DNA from: Lytechinus pictus
Taxonomy: Eukaryota
Length of the DNA stretch: 64,000 bases
NCBI RefSeq assembly: GCF_037042905.1
Contig: NC_087250.1
Span: forward strand, 28,274,001 to 28,338,000
Direction: 5' to 3'
Shown here: piece after piece, positions 1-64,000 of the stretch
Position numbering within the stretch: position 1 is the first letter of the stretch
Layout of the letters: the number at the start of each line of letters is the position of its first letter
Program-made: the position numbers and the translations under genes
Notes under the pieces: generated by a model
What the model saw: only the letters and a program-made list of their open reading frames with translations
Told to the model about the DNA's origin: nothing
Database searches by the model: none

Positions 1-357
1 CAATTAAACTTTTTTTTCAGATCGAAATATCAAAATTTTAACCACACGCTTCGCGCTCGCATTTATTGTTTTTTTAGATACCCATCTTAATCATTGGTAC
101 CAAAAATGCTTAGAATATCAAGCTTTCTGGTCAGAATATAAAGAAATTTCAGCTCGCCCTCGGCACTCGCATTATCTGTGTAGTGAGATATGTATCCTCC
201 TCATGAGTTTAATACTACAAACAGTCCTAAACAGGCACCTTTTTCCTGTTTTCAGGTCAGTATACTAACAAATTTCAGCTCGCGCTCGCATTAATTTGTT
301 GGTGAGATATGTGTCTCTATCTCATGAGTCATATAAATAAATAAATATATATATATA

Positions 358-1161
358 CAGTGCGTCCCACAAAAAACGAAACCGAGATTTATCTATGATT
401 TATCATAACTTAATCGCAAATACAATAGACAAATGACCTACCATTGTAAAGCTTATAATCTCTTCTTTCATATGAAATTACTTAGATTATTTCTCATTCA
501 CGCATGAGTGAGCAAAAACAATTTGAAAAGGAAATACCAAAAAGTCACTTGGCGGGCCGTATCTGGGTTTTAAAAAGAAAACCACATTTAAAAAAAGTTC
601 AATATCTGCTTTTTAATTTGATACCTCAATTACAGAAAATGGTCAAGAAATAACAAAGTTCTGGTTATTTGAAATAAGCCTTGAATTTCAATAATTTCAT
701 AAAATGAAGAGGTTCTACAGGCTAGCGTTCAAACTCACTTGACGATCAGCCATGCATTAAGTCTTTTGTTACCCGAGCGATAGCTTCTGTGGGAAACCGG
801 TGAAAACATGTTTATTTAATGAAATTATGGAAATACAAGCATTGTTTCGAGGGATCATAACTTTTTTACTACTTGACCATTTTCTGTGATTTAGGTATCA
901 AAGAAAAGAGAAGATATTGAACTTTTTAGTCATGTGCTTTTCTTTTTGAAATTCAGATACCCCCCGCCAAATGAGTTTTTGGCATCCTTTCTTAGAATTG
1001 TTTTTGCTCAATCATGCGTGAATGAGGAATAATTTTAGTAATACCAGATGAAAGAGAAAATTCTAAGCTTTACATTGGTAGGTCATTTGTCTATTTTATT
1101 TATGATTAAGTTATGATAAATCATCGCTAAATCTCGGTTTCGTTTTTTCTGGGACGCACTG
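358..1161. mobile_element. Non-autonomous Tc1/mariner-type MITE with long imperfect TIRs
   Basis: Ends CAGTGCGTCCC...GGGACGCACTG flanked by TA on both sides. An inverted near-identical copy lies at 48674-49492 and an end fragment at ~25179-25333. Confidence 0.85.
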
Positions 1162-1984
1162 TATATATGCATATGTGTGTGTGCGTGTTTGTGTGTGAGT
1201 TTGTTTGTTTTGTGTGATCGAGCGCCTTTGGAAAGTTGATTGCCCCCCATCTGAAAAAAGGATCGACGCCCCTGTGTATATAATATATATAGTTAATAAA
1301 AAATTGTATCTCAATTAATATACAAAAGTATTGGCCTCATCGCAATAAAAGGGTTAGTACACGAGATTTTGAAATCGCAAATAACATGCATAATTTGTGT
1401 TCCTTTTTGCTTGTTTCTTTCTTTAATAAGTTTTCAATCTCTCTCTATATATGTTTTAGAAATATTATATGTTTAAATTGATGTATATGTTCTGTTATAA
1501 TGAGATATGTTTAAGTGGACTTCAGGGAATGGTCGTACGCAGCAAGGGGGAGGGGGGGGGGGCAAATTCCCGATCAACTGTTGTGAATACACATTTTTTT
1601 TCTTAACATTTCATGAAAACTATGAAAAATGTGCAAATGTTAGATGTGCACCAAATACTTTTATTACACTTGTAAAAAAAAAAATAATCGCCCCATTGAG
1701 CAGCTCGGTCCGTTTACTCTATCGTTTTTATTTTATTTTTTTAAAATAAGTTCGAGTCTTGGCCCCCCCCCCCCCCGGAAATATTATTTTATTATCTGCG
1801 TGTTGTCATGCAAAATGGCATGACTGGTAATCCTACATTTTGAAAAGAGCATTTGACAGGGTCAGACTTTACCCCTTTTTCAACATTTTAATTTATGGCG
1901 CCGGTGAAGTGCAAAAATATGTGCGCCGCTCGGCAGTGCGACCCCCCCCCCCCCCTTCGCCAAAAGCTGGATCCGCCTATGTAC

Positions 1985-2148
1985 CTCGTTCACATTTGCC
2001 CTACGGCGGCCGTACGGCAAGGCGAAAAGAGTAGTTTTAACAATTTTTGTACCAGCTACATACGGGCTACATAATTGGTTTGAATAAAAATGAATAAAGC
2101 GGCTGTTTTCGACTCCCCGTACGGCCACCGTAGATCAAATGTGACCGA
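1985..2148. repeat. Small palindromic MITE-like element
   Basis: TCACATTTGCCCTACGGCGGCCGTACGG at the left is an imperfect reverse complement of CCGTACGGCCACCGTAGATCAAATGTGA at the right. Confidence 0.6.
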
Positions 2149-2302
2149 TTTATTACCAAGATTTCAGATGATCCACTTTTAATAAAGCGATCACGTAGAA
2201 TAAAGAACATAATGTAAAAGGACTTCGAACGCGCAATATCAATAATTGATATCGCCACTGATGATGCAAGCTTATGCTATGTAAACTCAAAGTTAATGCC
2301 AT

Positions 2303-2557
2303 CAGGGGCGGAAATCTCTCCCAAAAGGTAAGGGGGACAAGGGGCTGGAAAATTTGACAAGCAAAAGAAAAAGGTTATCATCCCAAAAGTAAGGACATCT
2401 CGTCCTAAAATACATGTTTTATTTAGATTTTGAACGATGTATTTCTTACCATCATAAAAGACCACAAATAGTTGGGGGACATTTGATATTGTGTCCCCCC
2501 TACTATTTTGAGTAGGGGGGACACGTCCCCCCTCCCCCCCTGGGATTTCCGCCGATG
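2303..2557. mobile_element. hAT-like MITE (CAGGGGCGGAAAT family)
   Basis: Imperfect TIR CAGGGGCGGAAATC / GATTTCCGCCGATG; 8-bp flanks AATGCCAT/AATGCAAT (7/8 match, probable TSD). Related copy in opposite orientation at ~20704-20961. Confidence 0.65.
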
Positions 2558-2722
2558 AATGCAATGTATCTAATGGCCTACCATTGATCGATTTGGAGTC
2601 GGTTTTCAAAGTGTGACTGGATACATCCGGAGCTTACTTCGCAACACACGATATAAAATGATATCATCAGAGACATCGTTTCCTGTCTATAATTTGTTAA
2701 GCTGAGGTTGGAATACTACATC

Positions 2723-2732
2723 ATGTCGTCCG
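2723..2732 (+). CDS. CD225/dispanin family membrane protein, coding exon 1 (ATG TCG TCC G)
   Basis: ATG followed by G|GTAAG donor; phase 1 joins exon 8651 in frame (MSSEYERFNN...). Confidence 0.7.
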
Positions 2733-2865
2733 GTAAGATCTTATATATTTATATTGGGTGGTCTCAAGTTCAGTGTTGATGATGATGATGATCCACAGCA
2801 TTTATATTGCGCCATAATAAATCTGTTAAGAACATTCATAGGCGCAGGCTCATCCAATAAGTTAA

Positions 2866-3250
2866 AGGGATGGTCCGGGCTGAAAGTATGTATAGCTTAA
2901 TAAATAGAGTAGAATTCATTGAGCAAAATGCCGAAAATTTTATCAAAATCGGATAACAAATAACAAAGTTATTGAATTTTAAAGTTTAGCAATATTTTGT
3001 AAAAACAGTCTTCATGAATATTCATTAGGAGGGCTGATGATGTCACATCTCCACTTGTTCGTTTGTATTTTATTATATGAAATTAGGTTTATTCAATTTT
3101 TTTCCTCCAAGAACTAGAAAAATTGGATTGGCAACTGATTTAGTGCATTAGGTATTTATTGCTGCAACTTATTTCATTATAAGGGATACATTTACACAAG
3201 TATGAAATGAAAAAATTATGATTTTATGTAATAACATAAGAAAACGAAAA
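2866..3250. mobile_element. Kolobok-like MITE fragment (TTAA|AGGGATGGTCC family)
   Basis: Starts TTAA+AGGGATGGTCCGGGCTGAA. Same family at 4101-~4420 and as an opposite end at ~49783-50270. Confidence 0.6.
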
Positions 3251-5389
3251 GTGGTTTGTTTTAACTCAGAATGTTTCGTTTTTGGAGCTAGTAAACGCAA
3301 TCCCGGCAAAATGTGGCTTCAACACCAACGCCGAACTTGAAATCAACCATTAATAGATTTATACAATTTAACTTGAGTTAAAACCATTACCATCAGTCAA
3401 ACTTAACAGCCTGCATTATATGCAACAAGTTTTATTTTTCTCTTAATCTCTCTTGATTGTGGATTGTAGGTGTTGGTTTGTTTGAGCTTCAAGCATCTGG
3501 AATTAATTATTAATCTGAATGAGAACGACGAGGATCATTGTTTTCAATTTTTCATTTAGCTACTTCCCTAAACTTGCTGTATGAGAAAGTCCACCATGGC
3601 AGCAAGTTTATTTTTAATAATTGTACAGTTAACAGGCAACAATATTTATGATAAAGAAATTGCATAGTAATGATTTTTTCCTTCAATTTTAAAATTCCAT
3701 ATGCCAGCGGCTAACCATACCCCTAAGCAATGTCAGGCGACGATATCAAAACTCCAACGATTCCCATTTTGTTAAATAATACCGGGATAATTACAGGCCT
3801 AATTATTTTTGTGTTTTGTATTCCATACTAAAAACTTTTAGCTTTTTATAAATGGGCCATTTGGACACCTCTTTCAATATATTTTTTTCTCCATTGACAT
3901 GGTAGAAACAAAACTACTCTTCAGTTAGTACAGTGGCGTAAAGAGTAAACAGTTTTCAGGAGCAGAGTCTGTTTCTGCTATGGTAACTCCCGTAGGAACT
4001 CGGCGGGACAGCCTTTTAATTGCTGGTATACCAATAACCCCAAGCTATAGGTATAAGTATAGGAAACATTTTCTTTTCGTCCAAGTAAGTCAGGTATTAA
4101 ATGGATGGTCCAGGCTGGAGATATTTATATCGCAATAAATAGAGTAAAATTTACAAAGCAAAATGCTAAAAATTTGATCAAAATCGGATAACAAATAAGA
4201 AAGTTGTTGAATTTTAAAGATTTGCATTATTCCGTTGAAACAGTTCTAATCATGTCTTTATGAATATTTATTAGGTGCGCTGATGATGTCACATCCCAAC
4301 TTGTTCTTTTGTATTTTATTATATGAAATTAGGTTTATTCAAAGATTTTCTACCAAGAACTAAATAAAGCAATTGGATTGAAAACTGATTAGTGCATTAG
4401 TTATTTATTACCGCAATTCATAAAATATCTAATTGATCAGGATATTAATAATATAATTATAAAATTTGTTCTACGTCACTCACGGGTGACAATAGACCCT
4501 GCGTGTGGCACACGGTATAACCGACCGACAACCTACCGATATAGTCAAGTCAATCTAGCCAGAATAGGGGGGTAACCCACCACTAATTGCAACACGAGAT
4601 ATTCCACTGAAATGCTTTCCAGGAAGGTCCCCTAAACAACATACTAAAAGTCCCAAGAAACCCAAGCAGTGGAAATTTATGAAATTTGCATATTATGCAA
4701 ATTAGCCATGAAAAATAAGAAAAAAGAAGGGAAATAAACCAAAGATTACAAATTAAAAGTCCAAAACAATTTAATTCAAATGGAAATTCATGATAAATAA
4801 CTGAATTTAATGTTTTTAATCAAAAGTGCAAAAAATTCTACCTCATTTGCATATTATGCAAATAAGCATCCTTATATGGAAAAAAATTCAAGATATTGTG
4901 ATTTTTCTCAAATAGACTGCTTGAAAACATTTCATTAATGTTGAAATTAATATGCTACTATATCACTAAGCATGAGAATTCATCCCAATGCCTGAAAATT
5001 AATTTGCATATTATGCAAATTAGCCATTAAAAAAAATAGAAAATGAGGAAATTAATCCAAAGATTAAAAACTAAATGTCCACAGCAAGTAATTTTGAACA
5101 AAAATTCATGATGAATAAATAAGTTCAATGTCTTTATTAAAAAAAGCTAGCAAATCTGCCTCATTTGCATATTATGCAAATAAGTATCCTTATATGGAAA
5201 ATGTCAATAAATTTTTATTTTTATCACATTGACTGCAGTGAAAACATTTCAGTTTTTCAAATTAATATGCTGATATCACTAAGCATTCAAATCTATCCTA
5301 ATGTGATTTATATTAAAGGAAAAATACTGGAAATATGTTCTTTGCTTCCTAAGCGTTAGTCTGACAAGATGATGGGATTGGCAAGAACA

Positions 5390-5900
5390 AAGCACAGTTT
5401 TTGAATTGGTGTGTAGTTTGTTAGAGTTGACAACCCTTTCTTATATGGATGGGAACGATATATACTTTCTTTAAATTTCACCGCATAAACTTGATAAACG
5501 GAGGCCAGGAAAAGCAAACTTATGGCAGGTAAGATCTGATGAGTAGTCTCATTAAGAAGTGCAGCAGAGATTCCGTCTGGCCTAGTAGCTTCATGCAGGT
5601 TGTTTTCTTTAACAATTTCTTCAGTAGTCTGGCTACACCTGCTTGACTAAACAATATGTTATCTGGCCATATTTGGGTCAGGACTGGGTCCCAGGACTTC
5701 AGCGTCATCATCATCATGATCAGTGGTGAATACTAAGACTAAAAATCTTTGCCTTCCTTTAATAATGATATTCCAATGTAGTCATAGCTATTGATATTAA
5801 GGGCTCCCAACATGCTAATTGTTACAGCCTGGATCATTGTCAATCTGGTCAACAAATTATGTATTATAGGCTTGTCTACAAACCCTCTTATGGTCCTCTT
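5390..5900 (-). pseudogene. Decayed non-LTR retrotransposon ORF2 fragment (CR1/L2 group)
   Basis: Frameshifted minus-strand remnants ...GVARLLK..., ...PDGISAALLNET..., ...VPIH..KG...NYTPI resemble the pre-RT GPDGI / VPIxKKG..NYRPIS motifs. Confidence 0.6.
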
Positions 5901-6776
5901 TAATGCATTGCAGCAATTCTGAGCTTTACCTTACTGATGCTTTTGGGGCTCTAAAATGTGCAAGCCTTCCTAGCCTTTCTCTAAAACTCTTGACATCTTC
6001 CGACACAACTTATGTCCAATGTCTCATTGAGGCAACTTGTGTTGGAAGAAGACATGGTTAACGGTGTTGTTCTTGTTAAAGTCCTCTTGATTGGCATTCA
6101 GTCTCCTAAGCTCGACTTGTCGGAGTTCAGTACAGAGAGTTGTATGATTGTCCAAAGTACATCTGCATGACACTATTAAAGTCAGCATTCCTCCAGAAGA
6201 ACATAATAGTCGTACCATAAAATGTTTATTCCTCTGGATAACCTCACAGTATACCCATGAGTAGCACATTGTGGCAAATAAATCCTGGAAGTGGTACACA
6301 CTGTCTAATCAATGTTGGATGGTATTTGATGGTGATGTTAAGGGTGTTCCATTATATTGTGTCCTCTTGTTGGAAAGGCAATAATATGGCTTAGTCCTCC
6401 ATCTGGTTTGTTCATTGTCTCACTGAGGAATTTCTGTTTACCATAAATATCAGGAAATTAATATTATTAATTTCATACGACTTACTTAGAAACTATAGCT
6501 TTGATATTTGGAGATGGTTGCCATAGGAGATTTATGAAAGAGGAAAGAACAGAAAATGGATGCTTCATCATGAAGCAGCAACTGGATTCAGCAAGAACGT
6601 CTAATCTCGATTCCTTTATCTGAGAAAGATGCCTATAATGCACTTTAAGCCTTCATCATGAATTTATGAATGGCTTTCATGTCGCTCGTGTAGGCAAATG
6701 CCCATTGTTACTCTTATTAAGCATGCCCAGAGATCTTGTGATCCAAGCAAGTACTCATATTCACCACCAAGACAAG

Positions 6777-7280
6777 TGATGATGATGATGATGATGATGG
6801 GTTCTTGTAAAGCGCCGGTATCCGCCTCAGCTGGGCGCTCATGGCGCTTGCTCAAAAATAGGAAATATCTCACAAATGTCAATGTCTTCAAACAGTGCTT
6901 AGGATCATCATTCAGTTCAAGTACTGTCCTAGTAAAAAAAAAAATGCTACAATTGAGTTATTCTTGTCTTGGGATAATGTTGGAGTGGGGAACAGAAAGG
7001 TCTTCAGGTAAGACTCAAAAGTTGATTGGGTCTCTGCTGTCCTGATAAATTGGGGAAGGCTATTCCACAGCTTTGGTCCAGAGATGTAGAAGGCTCTGTC
7101 ACCCCAGGTTGTGTGGCTGAGAGATTCCCACAGCAATGCTTGAGCTGCTGATCTGAGACTGCGTGTTGGTCTATGCTGAGATAAGAGCTCTGAGATGTAG
7201 GGTGGAGATTTATCGTTAAGCGCTTTAAATGCAAGGACCCCAAGTTTATAAGCTAATTGGTGTGATACAAGGACCAAATA
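6777..7280 (-). mobile_element. 3' end of an L2-clade LINE
   Basis: ORF 6912-7277 carries the L2-type C-terminus (RPTRSLRS...TWGDRAF...GPKLWNSLP...LKTFLF), followed by GCGCTTTACAAG and an (ATC)n tail. Confidence 0.85.
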
Positions 7281-8650
7281 TTCGAAGCTAATGGGCTTTT
7301 ATTTGTACGGGTGTGACATCTTGTGCTGATCACTTGGCAATCCAGGAGTTGCTAGCGTGGACTATACTCGCAAGAAACGCAAAGTCTCTACAAAGTCAAG
7401 AAGAGAGCAAGACTTGTATGGAAATAATGAAGCATTCAAGCAGTGGGATCCATGTAGAATGGACTCATCATTGTACAATATGAGTGGGGTAACTGCTCGT
7501 GACAAAAGTCAATATCAGCCAAGCAAGAAGTGTTTTTTTTTCCATATAAAGATGCTCATATATATGCAAATGAGGTAGATTTATTTACGATTTATTTTTA
7601 TTTTTTAATAAATAAATTTGTAAAACTTATCATGGGCTTCAGTTCAATTCGTATTGATTTCTGCACTTGATTTCCAATATTTTGATTATTTTCCTTATTT
7701 GTAATTTATTATTGCTAATTTGCATAAAATCCAAATTTTGTGATTTTCCTATATGCTTGTATATTTAAGGACTTTTAATATGGTGTTTAGGAAACCTTCC
7801 TGTAAGGTATTGCCATATTCCAATTTCAATAGATAATCTACTTACAATTTTTGAGGGATGTATCACCAGTGTGTTTTCTTGAATATTTATAACATGTTAG
7901 ATACTTTTATTTGCACAATATGCAAATTACACTACATACACTAAGCTGAATACAAATGTATTCAACCTCCTTAGTGATAGCAGCATGTACATTACAACAT
8001 TAATGATATTTTCAAGCAGATAATGAGAGAAAAATCACAATACCTTGACATTTTTCCATATAAGGATGCTTATTTGCATATTATGCAAATGAGGTAGATT
8101 TTTTTTGCACTTTTGACAAAAAACATTGAATACAGTTATTTATCATGAATTTTCGCTCAAATTGAATTTTTTTGGACACTCAATTTGTAATCTTTGGGCT
8201 ATTTTCCTTATTTTTCTAATTTTTATGGCTAATTTGCATATTATGCAAATTTCATACATTTCCACTGCTTGGATTTCTTGGGACTTTTAGTATGTTGTTT
8301 AGGGGACCTTCCTTGAAAGCATTGCAGTGAAATATCTCGTGTTGCAATTAGTGGTGGGTCAAACCCTATATTGACTGGACTAATAGCCCGATTAAATATT
8401 CAACTAGAGAGCGTTTCATCAGCATTTTGGTCTGATAATTTTCCTTGATTTTGATTGGCTCAGGACAGTTCTTTTGGTAAATGTAACTGTCAGATGAAAC
8501 AGGAGAATCCCATCAGATAAAACCTCCGACAAGTTATTTTATGAAACGCTCCCCATGGTGGTACAAATAAGTTGCATTTCGCATAAGAATAAGTCTTATG
8601 CAGAAAGTCCTAAATAGTGTTCACCAATTAATTTGACCTATATTATTCAG

Positions 8651-8820
8651 AATACGAGCGATTCAACAACAAGGACGTAGAGGGCGGGAAACAGGCTGTA
8701 CCTCCGAGTTATGGGACGACTGGTGAGGTTCACAGCGCTCCTGCATATCCTGTTCAACAGTCCCCTCCGCAGTATACGGGACAGCAACCTGCGACACTTG
8801 CTCTTGGACAAATTCCTCAG
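8651..8820 (+). CDS. CD225/dispanin family protein, exon 2 (Pro/Gln/Tyr-rich N-terminus)
   Basis: TTCAG| acceptor and CAG|GTAGG donor; open frame ...VPPSYGTT...PAYPVQQSPPQYTGQQP..., phase-compatible with both neighbours. Confidence 0.85.
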
Positions 8821-9339
8821 GTAGGAGAACTATGTTACCCCCCCCCCCCAAAAAAAAAAAAATATATATATATATATATGTATGTATATAATGTGGTATG
8901 ATCTCCTTTCTCCTTTTTAATCATCTTCAAGTGCATTTGCCTATTTGCACTCCCTGGTAGAAAAGGGACAGAATCAAGAGCTTGTTGCCAGCTTAGGCAT
9001 CAATGAAAGTATTTACATCAGCCTCTGCCCTTTCATCAAGTTTTCAAAAACTTGGAAAAAAATGAATCTGCACCCGTTGTCTTCAATTAGATGAATTAAT
9101 TCGGTCATGCGTGATACAAATGGTGCAAATAAGGTATTACTGGAAAGCAGATGAGTTTCTCTTTGATTCCCAAGCATAGTAATTTTATGTAAAAAATATA
9201 TTTCGAATATCAGCACTTTAGATTTGGATAACATTTTTTTTTCTGAAACGCACTGCATAAATCAACTGCAATCAGAAGAATAAGGAATGCTTATTTGACA
9301 TGTTTGAATTGAACAATAATAATTTGTAAATGATGACAG

Positions 9340-9471
9340 GTCTCTGGTCAGCAGACGATGGTGCATGTTGCCGCCGGGCCTATCCCGAAGGATTACTTTG
9401 GATTTGCGCTCTTCGTTACAATCCTCTGCTGCCTACCATTTGGTGTTGTTGGCCTCGTCAAATCAAGCGAG
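9340..9471 (+). CDS. CD225/dispanin family protein, exon 3
   Basis: ACAG| acceptor and GAG|GTAATT donor; encodes the CD225 signature PKDYFGFALFVTILCCLPFGVVGLVKSSE. Confidence 0.93.
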
Positions 9472-10210
9472 GTAATTAAGTTATGTCTGACCAACAAACG
9501 TAGAGGGCAGCAGCAACAGCAGTTGAAGCTTGGGGGAAAACGTATATATAAATACATCTCTTTTTATACCCCGAAAAAAGGATACTGTTATAATAACTTG
9601 GCCATCCAGAGGTATCTTTTATAAAATCCTTTATTCTGATTGGCTGATGGGTCATACCATGGCAGTTACCAATCGATGACAAAATTACAATGATAGTAAT
9701 TTTTGTACAACGGAGCTCTTGAGTATTTAAATTATTCCTAAACCGGGAATATTTTAAAAAATATGTTCACGTGGTACTGGATTGATTATGCTATTATTCA
9801 TCACGATTTTTGTAAAATATGAATTTCCAATATTTATGATAATTCGTTTAAACTTTAATAATTATTTCTTAATTTGTCAAATATGAATATTTAATACTCA
9901 TAGGTATGTTTGTAAAGCATCATTTAAAAAAAAGATATTTGTGCTATTAAAAAAAAATCATAATAATGAAAATGTTGATATACTTTTTTTTATTTTGTTC
10001 AAATTTTAATGGGCCTATTCATAAGTTATTTTATTTTTGTTTTAAACGTTTTATATTTACTATGGAACTATATCCATGCTGATTTTTTTTGTAAAAAGTA
10101 AACGAATAATTTACTTCATTTGAGTGGGAAATTTTTATTCTATTTTTCTTAAGTTGGATATTCAATATTTTATTTTTTAGAAGTTGATTTTATTTATAAT
10201 TTTTTTACAG

Positions 10211-10369
10211 GTGAAGAATCGTGCGGCAGGAGGAGATTATAACGGAGCAACAATCTCTTCATCTGAGGCTCGACGCTGGTCATGGGCTGGCTGTATTATC
10301 GGAGGGATTATGTGGGGTATTGCTCTCATTATGACGTGTGTCTACATAGGTTTTGCTGTGACTGCCTAG
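10211..10369 (+). CDS. CD225/dispanin family protein, exon 4 (PRRT1/IFITM-like; 156 aa in total)
   Basis: TTTACAG| acceptor; VKNRAAGGDYNGATISSSEARRWS plus a hydrophobic TM segment, ending at TAG. Matches the CD225 'GDxxGAxxxSxxA' pattern. Confidence 0.93.
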   Translation: MKNRAAGGDYNGATISSSEARRWSWAGCIIGGIMWGIALIMTCVYIGFAVTA

Positions 10370-10483
10370 CTGTAACGCTGGAAATTGCTAAACATGCCTG
10401 TCGGCGCTACAGAATGGGGAGGGGGCGGGGTTGGTTGGCGATCGCCCTCAATGATTTCCAATTGAAAGACAAGAAGAAACAGA

Positions 10484-11030
10484 CCCGGGGGGGGGGGGGC
10501 ACTTACATTGACGAGTGGATACCATGCGCGACAATATAACACGTAAAAAGCATGTTTTTTCAAGATAGGGCACGTTACGTACGTAACGTGATAAGGGTGT
10601 CAAAAACACCAAAAAAATGAAAACAGGTATCTATTTCGCTAAGAAAAATATACGTGTTTAGGGTCAAATTTGTGGGAATGATAAAACAAAATTAAAATGT
10701 TTTATAAAGGATGTCTTTTTTGCCCCAAACATTACGTGATTAGAGTCCGATTTGCGCGAGGTGTGGGCCGTAGCAAACCAAATGATGTGTAAAGTTAAAA
10801 CCGACGACCGACGGACCCGTGACATAACAATAACATATCGCTGTACTTGTTTAGGGGTTCATCTCAGGGACTATACTTGCCAAGAGTATCGTTTTTTTTT
10901 TCTATACTTGTTAAGGGTAGGGTTTAACACGCCAATACTTGTTAAGTGGTGCATTTTCAGAATATGGAAAATACGTGTTTAGGGTGCTTTTCGAGACCCC
11001 ATGGTCGCGCATGGTATCCACTCGTCAATG
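10484..11030. mobile_element. CCCGGGGG-type MITE just 3' of the CD225 stop, right tip missing
   Basis: Perfect 27-bp inverted repeat CATTGACGAGTGGATACCATGCGCGAC at 10506-10532 and 11004-11030. Confidence 0.7.
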
Positions 11031-11074
11031 TGGGAAATAGAAAAACTTTGAAATAGATAAATTAGCCATCATTT

Positions 11075-14000
11075 TGTCTTGTTTTTGTTTGTTTTATTTT
11101 TATTTCTGCGTTCACAAAACATTATCAAAATATTTACATTGTTTGTAATATACAAAATAATTCATAATGCATACAATATAAACATAATACATAATTTGAA
11201 GGGAAAAATGGTGTGGGCATATACTTCACATTTTGATAATAAAAAAAAGGAACATTAACAAAATTTAATGAACGCAGGAGACCGCCATCGTGAGCGGTTA
11301 AGCTTGTAATTGATGGCAGCCTCATAAAAAGGGTTCGTGACTATGATTGGTAATTACTGAACAAGTGGGTGCAATGCAGGTGCAGGTGCGGGTGCAGAAG
11401 ATAGCTGTATAATTTATTTTTTTTTAATTTATAGTGGTAAATGAGGATTAATTTGAAGGTTGGGATGAATAAGATCGAATTATATTTCTTTTAAAAGTTG
11501 ATTTTAAAGAGTATAAAGTGGAACAAGATTTAATATTTTCTGCAAGATTATTCCAAATGTCTGTACCATGATGTCGAATTGATTTAGAGGTAATTAACAG
11601 TCTCGGGCTTGTGAGATGAAAGTTTCCAGATGTACGAGTTGGGTAGGTATGGACAGAACTATTGAACTTAAACATATCACCAAAAGACGAAAGGAGTAGG
11701 TTATTAATATACTTAAACATAATGATAGCTACTTGAAGAGTATATAAGTCGGCAACTTTTAGTGTTTTCTGTTTGAAAAATAATGGATCAGTGTGAGCCA
11801 AGTAATGAAATCCTGTACAAATGCGAATAACTCTTATTTGTAATTTGAAAATAGAAGTAAGCTTTGTTGAGCCACAATTAGCCCAAACAACGTTACAATA
11901 AGTAATATACGAGAGTACTAAAGAATTGTACAATAGGAATAAAGTTTAAAGAGGCAAAATAAATTTTAACTTAGAAATAATTCCAATGCTTCTCGAAATA
12001 CACATTGTAATATGGTGCAGACGCTCATTCAAAGATAAAGCTACATCTATGATAACCCCTAAAAATCTATAGAATGAGTTTTTCGTTCTAATGACTTGCC
12101 GTCAATCTGTAGGTGAAATTGAGTGTTAGAAATATGAGAGTGATGTTTAAAATATATGTAATGAGTTTTTTTGTGTGTTCAAAGATAATTTGTTAGCTTT
12201 GAACCACTGTGATACTTTGTTTAGTTCATGATTTTAAATATTGTATAAGGAAGTGGGATTTGTATGAGAAAAAAAATATTTGTGTCGTCAGCGAATAATA
12301 CAAAAGATAAAATGGATGATGTATTAATAATGTCATTGACATATAGTAAAAATAATGGTGGGCCTTATATGGAGCCTTGAGGGACACCACAATGAACTAA
12401 AAGTGAGTCAGAGTCATAACCATTAAATGCGACGTATTGTTGTCGATTTCTTAAGTAATCTTTAAACCAAAGGAGGGATTGACCTCGTACGCCATAATAA
12501 TTAAGTTTTGAGAGTAGAATGTCGCGATTAAGTGTATCAAATGCCTTACTAAGGTCACAAAATATGCCAATGACATGTTCTTTGTAAGCAATGGCGTTTG
12601 TAATTTTATCATAGATTTGGATTGAAGCCAAGTTTGTTGAGTAATTTTTCTTAAAACCATATTGATTAGAATTTAGCAGATTGTGTTTGCTGATGAATTT
12701 ATAGAGTCTGTTATATACAATTTTTTCTAAGATTTTTTATATATACACAACAAAAACAGTAAGTCCCCCCTAGATCAAATTGCTGTAACTTTTGAACGGA
12801 ATTATTTTGAGATATGATATTCCGTAGGTGTTTTTTTATTGATTGATCAGTTGAGTCATGCCTGAGTAATTAAAGATTGAATTAAAAATGACAATTTTTT
12901 TAAAGTCACAAGAGTCGTTTTTCAGATTGTGCAAATACAAAGTTGGGCAAATGTTGTCTTTAGGTGAATTTTATGGTGCTATGGTGTTTTACTATCCATC
13001 ATTTAGCCACTCCACACACAATTTTGATATCATATGTTCATGGTTGAGTGAGCACAATGTATTGCAGGGGCCGCGGGAGGGGGGGGGGGGCTGGGCAGTG
13101 AGCTTCAGTCCCCCCCACTTTTTTCCAAAAGCATGTACAAAAATGTAAAAATAACCATACGATTGTGATTTTTTGCATGGTCAGCCCCCACCCCCCCCCC
13201 ACTATGAAAACCCCTTCCCCAGTCCCTGTATTGTGACGTATCATCATAGGGGTTTATGGTAGTATCCTCTACAACTTGAAAATTTGAAAATGTTGGTGGC
13301 TCCCCCGATTATAGGCCCCTCCTCCATTTTAAAATTCTGGACCCACCACTGATTTGTCCATGAATTAAACCGATCATGATAAATTGTTAGGAAAATAATA
13401 CATATATGCAGTATAAAGAGTATTCATTCCTAAGTTTTCGAATGTGCTCACTCAACCATGAAAATTATTAAAGTTCGGAAAGTGTGTGGTGATAGAAATG
13501 ATGAATGATAAAAACAATAGCAATTAAAGGCTTATTTGAAACCGAATTTGCCCCCAATATTCACTTTATTACCCTTTAAAATGAGTCTGTGACATTGAAA
13601 ATACAAATTTTCCCACTTTGATGCGTGCTCACTCATCCATAAATAAACAAATCGATTTTATTTTTGCACAGAATTATGCCCATAGGTTGATAATCATTAC
13701 TGCCAAATTACATTGCTAAAGACAGCCGTGAAAAAAAGTTCCACCATATTGAATAAGGAGTTACTTATTCTTAAACATGTGCACCCATTATGTAAACAAG
13801 TCTATGAGAAACGAAGTCAAAATTTTAACAAATATGAAATGAGGGTTTGTTTCATGGACGGTTTTTGTTACTTCTGCCAATAGTTATTTCATGAAACTTC
13901 GTACATGGCTTTAGAGTAACACTATCCAAAAGGCGCGCACACCAAAATAACCATTCGATACGACACAGAGTGGGGCCAAGGCCTTGAACTTTCTTCTCAT

Positions 14001-15060
14001 TTGCATAATTTTCGAATATTGTGTGCTCACTGATGCATTAAACATCGGGATTTTCATAAAAATCAAATCGAATAAACTATGCAAGGAGGTTTGTGACAGA
14101 TATCCATAGTAACAAATTGCATTTTTTCCAATAACGTAAAAAGAGCTAATCGCATTCCACATGTATTATAAACGCCTTTGAATCACTGAAGCATGTTAAT
14201 TGGTCATGAACATAACGAAAAAGTTGAGAAAATATCATTTTCAGTTCCCAAAATGAACCAATACTTGCCTATGATATTTAAAAAACGTATTTTTTGTTTT
14301 CAATAAATGTTCATTGAACCGTGAAACGATGAATATTGTTGAAGAAACTCTTCCAAAAATAACTGTCATCATATTCTATCATTTTCATTGATATAAATGT
14401 GTAAAAATTAAATTTGGACTTGTGTTTATTCAACCGTAAAATTTAGCCAAAAAAGTTGTATCGTCTTTTAGAGATTACCTTTTGCAAGCCTTCTGACTAT
14501 TTTTTATGATGAGAATGTGGAATAAGTTCCAATAAAATGGAATCAAAGTCATGATATTTGTCCTGTGACTTTTGAAAAGTGACATTTTTGCCTTCTGACG
14601 GTGCTCACTGAAGCATGAAGTGAAGTACGTCCATAACGTTTACTCAGATGGTAGCTTATAAAATTACCTACACGCTCATGTAAAAATATATTAAAAACTC
14701 GCATTGGTTCGGAAATTATTGATGTTTGTTTAAGGGGGGACTTACTTTTTTTGTTGTGTATAGTTGGGAGAAGAAAAATGGGGCGATAATTACTTATTTC
14801 AGGAGGATTGTCTTTTTTGAAAATTGGATTGACTTTGGCGATTTTGAATAAGTCAGGAAAAACTCCATGTGATAATGATTTATTAAAAATGTTACTAAGA
14901 GGATTAGCAAGTGGGTGAGTTATTTCTTTTGAAAGAGACGTACTAATTCTATCATGTCCATGTGATTTTTAACTGTTAAGAGACCGTGTAATATTAATAA
15001 TTTCAGTCGGGTCCGTAGGGTTAAAAAATATAGAGTGTGGATTAGGTTCGGGGAATTTTT
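11075..15060 (-). mobile_element. 5'-truncated, decayed CR1/Crack-group LINE (RT to 3' UTR), split by a DNA transposon
   Basis: Minus-strand motifs NYRPI.LLPT (~14765-14790), GIFCDLSKAFDT, GVPQGSI, FADD (~12283-12294) and C-terminal YCNVVW...IWNNL. A-rich tail near 11075-11105. Confidence 0.88.
12744..14760. mobile_element. 2-kb non-autonomous TIR transposon with TA target (Tc1/mariner-like)
   Basis: TIR TACACAACAAAAA(C/A)AGTAAGTCCCCCC at both ends, TA-flanked. Interrupts the LINE exactly between 'LLPT' and 'KILEKIVY'. Several internal copies of GTGCTCACT(C/G)A. Confidence 0.8.
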
Positions 15061-15920
15061 TTTATTAAATTGCAATTTTTTAATTGCTATTTTTGAACCG
15101 ATAAATAGATTTGCATTTTGATAAAAAATTGATTTATCGCATTTTGTCTATTCATGGTTATTTTTACCCATAGGTCATCACCATGAAACTAAATATAGAA
15201 AAAGAATACCTCGGCAACAAGACTATCGTTCAAAACACACACACACACATACATAAAGAAAAAGAGAGAGGTTCCATAGAGGGAGGGGGGTCCCTTCACA
15301 CCTGTGGATCCGGTACTGGTAACATAATAAAGTGGTAGGCTTACTCTACATGACTGATTTAATACGGAAATAGTCAAGCTTGATAATATCACAATGAAAT
15401 ATTTTGCTGAAATCAAATGAAGTTTGTTTTGCTAATACAAAATTGGCTGTGTCCAAATAAACCGTAGTCTACAATTATTACATTATTGTTTCGGTCATCT
15501 GCTACATTTGCTCCATTTTTATCAGTTTAGGCATAGATTATGCTTGAGATCATCATGAGTTTTGTTAATTGTTCTAGAAATTGTTCATTTATTAATATAA
15601 CAAGTCTTGAAGCGGGTCGGGACTCTGATTTGTTTATTCTTATTTGTTTATTTTTGAGGAATTACTTTTATTTTGCTCATCTTTAGGAACATGATGTAAA
15701 GGTTGAGATTTCAGTGATTTCTAAATCAGATGCACCGTTATTTCATCAGTTTCTAGTAAAAATAATCGACTACTTTGTTTAATGAAATGCTTTATTTGCA
15801 ATCAAGAGCATGGTATTCTTTTTCAAAACACCAAATATTTCCCACGATTGCTTTGCAGCGGACTGATGCAAAATTAAAGAAATGAAAAAGAACAGAAGGC
15901 TTTCAAGTTTGTACTAGACA

Positions 15921-16060
15921 TAATAATAATAGTATTAATAATAAGAATAATAATAATAGTAATAATGATCATGCTAATAATAATAGTGATAATAATAATG
16001 ATAATAATAATAATGATAATAGTAATAATAACAATGATAATAATGATGATGATAATAATA
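15921..16060. repeat. Degenerate (TAA/TGA)n microsatellite
   Basis: Directly visible trinucleotide repeat. Confidence 0.9.
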
Positions 16061-16470
16061 CTAAATAATATTATTAATTACAAAAATTTTAATATGCAAC
16101 ATTTATGCCTATATATTGCTTGATAAAATATTTTTAAGCGAAATTGCAATAATTGCAATCATTATTTCTAAAATATGAATGTTTATCAAAACGCTTCTCA
16201 TTTCGCTTTTTAATTAAAAAGGAGTTGAAATCATCAAGATTGTGTTCCGATGATTATTGTTTTTGTCTATAATGTATTTAAAAAATGTTCCAGTAATCAT
16301 CAAATCATCTTTAATTCTAGCTAGTCGAGGCCGGGGATGGATGAGTGAGGGTGTGCTTGTGTGTGTATATGATCGCGTAAAAGTGGGTCTGCATTTGTGT
16401 GGGGGGAGCGGTGGAATCAGATAATGAATAATAATGAGAGCACGAAGAACAAGCTGAAGTTTATGTATAT

Positions 16471-17284
16471 GAAGAGTTTAGTTGCAAAAGGGCTTAGGTC
16501 CACTTTGGACCATTCTGAGAAAAACCATGTTTTTTATTCTCACTTACTGCAATATTCTTAAAAGAAACTAAATTGTCATGATGTACTGCCCTATCATGTG
16601 AACATAAAATTGGGTATAAAAGAAATCTACCTGTCTTCAATTTTTTTCTATAAATTCTTAAAAAATTATCATTGTGGACGTAACCCATTTCGCAAGTAAA
16701 CTGAAATGAATCCAATCTATTTTGATTAAAAAAATGATTTTTCTTTGCCACTTTTATTCACGTTTTCATGTAAATTTCAAATTTTCTTTGTTTTCATCAA
16801 AGCGACAAAAAAATTGAGGTTTTGAGACGAAAAAACAATAAAATTTATGAACAATGGACCTAACCACTTTTGACAAATGAGCTCTTCAGAAGAGTTTGTT
16901 TGCAAAAGTGGTTAGGTCCACTCCAAGAAAATATTTTTTTTAATTCTCCTATATATTGCATATTCTAATGCGAAATTCAAGATTCCCTACAATGACAACA
17001 TAAAATTGGGTATAAAAGAAATCTACCTTGATTCATATTTTTTTTAAATATTCTTTAAAAAAAAATTCGGTGTGGACCTAATCCATTTTGCAACTAAACT
17101 GAAATGGACCTAACCCCTTTGGAAAAAAAAGACATTTTTCTTTGCCATTTTTGATCACTTTTAAATAGGAATTTCAACTTTTCTTTGGTATCATCTTAGA
17201 GAGCTACTAAAAATCTATACATTGAGACCAAAAAATCTAATTTGATGAAAAATGGACCTACCCCCTCTTGCAAGTGAGCTCTTC
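16471..17284. mobile_element. Head-to-tail dimer of a ~400-bp TIR element (Sola-like, ATAT TSD)
   Basis: Monomers at 16471-16887 and 16889-17284, each GAAGAG..TTGCAAAAG..TAGGTCCA ... TGGACCTA...GAGCTCTTC. ATAT flanks both outer ends. Confidence 0.75.
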
Positions 17285-17799
17285 ATATACTGACTCCTAA
17301 AAACAGACACTGTTTGACGTAAAGGAAAATCATATTAATCATCATATTAATCATAAAAAAACAATTTCCAATGCGAGCGCGAAGCACGAACCTAAATATT
17401 TTCAACACTGATCCTCAAGCGCGGACTTAGTTTGTTTTGGGTTTGTTTTTGGTACAACTATGATAAAAAAAACAACACTTTAAGCACTGTTTGATACGTA
17501 CGAAAATCATAAAGAGTATAATAGTCTCTGTCAGTAAAAAAAATAATGCTAGCCCTAAGCGCACGCTGATTTTTTTTTTATAGAGGCCCTACTGACCTAC
17601 AAACGGTCATTCTAAGATATCAATGACAGATTCGTAACTCACTAATGCGACCCTTTCTTCTGCTTTCAACAGCTGATTTTCCGAACTTTATTTCCACCTC
17701 CCCAGATGTGGACCCCCATTCCACTTTCCCAGGATGTGCACCAGGTCCTATCCCCGTGCTTAAACCAGCCTACGCCCTGTAGGCCTATACATATCAACT

Positions 17800-18545
17800 T
17801 TAAGGAACATGTCCACTCCAACAAAAGGTTGAATTTAATAGAAAGATAAATATCACACAAGCATAACACTGAACATTTCATCAAAATCAGATGTAAAATA
17901 TAAAATTAATGACATTTTCAAACAGTTTATATATTCGCATCCTCATCGGTATTTGAACTTACCATATATGGACCTGTCCACCCCAACAAAAAAGTAGATT
18001 TGAATAAAAGAGACTAAAAAAGGCAAACAGCACAGACAATTCACCAATTTGACGTAAATTAAAAAGATATGACATTTTAAAGTTTTGCTTGACTGGCTTG
18101 ACTTCACAAAACAACTATCCGCATCCCAGTCAGTATGGAAATGAGGTGACGATCAATGCCATCACCCACTTACTATTTCTTTTGCATTTTATCGTTCTAA
18201 TTTTTCTCCTCCCTGAATTTGTGGAAAGCAATCTTTGGTTCATTCAAGAGGGTCCTTATTGTAAAATATGTATTTTAAAAAAAGATATCCTATCATCTGC
18301 TGTAATCTCCGGGCTCTGCAGCCTGTCTCGAAGATAATAACTATTACTATTACTATACTATACTAGTAATTCAAACAGTTAAAAAAAAGGAGAGAGAAAG
18401 TGAGTGACTTTATTGACTCTCGCATTGCATATCAATGAGTAGTGAGTTGTGCAAAACTGTTTTGCTAAAATTAGGCAATACTTTCTTATTTTGCATCCGA
18501 TTTCTATGATTTTTTTTCTGTTTTGATTCAAATCAACCTGTTTAC
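17800..18545. mobile_element. Degraded Kolobok-like MITE copies (AGGACAAGTCCACC family)
   Basis: Two starts (~17803 and ~17970) resemble the intact copy at 39624-40229. Confidence 0.6.
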
Positions 18546-19372
18546 AGGTTTAACTTAACCCTAGAAAGTTCGATCACTGCGCATACGTGTGTCACCGAAG
18601 TCTATCACGTGATCAACTTTTGACGGATCCATATCCCCAGGGGCGGATCAAGGATTTTTTAAAAGGGGGGCACATGTTCCCGAGGAAAAATTTTACAAGC
18701 AAAAAAACAAACAGGGTTTTAACAAAAAATTAAGAACATTTGTCAACGAACAAATTTGACAAGCAAGCAAAAAAAAAGGAAAAAAAAAGGTCTTTACTTT
18801 CAAAATCAAGGGGGGTGCACACTTCTGTTTTAACGGCATTTTTACATTACAAATTTTAATTGTACCTCTCAACTCCGCCAAATAATGTTACGTTGTTCCT
18901 TATTAGTTTATACATGTGGCGTTCCATAGGCGTTTACTGAGAGAACAGCGGAAGAAGCGGTGAGTTTCGCCACTAGCCATAAAATCAGCATTTATGGACA
19001 AATCTTTTGCCTTAATTGTTCCTATTAAATTTGCACAAATTGCCAGGTAGGTTGACATCTCATATAATATATTCATAGAAAGTTAATTAGTAATTAAGAC
19101 GCTTTTGCCCGAATGAAACAATATCGTAGTCCCACATGTTGACTTTCATGTAGACCAAAAGCTTCGGTCTCTGTTATATGCTCACTGCTATCTAACGTCC
19201 ATGCGCAGTGAGTCGCCATGTGCAATTTTTTTACTGTTGCGCCACTCACCTGTCACTGCCTGACTACAATGGTTCTAGAAATCTTTTGCAATGTTGAAAA
19301 GTGTCTTGTGGCATCTGATATTAATCCTCAGTAATTCCCTGAAACACTCTAGTCTAGGCGACACCCCAATAC

Positions 19373-20270
19373 CACTCCTAGTACCAATGAGGTCCAAACA
19401 ATGAAACATTAACATGTGATGTATGGACCTCATAGGCGACAATGCGTTAAAAACAGGTTAGAACTTCTAAACGTACTGTTTCTTGCACCCAAGTATGATA
19501 TTACTCCCAAAATATGAGTTTTGTCCTCGTTTGTTTATCATTTATTAAAAGATTGCCCGTTAAATATATTCCTATTCCTAATTTGAATTTAATAAAATAA
19601 AGGGAAACTTACATTTGAGTCATTTTTCGATCTTTTTTTGGCAGTCAGTCCGGTCACCGTCGAGTGCGATCAAAGCGGTATGAAGCTGATTTTCAGATCA
19701 CGTGATACGTGTGGTCATCACCTGATCAATCGACTATCCTTTTTTAAAGACCGCAACAATTATAAATTTTATTATAAAATATATATAGAATGAATAATTG
19801 CATGATATTATATATATTTCTACAATTAAAAATATTTCGTGATATGAATTTAATATTTGACGTAAAAATCGCTATTTAACAAAATATTTATTAAAAATAA
19901 AAAATCAAACAAAATAAAAACGCCTTGGACACAGTGCAAAAAACCTAACAATTTGGCCGCGTTCTTAACAACTATCGTAAGGGGCGCTCTATTTATAAAT
20001 AAAGTTGCATATGTAGCTGTCTACCGCGACAGGAACAGCCGCAGAATTGAAGCCAGAAGCGTGGGAAATTGCCAGAAAATTCAAGAAAAGAACCGGTGAG
20101 TACCGATTTAACAGTACTAATTTATTAAGTAACATTTATTGAATCATTACAAGATTTATTTTTTAGTAAAACAAAGCTTAGTTCTACTTCTAAGCTAGGG
20201 CGGCCCAAATGCGCGTGAGTGGAGTCCCAGTTTATTAGCACGGGTAAGTATTGGGGTGTCGCCTAGAGTG
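19373..20270. mobile_element. 898-bp member of the same family inserted in reverse into the outer copy's left end
   Basis: Exact 8-bp TSD CCCAATAC at 19365-19372 and 20271-20278. Begins with a type B end and finishes with a type A end (...GGGGTGTCGCCTAGAGTG). Confidence 0.85.
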
Positions 20271-20600
20271 CCCAATACTTACCCGTGTTAATAAACTGGG
20301 ACTCCACTCACGCGCATTTGGGCCGCCCTAGCTTACAACTAAGCTTTGTTTTACGAAAAAATAAATATTCTTATAATTCAATACATGTTACTAAATAAAT
20401 TTGTACTGTTAAATCGGTACTCACCGGTTCTTTTCTTGAATTTGCTGGCAATTTCCCACGCTTCTGGCTACAATTCTGCGACTAGCCCTGTCGCGGTAGA
20501 CAGCTACATATGCAACTTTATTTATAAATGGAGCGCCCCTTACGAGAGTTGTTAATGCCGCGGAGAAATCGTTAGGCATTTTTGCCTGTGTTCAAGGCGT
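19920..20600. repeat. ~680-bp imperfect palindrome with a 15-bp loop
   Basis: Arms ~19920-20255 and 20271-~20600; the inner 65 bp have one mismatch; loop is GTGTCGCCTAGAGTG. Confidence 0.95.
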
Positions 20601-23600
20601 AGCTGTTCTATTTTTTTTATAGGTATGAGATCGAAATCACAGCGAACTCGTATTTACACTCTTCCATAATGATTCCGAAAGAGAGGCGCATCACCCCCAC
20701 CCACATGGGCGCAAATCCCAGGGGGACATGTCCCCCTCACCCAAAATAGTCGGGGGCACATTATGAAATGCCCCTCTACTATTTTTGGTCTTTTAATTCA
20801 AAATCGAAATAATTAAAACATGTATTTTGGAAGAGACGATCTTACTTTTGGGGTGCCCTTCTTTTAATTGGGGTGATAAAACCTTTTTTTTTTTTTTTTT
20901 TTGCTTGTCAAATTTTCCAGCCCCTAGTCCCCCTACCTTTGGGGAGAGATTTCCGCCCTTGCCTAACACTACTCTTGATATTGTTTGCGAATCTGCATGG
21001 GCGTCGGGGGCTGGGGGATGAGGAAAAGCGGTGAGACGAGAAAAAAATAGAAGGGAAAAGAGAACAGAAATAAAGTGAACGAAAGATAAATTAATGGAAA
21101 ATAAAAGGGAGGAGAAGATAGTGAGAAAAGGGATTTTATGTGCCCGTGCAAAAAGAAATGAGCAGAGGTTGAGATGTTGTCCGTTTGGGCAAATTTTTGT
21201 CTGTATGTTGGACTGGCGCCTGTTGCAAAAATTATTAAGCTGATTGAATCAGGAAATGTTCCAACTGCTTCATGAGGATTTAGCGGTTGTAGGTATAAAT
21301 CCGTATAAATCGCGCTCTAACGCTCTAAAACTGTGTTCCGGGCTGTGGGGCTGTGTTCTTTAAAGTTGTCCTTCATATTCATTTTCGCAAAAGAATATCA
21401 AGTTTTCAATCAATTGTCTATAGTTATCCTGTTTATGATAAAAAATACTTAGAAATTGGGTTAGGTTAGGGTTAAAAATTATCAGGGCACAAAATATATT
21501 TTTTCAGCTCGAGCGTCGAGCTGGCATTATTTGATCTGTGAGATTATGTTTTTAATGACATTCATTCTATTCACAGCAATATATTATTAAACATTGCCGC
21601 ACGCGCTGCGTGCCGCATGAATTATAGATAGGTCTATACTTATCAGGTGAATGCTTTACCGCTTCACACTGATCATGCTGATACTGTTTTGTAAATTATA
21701 AAAAAGGGGAATTTCACCTTGATAAAAAGATTGTGATAATAAGAAAAATAATTTCAAAATATCGGTGAAGGTGTTATTATTATTTTTTTAATTGGAGTTA
21801 ATAGAATTTCGAATGCTTGATTTGTGACGCCATAAACAAGCAGTTGCTCTATATTCTATGTAATATAAAATGCCAAAATTTCCCATTTTTAATGGTCCGT
21901 AATGACCCACTTTTTTCTTTTTGGAACGAGTAGGGGTATGAAGTTATCTATTGAAATACTGAATGTACAATAAAAGTCATTATCATGTATTTCTTGACAT
22001 TTCATTTACTTTTTTTTTTACCATAATTATATCCTATATAGCTGCTCGCTTAGGTCTACGCCGTCTAATTTTTTTAAAATCTCACCTTTAATTTTTTTTT
22101 GGATGGGGGATTGATTTTCCTTGAATGCATACCAATTTTTCAAAGTATTTTTTTCTGCTATTTTCATAATAAACTTTAAATGAATTCACCTTTGCACTAC
22201 TTAATTTTTTCAAAGACAAAATTACATCTAGTCATCATCATCATCACCAACTTCATTCTCATCTTCATCACCACTAACACCATCATCATCATCACCGCCA
22301 CCATCACCACCACCATCATCTTCACCAAGATAATTTTCATCATCATAATCATTGCCATCATCATCTTTCCTTTTTTCTTATTTTTTCCCCTTCCAGTTCT
22401 TTTTTTCCCTTCATATTTTCCTCCTTTTTCAGAGGGGCACACCACCACGCCCCCTCATTGGATATCCGCCTCTAAACGTGTTTGATGTTGTATATAAGTT
22501 GGCGGATGCCTCATGAATTGAAATAACAGAGAAAATAAGGAAATGGAAAAAAGTAAGAAGAAAAAGAAGGATGAGGAGAAGAAAAAAAGAAAGCCAAACA
22601 AACAAGAAAAAACAATATCAAAATTTCGTAATAAAGTCTTCTACTTCAGTTTAATAATTGTGTTTTCAATGAAATGAGAACATAAAAGAATTGAAACAAG
22701 TAAAAAGGGCTACATCATAGTTAAAAGAAATAGAGGTAAGCTCCGAGACAATAAAAAAGGGTAAAAAAATAAGAAAATACTTTGAAACACTCACACCACG
22801 AGCATAATAAAAAAAATTGGGAATAAGCGAGGACAAGTAGCTGAGGGACCCCCCCCTCTCTCTAGTTATTTATCTATCAAACTCGCATTTACAAGAACTT
22901 CTTACTAATCAAAATATTGCGAGCAAAAAGCATGAGCTGGCATTTTTTTAAATATTCAAAACTGATAGAGAGACACCTTTTAAACAATTCATGAAACATA
23001 ATAATCATTCATTAGCTTAATCGAATCATTCGATTGCGAAAGGATCTGAGAATTTAGTGTTTTTAGGAATTCATTCGAAGCATAAAATTGTATCTCAACA
23101 TTAAAATAAGATGGGCGCAACGCATGAGCTAAAGCTTTATATACCAATACAAAATTTGGACATTTAAAATATTTTCGTATATAGTTATGAAAAAGATTGA
23201 TATTTCATGAAAGCTCGAATCCCGAGGAGGAATATTTTTTATTAATTAACTTTTAAAAAGGCTGTTCTAAGCCCCATTTAATATTTGATTATAAGTCGTA
23301 TAAAACAGTAAAAGCTGAAAAAATAAATTATTTTTTATTCCAAAATTATTCTCTTTCTCTTTAACCCTGGTTCTTTTTTTTCTGGGGGGGAGTATTTTGG
23401 TTTTAAAAAAGAGAGAAAAAAGATAATTGCTGGCTTGTACTGGACGGTAGTGGTAGGGACACCCCTCCGGACCCCCACCCCCCCCCCCCCCCCCCGTAGT
23501 TACGCGTTACGCCATTATTGGACCAAATGATCCTACATGTCCGAGGCGAAACTTGTGCAATCAATTAAACGTTATTTAAAAAAAAAAATTAAAGCTTGCG

Positions 23601-25178
23601 CTGTTTAACTTCAATCTCTTTCACCTAAATTTACGATGAATGCTAGCGTTATGAAATATATAACTATCAACGTCTGGTGAAAAGAATAACCAACCGATCA
23701 CCTGACGAGAACGCGTATCACGTGATCTGCATATCAGCTCCGATCGCGAGTCAGAAGTGAAGAGCAACTGCCAAGAAAATCAAGAAAAAGTCGTCAAAAT
23801 GTAAGTTTCCCTTAATTTCTTTCATTTTTTGTTGTTGCTAACAATGCATTTACACACTAAAATTTAAATTTAAATAAAAGAAACGAATTATAGCTTCTAC
23901 TTGGGATATAATATAGAAATATCCTGTTCTCAAAGATTTCTAACCCAAAATACTACTGATGTCGCCTATGAGGTCCATACATGTAATGTTTGGACCTCAT
24001 TGGTACTAGGAGTGCCCTGAAATGCTGCAACGTTTGGTTCAAAGATCCAGCAATAGACAAAGGAGTTAAGCGCAGTCAAAGTCAGACTTGCAAACTTGGT
24101 CCGTACGGTGCGAATTTAAGCTGCCATTTTTCTCGGGCGACGATTTGAGACGCCCACACTAAGCAATCGATGTTTCCAAAACTGCCCGCTCAAGTTACCA
24201 TTACCAATATTTGGTATCAAAATATAGATTATAAAAAAATGCTCACGATCATTTCATTTTGAAGGTGGGGGTGACAATTGTTATCAAAATAAGAGGGGTT
24301 GGCGACTCAACGTATATCTCAACCCACGGAGAGGTTTCAACAATGCAGCTGAGTCAATGCACTTTTGTGTACGATCGGTGCGTGTGTGTGCGCATGCGCG
24401 ATATGTCTGTGTAGTAAATGTATTGGATTTTTTTAATCGGCGACTCAAAATATACCCATCATTGTGTCGCCGTTCCGGAAGTGTGTATTTCATGATGTTC
24501 TTACTAAAAACTATAGCAATTTCAGGAGAAAAGTTTATCATATATTTCAAAGGATTTGTGGATACTTTCATCTCATACAAAGATTTGGGTGATAATTTTT
24601 TTTTTTGGTTGCAAAATTGAAGGTTGAAGACTGCCGATGGCGACTCACTGCGCATGGACGTTAGACAGCTGGCAGCCGTCTGTTTCGAGGAGTTTTTTAG
24701 CATTTTTTTATTTTTTAAATTTCTCCTCATACACAGACGGCTCGCTATCGTGCAGCCACCATTAGGGGACTTACAATGCAAAATCCCCCCGTCGGGGCTC
24801 TTCAATTTTTGTCTTTAATGAATCAAACTTTTGAAAATTAACGCGACCGAAGACAAAGTGCAAATTAATATTCCCTCTTGGCATTAATTGCCAAAAAACG
24901 GCGAAAATCAAGTTAAAAGGAACAAAAACAGTGACTTACCTCGGCTGTCGCGCAACTTCACTGCCCTGTTTTATCCGAACTTAATACACATACCTAATAA
25001 ACATATGGCCATTGAGTCCGATCCCCTGTACAGATCGCGCTAGAACTTTGGTCTCTGTATTTGGTGAGTGAAGCCAACGGAGTTCAGCTGAACAACCAAC
25101 ATAACAGAGACCGAAGTTTTTGGTCTCACTGCTATCCTGCCTGTGGAGAATCTACAGGTAGGACTATGGTTTGCCAAT

Positions 25179-25333
25179 GCTCACTCATGCGCGAATGAGA
25201 AAAAATGTGAGTAATTTCGGATGAAAGAGGAGATTCTAAGCTTTACAATGGTAGGTCATTTGTCTATTGACTTGTGATTAAGTTATGATAAATCATTGAT
25301 AAATCTCGGTTTCGTTTTTTGTGGGACGCACTA
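25179..25333. mobile_element. Terminal fragment of the Tc1-type MITE family at 358-1161
   Basis: Ends ...AAATCTCGGTTTCGTTTTTTGTGGGACGCACT, as in the full copies. Confidence 0.8.
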
Positions 25334-26938
25334 TATAATGAAAAGCTGTAATGGAAACTGAAAGTGTAAAAAAATCAAGCATTTGTCCAAAAGAAAAAGA
25401 GAAAATAATCCAAGCATTGTCAACCTTATTTTACCACACATAGAGATGTAACTGAGAACATGGTTATATCATAACCTTGTTCATTGAATGAGTGGTCTCT
25501 GTAATCCTGTATTTTGGTTGTTCCACTGAACTGCATTGGCTCCACTCACCAAACCAAAGACTGAAGTCTAGTTGGCCCGTACGTACAGACAACATATTGG
25601 CAGTAACGTTAGATCTAGTATTTGGTGGAAAAATGATTTTCGAATCATGTTCTTGTACATAAAATGCCACATTATAAAAAAGAAATTACATACAAATTTA
25701 CGAAAAAATATATCAAATTCAGAAATATCGTACCTTAGACCACAGCTACCGCTAATTCCTTTCAAATGATGATCAAAGCAAAACATAGATATAATAATCT
25801 TTGATCCTTTCGTTGGTCAACGTAAGTTGCCATCTTGGATGACGTCTAGAAAAGCTGGAGCATCACTCATCTTGGAGGAAATAGGGGTCAGAGTGAAAAT
25901 AATATCCTAGTCAAGCTGGAGATTAATCAATTTAGTATTGTCTGGATAGTATTGAATACTGGTGAGCTTGAAGTCAATGGCATTGAATGAGCTAATGTTA
26001 GCCCCCCCAAAAAAAATCCAAAAAACTTGAACATGTTTTCTACTGAGGAGACTACTAGGGTGTGAAACAGGCCCAAAATGAACAGCAACCGGCAACAACA
26101 ACAAATGTTGAGGGGGCAAGATATGGCATATCGGGCCAAATTTATAAAAAGCTTCGAGTGAAGCGAACAAGCAAAAATTTAGACATTTTTATTACCCAAA
26201 TCCTATTTTGTGGCACATTTTGACATATTCCAGTCGAGACACTGGTCCAAACTCGGCATTGTCACAGAAAACAAGGATATCCTCATATCCATAAACCAAG
26301 GACAATCTCAATTTATCAAGACATGATTTGTCTTGCCCCTTGCCTTGGTTTATGGAATGTTATGGGGACGTTTTTTTTTTTTTTTCACTTAACGGTACCC
26401 TTGTGGAATGACAATTACCAGGAATTAGAGTGCTGAAAATAGATTCAGTGACCTCAATTCCCCTAATTCACGATCTCTTTTTCACGACTATCTGTCTTCC
26501 AATAATCTTGTTATAAAACCTGTTATGTATTGGCTAGCGCACTTGATTGATGTCGGCACTTGACAGGTCAATGAACTTTTCTTGTGTGGAGAAATCTTTG
26601 AAAACTGAGACAGTCCCTGTAAACTGAGATGATCCCAATTTTCTGACCAGCACCTCTATGACTGTCTTCAGACAAAAATGTATTTTTTCACTTTTCTGAA
26701 TTCTTTTTTTTTCTTGGTCATGATTTGTGTGTTTTTTTTTTTTTTTTTTTGGGGGGGGGAGAGCCCAACAAGTCCCCCCATCTCTACAACACTGGTTGAA
26801 GTTATGAAGTGAAATGATCTTGGGAGGGCTCCCTTGATGTCTAGCTAAGTAGCAGATTTTTTATGGAGCTCCGTTTTAAACTTTGAATTTTCGGCCAAAA
26901 GTCTATTTTCCGCATCGTGAGACATAAAATAACTGAAG

Positions 26939-27845
26939 ATGGGTAAAAGTGACAGCCTTAAGAGACAACGCCAAGCAACTTCTGAGGAAAAAAGTGACGT
27001 CAAATCAGGAAAAGCGAACAATGCTGACAAGACTGCCACGCCCCGGGAAAAGGTACGTACTGCAAGTACGAACGATACAGATATGATGTTACGTAACATT
27101 CTCGAGAAGGTGTCTGTTCTTGATGAGATTAAAACTGAATATAAATACCATATCAGAGAGAATGAGCAGAATTGAAACTAAGTTTGAGAGGATGGATACA
27201 AGGATTCAAGATGTGGAAAATGCGACAGAGTTTATGGAAAATGAAATGAGGGAAATGGAGGAAGAAATTCAAAACATTCAAGCAACAAAGGCGAGCTATG
27301 AATATGTTAATAAGCTGAGAAGAGATGTAGTAGATCTAGTCAACCGTAGCAAGCAAAACAACGTGATCCTACATGGGATTCCTGAAGGGGTAGAAGGCGC
27401 ACCGAGCAATTGCATAACATTTGCACGTGACTTCTTCAGGTAGTATTTGCATATCAATGATGTTGAGATTGAACGTGCCCATCGAACCCCCGCCAGCGCC
27501 AGAGATCAGCGAAGCGAGAGACCGAGTAGGCCACGCCCAATGCACGTTAAATTGCTCCGATACACAGATAGAGTGGCAATCTTGAAAGAAAGCGGCAAAC
27601 TCAAAGCAGTTGAAATTCAGGGGTCACGTGTTGGAATAAGCGATGATGTTCACACGGATACAAGAAACGAACACAAGAGGCTAATGATGAAAGTGAAAGA
27701 TCTTCGATCACAAAATATATTTGCATTCATCCCAAACTCAGTACCACGTGTTATAAAGTATAAAGATGTCCCCAAAGATCTACCCGGCCCCCTTAAAACA
27801 TTGAGGTTGGCCGATCTTGATAACGGCAATGTTAAAACGGTCTGA
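26939..27845 (+). pseudogene. LINE ORF1p (coiled coil + RRM, L1 type), with frameshift and stop
   Basis: Three consecutive ORFs with DLVNRSKQNNVILHGIPEG and EIERAHR...PRP; frameshift near 27135 and TAG at 27441. Confidence 0.88.
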
Positions 27846-28398
27846 TAAAGTGTTTAGAGAAATAAACAATACGACTACGTCTCTCTTTTTATGTCATACG
27901 AATGTCTGTGCCGACAACTAATCTTTTACTGCCAGGAGCTCCCCTCCCTGCACTACTTTTTGTTTTTTCCATCATGATAGGTAAACTTAAAGCGGTCGAC
28001 CCTCTGACTTCTTTTTTACCCTTATTTTTTATGTGTCTGGTACGGGTAGTCCGGTTTTTAGGTTTTTGTTTGTTTGCCTATAAATCTAGGCCTGAAAGTA
28101 ATTCACATTATATTTTACTTTCCATGTTTGTATTTGTGAAGATATCTCAATACTTAATTATACGGTTGTTATCAACACATAATAACCTATCAACTTTATG
28201 AACGATTTTATAGATATAAAAATTTGCTCCCTGAATGTAAGGGGTTTGAGAAACGATTTTAAGAGAAGGTGCATTTTCAACTGGATCAGGACTCTTGACT
28301 TTCATCTAATACTGTTACAAGAATGAAGAATCCCACTCGACAACGAGATCAGAGCGAAGATGGAAACACGAATGGGGATATAAAATATTATTTAATCT

Positions 28399-29079
28399 GA
28401 AGTTCTCAAACCAAAAAGTGACAAGGAGACCACCGACAGAATACCGCTTGTGACCACCTTCCATCCCAATCTACCCCCTCTCCGCAAAATCCTGTTTGAT
28501 AACCACCACATTTTACACACTTCTGATCGTCTCCAACAGGCCGTTCCCGATACTCCCCTTCTAGCATACCGACGCCCACCGAATCTCAGGGACCTCATTG
28601 TTCGTGCTGAAGTGCCCTCCCTCACTAACCATTCTTCTCCCATACAGCATGGCACCTTCAAATGCACCAGCAACAGGTGCATCATATGTGAAATACACCT
28701 TCACGAGGGCGATACTTTCACCAGCAACTCTACCAGCCTGTCTCACCAAATCAAGGGCAACATCACATGCACTACCACTAATGTTGTATATCTCATCACT
28801 TGCAGAGTTTGTAGGGTACAATACATAGGGGAAACCAAGACCACACTCAAGAAACGATTCTACGGGCACAGATCCACCGTCAACACAGCAAAGCTGGACA
28901 CTCCAGTTGGCCGCCATTTTAACCTCCCCAACCACTCCATCACTGACATGATGCTACAGGGCATCGAATCTTTAGGTACCCGTCCTGACTCAGTCCGTAC
29001 TAGCAGGGAGAAGCTCTGGATGAGACGACTTCGCACCACCCAACCTCATGGCCTGAACATCCAAGAGGGGAACGACTGA
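28399..29079 (+). CDS. Penelope-like linker + GIY-YIG endonuclease (5'-truncated, frame open)
   Basis: AYRRPPNLRDLIVRA, CxxxxCxxC linker, NVVYLITCRVCRVQYIGET...RFYGH...HFN...RE..W...L.T..P.GLN. Confidence 0.9.
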   Translation, partial: EVLKPKSDKETTDRIPLVTTFHPNLPPLRKILFDNHHILHTSDRLQQAVPDTPLLAYRRPPNLRDLIVRAEVPSLTNHSSPIQHGTFKCTSNRCIICEIHLHEGDTFTSNSTSLSHQIKGNITCTTTNVVYLITCRVCRVQYIGETKTTLKKRFYGHRSTVNTAKLDTPVGRHFNLPNHSITDMMLQGIESLGTRPDSVRTSREKLWMRRLRTTQPHGLNIQEGND

Positions 29080-29398
29080 TTTTTCTTTCCTATCCACTTT
29101 CAATTTATATATACATATAATTTTTCCCCTCAGCTCTTTTGAATAGTTACATTATAGTTTCTTACTCTACTTTCCTCCCATATCTCATACAAGCTCAGCT
29201 CCAATTTTTCCTTCCTTATTCAGGCGATATAATAATTATTATATATATATATATATTTGTTTTTTCTCCACTCACCTCTTTTAGATTTACCACATTTGCT
29301 TATTTACATGTATACTATGGTTTCTTCATAATACACCCCCTCTCTTCTATATTTGCTTTTACCTTTTTAGGCAATTTGCTTCCTCTTTTTCACATATA

Positions 29399-29442
<44 letters not shown>

Positions 29443-30019
29443 CTTTCCTTCTATATAGTCTTATGTTTTTCCCGTCACACCTAGCGGATTACCATATCAG
29501 TTACACCATATGTGTATATATTTATATATTTTTTCATATACATTTCTCTTTTGGATATATTTATATACATATCACTTATAGATACATATTTACACTTACC
29601 TTCTTCTCTTAGTTTGTTTAATGCTTTATCATATATACTTATATGTCTTTTGCACATTATCAGTTGTTCCCCATTCTTTTTCTTCTTTTTTTCCCCCCAC
29701 TCTTATGCACCAGTTTATTAAGCCTTTCTTTGTAACCTGTTTGACCCACCTCTCACTAATTCTCTAGTTATTCATCCCTCTATCACTGTTTTGTTCCAGA
29801 TCCTGTTTGATGTTGCCTGCCTCATTATCTTAATCCCTCTTGGCCTTACTTACACTAACTTCCCTTTGTGTCTGCCTACTCCTTTTCTTTCATCCCCTTC
29901 ACTAACCTGATTGGTCTTCTCTACTCACTAATGCCCCTTTTGTCTCCTTGTTTCTAGTGTTGCTGTAGCTTGTTTGTGGTCTATATTATGGTTGTTCCAC
30001 TTTATATGTTTGTCATTTT

Positions 30020-30058
30020 GCCTCCGACGAAGATTCTGCTAGGATCGAAAGCTTAGGC
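30020..30058 (+). ncRNA. Minimal type-I hammerhead-ribozyme-like motif (core variant CCGACGA)
   Basis: GCCT-CCGACGA-A-GATTC..GGATC-GAAA-GCTT-AGGC gives stem I, stem II and a palindromic stem III, at the Penelope 3' end where such motifs are expected. Confidence 0.6.
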
Positions 30059-33000
30059 CCCTTTTTGACTTTATAATATTATTTAATCACGGAACATCAG
30101 GAAGTGCCGGAGTGTGCATTCTCTTCAAACCATCTGCTTCATTTGACGTTGTAAACACTGTTAAAGACGACCACGGAAGAATACTACTTACGATATTAAA
30201 AATAAATGAAATGATGTTAACAGTTGGAAATATATACGGTCCAAACAACGACGACAGTTCTTTTTTCGAAGACTTACATTCTCTTATATTTGAACATTGT
30301 GAAGAACCCTATGTGTTAGCAGGAGATTTTAACACGGTTTTGGAACCCACAAAATATAAATTCCCCAAAGCTTTCCAAAACCATCCAAGATGTAAAAAGG
30401 TAATAATAGAAATAATTGATGATTTTGATTTACTGGACATTTGGCGCCATACTCATCTACCAGACAAAAAATATACATGGATGTGAAAAGATATGAGATT
30501 CAGAAGTAGAATTGATTATTTCCTCATTTCTCAAACCTTATCGTCTTCTGTTGTAACAAGTGACGTTACCTATGGTTATAAATCAGATTATTCGTTGGTA
30601 TCACTAGTTCTAATAAAATCAATTACCAAAAGGGGGCCAGGTTTCTGGAAATTGAATACCTCTCTTTTAGCTGATACTGTCAAGAAAATTAAAAAAGAAA
30701 TTGTTTCAATTTTGAATGGAAATGATAACCTTCACCCCTTACAACGCTGGGAATATTTGAAGTACAAAATAAAACAGAAGATAATACAAATCTCAAAACA
30801 AAAGAAAATGGAAGATCAGGAGAAAATGAAAAGTTTAGAAAAAGAAATCAATTATTTAAATGATATTATTCAAAGTTGCGTGGATAATGAATTAGCAAGC
30901 AAATTAGAAGAGAAAAAAAGAGAATTTGAAATATTACATGAAGGTGTTGTACGTGGGACAATCGTGCGATCGAAAGTGAGATGGATCGCAGAGGGAGAGA
31001 AAAATACCAAATACTTTGCAAACTTAGAAAAAAGAAATTACCAACAGAAATGTATATTTCGGCTCCAAACAGATACAGGTATTATTTTTAATTCAAAAAA
31101 TATTCTTGAAGAAGAAAGGACCTTTTATGCTAATTTGTATTCATCTCAAGAGAACATTCTGAATAAGAATATATCAATGAAAAACTTAAATATACCAACT
31201 GTAAATGAGAGTGACATAAATATGTTGGGATCAATGATAACAGAGAAGGAGTGTTATGATTCGATTATGTCTTTTGCAACAAGTCACCAGGGAGTGACGG
31301 GTTGCCAATTGAGTTCTACAAGACTTTTTGGAATGAAATAAATCCTTTACTATGTTCAGTTTTTAATGAAAGTTTTGAAAAAAATGTATTACCTCATTCA
31401 ATGAGGAGAAGTATTATTACACTGTTGCCTAAAAAAGGGAAAAATTTACTTTTACTGAAAAATTGGCGTCCAATCTCTTTATTAAATAGTGATTATAAGA
31501 TTCTCGCAAAAATTATTTCTTTCCAAATAAAAAAAGTAATATCACCTCTCATAAATCATGATCAATGTGGTTTTCTCAAAGGATGTTATATTGGCGAAAA
31601 TTTAAGACTTTTTATTGATATTCAAAATTATTGCAAAAAGCACAATGTTGGCGGTCTTGCACTCTGTATTGACTTTGAAAAAGCGTTTGATACAGTTGAG
31701 TGGTCTTTTATATACAAAACAATAAGAAGGTTCGGTTTCAGTGAAAAATTTGTTCGTTGGGTTCAACTTCTTTATGTTGATATTAAAGGTTGTGTAATAA
31801 ATAATGGCTATTCCTCAAATATTTTTGAAATACACCGCGGAGTATTAAAGACAAGGTTGTCCGCTCTCGCCATATCTCTTTATTTTAGTTGTTGAAATTT
31901 TAGGTTGTTTAGTTCGAGAAAATCAAGAAATTTGTGGTTTAAAAATATATGATAATACTGAAATAAAAATAAGTCAATATGCAGACGACACAACCATTTA
32001 CCTTGAACCCAACGAACAAAACTTATGAAAATGCATATCTGTATTAAATACTTTTAAAGAAATGTCTGGATTGAAAGTCAATGTTGAAAAGTGTAATGTT
32101 ATTCAACTTGGGAATTGTACAATGTATTTATGCCAAGACATTCCTTTTTAATGGCCCGTAGATTATTTTTCTTATTTAGGCATAAAAATCCCATTAAGCG
32201 ATAAACATACTTTTTTTTTATTTAAACTTTATACCAAAACTGGATGAGATCAAATCTCTGTTAAACATTTGGAATGGTAGATCTCTTACATTGTATGGAA
32301 AGATAGTAGTAATAAAAAAATTGGTCATTCCAAAACTAATATATCTTTTAAGCATTATTTCAGACCCACCACCGACCTTCTTTATCGAAATGCAACAGCA
32401 ATTATTTAATTTTTTATGGAGTAAAAAAGGTGATAAAATTAAGCGTTCTCTGTTATACAATGACTACAAAGATAGTGGTCTAAAAATGTTACATTTGTCA
32501 CGTTTTAATCAAGCACTTAAAGTATCATGGGTCAAAAGATTTTTAGATGATGATAATGGGAAATGGAAGTGTTTTTTTAAAGAATCTGTTCGTTTCATTG
32601 GTGAGAGCAAATTTACGATTTTGAATATTAGCAAAAGTCATATATTATTCAATCCATGTACCAAAACTGTTTAGAATGATGTATTGAGTTCATGGTCATA
32701 TTACAGATACTATCATCCTGTTAAGTTTAAGGAAATACTGTCGCAACCTCTGTGGTTCAATTCACACATTTTAGTTGATGGAAAACCTCTTTATATTCAA
32801 AGATGGTCAGAATCTTCTTTAAACACTATTTACGATTTTCTAACAGAAGATGGACTTTTTAAGTCTTTTGAAGTTATAGTTGAGAACTACGGTTACACAT
32901 CCATCATGATGTATAATTCATTATTATCTGCCATACCAAATGAATGGAAAAGAGTTATTAGAAAAAAAATACATAAAACAGAATACACCTTTTGAACCAC

Positions 33001-34433
33001 ACGACGATCGATTACGTAATTTCCTTAAACACAATAAAGTTTCTAAACTGTTATTCTCATTTTATAAATAATTATACTTTGGACATGTCAGAGACAGATC
33101 AACGTTACAAATGGGAAAACGACCTTTCACTGCAACTATCAAATAATGAAATTTGGAATTCTCGTTTTACCCTGATATACAAATCGTCAATAGATAACAA
33201 ACTAAGGAACTTCCAAGTTAAATTTATACACAGAAAAGTGTCGACAAATCGTTATTTATATAAAATCGGAATTTTGATCAAGACATATATGTGATTTTTG
33301 TAATGAACAAAATCAAACATTGATGCATCTGTTTTTTGAATGCCAATTTGTTTCGAACTTTTGGAACAATTTGTGTACTTGGTTGACTTTAAAAATTATA
33401 CGTTCTTATAAGTTATCTAATTTAGAAATTTGTTTTGGAACATTGGATAGAGAACATTTTTATTTGGTAAATACCATAATACTATGCAGCAAATATTTTA
33501 TTTTTTCATGCAAATATAGTAAAACAATTCCTCTTTTAAAATCGTTTCTATGTACTCTAACACAGTTAGAAAAAACAGAACGCTACATTTCTTTTAAACA
33601 TAATCGTTCGGAGTTTCACAGAAAAAAGTGGAATATAATTACTATGAAAGAGTAAAGGGCATAGATCTATTTTTTGTTGTTTTGAATTAGATCTGTTGTA
33701 TATTACTTTAACCTAGCATGGTGTCTATCTATATGAATGTAAAAGAATCATGTATCTGTTTCTGAGATATTTTTGTTAAAATGTGAATTGCAAATAAAAC
33801 TCATTAAAAAAAAAAAGTGAAATGATCTTTCACTTTCATTTCAGGAAAAAAGAAGGAAGGGAATAGTTTTTTATTTCTTAATTGTTTTCAATGAAATGAA
33901 AACAATTTTGAGGGAATATTGCAAAATATGTGAGCATTTCATACATGTTTAAGATGTGAAAACAACTTTTTTGAAGCAGTATTTTTTTGTTCACACCCCT
34001 CTTGCCTGGTAAACCTAACCATCTGTTTATTAGAAGGTTACATTAGGTTCAATTGCAGGATCTTCTGTTCCTTTATGTCCAGCTCCTGGTGATTTACAGT
34101 GACACTCTCGTCTGAAGAATTGGCGCGGTTTGGCGGAGGAACCTTATAATGAAATTTAAATTCTGCATTACACCACCAATATCAATTCTCTTCAAATTGT
34201 AGTATATCCTCAGACTCTACTACAAGCTTTAATAGAAAGACTATTCCATAGAAGTTTGTATGTGTATTCTTGTTACATGTAGGTCTAATCTTGAAAAGCT
34301 TGTGTGCATGACCCCATTATATTGGTGTGAGAATTCAGTTTTAGACATGAGGCAACATCAGGGTAATATTTGTGGAGAAGGTATCTATCATGTCACCCCT
34401 AGCTTGTCTATAAACAAGAGTAGGCCAATGAAT

Positions 34434-35053
34434 AGACAAGTCCACCCAACAAATAGTTGATTCAAATAAAAAGAGAAAAATCCAACAAGCATAACACTGA
34501 AAATTTGATCAAAATCGGTTGTAAAATAAGAAAGTTATTACATTTTGAATTTTCACTTAATAAAAAAAAACAGTTATATGCACACCCTGCTCGGTATGCA
34601 AATGAGGAGACTGATAAGAAAGTTATGACATTATAAAGTTTCATCAAATATCATCCATTCACTATTTCTTTTGTATTTTATTATTTGAAATCTGAAATAT
34701 TCTGATTTTATCCTCATTTTCAAGTGAAACAACAATTAATCCCCCCTGAACCTGTGGAATTAGCATTGTTTAGTACTATTTGGTTCAGTCAAGTTGGTCC
34801 TTATTGTCAAACGTGTAAAAAATAAAATATTGTATTAATTCAAACAATAAATAACAAAATAAATAGTGAGTGATGGACATCATCGACTGACTCACCTTGT
34901 TGTGAATATCACTGTTTTCTGAAAAATAAGTGAAACTTTAAAATGTCATAACTTTCTTATTTTGCATCCGATTTTGATGAAATTTTCAGCGTCATACTAG
35001 TTGGATTTTTCTCTATTTATTCAATCAACATTTTTCTGGAGTAAACTTGACCT
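34434..35053. mobile_element. Kolobok-like MITE (older copy)
   Basis: Aligns along its length to 39624-40229 and ends ACTTGACCT|TTAA. Confidence 0.7.
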
Positions 35054-35740
35054 TTAAGCTTCTTCAGTCTGTCAGGAAATGAGAGCCTTTTCATAAGATG
35101 GGACTTAGCGAGTAGCTCACTCTGCACACTAAAAAAAACCCTGTGTCTAGATAATGGTTCAGATTTTCTTAATTTGATAAGAAGACGTTTTGAGACCATT
35201 TAGAGTTCATGTAATACCTAGTGTTTCTATCACATGTGATCTTATTTTGGGTTGTATATTGTTCAATAAGGCCTAGAGGCTAGACCATGTTTCAGATGAC
35301 TTTGTAGGCCTAGAGTAAATCAGAATTAATCAGATTTTTACTTTTCATGTGTCAAGGCATTCAGGATGCATTTCTGAGACGGATGGGGTATGAGATGTTT
35401 ATGTCGGTGTATTTGTAAATTGCTGTGTAACAAAAAGTTGCATGAGATTCGAATAAAAGGTCATGCAACTTTTGACACCAATGGGAAAATTGTGGAGTAT
35501 TTTTTTATTTATATACTAGTATTTAATATCTGTGTGTGTTATATAGAAATTAAGCCCTGAAAATATCAAGATTTAAGGCATTTGATGTTCATAGAATAGT
35601 TTAAGGCCTGGATTTTTTCAAAGAATCTAAAGCCTGATTGGCAAAGCCTGCCTCTCACCTAGAGCTGAGATTTGTGCTTGTGTGTGAGCCAGGCTTAACA
35701 AGTTCAATAATGAAATATGTCTTTTTTGTGTCTACTGCAG

Positions 35741-36556
35741 GAAACATCTTGAAGCAGACAGTTTCTGGGATGATGGCAGACGTCTGATGCGGGTTTATCA
35801 TGATCACATAGCCATTCCTGTTAATACTCGGTGTACAGAGACATTGCTGAATAGAGATGGATTGGAAGGAAAGGTTTCATTTCTTAATGCATCAGATAGT
35901 AACAGTGAAGCTAATGAAACATTGAAGACAGGAGCACACCAGTCTCTTCTGAAGAGAGATGGATTGGAAGGAAAGGTATCATTTCTCAATGCATCAAATA
36001 GTAACAGTGAAGCTAATGAAACATTGAAGGCAGGAGCACACCGATCTCTCTTGAAGCCATCCTCATTTATAGAGAGTGGTGTAAAATCAGGTCTTCGAAC
36101 GCAAGGTAGTTCACCATTCTGCAGTAGTTCCCAAGAGAAAGAACAGTCTACCACTCTGTTATGTGTAACACCTGTTGGACATACACATGTGTCAGAGACT
36201 GGTAGCAGAACCCTTCTTCATTCAACCTCTAATAAGTATACAAGTGAGCTATCATGTCAGAATGGTGGTTTTCACCACTCTCCCACCAACCCATCTGGAC
36301 ATCCACCTGTATTATGGAATGGGAAAATATTCAACATGGAAGCAAAGCTGGTCTGCATGTATTTATCACCCTCAAAGAAAACTAAAATCACCTCTCCTTA
36401 CGATAGACTGAAAGTGATGATAGAAGGATGGATCAAAGAAAGAAGGATAGATTGGAAAGAGGAGTTAAGAGATGAGATTCCTAGGAATTGGGAGAGACAT
36501 GGAGATTTAGTGTTATTACCATCGTCATCCTTCAGAGATCAAGCATGGGATAATGT
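35741..36556 (+). CDS. TRMT12: tRNA wybutosine-synthesizing protein 2, first recognisable coding exon
   Basis: TACTGCAG| acceptor; KHLE...IAIPV...SPYDRLK...EIPRNWERHGDLVLL resembles the TYW2 N-terminal region. A GT|GTAGGT donor gives the correct phase into 37957. Confidence 0.85.
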
Positions 36557-37956
36557 GTAGGTATACAGTAGCAGCACAAGGAATTTTGAAATAGGGGGGC
36601 AAGTCAGTGTTTCCACTCTTCCCGAAATTCAGGAAATTTTGGGAAATTTTTATTTTATTTTTATTTGTTCCAGGAACGGTTTGGGAAATGAAAAAATTCC
36701 GGGAAATTCTGGGAAATCCGAAAATTACAATTCAACAACAATGAAGCGTTGTAACTTTTTATATTCATGTTATATTGGCATTGTTTACCTATAAACGTAT
36801 CTCAAAATTGTCCGTTGCATGTCATATTTTTTTAAGAGGGTGTGAAAAAAAAAGTTAAATTCCTATTTTGGTTACTTGGACCAAATGTTATTATTTATTA
36901 TTGCCTGATTTTTGTTAAAAAATTAAACTTAAAAATTCCAGGAAATGTCTATGATATTTGGGATTTAGTTTCAGGTAATTGATTTTGGATCTGTGGAAAC
37001 ACTGGGGCAAGTGGAGGTAAAAGATCTTTTTTTTTTCTCGCCTGCATAGCAGGGTGAGACTATAGGTGGTGGCGTTGTCAACATTGAAATCTTAACCAAG
37101 GCTAAGTTTGTGACATGTCATCATAACTTGTTTATGGGGGTGAATGAGAGGCAGAGAAGCATTTGCTATTCCATTTCCTTCAGTTTTAATTTTCATTTCA
37201 TTAGGGGGGGGGGGGGAACAATACATTATAGCCCCCATCCCCCTTGGTGCCACCACTAAAAAGTATCATCAGGGGCATTAGAAAGAACTAAAGGCATGAG
37301 AGAAAATACCTCTGCAATCATTTTAACATGCTCAAGGCAGAGTCAAGGGTGTTTTGACTTATTCAAAGGTATTGTGTGTGGGTAATTATTCAAATTCTCG
37401 AGCAAAAAAATATTTTGAAATGGTGATGTTATTTGATCAACCATCCTTGTCTCAAGACCATGACAAGGCATAGTCAGGTATTGATTTTTCAGAAAATTTA
37501 TCAAGTTTGATTTGTGTTTGACCCATCACAAGAGAAGTAAACTCTTGCACGCTCTTTTCGTTATAATGAACGTCCACTGCGAGACCACAGTAAAAGCCAT
37601 TCAAAGGCTAATTTGCGTTCATCATTACATTTTATTGCACTTGTGATGCTGAAGGTCGTAAAATCAAAACATGTCCTCTTTCAGAATGCTTTTTTTGTGT
37701 TTATATTTTTCTCCAAATTAAAATCTGAAAGAAATTTACTTTTTACGACCAGGAATATGGGACAATGATTGCACATTTTGGTTTCTTTAAGGTTTGCCTT
37801 TTGTAATTGCATTTGTATCATGATTTATTTTGCTGCTTACCTTTGAAAGTCAACATTAAACAATCCATAACCCTAAGATAATTCATGCCTGAAATTTATT
37901 TGCTTCAATTTAGAGCTTGGTCAATCTAATTTTTCTAAATTATTTCAATCATTCAG

Positions 37957-38106
37957 GCGAGACTTCTGGTCGTTGGTAGCCAAGGCTTTAAACTGTACAA
38001 GGATTGCCAAGAGAGGCCGAATTCAATCTGATGACTTTCGATCTCCGCACACAGAGATGGTTTTAGGATCAGACCCAATGGTTGAACACAGAGATAATGG
38101 AATCAG
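37957..38106 (+). CDS. TRMT12: TYW2 coding exon
   Basis: AG/GTAAGT boundaries; DFWSLVAKAL...RIAKRGRIQSDDFRSP...VEHRDNGI. Confidence 0.92.
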
Positions 38107-38529
38107 GTAAGTTTCTTGAACTTAAGAGTGATCTGCTACTACTACTTCTACTACTATTACAGGTAGATCAACTCCACCACCACCATCATCATCATCATCA
38201 TCATCATCTTCATGATCTTCATCATCATCACCGCCATCATCATCATCATCATTATCATCAGCATCATCATCATTATCATCATCGTCACCACCATCATCAT
38301 CGACCAGAATGTGCATATATAACTGTTTTGTGAAATTAAGCAAAATCTTAAAATGTCATATCTTTCTTACTTTACATCCGATTTTGATGAATTTGTCAGT
38401 GTTCTGCTTGTTGGATTTTTCTCCTTTTATTCAAATTATCTTTTTGTTGGGTCTTGGGTGGACTTGTCTTTTGATATATTGTATTGGTGAACTTGGTCTT
38501 TAATATCATTGTTTCTTTTTTATTTTCAG

Positions 38530-38639
38530 CTATTCCTTTGACATACGTTATAGCATGTTTTCTTCTGGTAACATCACTGAAAAGCTCAGAGTGTCTCATA
38601 TCGATTGCTCCAATGAGACAGTTGTTGATTTATATGCAG
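38530..38639 (+). CDS. TRMT12: TYW2 coding exon
   Basis: AG/GTAAG boundaries; YSFD...MFSSGNITEKLRV...VVDLYAG (SAM-binding motif I). Confidence 0.94.
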
Positions 38640-38821
38640 GTAAGAAAAATAAAGGCCTCATCTTTTAATGAGTTACAGTTGATCCAATCAAGATCAACTG
38701 TAAGGAAGTCCATCTATCCTGTCATTTTTTCTACGAGAAATTTTCACAATCTCTTTAGTAAACAAAGAGAATCACACTGAATCTTCAAGAGAAATGATGA
38801 ATGTATGAATAAACGCATATC

Positions 38822-39000
38822 TAAAATATATTTTGAACAAATTTCCATTTTAGATGTTGATATTGCTGGCCATTTCTACATCATATCAAGAATATGTTTT
38901 GAAAAAATTTCCATTTTAGATATTGACGTTGCTGGCCATCCATACATTATTTCTACGATATGTTTTGAACAAATTTCTATTTCAGATGTTGACGTTGCTG
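38822..39000. repeat. 66-bp minisatellite, about 2.7 copies
   Basis: TTTTGAA(C/A)AAATTTC...GTTGCTG recurs at ~66-bp spacing. Confidence 0.8.
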
Positions 39001-39115
39001 AAGATCAAGGATTATTTGGTATTTCTTGTCAAATAATTGGATCCCCATGGTTATTGATGTATTATAAGAACACATCCAGTAATAATTGCAGGCTTTTTCT
39101 ACACAGAGCTAAATT

Positions 39116-39387
39116 GGGCCCTGTCTTACAAAGTGTTATGATCGATCCGATCAACTACAACTATGGAAAGCCAATAATGTCATTATCTAAAATGATTGTT
39201 CATTCAAAATATTTCCTACATATGTTGTATATTCATACATTCAATGTCTTCTTGTAAATTCAGGGTATTTTTCTGTTCTTACAAAGGACATTGTGCAAAT
39301 TTCCTGGAGAAAAAATGATGACATTAATGGATTTTCATAAACTTGAGGTTGATCGGATCAATTGTAACTCTTTGTAAGATGGGGCCC
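39116..39387. mobile_element. PIF/Harbinger-like MITE
   Basis: ~40-bp imperfect TIR GGGCCC(T/C)(G/A)TCTTACAAAG..TTA..AT.GATCCGATCAAC. Confidence 0.65.
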
Positions 39388-39623
39388 TGATGTATGTTAC
39401 TCAGGTTTATAACTGAATCCATTGTTTATGAATAAAAATGAACAGTGAGCTCATTAAAGCTCAAACCTTTGCAATCATCGATTGAACGCAATGTCATAAA
39501 TGAATGCCTTAATTATTGGACCACCGGCAGATCCAGTTGAGGGGGGCACATCCGGCCCCTCCTGCTTTGAGAGGCATAATCAAAATGTGTAAAACAAGTT
39601 TCCTGTTGATGAAATGACCTTAA

Positions 39624-40229
39624 AGGACAAGTCCACCCCAACAAAAACTTGATTTGAATAAAAAGAGAAAAATTCAACAAGCATAATGTTCACTGAAAAT
39701 TTCATCAAAATCGGATGTAAAATAAGAAAGTTATGATTTTTTTAAATTTCGCTTCATTTCACAAAACAGTTATATGCATATCCTGCCTGTATGCAAATAA
39801 GGGAACTGATGACATCACTCACTCACTATTTCTTTTGTATTTTATTATATGAAATATGAAATATTTTGATTTTCTCGTCATTGTCATGTGAAATGAAGTT
39901 TCATTCCTCCCTGAACACGTGGAATTCCATTATTTTAACATTTTGTGCTTCAGGCAAGGAGGTCCTAATCATCAACTTCGTAAAAATTGAAATATTGTAT
40001 AATTCAAACAATAACAAACTAAAGAAATAGTGAGTGAGTGACATCATCGACTCTCTCATTTGGATGTAACTGGCTCGTTCATATAACTATTTTGTTAAAA
40101 ATAAGCGAAACTTTGAAATGTCATAACTTTCTTATTTTACATCAGATTTTGATGAAATTTTCAACATTGTGCATGTCTGATTTTTCTCTATTGATTCTAA
40201 TCAACATTTTTCTGAGGTGGACTTGACCT
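39624..40229. mobile_element. Complete Kolobok-like MITE
   Basis: TTAA on both sides; TIR AGG(A/T)CAAGTCCACC extending into long imperfect inverted arms. Confidence 0.82.
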
Positions 40230-40588
40230 TTAAACTATGGGTGAAAACATTTTTTTTTTCTGGATCCACCCCTGATTGGACCCTTTTTAAATGTAATATT
40301 GTATGCACTGCATCATTAAGCATTTTCAATACAAAAACATCTGCATAAAAAAGGGATTCAAAGTCATCTATACTTTCTAAACAGGCTAGATTGGCAGATT
40401 TTCTTAACAGATTTGTTGCTTTGATTTGCACTGTATTGTTCATGTCCCAATTCATATTTGTTGGCCTGAAATATGGTGTTCTTTGTGAAATTGTGTTTTC
40501 CTAAATGGTGTATTTTTTCTGTATTGCAAAAAACCTTGGAGTCTACTCAATAAGTAAATGTGCCATGTATCTTTATACTATCATCTAG

Positions 40589-40746
40589 GTATAGGCTACT
40601 TCACACTGCCATACTTGGTACATGCCAAAGCTAAACTACTCTATGCATGTGAATGGAATCCTCATGCTGTAAATGCATTGCAAAGAAACCTAGAGCTGAA
40701 CAGTGTGAACGAGAGATGTATAGTGCTAGAGGGAGATAATAGGAAG
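40589..40746 (+). CDS. TRMT12: TYW2 coding exon
   Basis: IGYFTLPYLVHA...ACEWNPHAV.AL.RNLELN...GDNRK; AG/GTAAG boundaries in phase. Confidence 0.95.
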
Positions 40747-40758
40747 GTAAGACAATAA

Positions 40759-41204
40759 GATGATGCATAGTATTTGTATAGCGCCATACATGTACATGTA
40801 TATCTGCCAAAGACATTCAAAGGCGCATTTTTGGAGGAGCCAGCCAATCTGGGTCACCTGTAAGGGCGCGCACACAGAACTGTGACCCACAGGTCTCTCC
40901 TCCCGATAACTGGTTGAGGGAATGCAGGTGGACCACTACACCGGGGGTTCCCCCTACTCTTTTTCGAATAGGACAGTGGGTTCTTAACTTGCAAAGATGG
41001 TGACTTTCCTCTACACGGGGCCTCGATTTAACGTCCTATCTGAGGGACGGAGTGTTTTCCATTGTAACATAGCCTGCATCTATGAAACATGGGAGAGACG
41101 TTTACACACAACGCACTGGCTTCAGTCATCCGCCCGGGGTGGACTCAAACCCACGATCTTTGGTTCGACGGGCAGACACTTTACCGACTGAGCCAACTTT
41201 GCTC
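40759..41204 (-). mobile_element. tRNA-derived SINE with Deu/Nin-like core and L2-like tail
   Basis: Minus-strand head TTGGCTCAGTCGGTAAAG...GGTTTGAGTCC (A/B boxes). Core CCCCTACTCTTTT..GAA...GGGCCTCGATTTAACGTCCTATCTGAGGGACG resembles the Deu domain as recalled. Tail GGCGCTATACAAAT...CATC. Confidence 0.75.
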
Positions 41205-41632
41205 TCACCATAGAAAGGATTAATTGAGATTAATAGATTAATTAGGATGAATGGATCAATTGAGATTAATGAAATAATCAGGATTATCATGATTTATTGG
41301 TTTAATGGGGACTGATAAATAAATCAGTAGGCTATTATTAATCATGGCTGTATGCAGGGGTCGGGGAGGGGACAGTTTCCCCCAGAAATTTTGAAAACTT
41401 TTATCGTTTTACTGAAAATTTTCACGAAAAAGCTCACCAAAGATGAGTTTTAAAGAAAGTGTTCAGTTTCACTTCATAAAATGCAAAAGTGCCCCATGAC
41501 AAGCTGGCCGCTAGCTATTCACCATTAAAAATAAACAAAAAGAGTTGATCACGTCACATTATTTTTCTAGATTTGGCAATGTTGGCTGCATTCATTTAAA
41601 CTATTATGTTTTTTGTGTGTGTTGCATTTCAG

Positions 41633-42370
41633 GTATGTCCAGTAGGTGTTGCTAACAGAGTAAACCTTGGGCTTATACCATCCTCAGAGCAGGGGTGGCC
41701 AGTGGCCTGTGCTGCATTGAGCCCTATTACTGGAGGTATACTGCACATCCATGGTAATGTGGATTCCTACCCCCACCAGGAATGGAATAATCCAAGCAGT
41801 AAGAAGGATGATAGCTATCCGTCAGTGGGTTGCTTTTTGGATGATTCAGAAGTCACATCTAATCATTGTCAGCCTGTAGCACAAAGGAGGATTCAAGACA
41901 CTGTGCTTCCTGAGAACAAGACATGCCAAGACTGGGAGATTGGTAACACTTCTCAGAGTGAAATATTCGAGAATGGTAACACTTCTTGGAGTGTATCAGG
42001 AAGTAAGGTATCAGAGAGTGGTAACACATCTCATAGTGTATCTGGTAGTAAGGTATCAGAGAGTGGTAACACTTCTCAGAATGAATCGGGTAGTATAAAT
42101 GTAGAGACCGGTAACATTTCTCATAGCAAAACTAATGGATTACATCCCACATGTTTATTCAACAAGAAAGTAGCATCTAGTTGTTCCCATTACAAGCAAG
42201 CTAAATGGATTGAATGGGGTAGTGATGTAGCTAGGCAGATTAGAGGTCTTCTCCATGATCTACATGGTAGTCATTGGAATGTGGAGATGGTGCACATTGA
42301 GCATGTCAAGTCTTATGCACCTCATATTGATCACTTGGTTTTGGATATTGAATGTCGGCTGGTCTTATGA
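41633..42370 (+). CDS. TRMT12: TYW2 last coding exon
   Basis: ANRVNLGLIPSSEQGWPVAC...GGILHIH.NV...HIEHVKSYAPHIDHLVLDIEC, TGA stop; AATAAA at 42451. Confidence 0.95.
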   Translation, partial: VCPVGVANRVNLGLIPSSEQGWPVACAALSPITGGILHIHGNVDSYPHQEWNNPSSKKDDSYPSVGCFLDDSEVTSNHCQPVAQRRIQDTVLPENKTCQDWEIGNTSQSEIFENGNTSWSVSGSKVSESGNTSHSVSGSKVSESGNTSQNESGSINVETGNISHSKTNGLHPTCLFNKKVASSCSHYKQAKWIEWGSDVARQIRGLLHDLHGSHWNVEMVHIEHVKSYAPHIDHLVLDIECRLVL

Positions 42371-43299
42371 CATTTACACTAGTAGCCTATATTATTTTGA
42401 AGTTAAAAGAATCAAATCAGAGAACATTATATTTTTTTATTTACCTCTTTAATAAAAACCTTGCGAAGTTTGGTTGGTTGGTTACTTTCACCTTCAACAA
42501 ACTGTTTAGGCCTTTGCCCCGGATTGCCAAGAGAGGGCTCATTTGTATTCATGTCAACATTGATGCTTACTATGTTTATTGCATTTCTGGAAATGAAGCA
42601 AGATGAAGTAAAAGGGAACTCATCAAAGTAAAGCACTTGAAAGAATGTCATTGAAAAAATAGGATAGAGATAGAGATAGAGAAAATGTCTATAACCAATC
42701 TTTGTACAGATTAAGATAAATAAAATAAATTCCACCTGCTACTGAATCAGGTATTGAATAAGATTGGTGGTCTGGGTAAACTTGAGGAAAATTGTTTATT
42801 GCTCTCCTTAACTTCTAGAATTCACCCGTTTTTTTTTTCTTTTTCTTTCCTTTGCTGAATGATTTTCTTTGAAAAGTCATCACTGACATAGATCTAGCTT
42901 TGTTTGAATGGTTCAGATACGCTTTTCGTACCCGTTCCTTGGTAGGGTACGAAAAGAAGGCTACGTAAATCATGCTTGTAGGTGACTTCGTCTGATTCTG
43001 ACTGGCACTAAGAGGAGAGCTATGGGTTGGATGATTATTATTATTATTTCAGTCTTATTTAAAAAAGACAGGGTAATCCTTTCAGAGCCAAGAGGCCTGC
43101 TTTTCAAAAGAGCCTTGTTACATGAATATTTCATATAAATGAGAACTTGTGATGTCTGTCAATCTTGAAATCCTGCTTGTCTAGGCCAACTTTCCCTGTC
43201 TTCCACTACTTTATGACAAGTCTCCCTCTCACTAGCGTAGCTACGGGGGGGGGGGGGGACCTGTTTTGCCCCCCCCCCTGACGAACTTGAAGACCTTGG

Positions 43300-43785
43300 A
43301 TTTTGGATTAGTGTTATGTCAGTTTGTCCAATTATATTGTGGCATTACTTTCCACAACTATGGCAAGGATCATCCCTTACAATGGTGTTGTGGAGCTTGA
43401 TTTGTTCCTGTCAGTCCTGTAATAGAAAAAATGGGGAAATAAGAATTCTGAAAGCGAAATAGCGCATACAAAATACTTGCTCAACTAACATAAAGAAATG
43501 CAAACCCTATTCGCAGCACCAGTATAGCAAATGTCGCAGAACACCAGTCTTATTGATGACTTGCTTGGAATACAAGTTCGTTTCTCTAGCTACCAAAGAA
43601 AACAACTCATCTGTAAAGAATTTCATGAACAAGTCTACCTGCTTGGTGTTTTCATTTACGTTAAAAAGCTTTGTCAAACCACCATTGGTATTGTACATGT
43701 CATCCAGCCATTCAGCTTTCCACTCGTCTCCTTCACCAAGTTGTATCCATTCCCGAGGCGCCTCATCGACCGAAGCCATGGACAC
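43300..43785 (-). pseudogene. piggyBac (PGBD-like) transposase N-terminal remnant
   Basis: DLFMKFFTDELFSLVARETNLYSKQ matches the conserved F..FF.DE....V.ETN.YA.Q block. Confidence 0.7.
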
Positions 43786-44829
43786 ATCATCCTCCTTGAC
43801 TTCGCTGTCCTAGTCGGCTCCTGGTACATGATGTGCAGTATAGCTGACTCTCCAAGTGAAGATGAGATCCCTTGGATGGCCTGACTATGTAGCATATATG
43901 AGTCATGCATTACTGCATCATGTAATTACACACACATTCTTCTTCCAAGATTTTGGAGTAGATTCTGGAAAAAGTGTTTTTTTACGTTGGTTTGTCAAAT
44001 GACAAGCCCATCAATACAATAGTGTTGTTTTCTATACAATTGTAGCAAGAATAGTCCCTTCTTATGGTGTTGGAGTCAGCTTGTGATGGGAGCACTAATG
44101 ACACAACTGAAGCTGTAGCTTGTATTCTACCAAATGTTTTGAACATTGCTGATAATAAGTCGGCTCTTCTGGACTGATACATTGACAGCCTGGTTATTGA
44201 ATCATAATTCATTCATTTTCCACAGGATCAATTCCGTCCTAGTCATCATTCCAACCGTTTCTCCTGTTTGACATCACGCATTGAGTCACTCAAGTTAAAT
44301 ACTTGGACAGGAATGATAATCCTCTTCTGGCTGCTAGAAGATCCTATGATGTGATTCTTCCTTCTGGTTCTACACCTTCTACAATTGCCATTCCTACTAC
44401 GGACAATTTTGTTGCTATCAGGAATGGACCTTTCCCGAGTAGCTGGAGTTTCAGAGAGATGCCTTTATTTTTGGATGGAGAGCTTCATGTCCAGCAGACA
44501 CTATTGTAGTAGTGTCTGTAGTAGTACTTCAACTCGACCAACAAACGGTTCTTCAAGCTGTGAAGTGCATGTATTCTCACTTCAACATGTGAAGAATGCC
44601 ACATGTTGGGAGGAGAGAATTCATTCCAATTATACCTTGACATTTAATGTCTGCAATAAATGGCCTTCAGAGATTGAGTAGTCGTACCAATACCAAAATC
44701 CTAGCTTCAAGCAGAATAACTGTATGTTTTTACACACAGCTGTTCATACGAGTCCATCCACTCTTCTGCACTCTGATCAATGCGTCCCTCAAAAAATGGG
44801 GGTCGGATACTAGGCTTGTTATTAGCCAT

Positions 44830-46235
44830 AATTGTTCAGTTTACAAGAAATCACAGCCAATATTTAACAATGAATTGTTCAACGACTCTGTCAGCGAAGT
44901 CTCTGTCATCGCGAAATTGTCAAGTCTGTGCATGTAAATTCAATCTGGACACAAAACTATCAGCAGTTTCACTCTCTTGCTGGCAAAATCTCTGTAAGTA
45001 GAGACGAGCGACTCTGAAATTGGACTTTGGTTTAAGCTGCTTTTCAAACCGATTCCACACAACTGCGACATTCTTTCTGTCTCTTTCTGCTAAGTCCCAT
45101 GAATTATACATGCGGAGGCCAGGGGTGCCCATGAAAAGCAGAATGTGATCCACCTGTTTCTCCTCTCTGACATTTTTCATGGAGAAGTACAATTCACACT
45201 GCTTTTTGTCTCACCTGCATAGCAGAGTGAGACTATAGGCGCCACTTTTCCGACGGCGGCGGCGGCGGCGGCGGCGGCGTCAACACCAAATCTTAACCTG
45301 AGGTTAAGTTTTTGAAATGACAGCATAACTTAGAAAGTATATGGACCTAGTTCATGAAACTTGGCCATAAGGTTAATCAAGTATTACTGAACATCCTGCC
45401 TGAGTTTCATGTCACATGACCAAGGTCAAAGGTCATTTAGGGTCAATGAACTTAGACCATGTTGGGGGAATCAACATCAAAATCTTAACCTAAGGTTAAG
45501 TTTTTGAAATGTCATCATAACTTAGAAAATATATGGACCTAGTTCATGAAACTTATACATAAGGTTAATCAAGTATCACTGAACATCCTGCATGAGTTTC
45601 ACGTCACATGACCAAGGTCAAAGGTCATTTAGGGTCAATGAACTTTGGCCGAATTGGGGGTATCTGTTGAATTACCATCATAACTTTGAAAGTTTATGGA
45701 TCTGATTCATGAAACTTGGACATAATAGTAATCAAGTATTACTGAACATCCTGTGCAAGTTTCAGGTCATATGATCAAGGTCAAAGGTCATTTAGGGTCA
45801 ATGAACTTTAGCCAAATTGGGGTATTTGTTGAATTACAGCCATAAATTTGAAAGTGTGTTGGTCTAGTTCATAAAACTTGGACATAATAGTAATCAAGTA
45901 TCACTGAACATCCTGTGCGAGTTTCAGGTCACATGATCAAGGTCAAAGGTCATGTAAGGTCAAAGAACTTTGGCCACGTTGGGGGTATTTGTTGAATTGC
46001 CATCATATCTCTATAAGTGTATTGGTCTAGTTCATAAAACGTGGAAATAAGAGTAACCAAGTATCACTGAACATCTTGTGCGAGTTATAGTAGTTTTCAA
46101 AATCAGCAGTGCTGCTATATTGAATCGCGTGATGCAGGTGAGACGGCCAGAGGCATTCCACTTGTTGAATATTTGTATGGTTCCTGGGAGATCTTCATCA
46201 TCCCAGAATAATTTTGGCACGATGGAGTCATTCAT
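44830..46235 (-). pseudogene. Ty3/Gypsy gag remnant split by the Helentron-type insertion
   Basis: MNDSIVPKLFWDDEDLPGTIQIF (46235-46167) joins KKQCELYF...WNRFEKQLKPKSNFRVARLYL...QQESETADSFVSRL (45207 leftward). Possible PBS-like TGGTATTGTGAAG near 46513-46501. Confidence 0.8.
45203..46165 (+). mobile_element. Non-autonomous Helentron/HINE-type element with internal tandem array
   Basis: 13-bp sub-terminal IR GTCTCACCTGCAT (45208-45220 and 46132-46144), 5' hairpin, (GGC)n, five ~163-192-bp units, ACTTGT end, inserted in a T-run. Partial relatives at ~37030-37130 and ~48260-48575. Confidence 0.85.
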
Positions 46236-46689
46236 ATTGACGTTTTAGTTCACCAGTCACACACAGCTGCACAAATTTACTAAGCTGCAAGCACAGAGAA
46301 TGAGGCTGTAAGTACAGTGAAAACTCACCGCGATCCGTATATGTGGGACTACAGGCTTGCAGCGATTGCTCAGGCAGACATCGCAAAGTTCCTTCCCTAT
46401 CATTTCAGATCTCCGTAAGGCATCATCTCAGTCTAATGTCACCACTAGCGGGATTATCCCACCCATGCGGTTCATCTGCACACAACCGTTGCAGTGCAGT
46501 CTTCACAATACCATGATACCTCTCCACTAACCTGTTGCAAATGGAATGATACCTAGAACTAGTGGCCTGTCTAATTGACAACAGTCTTGACACCTCTGTC
46601 ATCAGACTTTAAAACAAACTGCAGACGTAAATTTGACATGACCTCATTTGGTATTCCTACCCTACTATATATGCTAAGAGGTAAATTTC

Positions 46690-47125
46690 TACTTGCTCCT
46701 TTGTCAACTAGAGGACCCAGTCGATGACATCGTACAATGTCGGTTGAAGTCACGTTGACCCCCATCCTCCTGCCAATGTCAATGACAGCCTCCTCTGGAT
46801 CTTCATCTCTCAATTTAAGCACTCCTTGGATTTTGATGTTGTGCAATCTGGATTTTTGCTCCAGGTCATCATTTTTTTGCTCCAAGACTACCATCTTTTC
46901 AACAGATTTCTTTTCCGCCTCCTTATGTAGTTGTTTCTCTGACTCCTGGCCCTTTATTCTGCCCTCAAGCTCCATTATCCGGCCATCCTGCATCTCTAGC
47001 TGGGTGACGATTGCAGACATTGCCTCCGTAACCGCATTTTGTACAAACCTTTTTAATTGACTACTTTTTTCTTGCTTGTCAATGACAAGCTGGGGGATTT
47101 CGTCGGATTCCCTTTTTGTTGGCAT
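46690..47125 (-). pseudogene. Isolated LINE ORF1p fragment (coiled coil + RRM start)
   Basis: DDLEQKSRLHNIKIQGV...DIVRCHRLG is the typical ORF1 'LEQ.SR..N..I.G...HRLG' pattern. Confidence 0.75.
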
Positions 47126-48673
47126 ATTAAAATATGGGTTTATAATGAGGAAAAAAAATGGGAATAGTCCAAAACAAATTAATGCGAGTGAAGGCTGCAG
47201 AGAAGGAAAAGACCCAAATGAGAAGACATGTTTATGTACAAGATATAAATATGTTTGCACAAAGAACAATGGTTTATTATAACTATAGATGGCTTTGGAA
47301 TGAATGCAAGAGCCCATCTAGCTGATTTTGTCTATTAGGTTCTGATTGGATGTTCTTGTTTGTGCTAATCCCTTTGTTAGTTCACAGGTCTTTGAGCAGT
47401 GAATTTAGCTCTCATGAATGCCATTTTTTGTCTTTTGTTTGTAAGAGTGACCTTTTTTTAGTTTTCTCAAACACACATTCTGCTGTTCCATCTGTTCCTT
47501 TAATTTGTGTTTGTATGTCAGCTTCCTCAGCCCTTTAAATTTTTCTCCGTGTCTTTTTGAAGTTGTGCAACTGTAAGAGATTGGTGCATTCAGAGCAAGT
47601 GTATGATCCATCTTTCATCTCCCCCTTACATTCAACGCTTCACACGGTTCCTTTTTATGTATATGTATCCTTGTGACTATTAATAACAACAGTCTCCTGA
47701 GGTACCAAGTACCAAAGTGCTTCCCCGACTTGTCTTTGCCTTTGTGATATGATGTAATTGATTGGTCAAAGGAAAACAGATTCTTTCCCAACCTTGTCTG
47801 ACAGTGGTAGGGTCCAGAACACAGATGATATTGTAGTCAGCTTCTTTCTCAAACATTTTTGGATGCAAGCTTTGGTTTCTTACTCAAAGAGAAAAAGGAG
47901 TCAAATGAGCTTTGTTTACCTTTTGTTGAACGTTGATGGGTGGTCATGTAGGCAACAATATTCTGAGTCACCCTGTCTCTCTCTGGGAAGAGCTTGAGGA
48001 GATCAGTGCATACAGTGCAGCAAATCCTTGCAGCCTTACAAGATTTGGAAGCTTTGGCGTTTGGAAAGTACAGTGTATACTGGCCAAGGCATTCTATTTC
48101 CACAAGGGCCATTTGTGTCTCGATGACATCATGTGCAGTCTTTATCACGAGGAGGGTCTGTTTCCTGAGTTGACATACATACATACATACGTAAATACGT
48201 ACATACATGATACATACATACACACATACATACATACTCACATACATACATACTCATCAAAGTTTGACATACATGTAAGAGTAAACAAGTATCACTGAAT
48301 ATCCTGCCTTAGAGTTAGGTATCATGATCAAGGTCAAATGCCATTTAGGGTAAATGAACCCATGTTTGGGGAATCACTATCGAAATGCTAAGCTATAATT
48401 TTTTGAAATGCCATCATATCTTTCAAAGTATATAGAGGACACGATAGAAATCTAGTATGACTGAGCGTCTTGCACAAATTTCAGGTCACATGATCTCGGT
48501 CAAAGGTCATTTGAGGTCCACAAAATTATTTGTGAATAATTATTCTTTTCAAGTCGTTTTCTTGGTCGTGACTACTTGGGGGTCCATTCCCCCCCTCTAT
48601 CTGTATTTCAGTGTCATTAGTATCTCATTGTACATTCCTCCTCCCCAAAGGTGCCGGTTGGAAAGTAGATATA

Positions 48674-49492
48674 CAGTGCGTCCCAGAAAAAACGAAACCG
48701 AGATTTAGCGATGATTTATCATAACTTAATCATAAATAAAATAGACAAATGACCTACCAATGTAAAGCTTAGAATCTCCTCTTTCATCTGGTATTACTTA
48801 GATTATTCCTCATTCACGCATTATTGAGCAAAAACAATTCGAAGAAAGGATGCCAAAAACTCATTTGGCGGGGGGTATCTGAATTTTAAAAAGAAAATCA
48901 CATTACTAAAAAGTTCAATATCTTCTCTTTTCTTTGATACCTAAATCACAGAAAATGGTCAAGTAGTAAAAAAGTTATGATCCCTCGAAACAATGCTTGT
49001 ATTTCCATAATTTCATTAAATAAACGTGTTTTCACCGGTTTCCCACTGAAGCTATCGCACGGTAACAAAAGACTTAATGCATGGCTGATCGTCAACGAAA
49101 CGGAGTGTCGAGTGAGTTTGATCGCTAGCCTGTAAAACCTCTTCATTTTATGAAATTATTGAAATTCAAGCCCTATTTCAAATAACCAGAACTTTGTTAT
49201 TTCTTGACCATTTTCTGTAATTGAGGTATCAAATTAAAGAGCAGATATTGAACTTTTAAAAAATGTGGTTTTTTTTTTTAAAACCCAGATACGGCCCGCC
49301 AAGGGACTTTTTGGTATCCCCTTTTCAAATTGTTTTTGCTCACTCATGCGTGAATGAGAAATAATCAAGTAATTTCATATGAAAGAGGAGATTCTAAGCT
49401 TTAAAAGGGTAGGTCATTTGTCTATTGTATTTGCGATTAAGTTATGATAATTCATCGATAAATCTCGGTTTCGTTTCTTCTGGGACGCACTG
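48674..49492. mobile_element. Tc1/mariner-type MITE, inverted relative to 358-1161
   Basis: TA|CAGTGCGTCCC...GGGACGCACTG|TA, with about 15 extra bp centrally relative to the first copy. Confidence 0.85.
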
Positions 49493-50489
49493 TATAACCG
49501 AAGGTGAATAAAACCCTGCCCCATACTGCTACCATGGTAATGCAGTTTCCATAATATTTAGAAAATGAATCTTGCATGTCTTTACCCCATGATGAATATG
49601 TGTATGTGAACTTCCATGAGCACTTGCTGAAAACTGAAAACTGGGGAAGTAGTTTGACCCGCAATGAGTTTTCCTGACACTAGCCCAAGCATTTCGTCAG
49701 CAATGTCAAAATAAATTGCAGTAATTGCTGATTTCACGATATCGATAAAGCAGAATTCTTCTTTTTATTATTACTATTATCAAAATTTAGCAATATTTTG
49801 TGAAAACAGTTATTAGGTTGGCTGATGATGTCACACCCCCACTTTCCTTTTTCTTATGTTATTAAAAGAAATAGTTGATTAATTACTTTTTTTTTTCATA
49901 CATGTGTAAATGATGTGTCTCCATTATAATGAAATAAGTTGCAGCTCTAAATAACTAATGCACTTAATCAGTTGTCAATCCAATTATTTTAGATCTTGGT
50001 AGAACAATTTTGAAGAAATCTAATTTCCAAATGAAATTAGATTTATTCAGAATTTTTCTAAAAAACAAGTAGGGTTATGACACTATCAGTTTGCTCATTA
50101 ATAATCATGAGAACATGCCTAGAACTGTTTCACCAGAATAATACAAATCCTTAAAGTACAATAACTTCATTACTTTTTTATCCGATTTTGATCAAATTTT
50201 CAGCATTTTGCTCTGTGAATTGTACTCTATTTTTTGAGATATATGAATATCTTCAGCCTGGAGCATCCCTTTGATATACTTAACATTAGTTAAGATTTGA
50301 TGTTGACCATGCTGCCATCGGAAAAGCCACACCTGTGCCTGACTTGTGATATGAAAGAAAGAATTCAATATTATAATGACCTCTCAAGTTTTTATGATGA
50401 ATAGAAAATATGTCCAAAAGTACTCTGATAGAAAATTTCTTAAGAATGAGAAATTGATAAAATACACTAAAATTAACACATGATAATAT

Positions 50490-50769
50490 AGGCATTCATA
50501 TAGCGCCATCTATATAGAAATATTCAATTCCGAGGCGCGAAGTTATTATTATATTTACCCCGGCTTTAGCTCGAGCTGCCTTTCAGCGCTGATGCATTCA
50601 AGGAATTAATCCTGCTGGGTACACATTCTGTCAATTCACCTCACCTGGGTTTAGTGCAGCACAATGTGGATAAATTTCTTGCTGAAGGAAATTACTCCAT
50701 GGCTGGGATTCGAACCCACGACCCTGTGTTTCAAAGTCAGAAGACTTACCCACTAGGCCAAAATGCTCC
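50490..50769 (-). mobile_element. tRNA-derived SINE (CORE-like) with L2-like tail
   Basis: Head TGGCCTAGTGG...GGGTTCGAATCCC, then CAGCAAGAAATTTATCCAC; tail GGCGCTATATGAATG. Confidence 0.75.
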
Positions 50770-51777
50770 ACATATACATGTATTGTATTTCTCAAAACAA
50801 GTTTTCATGATATACAATTTTGGTAGTCTTAAAAATCAAAGCTATAATGCTATCATGTATGCTCAAAAGTATATTTCTATTGTGTATAATTTATGTTATA
50901 AGATGAATGTACTTTGTAATGAAACCTGAATTGACCATCTGTGTTTTATTTCAATGTTTCTATTGTGAAAGATTCATGGTATAAAGATGTATATTGCCTA
51001 GTCAGGAGGGGGGGGGGGGGCAGTGATGGACAACCATCTTCATTATATGAATTTTCAGTAAATGAGTAAAGGTATTGGTGGGAATATGTGAAAATGGGAG
51101 GAAAACTGAAAGGTAGAAGGGAGTAAGAAGATCGTAAAGGTAGGGACTGAATCATGGAAATATAGATTTGTATTATTCTTTTTTACAGGGATAAAATGGT
51201 TCACAGTGATGTTCTCTGCCCCCCCCCCCTCTTCTATTTAACTATTCCGGCACCCCACCCTGATTCTAGATGAATGATTGATAATATAGTGAAAAAGATA
51301 ATTGATATCTTCCATTATTCTACAGAACCCTAAACCAAACTGTTTTTACCCATTTTATATTCATAAAATATAGTGACTGGAAAAAAGACTATCACAATGC
51401 ATTCAGCAAATCAATGCTAGAAAAGTGTCAATAGGATCCGAATTCTTTGAATTATTCTTTAGGGAATAGTGTAATGTTGTAATGACAGTTACTTCAAAAT
51501 AAACAACTTTTGTGTTGCCATATTCTCTATTTGGATTTAACTGATACCATGCCATGGTCTAACTCTGTGCTAAAATTATGGGAAGCCAGAAACGTCAAGA
51601 TTTTGTTTGCGCTGTATGTTTACTGTGCTCTTCACCGATTCTTCAATGGTGAAAAAACTATCTTAATCATTCACAGACAGTTATTTGAGAGTCAAATGAG
51701 CTGATGATTGAACCTCTGCTGTTTTATATCACAATTGGCTATCCATAGTTAAACCACATCTTTAGACCAGAGTTTAA

Positions 51778-52533
51778 CCCTAATTCTCCCGAGGGGGGGG
51801 GGCATAATGCCCCCCCCCCCCGACAATTTTCGTGATATATCTGCTGCGCAAAATTTTTTGACCTCGCCGCTCACAGACTTTTTACTTTCAAGTCTCGCGC
51901 AAATTTTGAGACCAAATTTGTGACGCCCGGGTACGCGGTTAGACATTACGCAACATTATGTAAGTGCATGTCAGACCCCAAATTGCTCATAAACGTGATT
52001 TTATGTACAAATCCAACGCAGATTGTGTATTAGCCAAAATCATAAATGTATCATTATTTCTACTTTTACTGATTAAACTTAATTCATTTTGCCTTGTTTA
52101 TGATTATAATTAAGTCTGGAGCGATTTCCATCGAAAAAACAATAAAAAAACAAAATGTAAAAAAAAAAAGAACAAAAAAACCCAATAAAATACATAAGAA
52201 AATAATAGGTCTTGGTATCAGAATTTTTTCATTCACAATTGTTAGGAATGCTATAAAGAATATTTTCACAAAAAATAGCATTCTAGGAGCTTTATTTAGT
52301 GAATCAGAGAAAGAGTATGATTTCATGAATAAATTAGCATAATTAATTTATATAAAATAAAAATATATGAATTCAGTGAATTAACTAATGCAACTGCGTA
52401 GATTACGTCATTCTCTGCCATCATGCAAATTTTCGTTGTGATCGCGCAATCCGCGGCTGAGATCTTAAGGGGGGCCATAATGCCCCCCCCCCCCCGGAAT
52501 GACAAGAATCAAAATACCCCGGGAGATTAAGGG
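51778..52533. mobile_element. Non-autonomous piggyBac-like element
   Basis: TTAA|CCCTAATTCTCCCG ... CGGGAGATTAAGGG|TTAA; the sub-terminal G-run/CATAATG/C-run motif occurs at both ends. Confidence 0.82.
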
Positions 52534-52561
52534 TTAAATTAAACCCGATATGAACCAGCTA

Positions 52562-52804
52562 CACTGCATAAACTCCGGTATTGATTTAACACCAGCCCAA
52601 AATCTATATATGTCCACACCAGAGAAGTATTGAAACAACACCAGTATAGAATCAAACCGCTGCTGTTTTTATAGTAATTTGTGTTGTATAAACACCTATC
52701 TGGTGTTAGACTTATACCAAAACCGGTGTTGTTTAACCCTTCTCTGGTGTGGACATATATAGATTCTGGGCTGGTGTTAAATCAACACCGGAGTTTTTAC
52801 AGTC
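52562..52804. mobile_element. Palindromic CACTG-type MITE
   Basis: ~80-bp imperfect TIRs (AACTCCGGT.TTGATTTAACACCAGCCCA.AATCTATATATGTCCACACCAGAGAAG) with TA flanks. Confidence 0.75.
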
Positions 52805-53486
52805 TAGTGGGTCTGAATTTTGTCTTTTCTTTTTTAAGTTTGATTTTGAGAAGTTAGTTGTGCTTTACTAGCATGACCAGATGAATGATTGATAGGTAGT
52901 GTGTGTGTGAGCATGGGAGAGAGATAGAGAGGGAAGGAGGGGTAAGGGAAAAATAAAAAATACACAGAATGTGTGGGACACATGCGGAAAAGGACTGAGT
53001 GTGCACGCATGTGTGTGTAAGAGAGAAAGGGAGATTGAGATAAGTGAGGGGATAACAACATTCCACTTCAATCTTCAAAGACTTCATAATATAAAATCCG
53101 TATTTCACACAATAATATTCTTATTCTATTTATTTCTTTCTTTTGGTGAGGGAGGGACGAGTTACAGTTATCATAGATACATTTTTTATTAGTTGCAAAT
53201 TAGCATTGTTTGTTGTTGCTATGTTGGTATACATGTAACAAGAGTTGATTCTATCTATCATGGGCCAATTCACATTTGATATTCGCTATCGAAGAAGAGG
53301 GGGGGGATGACCGCCCCTATTATTTTCGAAGCAGTGCAAACGAAGAAAAGGGGAGGAAAAGGAAGAGGGAAGAAAGAACGGGGTAAGTTAAGATATAAAT
53401 GACCCCATCTTTATCTCGTTATGCCCCTGTCAAAAAAAACCCGGCAACGGCTCTACTCCCACTGATCAGTGCCTACTCCCACAAAC

Positions 53487-53489
<3 letters not shown>

Positions 53490-53523
<34 letters not shown>

Positions 53524-53699
53524 CAAGTGCACATCTAGTTTCCAATAATGCATATAGCATTTCCATTTATTTGAAAGCAGGATAAAAGAGCATTGTAGAT
53601 TAAATGCCTTGCTCACGGGCATAGGTGCCGCGGCTGGGATCGAACCCCGGACTTTCCATGTATAGCCAGGCGCCTTTGACCACTCGGCCACGGCACCTC
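53490..53699 (-). mobile_element. tRNA-derived SINE with poly(A) tail
   Basis: Head GTGGCCGAGTGGTCAAAGGCG...GGTTCGATCCC, body GAGCAAGGCATTTAATC, ~30-nt A tail. Confidence 0.82.
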
Positions 53700-55319
53700 A
53701 ACTTATGATTTACATAATGGAAATTATGAAGAGCGCCATCTTGCGTAAAATTCTCATGCTCTTTTCACCCATCTATCGGGCCAAACTATTATCCTATGAA
53801 TGGCCTGTATATTTCGATCCCTGATTACGCGATCCATATCGGTCACATATCTTAAGTGGAGGCGGATTCAGATTATTGTGTGAGGGGTAGGGTGACCTAC
53901 ACGCGATGTTAGTATTTTGATCTCATTTGATTGCAACACTTTCTTTGATAAGGTTAAATACCCACCCCGCCCCTTTTCTCATTATTTTCGAAACGAAGGT
54001 GGAACTAGGGAATATTGATCTAGAAATAAACGTGATGTTAGAACATTGTACTGTTCACCCCCCCTTCCTCTTTCTTTTTCTTCATATATATTTAAAAAGA
54101 ATAGGGGGGGGTAGGCACAATATCCCCGGAGCACCGCCGCTGATCTCAAATACAAAGCCATAATAGCGCTGAAATAATAAATTGACCTTTGTTTCCCCGC
54201 CTTATTTACATTAAGAGTTTAACGAAGGTGAAATTGATGTTGACCGCAAATTAGAGCCCCATTTGTTGCCATAGAGAACACGCTATCCCCTAATGAGAGC
54301 AAAGTTTGCCGTGGTAATTTCGTAATAACAGCGGAAATGTATTTATCACACAAATAGGTAAAATGAAAAATGGGACGTGTTTCGTTTGACTAAACGATAT
54401 AGAGTTTACAGTCATCAATCAGAAATGAATGCGTTACCACTTTCAAAGGCTCTTCTCGTCTATGTTTTATTGCAAGTTTTATTAATCCTTCGATTTAGCG
54501 GTGCTGGGATGGGGAAAGGGCAGGGGCTAATCGCCACTAAGATCGTTATAGAGATAAAAAAAAACTCTAAAGGGGTAGGGAAGATGATAAGATGAATGCA
54601 TTGGAGTTATGGGTGTACTGCATGTTTTATATTACAGGCAATGCCGTGGGGGCGAAGGGGGGGGGGGGGTTGCAAGGATCATGCAGTCACCCCTATATGA
54701 TTGATAACATTGATCAAAAAATAAATAGAGAGGGAAAAGGATGGGAAGATAGGGAATGCACGAAAGGATAAGAATTCAACATTTAGTAGGCTATGAGAGA
54801 GAGAGAGAGAGAGAGAGAACGAAATGAAGAAGGAGAGAGGAGAGTAGAGGTAGATGCAGAGATAAACAGATATCGACATAGACATGTAGAATAAAGTGAA
54901 TGAGAAAAAATAGGTAAAGGTGAGAAAGAGAGAGGGCGAGAGAGCAGGGGGGGGGGGACTCAAAAAGATCAAGAACACACGCCTCTATTCTCAAAGAGCT
55001 AATTAGAATGAGTGTCGTTTTCTATTATTCATTTTCTCCATTCAATATTGTGATATTACCGGTATTTCTTAACAAGTATCGTGTATACGCGTAGACAGTC
55101 ACCTTTCAGATAGCTTGATTAGTAGTGTCCTAGAAACCCTCATTATTAAACCATTCTTTCTTCAAATTCGAAATTGTCATTAACATCTAGTTTATTGTAG
55201 AATTACTTATATTCTCAATGATGCATAGCCGCCAATATGATTGCGCACAGGTTATGTACGGTTTAGTAAGTCACGGCGTTTGTGCCTGTAAATGTGTATT
55301 TGTTAACTGTGAAATATGA

Positions 55320-55320
<1 letters not shown>

Positions 55321-55402
<82 letters not shown>
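55321..55402. repeat. (CA)n(TA)n microsatellite
   Basis: Directly visible. Confidence 0.95.
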
Positions 55403-55404
<2 letters not shown>

Positions 55405-57502
55405 CATCATGTACATATAGATATATATACATATATCCTCCATACGCACACCATCACATCCTTATGCATAGAGTTATTTATTCACACCAACACGCACCTT
55501 CCCTCACACATCCACATAAAACATATAAAATATGATTGTCTATATATTCATTCTTTTAGTATGTCATTTTTTGCTTTTTAATAAACCTCTGATGTGTCGC
55601 TAAGAATGTATAAATGTTGATCACCTTTTATCATTTTAATAGTGTGAAACGATTTCACTTTGAACGCAATACAAACTCACTGTGACGCGTAATTATGCGT
55701 TATTTTCTATGTTATTCAATAAAACAATAGTGACACACCAGGTTTTACATGACATGGATGAGAATATGATTTCCTGAGAACATTACAATTCATTTGCCTT
55801 TATTTCTTATCATAGTGATTGGACGAAGTGAAAGAGTAGTGCTGCAGTCACTTTTCCTCTACAGTTTGAAGAAAAAAAACAAAGAAAATGGCTGATTTTA
55901 ACGCGCCTATACTGCCACCGTAGAGGAAATGTAACTGTATCATTAACTGAAAGGAATTATTATTTTGGGAAGCATCGAGGCACTCACTCTACGATTTTAA
56001 AATTATGTGTGTGTATGGGGGGGGGGGGGGTGGAGGGGTTACATGGACAAAGAAGATTCACCCCCCCCCCTCTTCTCAGAAAAAAAGGATCCACGATATA
56101 GTCTTTATACCAACATAATTTCCATATAATTCAGTTGTTATTTTACAGCTTCAATTAAGAAAAAAACTTAATAAGATCAAAATAAGAGGGTCGTAATAAA
56201 ACGGAACAGAGAGTATATAATAACGAAGCGAAATGATATAGTGAAATAGCAATGAAACGGATAGAGAAGGGACTATACCTATCATGATACAGGATGTATA
56301 TGTTTTAAGTGTCGCTAACTCAAACCCCATCCCTCGGTAAACAGAAACAATCATGTAGCCTCTATGCATTCATGTATAAAACAAGAGGTTAGTAATAATA
56401 TAAAAAAGAGAGCACATAATAACAAAATGAAATGATATACCAAGAAACGAATAGAGAAGGAAATGTACCAACCATGATCGTCATTTATATTCATGTATTC
56501 TACATGATGTTTTTTTTTTTTAATGTCACTAACTCATAAACCTTTTGCTAATGTTCTATACCGTTATCCCATGACGTCATAACGTGCATGGGGGTCTTGA
56601 TATAAGAATAGGTGAGATAACTAACTGAATTGAATAACAATAGACTAGGTATACACGCCTGATAAGAATAAACAAGACACTGTTATTATAACCTCTCATT
56701 ATTGAATACAGAGATCCATTCAGTCATAAGTAATTATAAGGACATCCTTCCCTCGGTTTGTATTTGTAAGCGAACTTCCTTCTTAGATTCTGAATAATAT
56801 TGGCAACTACCTTTTCGCCTGGATTAGGATGTACTATGTTATTTTGTGTGGAAAGAGGTATTTTAAGACTCAGTATTGGTATGTTTCTGTTATGTTAAAT
56901 TCCCAAAGCGTCATGAAAATAGACAGAGTAGATGAAATTCACCAAATGTTTAAGCAATGGGTAGAAGTGAATTATGAATTATTAATAAATGAAGCAGGAA
57001 ATATAAGAATGAATGAACATACTTTCTTTCTTTTGGATCAGATATGAACAAATATATAAAAATATGAGATATATCTTGATTGTGTGTGTCTGTATGTATA
57101 ACCATGCCAGTCAATTCCTAATACGTTACAGTAAACCTATTTTTTTTAATCCTTTATGCCGTTTAAACTCAAGATGTATTTATATATTGGTTGTAGGTAG
57201 TTTTTCCAATTAACGAACCATACTCACATCATATTTCTTTATTATGTGTGATCGGAATCACACGTCCCTAATAAGTGAGACCCCAATTGTCAGTCACAAA
57301 TTAGTGTGTGTGTGTGATTGTGTTCGGGTATGAATAAATCTTAACAATGGAAACAATGATAAAAGAGCAATCGCTTAATTTAGGATCCCTTGGCAAAAAC
57401 ATGATGGCAGCAAATGTTCAGAATGTCATGACGGAGATGAAAATAAAAAGATGTACATGTATTGATGATGATTTCGAGAACGTCTACAGATCATGCAATC
57501 AT

Positions 57503-57697
57503 GGAGGCGCGATAGCTCAGTCGGTAGAGCGGGGGTTTCGGATTTCGGTGACCCGGGTTCGATTCCCAAGTGGTGCGCTAGTGCCCTTTGGTAAGGCATT
57601 TATCCTCATTACCAGGTCCCTCGGAGAGGACCTTAAGCCGTTGGTCCCCTGGTTGCTTGCTCACAGGCATTCGTGCTTTCTTAGCAGTCAGGTAAAA
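57503..57697 (+). mobile_element. tRNA-derived SINE with Meta-like core
   Basis: A box TAGCTCAGTCGGTAGAGC, B box GGTTCGATTCC; core GTCCCTCGGAGAGGACCTTAAGCCGTTGGTCCC resembles the MetaSINE domain as recalled. Confidence 0.75.
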
Positions 57698-59496
57698 CGA
57701 CCTCGGTATAACAATATAATCATGATAATACTAGTCTTAAAACAGATGACCTTAATTTCACAATTGTTGAGACAATGGTAGTCAGAATTATCGAAATTAT
57801 TGAAAACGAGTCACTTGGACTTGGTAGGCCTACTGAATTAACCAACTACCTGGCTGTATTCTGAGTCAAATATCCTATGTTTACAAAGTTAAAAGAAAGC
57901 AACCCACCACACCCACATACGCACACAATTTCCCACCCATACGCACACCCACCACTCCTATAACAATCTCCCTTAATTTGCTTCTAAGTGCATTCTTACA
58001 TCAGGATGAATGGCGCCTCGCGTCGCCTCAAAAAACACATTCTGCCCGCTTTGCCAAGGAAAGTCCGAGCTCGCACACAAAACGCGCTTTCATCGTCTAC
58101 CACAACCCTGACTAGCGGGACGTGAAGTTTACTCTTGCTGATAAAATGAACTCTGTACTGCTATCATTCGACTTTGGACGGTCGATGGAACAACTACTCA
58201 CAAACTTTATCTCTCGTTTGTTTGGACACATATCATAACCTCGTGTGTGTCTATTGCAATTCTCTCTCACGATCTATACAGCACTGTGTGATATTAATAC
58301 ATTGACTTGATACCGACTACAAAAGCATCGACATATTTGGGATTGTTATTTACAAAATTTGGTTCGTTTCGATGATTAATTATCAACGGCGGTATCTCAA
58401 AAACGTATTCTTGTGCTAAGCAGCCGTTGACTGTTTAACTAATTTCAGAGGAATAATAGGCCCTATGTCATCATTAATTTAATCTAGCATGTTTAGGAGA
58501 ATCTCTTGGACCATTCCTGGATAACTGACGTAATTTCATGTACCGTGCTGAATGTTATGGCCTGATAAGGTTCATCTATTGGGTGAAGTATAATTAAAAA
58601 GCATTTATCAGGACCGGAATATTTCGGACGACTTCTGATGAACTTGATCTTCTATATAGAGCAAAAAACAAAAACAAAACATTTTCAAAAGACCTTTTCT
58701 GTATATACGGAGCGGGTGTTATAACAGGGAACAAATATTGAAAAAAAATATATATATCGTCTTGGTGTTTGTCTAAAGCCCATATTGTGATCGACGTTCT
58801 TTCTTCTTTGTTTTGCGTGGGCAAATAACGAAACATCCCTTGCAAGCAGAAAATATATGTGAAACTGATTCCCAGAATTGATTGTGAAAACAGTGTGACG
58901 CTCGAAATGCTTTATTGCTACCCTTAACTTCATTGGAGTCAGAAACATCCTTTTTAAAAGTAAGGTCGCTGCTTTTGGGTTGCGAAAACAAAGGAATCAC
59001 ACCATTCTTCGATTCTTTGCATTGCAGTTGAACTTCAATGAAGAGATATATCATTCAATATTCGGTAAAGGCATTCTTGATGTAATGTGTGATTGATGAT
59101 AACACGTATATGTTACACGCTACATCAACTTATTGCTGGATATCGACGTGAGTCTTCTTCCTGATGTTCTCAACGTGTCTAGATTCACAGGTAGAGTGAC
59201 ATTTAGATCGTTTATCAAGACGAACAGCATCAGAAGAAGCATTTATCCGTGTGTTCAATAGTAATTACGACTCGAGCATCATTTTCCGAAATACATTTGT
59301 TCGACGTAAAGTCATCCCTATTCGTTGCATCTCAATCCAAAAACTCAAACTGCAAATTGCTATCAACAAGGCAATCGAACTAAGGTTTATATGTCGGGCA
59401 AGGTTTATCCACGCCTATGAATACATTTTTCGTAATTCTTAAACACCGGATAAATCTCTGTTAATTGTATACAAGTCAATTGACGCAAGGAAAAGC

Positions 59497-59865
59497 ATGA
59501 TGGATGTGCAGATCAGAGGCATAGCGACATTCAAAGTTCTACTTATCGCCGGGGCAATCACATCGTGTCTGTCAAATTCGCAGGATATCTCAGCGACACC
59601 GGAAGATATTCGTGATGGTTATACGGCGACAGAGCTCGGTTCAACTGCGACTACAGAGAGTAATGCTGATAGTACTGTGGTCAATGAGGGGCCTGGAGTG
59701 AGGGATATTCACGTGGTTGGTTTGTTCCCGTTAAGTGGTGTAGGAGAAGAGAAGTCCCTCGGATTGGGCGTCTTACCTGCCGTAGAGCTGGCTTTAGAAC
59801 ATGTCAGACAGAGTAAAGATGTTCTTAACGGATTCAATCTACATACAACCTTCAATGATACAATG
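59497..59865 (+). CDS. GABBR2: GABA-B receptor subunit 2-like class C GPCR, first coding exon (gene continues beyond the window)
   Basis: Signal-peptide-like N-terminus, then DIHVVGLFPL...SLGLGVLPAVELALEHV...LNGFNL...NDTM|GTGAGT, matching the Venus-flytrap start 'G.GVLPAVELA' of GABA-B2. Confidence 0.8.
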
Positions 59866-62144
59866 GTGAGTTGAAAATATCTTTCACAATTCCACTTATA
59901 GAGTTACAACTTTCAAAACTTTCTTATTCCTGCGTGAAAGAACATGAGGATTTGAGTGTGTCGCACGGTTGGCACACGATGCGTTCACGGTATGCTCACG
60001 GTGTATGCACATTCTATATCTAAATTTGCAACTTCTTCCTGTTGCAAAGAGAAGTGTCTTAAAGTGTGTCCCATTGAATGTTCAGAGCGTGGAACTAGTG
60101 TTAAATTGTATAAGTTTATTGTTCATCTCCATCCACAGACACGACTTAAAGAATATTCACACTGTTTTGACTGTAGAAGTCCCTACAGTGTGGAATATCT
60201 TTACAGTTAAATTTGACCATTTCAATATAGTAAATTGCTTCTTCATATACTGAAGAAGTGTACTTGAAGAACACACTATGCGATACTAATCCTCCCGGTA
60301 GGGATATCTCAAAAAGACTTTCATTTTCTTACTGAAAAGAGCAGTATGCCTCACAATTTGTTCACATAATAAGACTGTAAGAAGTTGTGACGCAAACTGT
60401 TAAAATGCTCAAATTTTACAGTGTGAACACGATGTTTTCTTAACATCGTGTTCCACACTGTGGGGTACTGCTCTTTCCACGAAGTCGATACATTAGTTTG
60501 TAGCTAATAATTAAAACGACACAATGTTCGCGATTAACCAAAAAGAAGACTATTCATTCAATAGATCATTCAATCAAAGACTGAATGCTTTTATACTCTT
60601 AACAAATATGAATCCTAATCGTTATGCAATTTATGGCTTTGTTACATATATGTTTCATTGAATTATTCCTCGTAGGCTACACTAATCACAATGTATAATG
60701 ATATAATATGCACATACGTCAGTACGTGTGACAAGTTTAACAGTGAAGATGGAGATCAGAGACAAAACTGAGAAAGAAAACAATGAAAATGTACAAAAGG
60801 GAAGGAGATGCAAACAAGGAGAATGACGGACTTAGAGAGGGAGAGGTAGAGAGAAAGAGAAGAGAGAGGAGGAAAGAGGGAGAGATGGAGGAAGAGATAA
60901 AGTAAAACGGAACAGAAAAAAATAATAACTTGAGAGAGTTCGGTGGCAATTCATAAAGCATTCAATGGCGAAAATGAAAGGTTTTCATCGAAAAGGGAAA
61001 AGTCAAAAGTGATATGAATAGATGTAAATTGATGCAATTTATTCAGTGAAGCGTGTGCAAGCGGTGACATATCCAGGCCTGTTGTCAGTTTATGTTATCC
61101 CAGGGTAGCTACCCATTGTTTGGCAATGTCACAGTCACACCCACGTGACCAATGAAACGGTATCCGATCCCATGATGTGTTATTTGAAATATATCGTACA
61201 CGCAATAGCTTTGATCGATCAAATGTCGGTTTAGGAGGTGTAACCGTAACACTTTATAAGATAAAACCGATTACTAAGAAGAAAAAATGAGGGAGAAGAA
61301 GAAGAAAGAGGAGAAGAAGAAGCAGAAGAAGGAAAATAAGAAAAAGAAGGGGGAGAAGAAGAAAATAAAACAAAGGATGAAGAGAAGAAGAGGAAGGACA
61401 AGAAGAAGAAGATGGAGGATGAGAAGAAAAGGGAGGAGAAGGAGAGAAAAAATAATACGAAGAAACAGGGAAAGAAGAAGGAGAAGAAGGAAGAAAAGGG
61501 AGAAGAAGAAGATGAAAGATGAAGTAAAAGAAAGAGAAGTGCAAACTTTGCTATTCAAAATAATTTGCATATTTTAAATCAGTGAATTTGGGTAAAATCT
61601 AGAGATGTGATATGATTGTAGTTGTAAATCGCAATGACTCAGACACATTTTTTCTGAAATGTGAGACGTCTTTGATTATTAGTAAGAAATAAGATCTTTT
61701 AGAGAATTGATGGAGCGCCGTTGCTTCATAATGAATATGATAATATTCTACATCATTCTACAGCAATCGCTCTTTCTAGCGAGGCGACGCCAGGATATTT
61801 TGGATGGAGGGAGGGGGGCCCTAAATGTGACATCATTTACATAAGTTGTATAACTACATCACGGCACAAGCCTCTCTTTTTGATAATCTACTATCGCCTT
61901 TCTTCCCTTTTCTTTGTTTTTTTCTCTCATTCTTGTAAAAGTAAAATTCATGTGGACGATCACCCCAACCCCACTTCCGTTGCGCATCCCATACCTACTA
62001 TCCATAAATTCTTAGGCGTTGGTTGAAATTCAAGATCGACATTATTTCTATTGCGAACGTGTGGCATGAAATAGTGCTTGTTAGCTGTTATTGTCTGACT
62101 CGTTGTTATGTCAAATGATTTTCCCAAGCTAAATAAAAAGATGT

Positions 62145-62228
<84 letters not shown>

Positions 62229-62295
62229 ACATATATATAGGCGTAAATAAATCAAGCATTAACGCTAGACGTAGCTTCCAAGTATCTCTTTTATT

Positions 62296-62328
62296 GCGAG
62301 CTTTCGGCCAGTGGGGCCTTCATCAGGC
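62296..62328 (-). ncRNA. Minimal type-I hammerhead ribozyme motif
   Basis: Exact reverse complement of 62801-62833. Confidence 0.78.
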
Positions 62329-62800
62329 CTATAATGCATTGAAACAAACAAAATAGAACAAAACCATACAAATAAAATCGTAATAACAACAAAGTAAATA
62401 ATGTGTAGCAAAGGGTACAGAACAGAAGGATTACACTAAGATAACAAAAAATAACAACAGAGGGAGTTGAGTACAGAACAGAAGGGTTACAGTAAGATAA
62501 CAAAAATAACAACAGAGGGGGTAATGGCTTAAACGAGATGGTGGAATACAATAGAAACGATTGGGAAACTTAAGTGTGTGGAAAGACAAGGTATTTACCA
62601 GCATTGAAATTAACTTTGGTTTCTGTAGAGATCTTACTGTAACCCTTCTGTTCTGTACTCAACCCCCTCTGTTGTTATTTTTTGTAATCTTAGTGTAATC
62701 CTTCTGTTCTGTACCCTTTGCTACACATTATTTACTTTGTTGTTATTACGATTTTATTTGTATGGTTTTGTTCTATTTTGTTTGTTACAATGCATTATAG

Positions 62801-62833
62801 GCCTGATGAAGGCCCCACTGGCCGAAAGCTCGC
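62801..62833 (+). ncRNA. Minimal type-I hammerhead ribozyme motif
   Basis: GC-CTGATGA-A-GGCC-CCACT-GGCC-GAAA-GC-TC-GC: canonical CUGAUGA/GAAA core, 4-bp stem II, palindromic AGCU stem III and a CUC cleavage triplet. Confidence 0.8.
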
Positions 62834-62946
62834 AATAAAAGAGATACTTGGAAGCTACGTCTAGCGTTAATGCTTGATTTATTTACGCCTATACGTAGAA
62901 CATGACGCGCTGCAATACACGTTGTGCAAAGGGCCCTCTTCCTTTT

Positions 62947-62990
<44 letters not shown>

Positions 62991-63183
62991 GTGTGTGTGT
63001 GTGTGAAGTTATACATGTACAACATCTTTGGCAACTCTTTTATTTAAATATTGTGTGAAAGAAATTGATGATTCCCGGCAGAGACATTTTTTCGGCATTG
63101 CCAATTTTTCCAAAGGGTAGATAGCTCTGGGGAACCTTGATTTAAGCCACGCCTACCATTGTTCTCTTTATCCATTTCTTTCA

Positions 63184-63224
<41 letters not shown>

Positions 63225-64000
63225 GATACAAAAGAACAATGATATATAATCGCGGAATTGCTAGAATAATATCAAGGATTAACGTCTTAGATATACTACA
63301 GTAATTATGTAACCATTGCCATCATGATAATATATTGCCGCATACTAGATTACATTGCCGCTATTATAAACTTGTTTTCATACCTGTGTATTCATGTCAC
63401 CTGAGACGGCAGGGCACTCTGAAGGCCTTTTTCATAATATAGTTGCAATCACTCACTACTCTAAAATCAAACACATCTTTATTTTCAGCCAATGAAAAGC
63501 GCGTATTACGGACTTGTGAGTAATTTTATGAGTTGCGTTCAAACGCAACTCTTTGAGCAACCTGATCCTGTTATCCTATTCCATTTTGCTATAATTATGA
63601 GCTTCCAACGTGTGGCTGATTTCTTTGGCAACCCTCAAGCAATGGATATGTTCTAGCGGGCTGGAACCCCATGAAACACGAGCAGGTATTGTGTTCTTGC
63701 TTTGGGAGATATCGCAGGGAAAAGAAAACTGGCGCGAAGATAGAGCGGGATATCTCAGCCCGGGGAGATCTAAATTCATAATTATAACAACTCGATCGAT
63801 AGAAAGCAGAATTTCGATCTTCTTTCCCGAGCCATGCAGGTGTATTATGGGACGAACGAGGATTGGATTGCCAAGGAATTTACTAAAATCATTACAGGTC
63901 AAAATAAACAATCAAAAGGGGTGTACATACATTTAAAATTGGAGAGGGTGGGGGAGGTAAGTGGAAGTTTTTATATTTTGATTCATTCTTTTTTGTTTAG

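Follow-up and report, generated by a model that had tools for sequence, protein, structure and literature searches.

Structure of the locus

In the window, the whole stretch of 64,000 nucleotides that was analysed, one copy of a non-coding cut-and-paste transposon family sits inside another. The two copies are made up of the following features.

19337–19344 (no strand): left outer target-site duplication CCCTGAAA, with the identical 8-mer at 24015–24022
19345–19372 (+): tip of outer end A, 28 bp; the inner copy targeted its final 8 bp, CCCAATAC
19373–20270 (+): inner copy, 898 bp, running end B to end A; young 879-bp non-coding subfamily by consensus comparison
19373–19441 (+): inner end B with tip CACTCCTAG, quasi-palindrome with a 13-bp insertion, then TAGGCGACA (fold and conservation)
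20183–20270 (−): inner end A, an 88-bp block near-invariant among subfamilies (six aligned A arms, three subfamilies)
20271–20278 (no strand): right inner duplication CCCAATAC, canonical positions 16–23 of outer end A (sequence inspection)
20279–20618 (+): remaining outer A arm; together with the inner A arm it makes up a palindrome whose arms measure about 350 bp (inverted repeats I1 and I2)
20620–23650 (no strand): interior of the outer copy, non-coding and repetitive in its own right (full-length matches of 81–94% identity at more than 20 loci)
23651–24014 (−): outer B arm, with the conserved B-end tip block at 23960–24014 (paired with the inner B arm in inverted repeats I3, I6, I7 and I9)
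24015–24022 (no strand): right outer target-site duplication CCCTGAAA (sequence inspection)

Direct inspection of the sequence located both 8-bp duplications at the places given by the first-pass annotation (outer, 19337/24015; inner, 19365/20271). The exact duplication of CCCTGAAA at 19337–19344 and 24015–24022 abuts both tips of an outer element (19345–24014), which has end A (CACTCTAGTCTAGGCGACACCCCAATAC) on the left and carries an inverted inner copy within it. Its end B, taken as the reverse complement, reads CACTCCTAGTACCAATGAGGTCC.... The inner element starts with end B, finishes with end A and is bounded by an exact duplication of CCCAATAC at 19365–19372 and 20271–20278. Deletion of the inner copy and of one CCCAATAC restores an outer end A that matches intact ends elsewhere, CACTCTAG(TCTAG)GCGACACCCCAATACTTACCCGTG. 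Thus, CCCAATAC is a true target-site duplication. The bracketed TCTAG is a 5-bp duplication relative to the family consensus and is also present at two other loci (L022 and L024). The 23-mers of end A and end B each occur twice in the window against an expectation of 0 from shuffles, and TAGGCGACA occurs four times against 0.17 expected.

An inverted-repeat search of the window revealed the palindrome created by the nesting. Its arms are 87% complementary at 19902–20186/20334–20618 and 96% complementary at 20185–20255/20271–20341, with a centre of 15 nt. Such long inverted repeats are difficult to assemble, and the 29-mer across the window's exact junction (A28|B) has no second occurrence in the genome. 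Nevertheless, an assembly artefact is very improbable. The site duplicated exactly, over 8 bp, at both junctions occurs once in intact ends, similarly built nests at other loci each have a duplication of their own, and the two arms differ by 4–13% and hence do not represent a collapsed copy of one sequence.

The two unlike ends

Ends A and B share only a short tip, CACTC(C)TAG, of 8–9 nt. In end A the tip CACTCTAG leads directly into GCGACA and about 88 bp are conserved. In end B the tip CACTCCTAG is followed by a 40-nt quasi-palindrome and then by GCGACA, with 56 bp conserved. The shared motifs therefore overlap in end A and lie 38 nt apart in the consensus of end B, or 51 nt in the inner copy with its 13-bp insertion. 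The inner end B folded as single-stranded DNA with −12.8 kcal/mol (z −4.1). The corresponding z values were −5.4 for the consensus end B, −5.7 for the outer B tip and +1.1 for end A, and the quasi-palindrome was present in B only.

Positions 1–56 of end B are 96% conserved between subfamilies and the next 240 bp cannot be aligned; likewise, tips in general are conserved while the arms fall to 72–78% identity or become unalignable. Short subterminal repeats were not detected, with no 7- or 8-mer recurring at least three times in the consensus. The arms were also considered as long degenerate inverted repeats, but a blastn comparison of the consensus with its own reverse strand returned nothing, and the repeat search of the window yielded a single 23-nt match (83%) between them. 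A full-text literature search for three tip strings, which covers no Repbase or Dfam content, gave no match. The consensus of hAT terminal repeats starts with YARNG; both tips found here start with CACTC, which agrees with it at position 2 (A) alone.

The two ends of the hAT element Hermes, about 450 bp long, are described as dissimilar and tipped by imperfect 17-bp repeats, and only one of them carries a quasi-palindromic repeat pair (PMC10368747, available sections). The family studied here has the same layout of dissimilar ends with short repeats and a quasi-palindrome on one of them, as at the Hermes left end. Consequently, the asymmetric two-end signal, which had been proposed as new, has a precedent.

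Family size, end pairing and age

The genome of 812 Mb was searched for 23-mers of both tips with at most one mismatch. This search, which the first-pass annotation had suggested, revealed 480 end-A and 628 end-B tips and none for the reversed-pattern controls. The repeat family is real and was recently active. On the two contigs C1 and C2, 51 of 53 paired tips were A–B, two were B..B and none was A..A, while 44 ends remained unpaired. The proposed pairing of A with B was thus borne out. One free-standing B..B pair was found; it had no target-site duplication.

These pairing data bear on the possibility of a new superfamily whose enzyme is obliged to join one A with one B end in an asymmetric synapsis comparable to the 12/23 rule. 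The absence of A..A among the 53 pairs and the B..B pair lacking a duplication would fit such an enzyme, as would the conservation of both end types across subfamilies, a tip that deviates from the hAT and P tip consensus, and the lack of a transposase found linked to the family. We nevertheless regard it as quite unlikely. Descent from one A–B master copy could explain all pairs, so pairing does not demonstrate that the enzyme needs both kinds of end; the failure to find a transposase at the loci covered is weak evidence; and Hermes, in the sections of the report available, matches the duplication length, the target logo, the dissimilar ends and the one-end palindrome (PMC10368747).

The young subfamily is 879 bp long and has about 100 copies (103 and 94 matches for two arm-specific 26-mers). 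Among the copies sampled, 23 of 24 differed from the consensus by 0–0.7% and one by 5.7%. Its members fit the descriptive class of MITEs in being short, non-coding, present in many near-identical copies and flanked by target-site duplications, with a terminal repeat of only 8–9 nt. The inner copy deviates from this consensus by 0.68% substitutions and by insertions of 13 bp and 6 bp, and its first 400 bp have 96% identity in other copies. The outer copy belongs to an older, non-coding subfamily of 3.4–3.8 kb. Since its interior has only 81–94% identity to its relatives, against 0.68% divergence from the consensus for the inner copy, the outer copy was inserted first. Family members are clustered, with 14 of the 97 elements or solo ends on C1 and C2 lying within 1 kb of another (random mean 0.35, maximum 4 in 300 trials). 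A head-to-tail array of the family was observed at locus L011.

Target sites

As predicted, 8-bp duplications were present at other copies, too. Of 34 paired copies at the sampled loci, 24 had an exact 8-bp duplication, as do both copies in the window; four had one of 9 bp, one of 7 bp and one, in a tandem array, of 10 bp, and four had no match, one of these matching at 7/8 positions. The 28 sites oriented from B to A gave the target logo GTnnnnAC (G 17, T 17, four mixed positions, A 17, C 15). Hence T at position 2 and A at position 7 each occur in 17 of 28 sites, in agreement with the 8-bp nTnnnnAn target reported for Hermes (PMC10368747, available sections).

The target edges also resemble those of the Drosophila P element, which, in the accessible part of the source, makes 8-bp duplications with GT..AC at the target edges (PMC2577343). 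A P-type, THAP9-like enzyme binding the tip and an internal site at unequal distances, as in the P element, might act on this family. The sites bound by P transposase are indeed unequally spaced, and here TAGGCGACA is shared by A and B at unequal distances from the tip. Of the 14-bp palindromic P target ATRGTCCGGACWAT (PMC2577343, in part), the outer GT and AC are present, while this small sample of 28 sites shows neither the central CCGG nor the flanking A/T: the four central positions are not GC-rich and the flanks have no A/T signal. The shared tip of 8–9 nt, with no long perfect repeat, is also much shorter than that of P. We consider assignment to the P superfamily rather than to hAT unlikely.

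Insertion into the family's own tips

Nine nests lie 16–42 bp inside tips of the family and none in the next 30 bp. They comprise seven pattern matches with a tip-to-tip distance of 14–43 bp, the window and C1:7596641. Three of them were seen at both junctions with exact duplications and six are known from one junction. At distances of 44–73 bp there were no genuine matches, as all 18 belonged to one 49-bp satellite. The offsets recur (B16 three times, A23–24 three times, B38–42 twice). By our arithmetic, about 550 random insertions on 812 Mb would give about 0.02–0.05 nests. These counts support self-tip targeting and agree with the preference for its own terminus suggested at the outset. The idea that nests recur at the same offset held in part: the CCCAATAC site of end A was used again at C26:430826, judged by the left junction, the one observed there, yet the window's own junction is unique and nests recur at a few hot spots rather than in one fixed architecture.

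Alternatively, the nest might be a chance event in a family that merely hops locally and has no preference for its own tips. Strong local clustering would raise the rate of self-hits, and deeper nests do exist (position 664 at L007, about 75 bp at C2:61159836 and about 836 bp at C1:37201946). The concentration of nests near the tips (nine at no more than 43 bp, none over the following 30 bp), the recurring offsets and the low random expectation argue against it, and we judge it improbable, to the same degree as the new superfamily.

A more far-reaching model is that the transposase prefers resident tips at fixed offsets (about 16, 23–24 and 38–42 bp), giving rise to inverted double elements and their long palindromes, that it requires one end of each kind, A and B, and that it may have a divergent Hermes fold unrecognised by Pfam. 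We regard this as possible but rather doubtful. Targeting of tips at fixed offsets would be the opposite of target immunity.

Search for a coding copy

The longest stop-to-stop frame has 151 amino acids and is of low complexity, and ten frames scanned gave only sub-threshold chance matches to Pfam. The earlier statement that no transposase ORF is visible is thus correct. An Rfam scan of the window gave no match.

A long copy with a THAP/P, hAT or MULE transposase had been suggested as a check. None of the long copies examined proved to be autonomous; all were short elements with foreign insertions. Within the 11.2 kb of C1:7596641, a short copy is interrupted in its end A, at CCCAATAC|TTACCC, by about 10.3 kb of foreign DNA, part of which is a separate 5.4-kb element. 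An 838-amino acid ORF belongs to this 5.4-kb element. It was rejected as the family's transposase, since the element is found at C2:18517035, too, where A/B ends are missing, and 12 related loci are devoid of the family motif. C1:41351515 (13.8 kb) is an 879-bp copy holding a 12.9-kb element with GGTC... terminal repeats of its own, C1:19780018 (12.4 kb) contains no noteworthy ORF, and L021 is a family copy broken by a LINE. A 703-amino acid relative (L064) has neither an A/B motif nor similarity to the family. P-type genes are present in the genome, two copies being reported as 959-amino acid open frames, which would suit a P-type enzyme; one of these loci (L065), taken with 2.5–3.5 kb per side, lacks both the A/B motif and similarity to the family.

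Profile searches gave 62 matches to the hAT dimerisation domain and 41 to the P-type RNase H domain, the latter being a genome count. On C1 and C2 none lay within 20 kb of an unpaired family end, except for one broken P-like match 14 kb from an unpaired end A.

Proposed origin of the nest and relation to known transposons

Taken together, we propose with a probability of about 0.7 that the window holds two nested non-autonomous cut-and-paste DNA transposons of one hAT-like family, the inner of which entered the tip of the outer by own-tip targeting. A transposase supplied in trans, probably of hAT and less likely of P type, would recognise the short shared tip together with end-specific subterminal DNA, by analogy with Hermes. 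A staggered 8-bp cut with a preference for GTnnnnAC is seen at the target sites. The older 3.76-kb outer copy inserted first, at CCCTGAAA, and a copy of the young 879-bp subfamily then integrated inverted at canonical positions 16–23 of outer end A, duplicating CCCAATAC. By count, this site is one of a few hot spots 16–42 bp inside own tips. Transposase bound to resident ends may tether incoming transposition complexes, which would direct strand transfer to just inside these ends. What results is a double element whose long palindrome recalls double Ds or P elements placed head to head.

The 8-bp duplication, the GTnnnnAC form of an nTnnnnAn-type target, the short imperfect terminal repeats on two dissimilar ends and the quasi-palindrome beside one tip only are features of Hermes/hobo/Ac-type hAT elements (PMC10368747, available sections), and local clustering is a further likeness. 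Like the Ds classes, the subfamilies are non-coding derivatives with little in common beyond their ends (PMC3260210, in part). This is the hAT design of Hermes and Ac/Ds, which is largely shared with P elements; two unlike ends therefore look normal and the initial label "unclassified" is not supported. Differences from hAT are the tip CACTC, the lack of a multi-copy subterminal hexamer and of a linked hAT gene in the searches made.

In a double Ds, one element is inserted inverted in another of the same family, so that paired ends are oddly oriented and a long palindrome arises. The arrangement in the window is similar, except that its insertion lies 16–23 bp from the tip and its partners are of different subfamilies. 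Self-nesting is common in the sea-urchin family. Of the 903 Ac/Ds elements surveyed in maize B73, by contrast, one was noted as a nested Ds and none as a double Ds in the available sections, where double Ds is mentioned as chromosome-breaking (PMC3260210). For P elements, dimers arising by double insertion and head-to-head tandems are described as frequent in screens and during active transposition (PMC5932611, in part). In P dimers a single duplication serves both abutting tips, whereas the copy arriving here is inserted within the tip of the resident one.

Some sampled copies are identical to the consensus, which indicates very recent activity and makes the family a candidate live transposition system in an invertebrate genome. 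Landing in own tips produces long, nearly perfect palindromes and head-to-tail arrays, structures that can break chromosomes or seed satellites. If homing to tips at fixed offsets holds, the family would be a natural system for how end-bound transposase steers target choice. Elements with unlike ends and shared tips of 8–9 nt escape programs seeking long terminal inverted repeats and are easily left unannotated.

Small insertions of mixed form were also observed in end A at positions 8 and 20–30 (outer copy of the window, L018, L028, L039 and L063). They may be excision footprints or the result of slippage. Retention of CA and TG of the element tips at excision is not the usual hAT pattern; on our reading, the candidate footprint at L018 seems to keep both.

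Structure of the Nested Copies

The first-pass annotation had described a transposon with two unlike ends, A and B, nested inside itself and delimited by two interleaved 8-bp duplications. This observation is correct, and both duplications were found at the same coordinates in the window.

Nested copies in the window
19337-19344 and 24015-24022, target-site duplication of the outer element, CCCTGAAA, read in the window
19345-24014, outer element, bracketed by CCCTGAAA
19365-19372 and 20271-20278, target-site duplication of the inner element, CCCAATAC, read in the window
19373-20270, inner element of 898 bp, bracketed by CCCAATAC

The outer element begins with end A (CACTCTAGTCTAGGCGACACCCCAATAC) and closes with end B (CACTCCTAGTACCAATGAGGTCC...) in reverse complement. 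The inner element has the order B to A and is thus inverted relative to the outer one. The 23-mer tips of A and B each occur twice in the window, where none is expected. The facing A arms of both copies form a palindrome; its arms of approximately 350 bp are 87-96% complementary and enclose a centre of 15 nt. Without the inner copy and one CCCAATAC, the outer end resembles intact ends elsewhere, in which CCCAATAC is single. Thus, the inner copy arrived by normal insertion with an 8-bp duplication. The longest frame in the nested elements comprises 151 aa of low complexity, and ten frames scanned against Pfam gave only sub-threshold matches, in agreement with the earlier statement that no transposase ORF is visible.

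A 50-nt inverted repeat (84% complementary, 19180-19229 and 24627-24676) flanks the nest about 110 bp to the left and about 600 bp to the right; it may represent the terminal repeats of a third element enclosing the outer copy. Some translations near the nest (27444-32674) read as retroelement frames: one is GIY-YIG-like (28396-29079), and others resemble the endonuclease and reverse transcriptase of LINEs (30043-32674).

Copy Number, Pairing and Target-Site Duplications

The family is real. In the 812-Mb assembly containing the window, 23-mer searches allowing one mismatch detected 480 occurrences of end A and 628 of end B, and the reversed-pattern controls for both 23-mers gave none in the genome. 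Pairing was analyzed on contigs C1 and C2 using complete lists of both ends there and a distance of up to 20 kb. This yielded 53 pairs (51 A-B, two B..B and no A..A) and 44 unpaired ends. One B..B pair, at the sampled locus L063, was rejected as a nest artefact; the other belongs to a 2953-bp element with 380-bp arms of 76% identity and without a target-site duplication. Most A-B pairs (42 of 51) are 864-890 bp long.

A survey of 39 sampled loci provided 34 paired copies, 24 of them with exact 8-bp duplications. Four show a 9-bp match, one a 7-bp match and one, in a tandem array, a 10-bp match; the other four lack a matching duplication, one of these being identical at 7/8 positions. Both regularities anticipated by the first-pass annotation, the pairing of A with B and the 8-bp duplications, were therefore observed, the former as a pattern. 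The pairing may go back to a founder copy and is no proof of an enzyme requirement.

Members of the family are clustered. Of the 97 elements and solo ends on C1 and C2, 14 have a neighbour of the same family within 1 kb, compared with a mean of 0.35 under random placement. At locus L011 (G000:C5:23397637-23401023) at least three 879-bp copies are arranged head to tail with an identical 10-bp spacer, GGCTAGAGGC, and the A-arm 26-mers recur with a period of 888 bp. This locus is a small tandem array derived from the transposon.

Insertion into the Family's Own Tips

Nests, that is, copies inserted inside the tip of a resident copy, were searched for over the genome with the degenerate pattern "tip, 1-30 nt, tip". 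Seven places matched.

Nests matching the degenerate pattern (offset in bp from the resident tip)
C1:31595102, resident end B, offset 42, incoming tip A
C3:45028081, resident end B, offset 38, incoming tip B
C5:49862457, resident end A, offset 24, incoming tip A
C6:6019343, resident end B, offset 16, incoming tip A
C7:38821549, resident end B, offset 16, incoming tip an A variant
C21:11709341, resident end an A variant, offset 17, incoming tip A
C26:430826, resident end A, offset 23, incoming tip A

The window nest escaped this pattern because of a TCTAG duplication, and a copy at C1:7596641 (resident end B, offset 16, duplication GTACCAAT) was also missed, which brings the total to nine nests. 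Exact duplications at both junctions were found in three of the nine (window, L063 and C1:7596641). The remaining six, on C3, C5, C6, C7, C21 and C26, were each observed at a single junction. By our own arithmetic (about 1100 tips × 30 positions, about 550 insertions, 812 Mb) only about 0.02-0.05 nests are expected by chance, and none with 31-60 nt between the tips was genuine. The preference for its own terminus, previously proposed for the family, is thus supported. Recurrence at the same offset held only in part: C26:430826 is flanked by the 8-mer CCCAATAC and shares its site with the window nest, but the exact window junction is unique in the genome. The nest in the window arose by ordinary insertion into a self-tip hot spot. 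Transposase bound at resident ends would likely tether incoming complexes and thereby generate such nests.

The 18 pattern matches with 31-60 nt between the tips come without exception from a single, unrelated 49-bp satellite (C10:1856250-1857149), whose unit fits the tip pattern by coincidence and also matches the control.

Parallels to the self-nests are known. In the available part of one study, screens yield head-to-head P tandems, and double insertion produces dimers of P and hobo (PMC5932611). Double Ds elements are a further parallel. In maize B73, however, nested Ds are rare, with no double Ds among 903 elements in the accessible text of PMC3260210, and compared with this the self-nesting of our family is unusually frequent. 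Self-tip targeting is the sole feature of the family beyond the ordinary.

Structure of the Ends and Target Choice

The only terminal repeat common to A and B is CACTC(C)TAG. A search of the consensus with its reverse strand detected no longer inverted similarity, and none of its short motifs occurs more than twice. In end A, GCGACA directly abuts the tip; in end B a 40-nt quasi-palindrome lies between the tip and GCGACA. End B is predicted to fold, with an energy of -13.9 kcal/mol (z -5.4); for end A no fold resulted (z +1.1). Several copies carry small insertions at end A positions 8 and 20-30, in mixed forms, which are perhaps excision footprints left by earlier tip insertions.

Read outward to the tips, both arms contain a TATAAATA-like box followed by GTGAGT/GTAAGT donor-like sites, in the window (20020-20270 and 23700-23810) as well as in the 879-bp consensus (600-879 and 230-330). 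These may be due to chance in AT-rich DNA or may reflect outward transcription into flanking genes.

Across 28 insertions oriented from B to A the duplicated 8-mer has G in 17, T in 17, four mixed positions, A in 17 and C in 15. The target logo is the palindrome GTnnnnAC, and the sequence flanking the 8-mer gave no signal in these 28 insertions. The layout is like that of Hermes as far as described in the available part of PMC10368747: two dissimilar ends of about 450 bp are capped by imperfect 17-bp repeats, the preferred 8-bp target is nTnnnnAn, and a quasi-palindromic subterminal repeat pair adjoining the left tip binds BED domains, the right end binding none. What Ds elements have in common with Ac may be limited to the tips and a few subterminal motifs, according to the accessible text of PMC3260210. 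The asymmetric two-end signal had been described as that of a possibly undescribed family. Two unlike ends, however, are the usual hAT-type design rather than a new signal. The hAT tip consensus is YARNG, which the family tip CACTC does not fit.

The main rival is that the family is P-like instead. P elements likewise produce 8-bp duplications, and their target, ATRGTCCGGACWAT, has the outer GT..AC in common with ours, as given in the available part of PMC2577343. The P target has a GC-rich centre, though, which the 28 sites of the family lack. By analogy, we read the family as probably hAT-like in its mode of working. It is filed under neither hAT nor P because its tip misfits the hAT consensus and no linked transposase was found. 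A full-text search of the published literature for the tip strings retrieved no paper.

Subfamilies and Age

The inner copy is assigned to a subfamily of 879 bp, for which arm-specific 26-mers gave copy counts of 103 and 94. Of 24 sampled copies, 23 differ from the consensus by 0-0.7% and several are identical, a divergence indicative of a very recent burst. The outer copy is a member of a non-coding subfamily of 3.4-3.8 kb. Full-length relatives of its interior are 81-94% identical to it and likewise have A and B ends and 8-bp duplications. A further subfamily of 877 bp is older. Across subfamilies there is hardly any variation in the outermost 56 bp of end B and ~88 bp of end A, and the arms beyond these blocks are 72-78% identical or unalignable. 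Cis-acting transposition signals should look like this, conserved tips next to decayed arms.

Search for an Encoded Transposase

No transposase linked to the family was found among the copies and loci examined. Three long A...B copies (11.2, 12.4 and 13.8 kb) were rejected as autonomous elements; they are short copies with foreign insertions. At C1:7596641-7607800 (L042/L043) approximately 10.3 kb of foreign DNA separates CCCAATAC from TTACCC of end A and occupies exactly the site used by the window nest. It shows no visible duplication and has a GC hairpin followed by CTAG at one end, features that might indicate a Helitron-like insertion. At C1:41351515-41365347 (L046/L047) a 12.9-kb element with the terminal repeats GGTCMTTTTCAC...GGTGTAAC interrupts an 879-bp copy in an AT-rich stretch; the element contains no ORF of at least 120 aa.

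Loci with young-type B and A arms 10.3-10.7 kb apart
C17:15456088-15466839
C20:13283792-13294070
C37:195796-206396 (L021)

L021 was also rejected as a long autonomous copy. A LINE with an ORF1-like frame at its start splits this copy near position 627, within the TATAAATA stretch. The three loci may reflect either a composite that was remobilised or a LINE hot spot.

In domain searches of the genome, the hAT dimerisation domain was matched 62 times and the P-type RNase H domain 41 times. Of the matches on C1 and C2, a single one, a broken P-like match at C1:32364431, is within 20 kb of an unpaired end on these contigs; it lies 14 kb from the unpaired end A at C1:32378806. Other candidate loci are two copies reported as 823-aa frames with a hAT dimerisation domain (C7:46890835 and C11:14812039) and multi-copy Hermes-like genes of 655-703 aa. 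Neither a 959-aa P-like gene nor a 703-aa Hermes-like gene was retained as the family transposase, both genes and their flanks being without family motifs.

One further ORF is located in a separate 5.4-kb element, which has its own terminal repeats (TAGGTAYGTGA...).

The 838-aa ORF
L043:56-2569 (G000:C1:7602296-7604809), strand -, 838-aa ORF inside the separate 5.4-kb element
G000:C2:18517035-18519548, identical copy

The ORF matched no Pfam family and no PDB sequence. It has 1824 relatives in a representative library and many intact relatives in the genome. The residues D284, D360, C385, H388 and E641 are invariant, with a spacing that we take to be the hAT catalytic core pattern. The ten best fold matches of its structure model (pLDDT 83) are to Hermes transposase, followed by P transposase. 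Judged from this model, the ORF looks like a member of a divergent clade of Hermes-fold transposases missed by current profiles.

Follow-up and report, generated by a model that had tools for sequence, protein, structure and literature searches.

The 64-kb stretch of Lytechinus pictus DNA analysed here, referred to as the window, carries the first coding exon of TYW2 at 18994..19046 (+), which matches residues 1-18 of L. variegatus P0007-P0009 at 89%; exon 2 starts at 35741. A reading made from the sequence alone had described outward-pointing modules at both ends of a single mobile element, over 19600..23810. Instead, the stretch consists of two nested gene-less transposons, likely of the cut-and-paste type. 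The outer element (19345..24014; 4670 nt including the nested copy, 3.8 kb without it) has end A on the left and end B on the right, lies in TYW2 intron 1, 298 nt beyond the exon 1 donor, and is flanked by target duplications that both read CCCTGAAA, at 19337..19344 (+) and 24015..24022 (+). The inner element (19373..20270; 898 nt) has end B on the left and end A on the right, is flanked by CCCAATAC at 19365..19372 (+) and 20271..20278 (+), and is inserted, in the opposite orientation, into the very tip of end A of the outer element. Both elements terminate in CAC..GTG (CACTC..GAGTG) with 8-bp target duplications (n=2 copies), and the exact TIR common to the ends is 5 nt. The terminal sequence CACTC(C)TAG of the outer element has four matches in the window, which are the four element ends. 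Read alignments break into mixed flanks at 20270, the right tip of the inner element. A CAC..GTG pair with an 8-bp repeat is by itself a weak criterion: seven such pairs occur in the window, five of them without shared termini.

The interior of the outer element (20620..23680) is made up of simple repeats together with a fragment of a different repeat (20704-20961). None of its three open reading frames of at least 90 aa reaches the Pfam cut-off, and neither the frame listing nor the Pfam search reveals a transposase in the element, in agreement with the earlier suggestion that an internal transposase is not what the ends drive. A subterminal hairpin is predicted in B2, the B end of the outer element, at 23965..24003 (+) (z -5.3; 0 of 200 shuffles), and B1, that of the inner element, has the same stem with a longer loop at 19384..19436 (-) (z -3.4; 0 of 200 shuffles). 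An Rfam mir-16 match at 20224-20302 is an artefact of the fold-back junction between the A ends of the inner (A1) and outer (A2) elements, and all other Rfam matches score well short of their gathering thresholds.

The motifs TATAAATA (19994), CCG|GTGAGT (20096) and CGG|GTAAGT (20244) are present in A1 as previously described. The TATA block (19974..20003, +; TATA at 19994) has no listed difference in a contig that is 21% diverged overall, and is likely a core promoter. It is followed by a putative non-coding first exon (20015..20095, +), which lacks an ATG; its start position is predicted, and residues 20015-20030 are conserved and located where a start would be expected. The donor block (20086..20108, +) contains donor 1, CCG|GTGAGT at 20096, where RNA departs from the element. 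Beyond it lie an AT-rich, intron-like stretch (20114..20187, +), for which a diverged subfamily has 68 other letters, and a conserved terminal block (20188..20270, +) with donor-like sites at 20215 and 20244, at which no splicing is seen. The A module of the outer element, A2 (20279..20618, -), has its TATA at 20526, donor 1 at 20424, where the GTGAGT listed for the minus strand is indeed found, and a donor-like site at 20282.

The motifs listed for end B, TCACGTGA at 19698 and 23718 and GTAAGT at 23801 (+) and 19612 (-), are likewise present. B1 and B2 are 52.5% identical over 299 non-terminal columns, and the E-box and donor, said to be kept between these divergent copies, are their two longest identical runs, of 16 and 17 nt; a second run of 16 is reached in none of 20000 column permutations. 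The E-box block, CGTATCACGTGATCTG, lies at 19694..19709 (-) in B1 and 23714..23729 (+) in B2, and the donor block, AAAT|GTAAGTTTCCCTT, at 19600..19616 (-; donor 19612) and 23797..23813 (+; donor 23801). The exon boundary reads AAAT|GT in B1 as well as B2, and joining to an exon whose first letter is G would create an ATG; with TYW2 exon 2, for example, this ATG would be in frame.

Agreement of the donors with the U1 complement amounts to 9, 10, 8 and 8 of 11 positions, the best being that at 20244. A score of at least 9 is attained by 15 of the 6483 GT sites in the window, and four of these 15 are located in the two A ends. Outward and inward GTRAGT counts in the terminal 250 nt are 3/0 for A1 and 1/0 for each of B1 and B2; a portion of A2 covering 222 nt has 2/0. 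The expected count is 0.13 per 250 nt and strand. When diverged copies are compared, conservation at both ends is highest in the TATA, E-box and donor blocks, which stay identical although the copies differ by 21% in A and by about 45% in B, whereas the DNA between them has diverged; the donor-to-tip distance is kept in A, with a variable part of 74 versus 68 nt. The internal blocks lie 175-240 nt from the tips, with diverged DNA between them and the terminal blocks, and those of A and B have nothing in common beyond GTRAGT. Sharing of the donor hexamer only is what recognition by the host U1 machinery, as opposed to a single transposase, would predict. The bidirectional character of such a cassette is proposed from sequence conservation only.

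Two motifs had been taken as common to A and B and the ends as anciently diverged long TIRs. GCATAT.AGCT matches B2 and none of the other ends, and TGCCA...CAAGAAAA is found in A1 and B2 and not in the other ends; in a diverged A copy (X9 record 11) the latter carries 6 changes in 20 nt. End A resembles B2 above chance, with a local score reached by none of 500 shuffles and none of 56 other donor-upstream stretches, whereas its resemblance to B1 is at chance (264 and 345 of 500 shuffles). In comparisons of the wider A and B ends, the scores are reached by 3 to 12 of 300 shuffles. The only shared sub-TIR candidate is the 9-mer TAGGCGACA, found at position 6 of end A and at position 47 or 61 of end B; a match as good arises in 29 and 59 of 500 shuffles. 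That A and B are anciently diverged long TIRs is no more than possible.

Departure of RNA from end A by splicing is supported at donor 1. In run X23, 5 of the 103 placed reads depart at 20095 for unrelated sequence (agreement 0.72), and the majority form of these loose ends begins with a Kozak-like CAAAATG. In X1, taken as RNA by guess only, one contig departs at 20095 and a second at 20093, which reads as a CAG| variant. From the X23 reads and X1 contigs, donor 1 of A is joined to at least three different sequences outside the element, which indicates promiscuous splicing rather than one dedicated gene; the three partners are absent from the window when up to three mismatches are allowed. Loose ends caused by divergence lie elsewhere (20030, 20061, 20120 and 20188), none of the five records of X9, a DNA-like run, has a loose end, and among the loose ends listed for X21 (116 placed reads) none is at 20095. 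The proposed splicing into flanking sequence is thus supported for the donor at 20096 and not for that at 20244, which has the best U1 match yet is not seen in use. An internal intron fares no better: a two-exon leader (intron from 20096 to ~20196, then donor 20244) was rejected, as neither such a joint nor a loose end at 20243 is among those listed.

The A terminus is mostly read through unspliced, by 31 reads in X21 and 25+5 in X23. Reads past it enter mixed flanks without a dominant sequence (agreement 0.39 and 0.43), and therefore joined ends, whose transcription the sequence-only reading had also considered, do not predominate in these runs. The 5' ends predicted near 20020 do not appear as a pile of starts in the end A reads. 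Outward-strand depth is 17.5 and 12.5 upstream of the TATA versus 12.9 and 11.5 in the exon, and since the upstream depth is at least that of the exon, much of the signal is read-through.

An explanation that we consider unlikely is that the blocks serve transposition, as transposase or host-factor sites or by holding the ends in open chromatin through weak promoter activity and U1 binding, and that the chimeras are noise from a strong donor. The small number of spliced reads, 5 in X23 and none listed in X21, agrees with it, as does the position of the donor at 20244, unused in these reads, within the terminal block; the ends of BuT5 are also reported to be kept through transposase binding sites (PMC3698922). 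However, every donor points outward, and the internal A and B blocks, separated from the terminal blocks by diverged DNA, share GTRAGT only.

The mixed flanks and varied partners bear on the main alternative, namely that the modules drive genes belonging to the element itself. The ~0.9-kb unit would be a solo terminal repeat of a composite (unit-interior-unit) parent, or the genes would be transcribed across the joined ends of circles or tandem arrays, with splicing to host exons as a by-product. The AAAT|GT ends of both B exons look made for one partner exon, and the family inserts into its own tips. A composite architecture is known from KolobokP DNA transposons, whose terminal repeats also occur abundantly as solo copies, in L. 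pictus as elsewhere (PMC9587614), where 44 repeats to 10 interiors and 400 to 3 are counted (PMC9587614 Table S1). These solo units, which lack genes and have ends of their own, resemble the urchin element and provide a model for outward promoters on a unit, whereas the KolobokP repeats are 450/660 bp and the word "promoter" is absent from the main text of that paper (PMC9587614). KolobokP itself is rejected as a classification: it requires RR..YY ends and 3-5-bp duplications instead of CAC..GTG and 8 bp, and none of five short motifs of the element occurs in the supplements of that paper (PMC9587614). A KolobokP-type pair of direct terminal repeats around a coding interior is absent at this locus. 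Reads past the A terminus without a dominant sequence, at least three differing splice partners and an outer copy of 3.8 kb, which is not a repeat of fixed length, make own-gene promoters rather unlikely.

Solo LTRs, Helitrons and CACTA elements differ from the urchin element in termini and duplication length, and these readings were dropped. For CMCT, duplications of 2-5 bp are given (PMC12730594). Constant 8-bp duplications, fixed termini and the lack of coding capacity are those of a non-autonomous cut-and-paste element, and its ends would fit a P-type or a KDZ transposon. The 8-bp duplications and 5-nt exact TIR are within the 7-9-bp duplications and short TIRs of BuT5-like MITEs of the P superfamily (PMC3698922). 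BuT5 is a MITE of a divergent P element, ~1 kb and gene-less, with 3-bp TIRs, 8- or 9-bp duplications and an interior unlike that of its master; it resembles the urchin element in size, lack of genes, very short TIRs and 8-bp duplications (PMC3698922). In contrast, the sub-TIRs of BuT5 measure 16-17 bp and its master is known, whereas the urchin element has only CACTC and a 9-mer at unequal depth, and "promoter" is absent from the main text of the BuT5 paper (PMC3698922). Among KDZ elements, in the portions of the reports cited, Zisupton, Dileera and KDZ1 have 8-bp duplications, and Kyakuja has 7-bp duplications and CA..TG ends without TIRs; Kyakuja-1_AuPo begins with CAC, two Dileera entries begin with GAC, and the TIRs of KDZ1 are 236 bp (PMC12730594, PMC11343200). 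The urchin element has the duplication length of Zisupton and the ends of Kyakuja, and neither set, as given there, fits it as a whole. Exact pattern scans of metagenome and viral contigs gave no matches and thus no master copy, and no transposase connects the family to KDZ.

The insertion point adjoins the host promoter region of TYW2 in a Lytechinus urchin. The E-box 12-mer of the B ends, TATCACGTGATC, has one further copy in the 64 kb (expected 0.002 per strand), at 18603..18614 (+), 391 nt 5' of the TYW2 start codon, and this copy is likely a host promoter element. End A weakly resembles the TYW2 5' leader (local score reached by 5 of 500 shuffles). Both similarities are compatible with modules that remain from a parent in which they served two divergent genes, or that are captured host promoters, and that now drift after deletion of the genes. 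Such an origin is very unlikely, as the blocks remain identical across the divergence of both ends and the donor-to-tip distance is kept.

The recurrence of the B 12-mer only upstream of TYW2 and the insertion near the promoter agree with another reading, which we favour tentatively, at somewhat less than an even chance: the elements are mobile cassettes that supply a first exon and thereby reduce the harm done by inserting near promoters, similar to the outward promoter of Mu with an exon and a donor added. A gene-less element with fixed termini and 8-bp duplications has entered TYW2 intron 1 near its start; this is a single insertion site, and the family may prefer open, promoter-near DNA, as P elements do; P dimers insert near start sites (10.1101/158386). 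The TATA, E-box and donor blocks are kept between subfamilies while the intervening DNA diverges, and polymerase II would start behind the TATA (A) or the E-box (B) to produce a leader of 60-80 nt. RNA from A donor 1 is joined to at least three foreign sequences, which would be the next host exons, and either orientation would present a promoter and donor to the rest of the gene. Insertions would thereby be cheaper for the host, and such copies would spread. A gene hit near its start is likely kept expressed via donor 1 of end A. More doubtful is a full two-way gene-restart cassette, in which each end has a promoter, leader exon and donor selected for rescuing genes hit near their start, and B supplies the start codon.

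In maize, Mutator elements, also non-autonomous DNA transposons, produce outward transcripts into the host gene in either orientation in 20 of 33 alleles, which the authors read as damage limitation (10.1101/2023.06.05.543741). Element RNA joined to outside sequence is common to both systems. The Mu promoter, however, is minimal, is located within long symmetrical TIRs or close to them and transcribes directly into the gene, and a leader exon with its own donor is not described in the portion of the report cited (10.1101/2023.06.05.543741). The urchin ends differ from each other (TATA versus E-box) and carry an exon and donor. Initiation is demonstrated for Mu, whereas it is predicted for the urchin element. 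Engineered oncogene-trap transposons use an outward promoter and splice donor to force splicing to downstream exons (PMC3016246). These are man-made and use a viral LTR promoter; the urchin element would be their equivalent in nature, equipped with one cassette per end.

Stable transgenesis exists in L. pictus (PMC11361634), which makes the idea directly testable. If the composite explanation holds, the locus would represent an undescribed transposon architecture with 8-bp duplications. To our knowledge, the reason why short gene-less elements retain conserved interiors is mostly unexplained. If the first-exon reading is true, this would be an animal DNA transposon that compensates for inserting near promoters by bringing in whole first exons, which goes beyond the minimal promoter of Mu, and it would steadily give rise to new gene starts.

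A comparison of the ends of the two nested gene-less transposons reveals one family with two copies in the stretch. The outer element (19345-24014, ends A2 and B2) is flanked by CCCTGAAA target duplications, and the 898-nt inner element (19373-20270, ends A1 and B1), flanked by CCCAATAC target duplications, lies in the opposite orientation within the tip of the outer A end. The motif CACTC(C)TAG matches four times in the window, exactly at the four element ends. The A ends of both copies are close relatives: they differ at 8 of the 135 nt that include the TATA block (19994 in A1) and the donor, at 8 of 73 nt in the AT-rich part and at only 2 of the 60 nt of the terminal block; B1 and B2 are 56% identical over 394 columns. 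End B carries a subterminal hairpin in both copies (equalled in 0 of 200 shuffles each); for end A, 10 of 200 shuffles fold at least as well. The outer A tip contains a short tandem duplication (19349-19358, TCTAG twice) that is absent from the inner A tip. An Rfam mir-16 match at 20224-20302, above the gathering score, is a false positive that arises because the two A ends fold back on each other. The outer interior holds three ORFs of at least 90 aa, none of which reaches a Pfam cut-off. A less likely reading of the end modules is that they served, in a composite or end-joined parent, to drive genes carried by the element itself.

A protein encoded beside the elements shares 99% identity with a TYW2 model of Lytechinus pictus. 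The first coding exon lies at 18994-19046 (89% to the L. variegatus models P0007-P0009) and exon 2 starts at 35741, so that the elements are inserted 298 nt into intron 1 (16.7 kb in the window), adjoining the promoter. The L. pictus models P0001 and P0004, whose starts map to the window, are without exon 1 and begin within this intron, at 35347 or in the ORF at 27192; P0005 and P0006 resemble a second TYW2 copy, 86-87% identical. A donor, GCG/GTGAGT, is present at 18960, 34 nt upstream of the TYW2 start codon; its use would bypass this ATG and might account for models that begin at the next Met (P0002). Inverted matches of 33 and 26 nt flank the insertion (19152-19219 versus 24637-24669 and 25101-25126), come with promoter-like words and strong minus-strand donors at 19249 and 24939, and may stem from an earlier element or from inverted duplication at the locus. 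A short insertion-like repeat (18635-18830) separates an E-box at 18603 from the TYW2 leader, and parts of it match 20878-20916 inside the outer element. Upstream, a CD225-family gene (9337-10370) ends approximately 8.6 kb before TYW2 exon 1. Within intron 1, broken ORFs read by eye at 27087-33655 are presumably non-LTR retrotransposon pieces, and one at 28396-29079 may be a Penelope-type nuclease.

The sequence-only reading had proposed outward-pointing promoter-, exon- and donor-like modules at both ends of one element, and these modules are a real feature: every motif it named stands at its stated position, and the donors are strong, each of them pointing outward. Its observation that the E-box and donor are kept between the divergent B copies also holds, as a 17-nt donor block and a 16-nt E-box block are the two longest identical runs of B1 and B2 when the terminal 95 columns are excluded. 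A second identical run of 16 arises in 0 of 20000 column permutations, a test that ignores clustering and alignment bias. At end A, a contig from X9, a run guessed to be DNA, differs at 30 of 140 positions, and none of the 28 differences listed falls in 19974-20003 or 20086-20108 (P 2e-5, even placing both unlisted changes in the blocks; 0.002 to 0.08 for the donor block alone), with the blocks chosen after the data were seen and the first being the contig-joining region, which needs 30 shared letters. Every change away from G or T in this contig is among those listed, and none is at the donor. A diverged A subfamily (7 reads of run X21 and contigs from X1 and X9) has 68 other letters in place of the 74 nt that follow the donor block. 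Retention of such blocks for transposition would be a different explanation of their conservation, and a rather unlikely one. The 12-mer TATCACGTGATC occurs three times in the 64 kb (0.002 expected per strand), in B1, in B2 and 391 nt upstream of the TYW2 start codon; this rarity and location suggest, from one host instance, a host promoter motif.

For RNA evidence, end A (19930-20278) was compared with 4 of 23 listed runs, with roughly 6% of every raw run sampled and reads taken at 82% likeness so that those of the whole family count; 116 reads match in X21 and 103 in X23, two runs from one study. Five X23 reads exit exactly after 20095, at donor 1 (CCG/GTGAGT, 20096, in A1), with an agreement of 0.72, which indicates more than one partner. 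In X1, a run of contigs guessed to be RNA, one contig exits after 20095 and another after 20093, each into at least 255 foreign letters; the latter is read as a copy whose exon may end in CAG. Loose ends caused by divergence are located at places other than 20095, the 5 X9 records contain no loose end, and X21 has none at 20095 among those listed. Donor 1 is used in some copies of the family, and the anticipated donor use is therefore seen at 20096, whereas the second donor-like site, 20244, has no loose end at 20243 among those listed. The start expected near 20020 does not appear as a pile of read starts in the sampled runs at end A, where no internal-intron joint is listed either; initiation inside the element is a prediction. 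Reads also run through the A terminus into mixed flanks (31 in X21, 25+5 in X23). Assuming the usual strandedness of the libraries, outward versus inward depth is 12.9 to 3.5 and 11.5 to 6.2 over the exon, 17.5 to 9.1 and 12.5 to 6.3 upstream of the TATA, and 18.7 to 29.8 and 20.8 to 28.9 in the terminal block, where the outward depth is lower. The donor partners are absent from the 64-kb window. That the modules are relics is improbable.

Ends A and B had also been regarded as anciently diverged long TIRs. Within the 130-nt modules that precede the donors, A and B2 match over a purine-rich stretch of approximately 40 nt (reached in 0 of 500 shuffles and by 0 of 56 other donors). A shows no match to B1 above shuffles, and it matches the TYW2 leader too (5 of 500 shuffles). 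The two motifs cited as common to A and B are not present in all copies, one being altered at 6 of 20 positions in a diverged A copy. The picture of A-B kinship is mixed, and convergent leader composition accounts for the likeness no less well than common descent.

Retroelements are a well-known source of transposon-derived first exons. In the literature searched, outside Repbase Reports and most subscription papers, no description was found of a natural DNA transposon whose two ends each carry a promoter, a leader exon and a donor; an earlier one may exist. The proposed cassette would work like the maize Mu outward promoter (10.1101/2023.06.05.543741) and like engineered promoter-plus-donor traps (PMC3016246), KDZ elements fit in part (PMC12730594; PMC11343200), and KolobokP is ruled out by its ends and duplication length (PMC9587614). 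Nearest in build is BuT5, a 1-kb MITE that belongs to a divergent P element and has 3-bp TIRs and 8/9-bp duplications (PMC3698922). Promoters are favoured targets of P elements, whose dimers form near start sites (10.1101/158386).

We tentatively favour, at somewhat under even confidence, a transposon devoid of genes that inserts close to promoters and has, at each end, a promoter, a leader exon and a donor. What is observed is the conservation, the joining of a donor to several partners and this insertion site; such a cassette would also initiate transcription, prefer sites of this kind and bring a benefit. In counts made post hoc, the last 175 nt of A1 hold four AATAAA facing inward and none outward (0.46 expected), and A2 holds three such signals; as a lead, the inward bias fits the cassette. 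A second lead is the AAAT at the end of both putative B exons: joined to any exon whose first letter is G, it would create an ATG, one that is in frame in the case of TYW2 exon 2. In either orientation, the element could restart downstream host exons.
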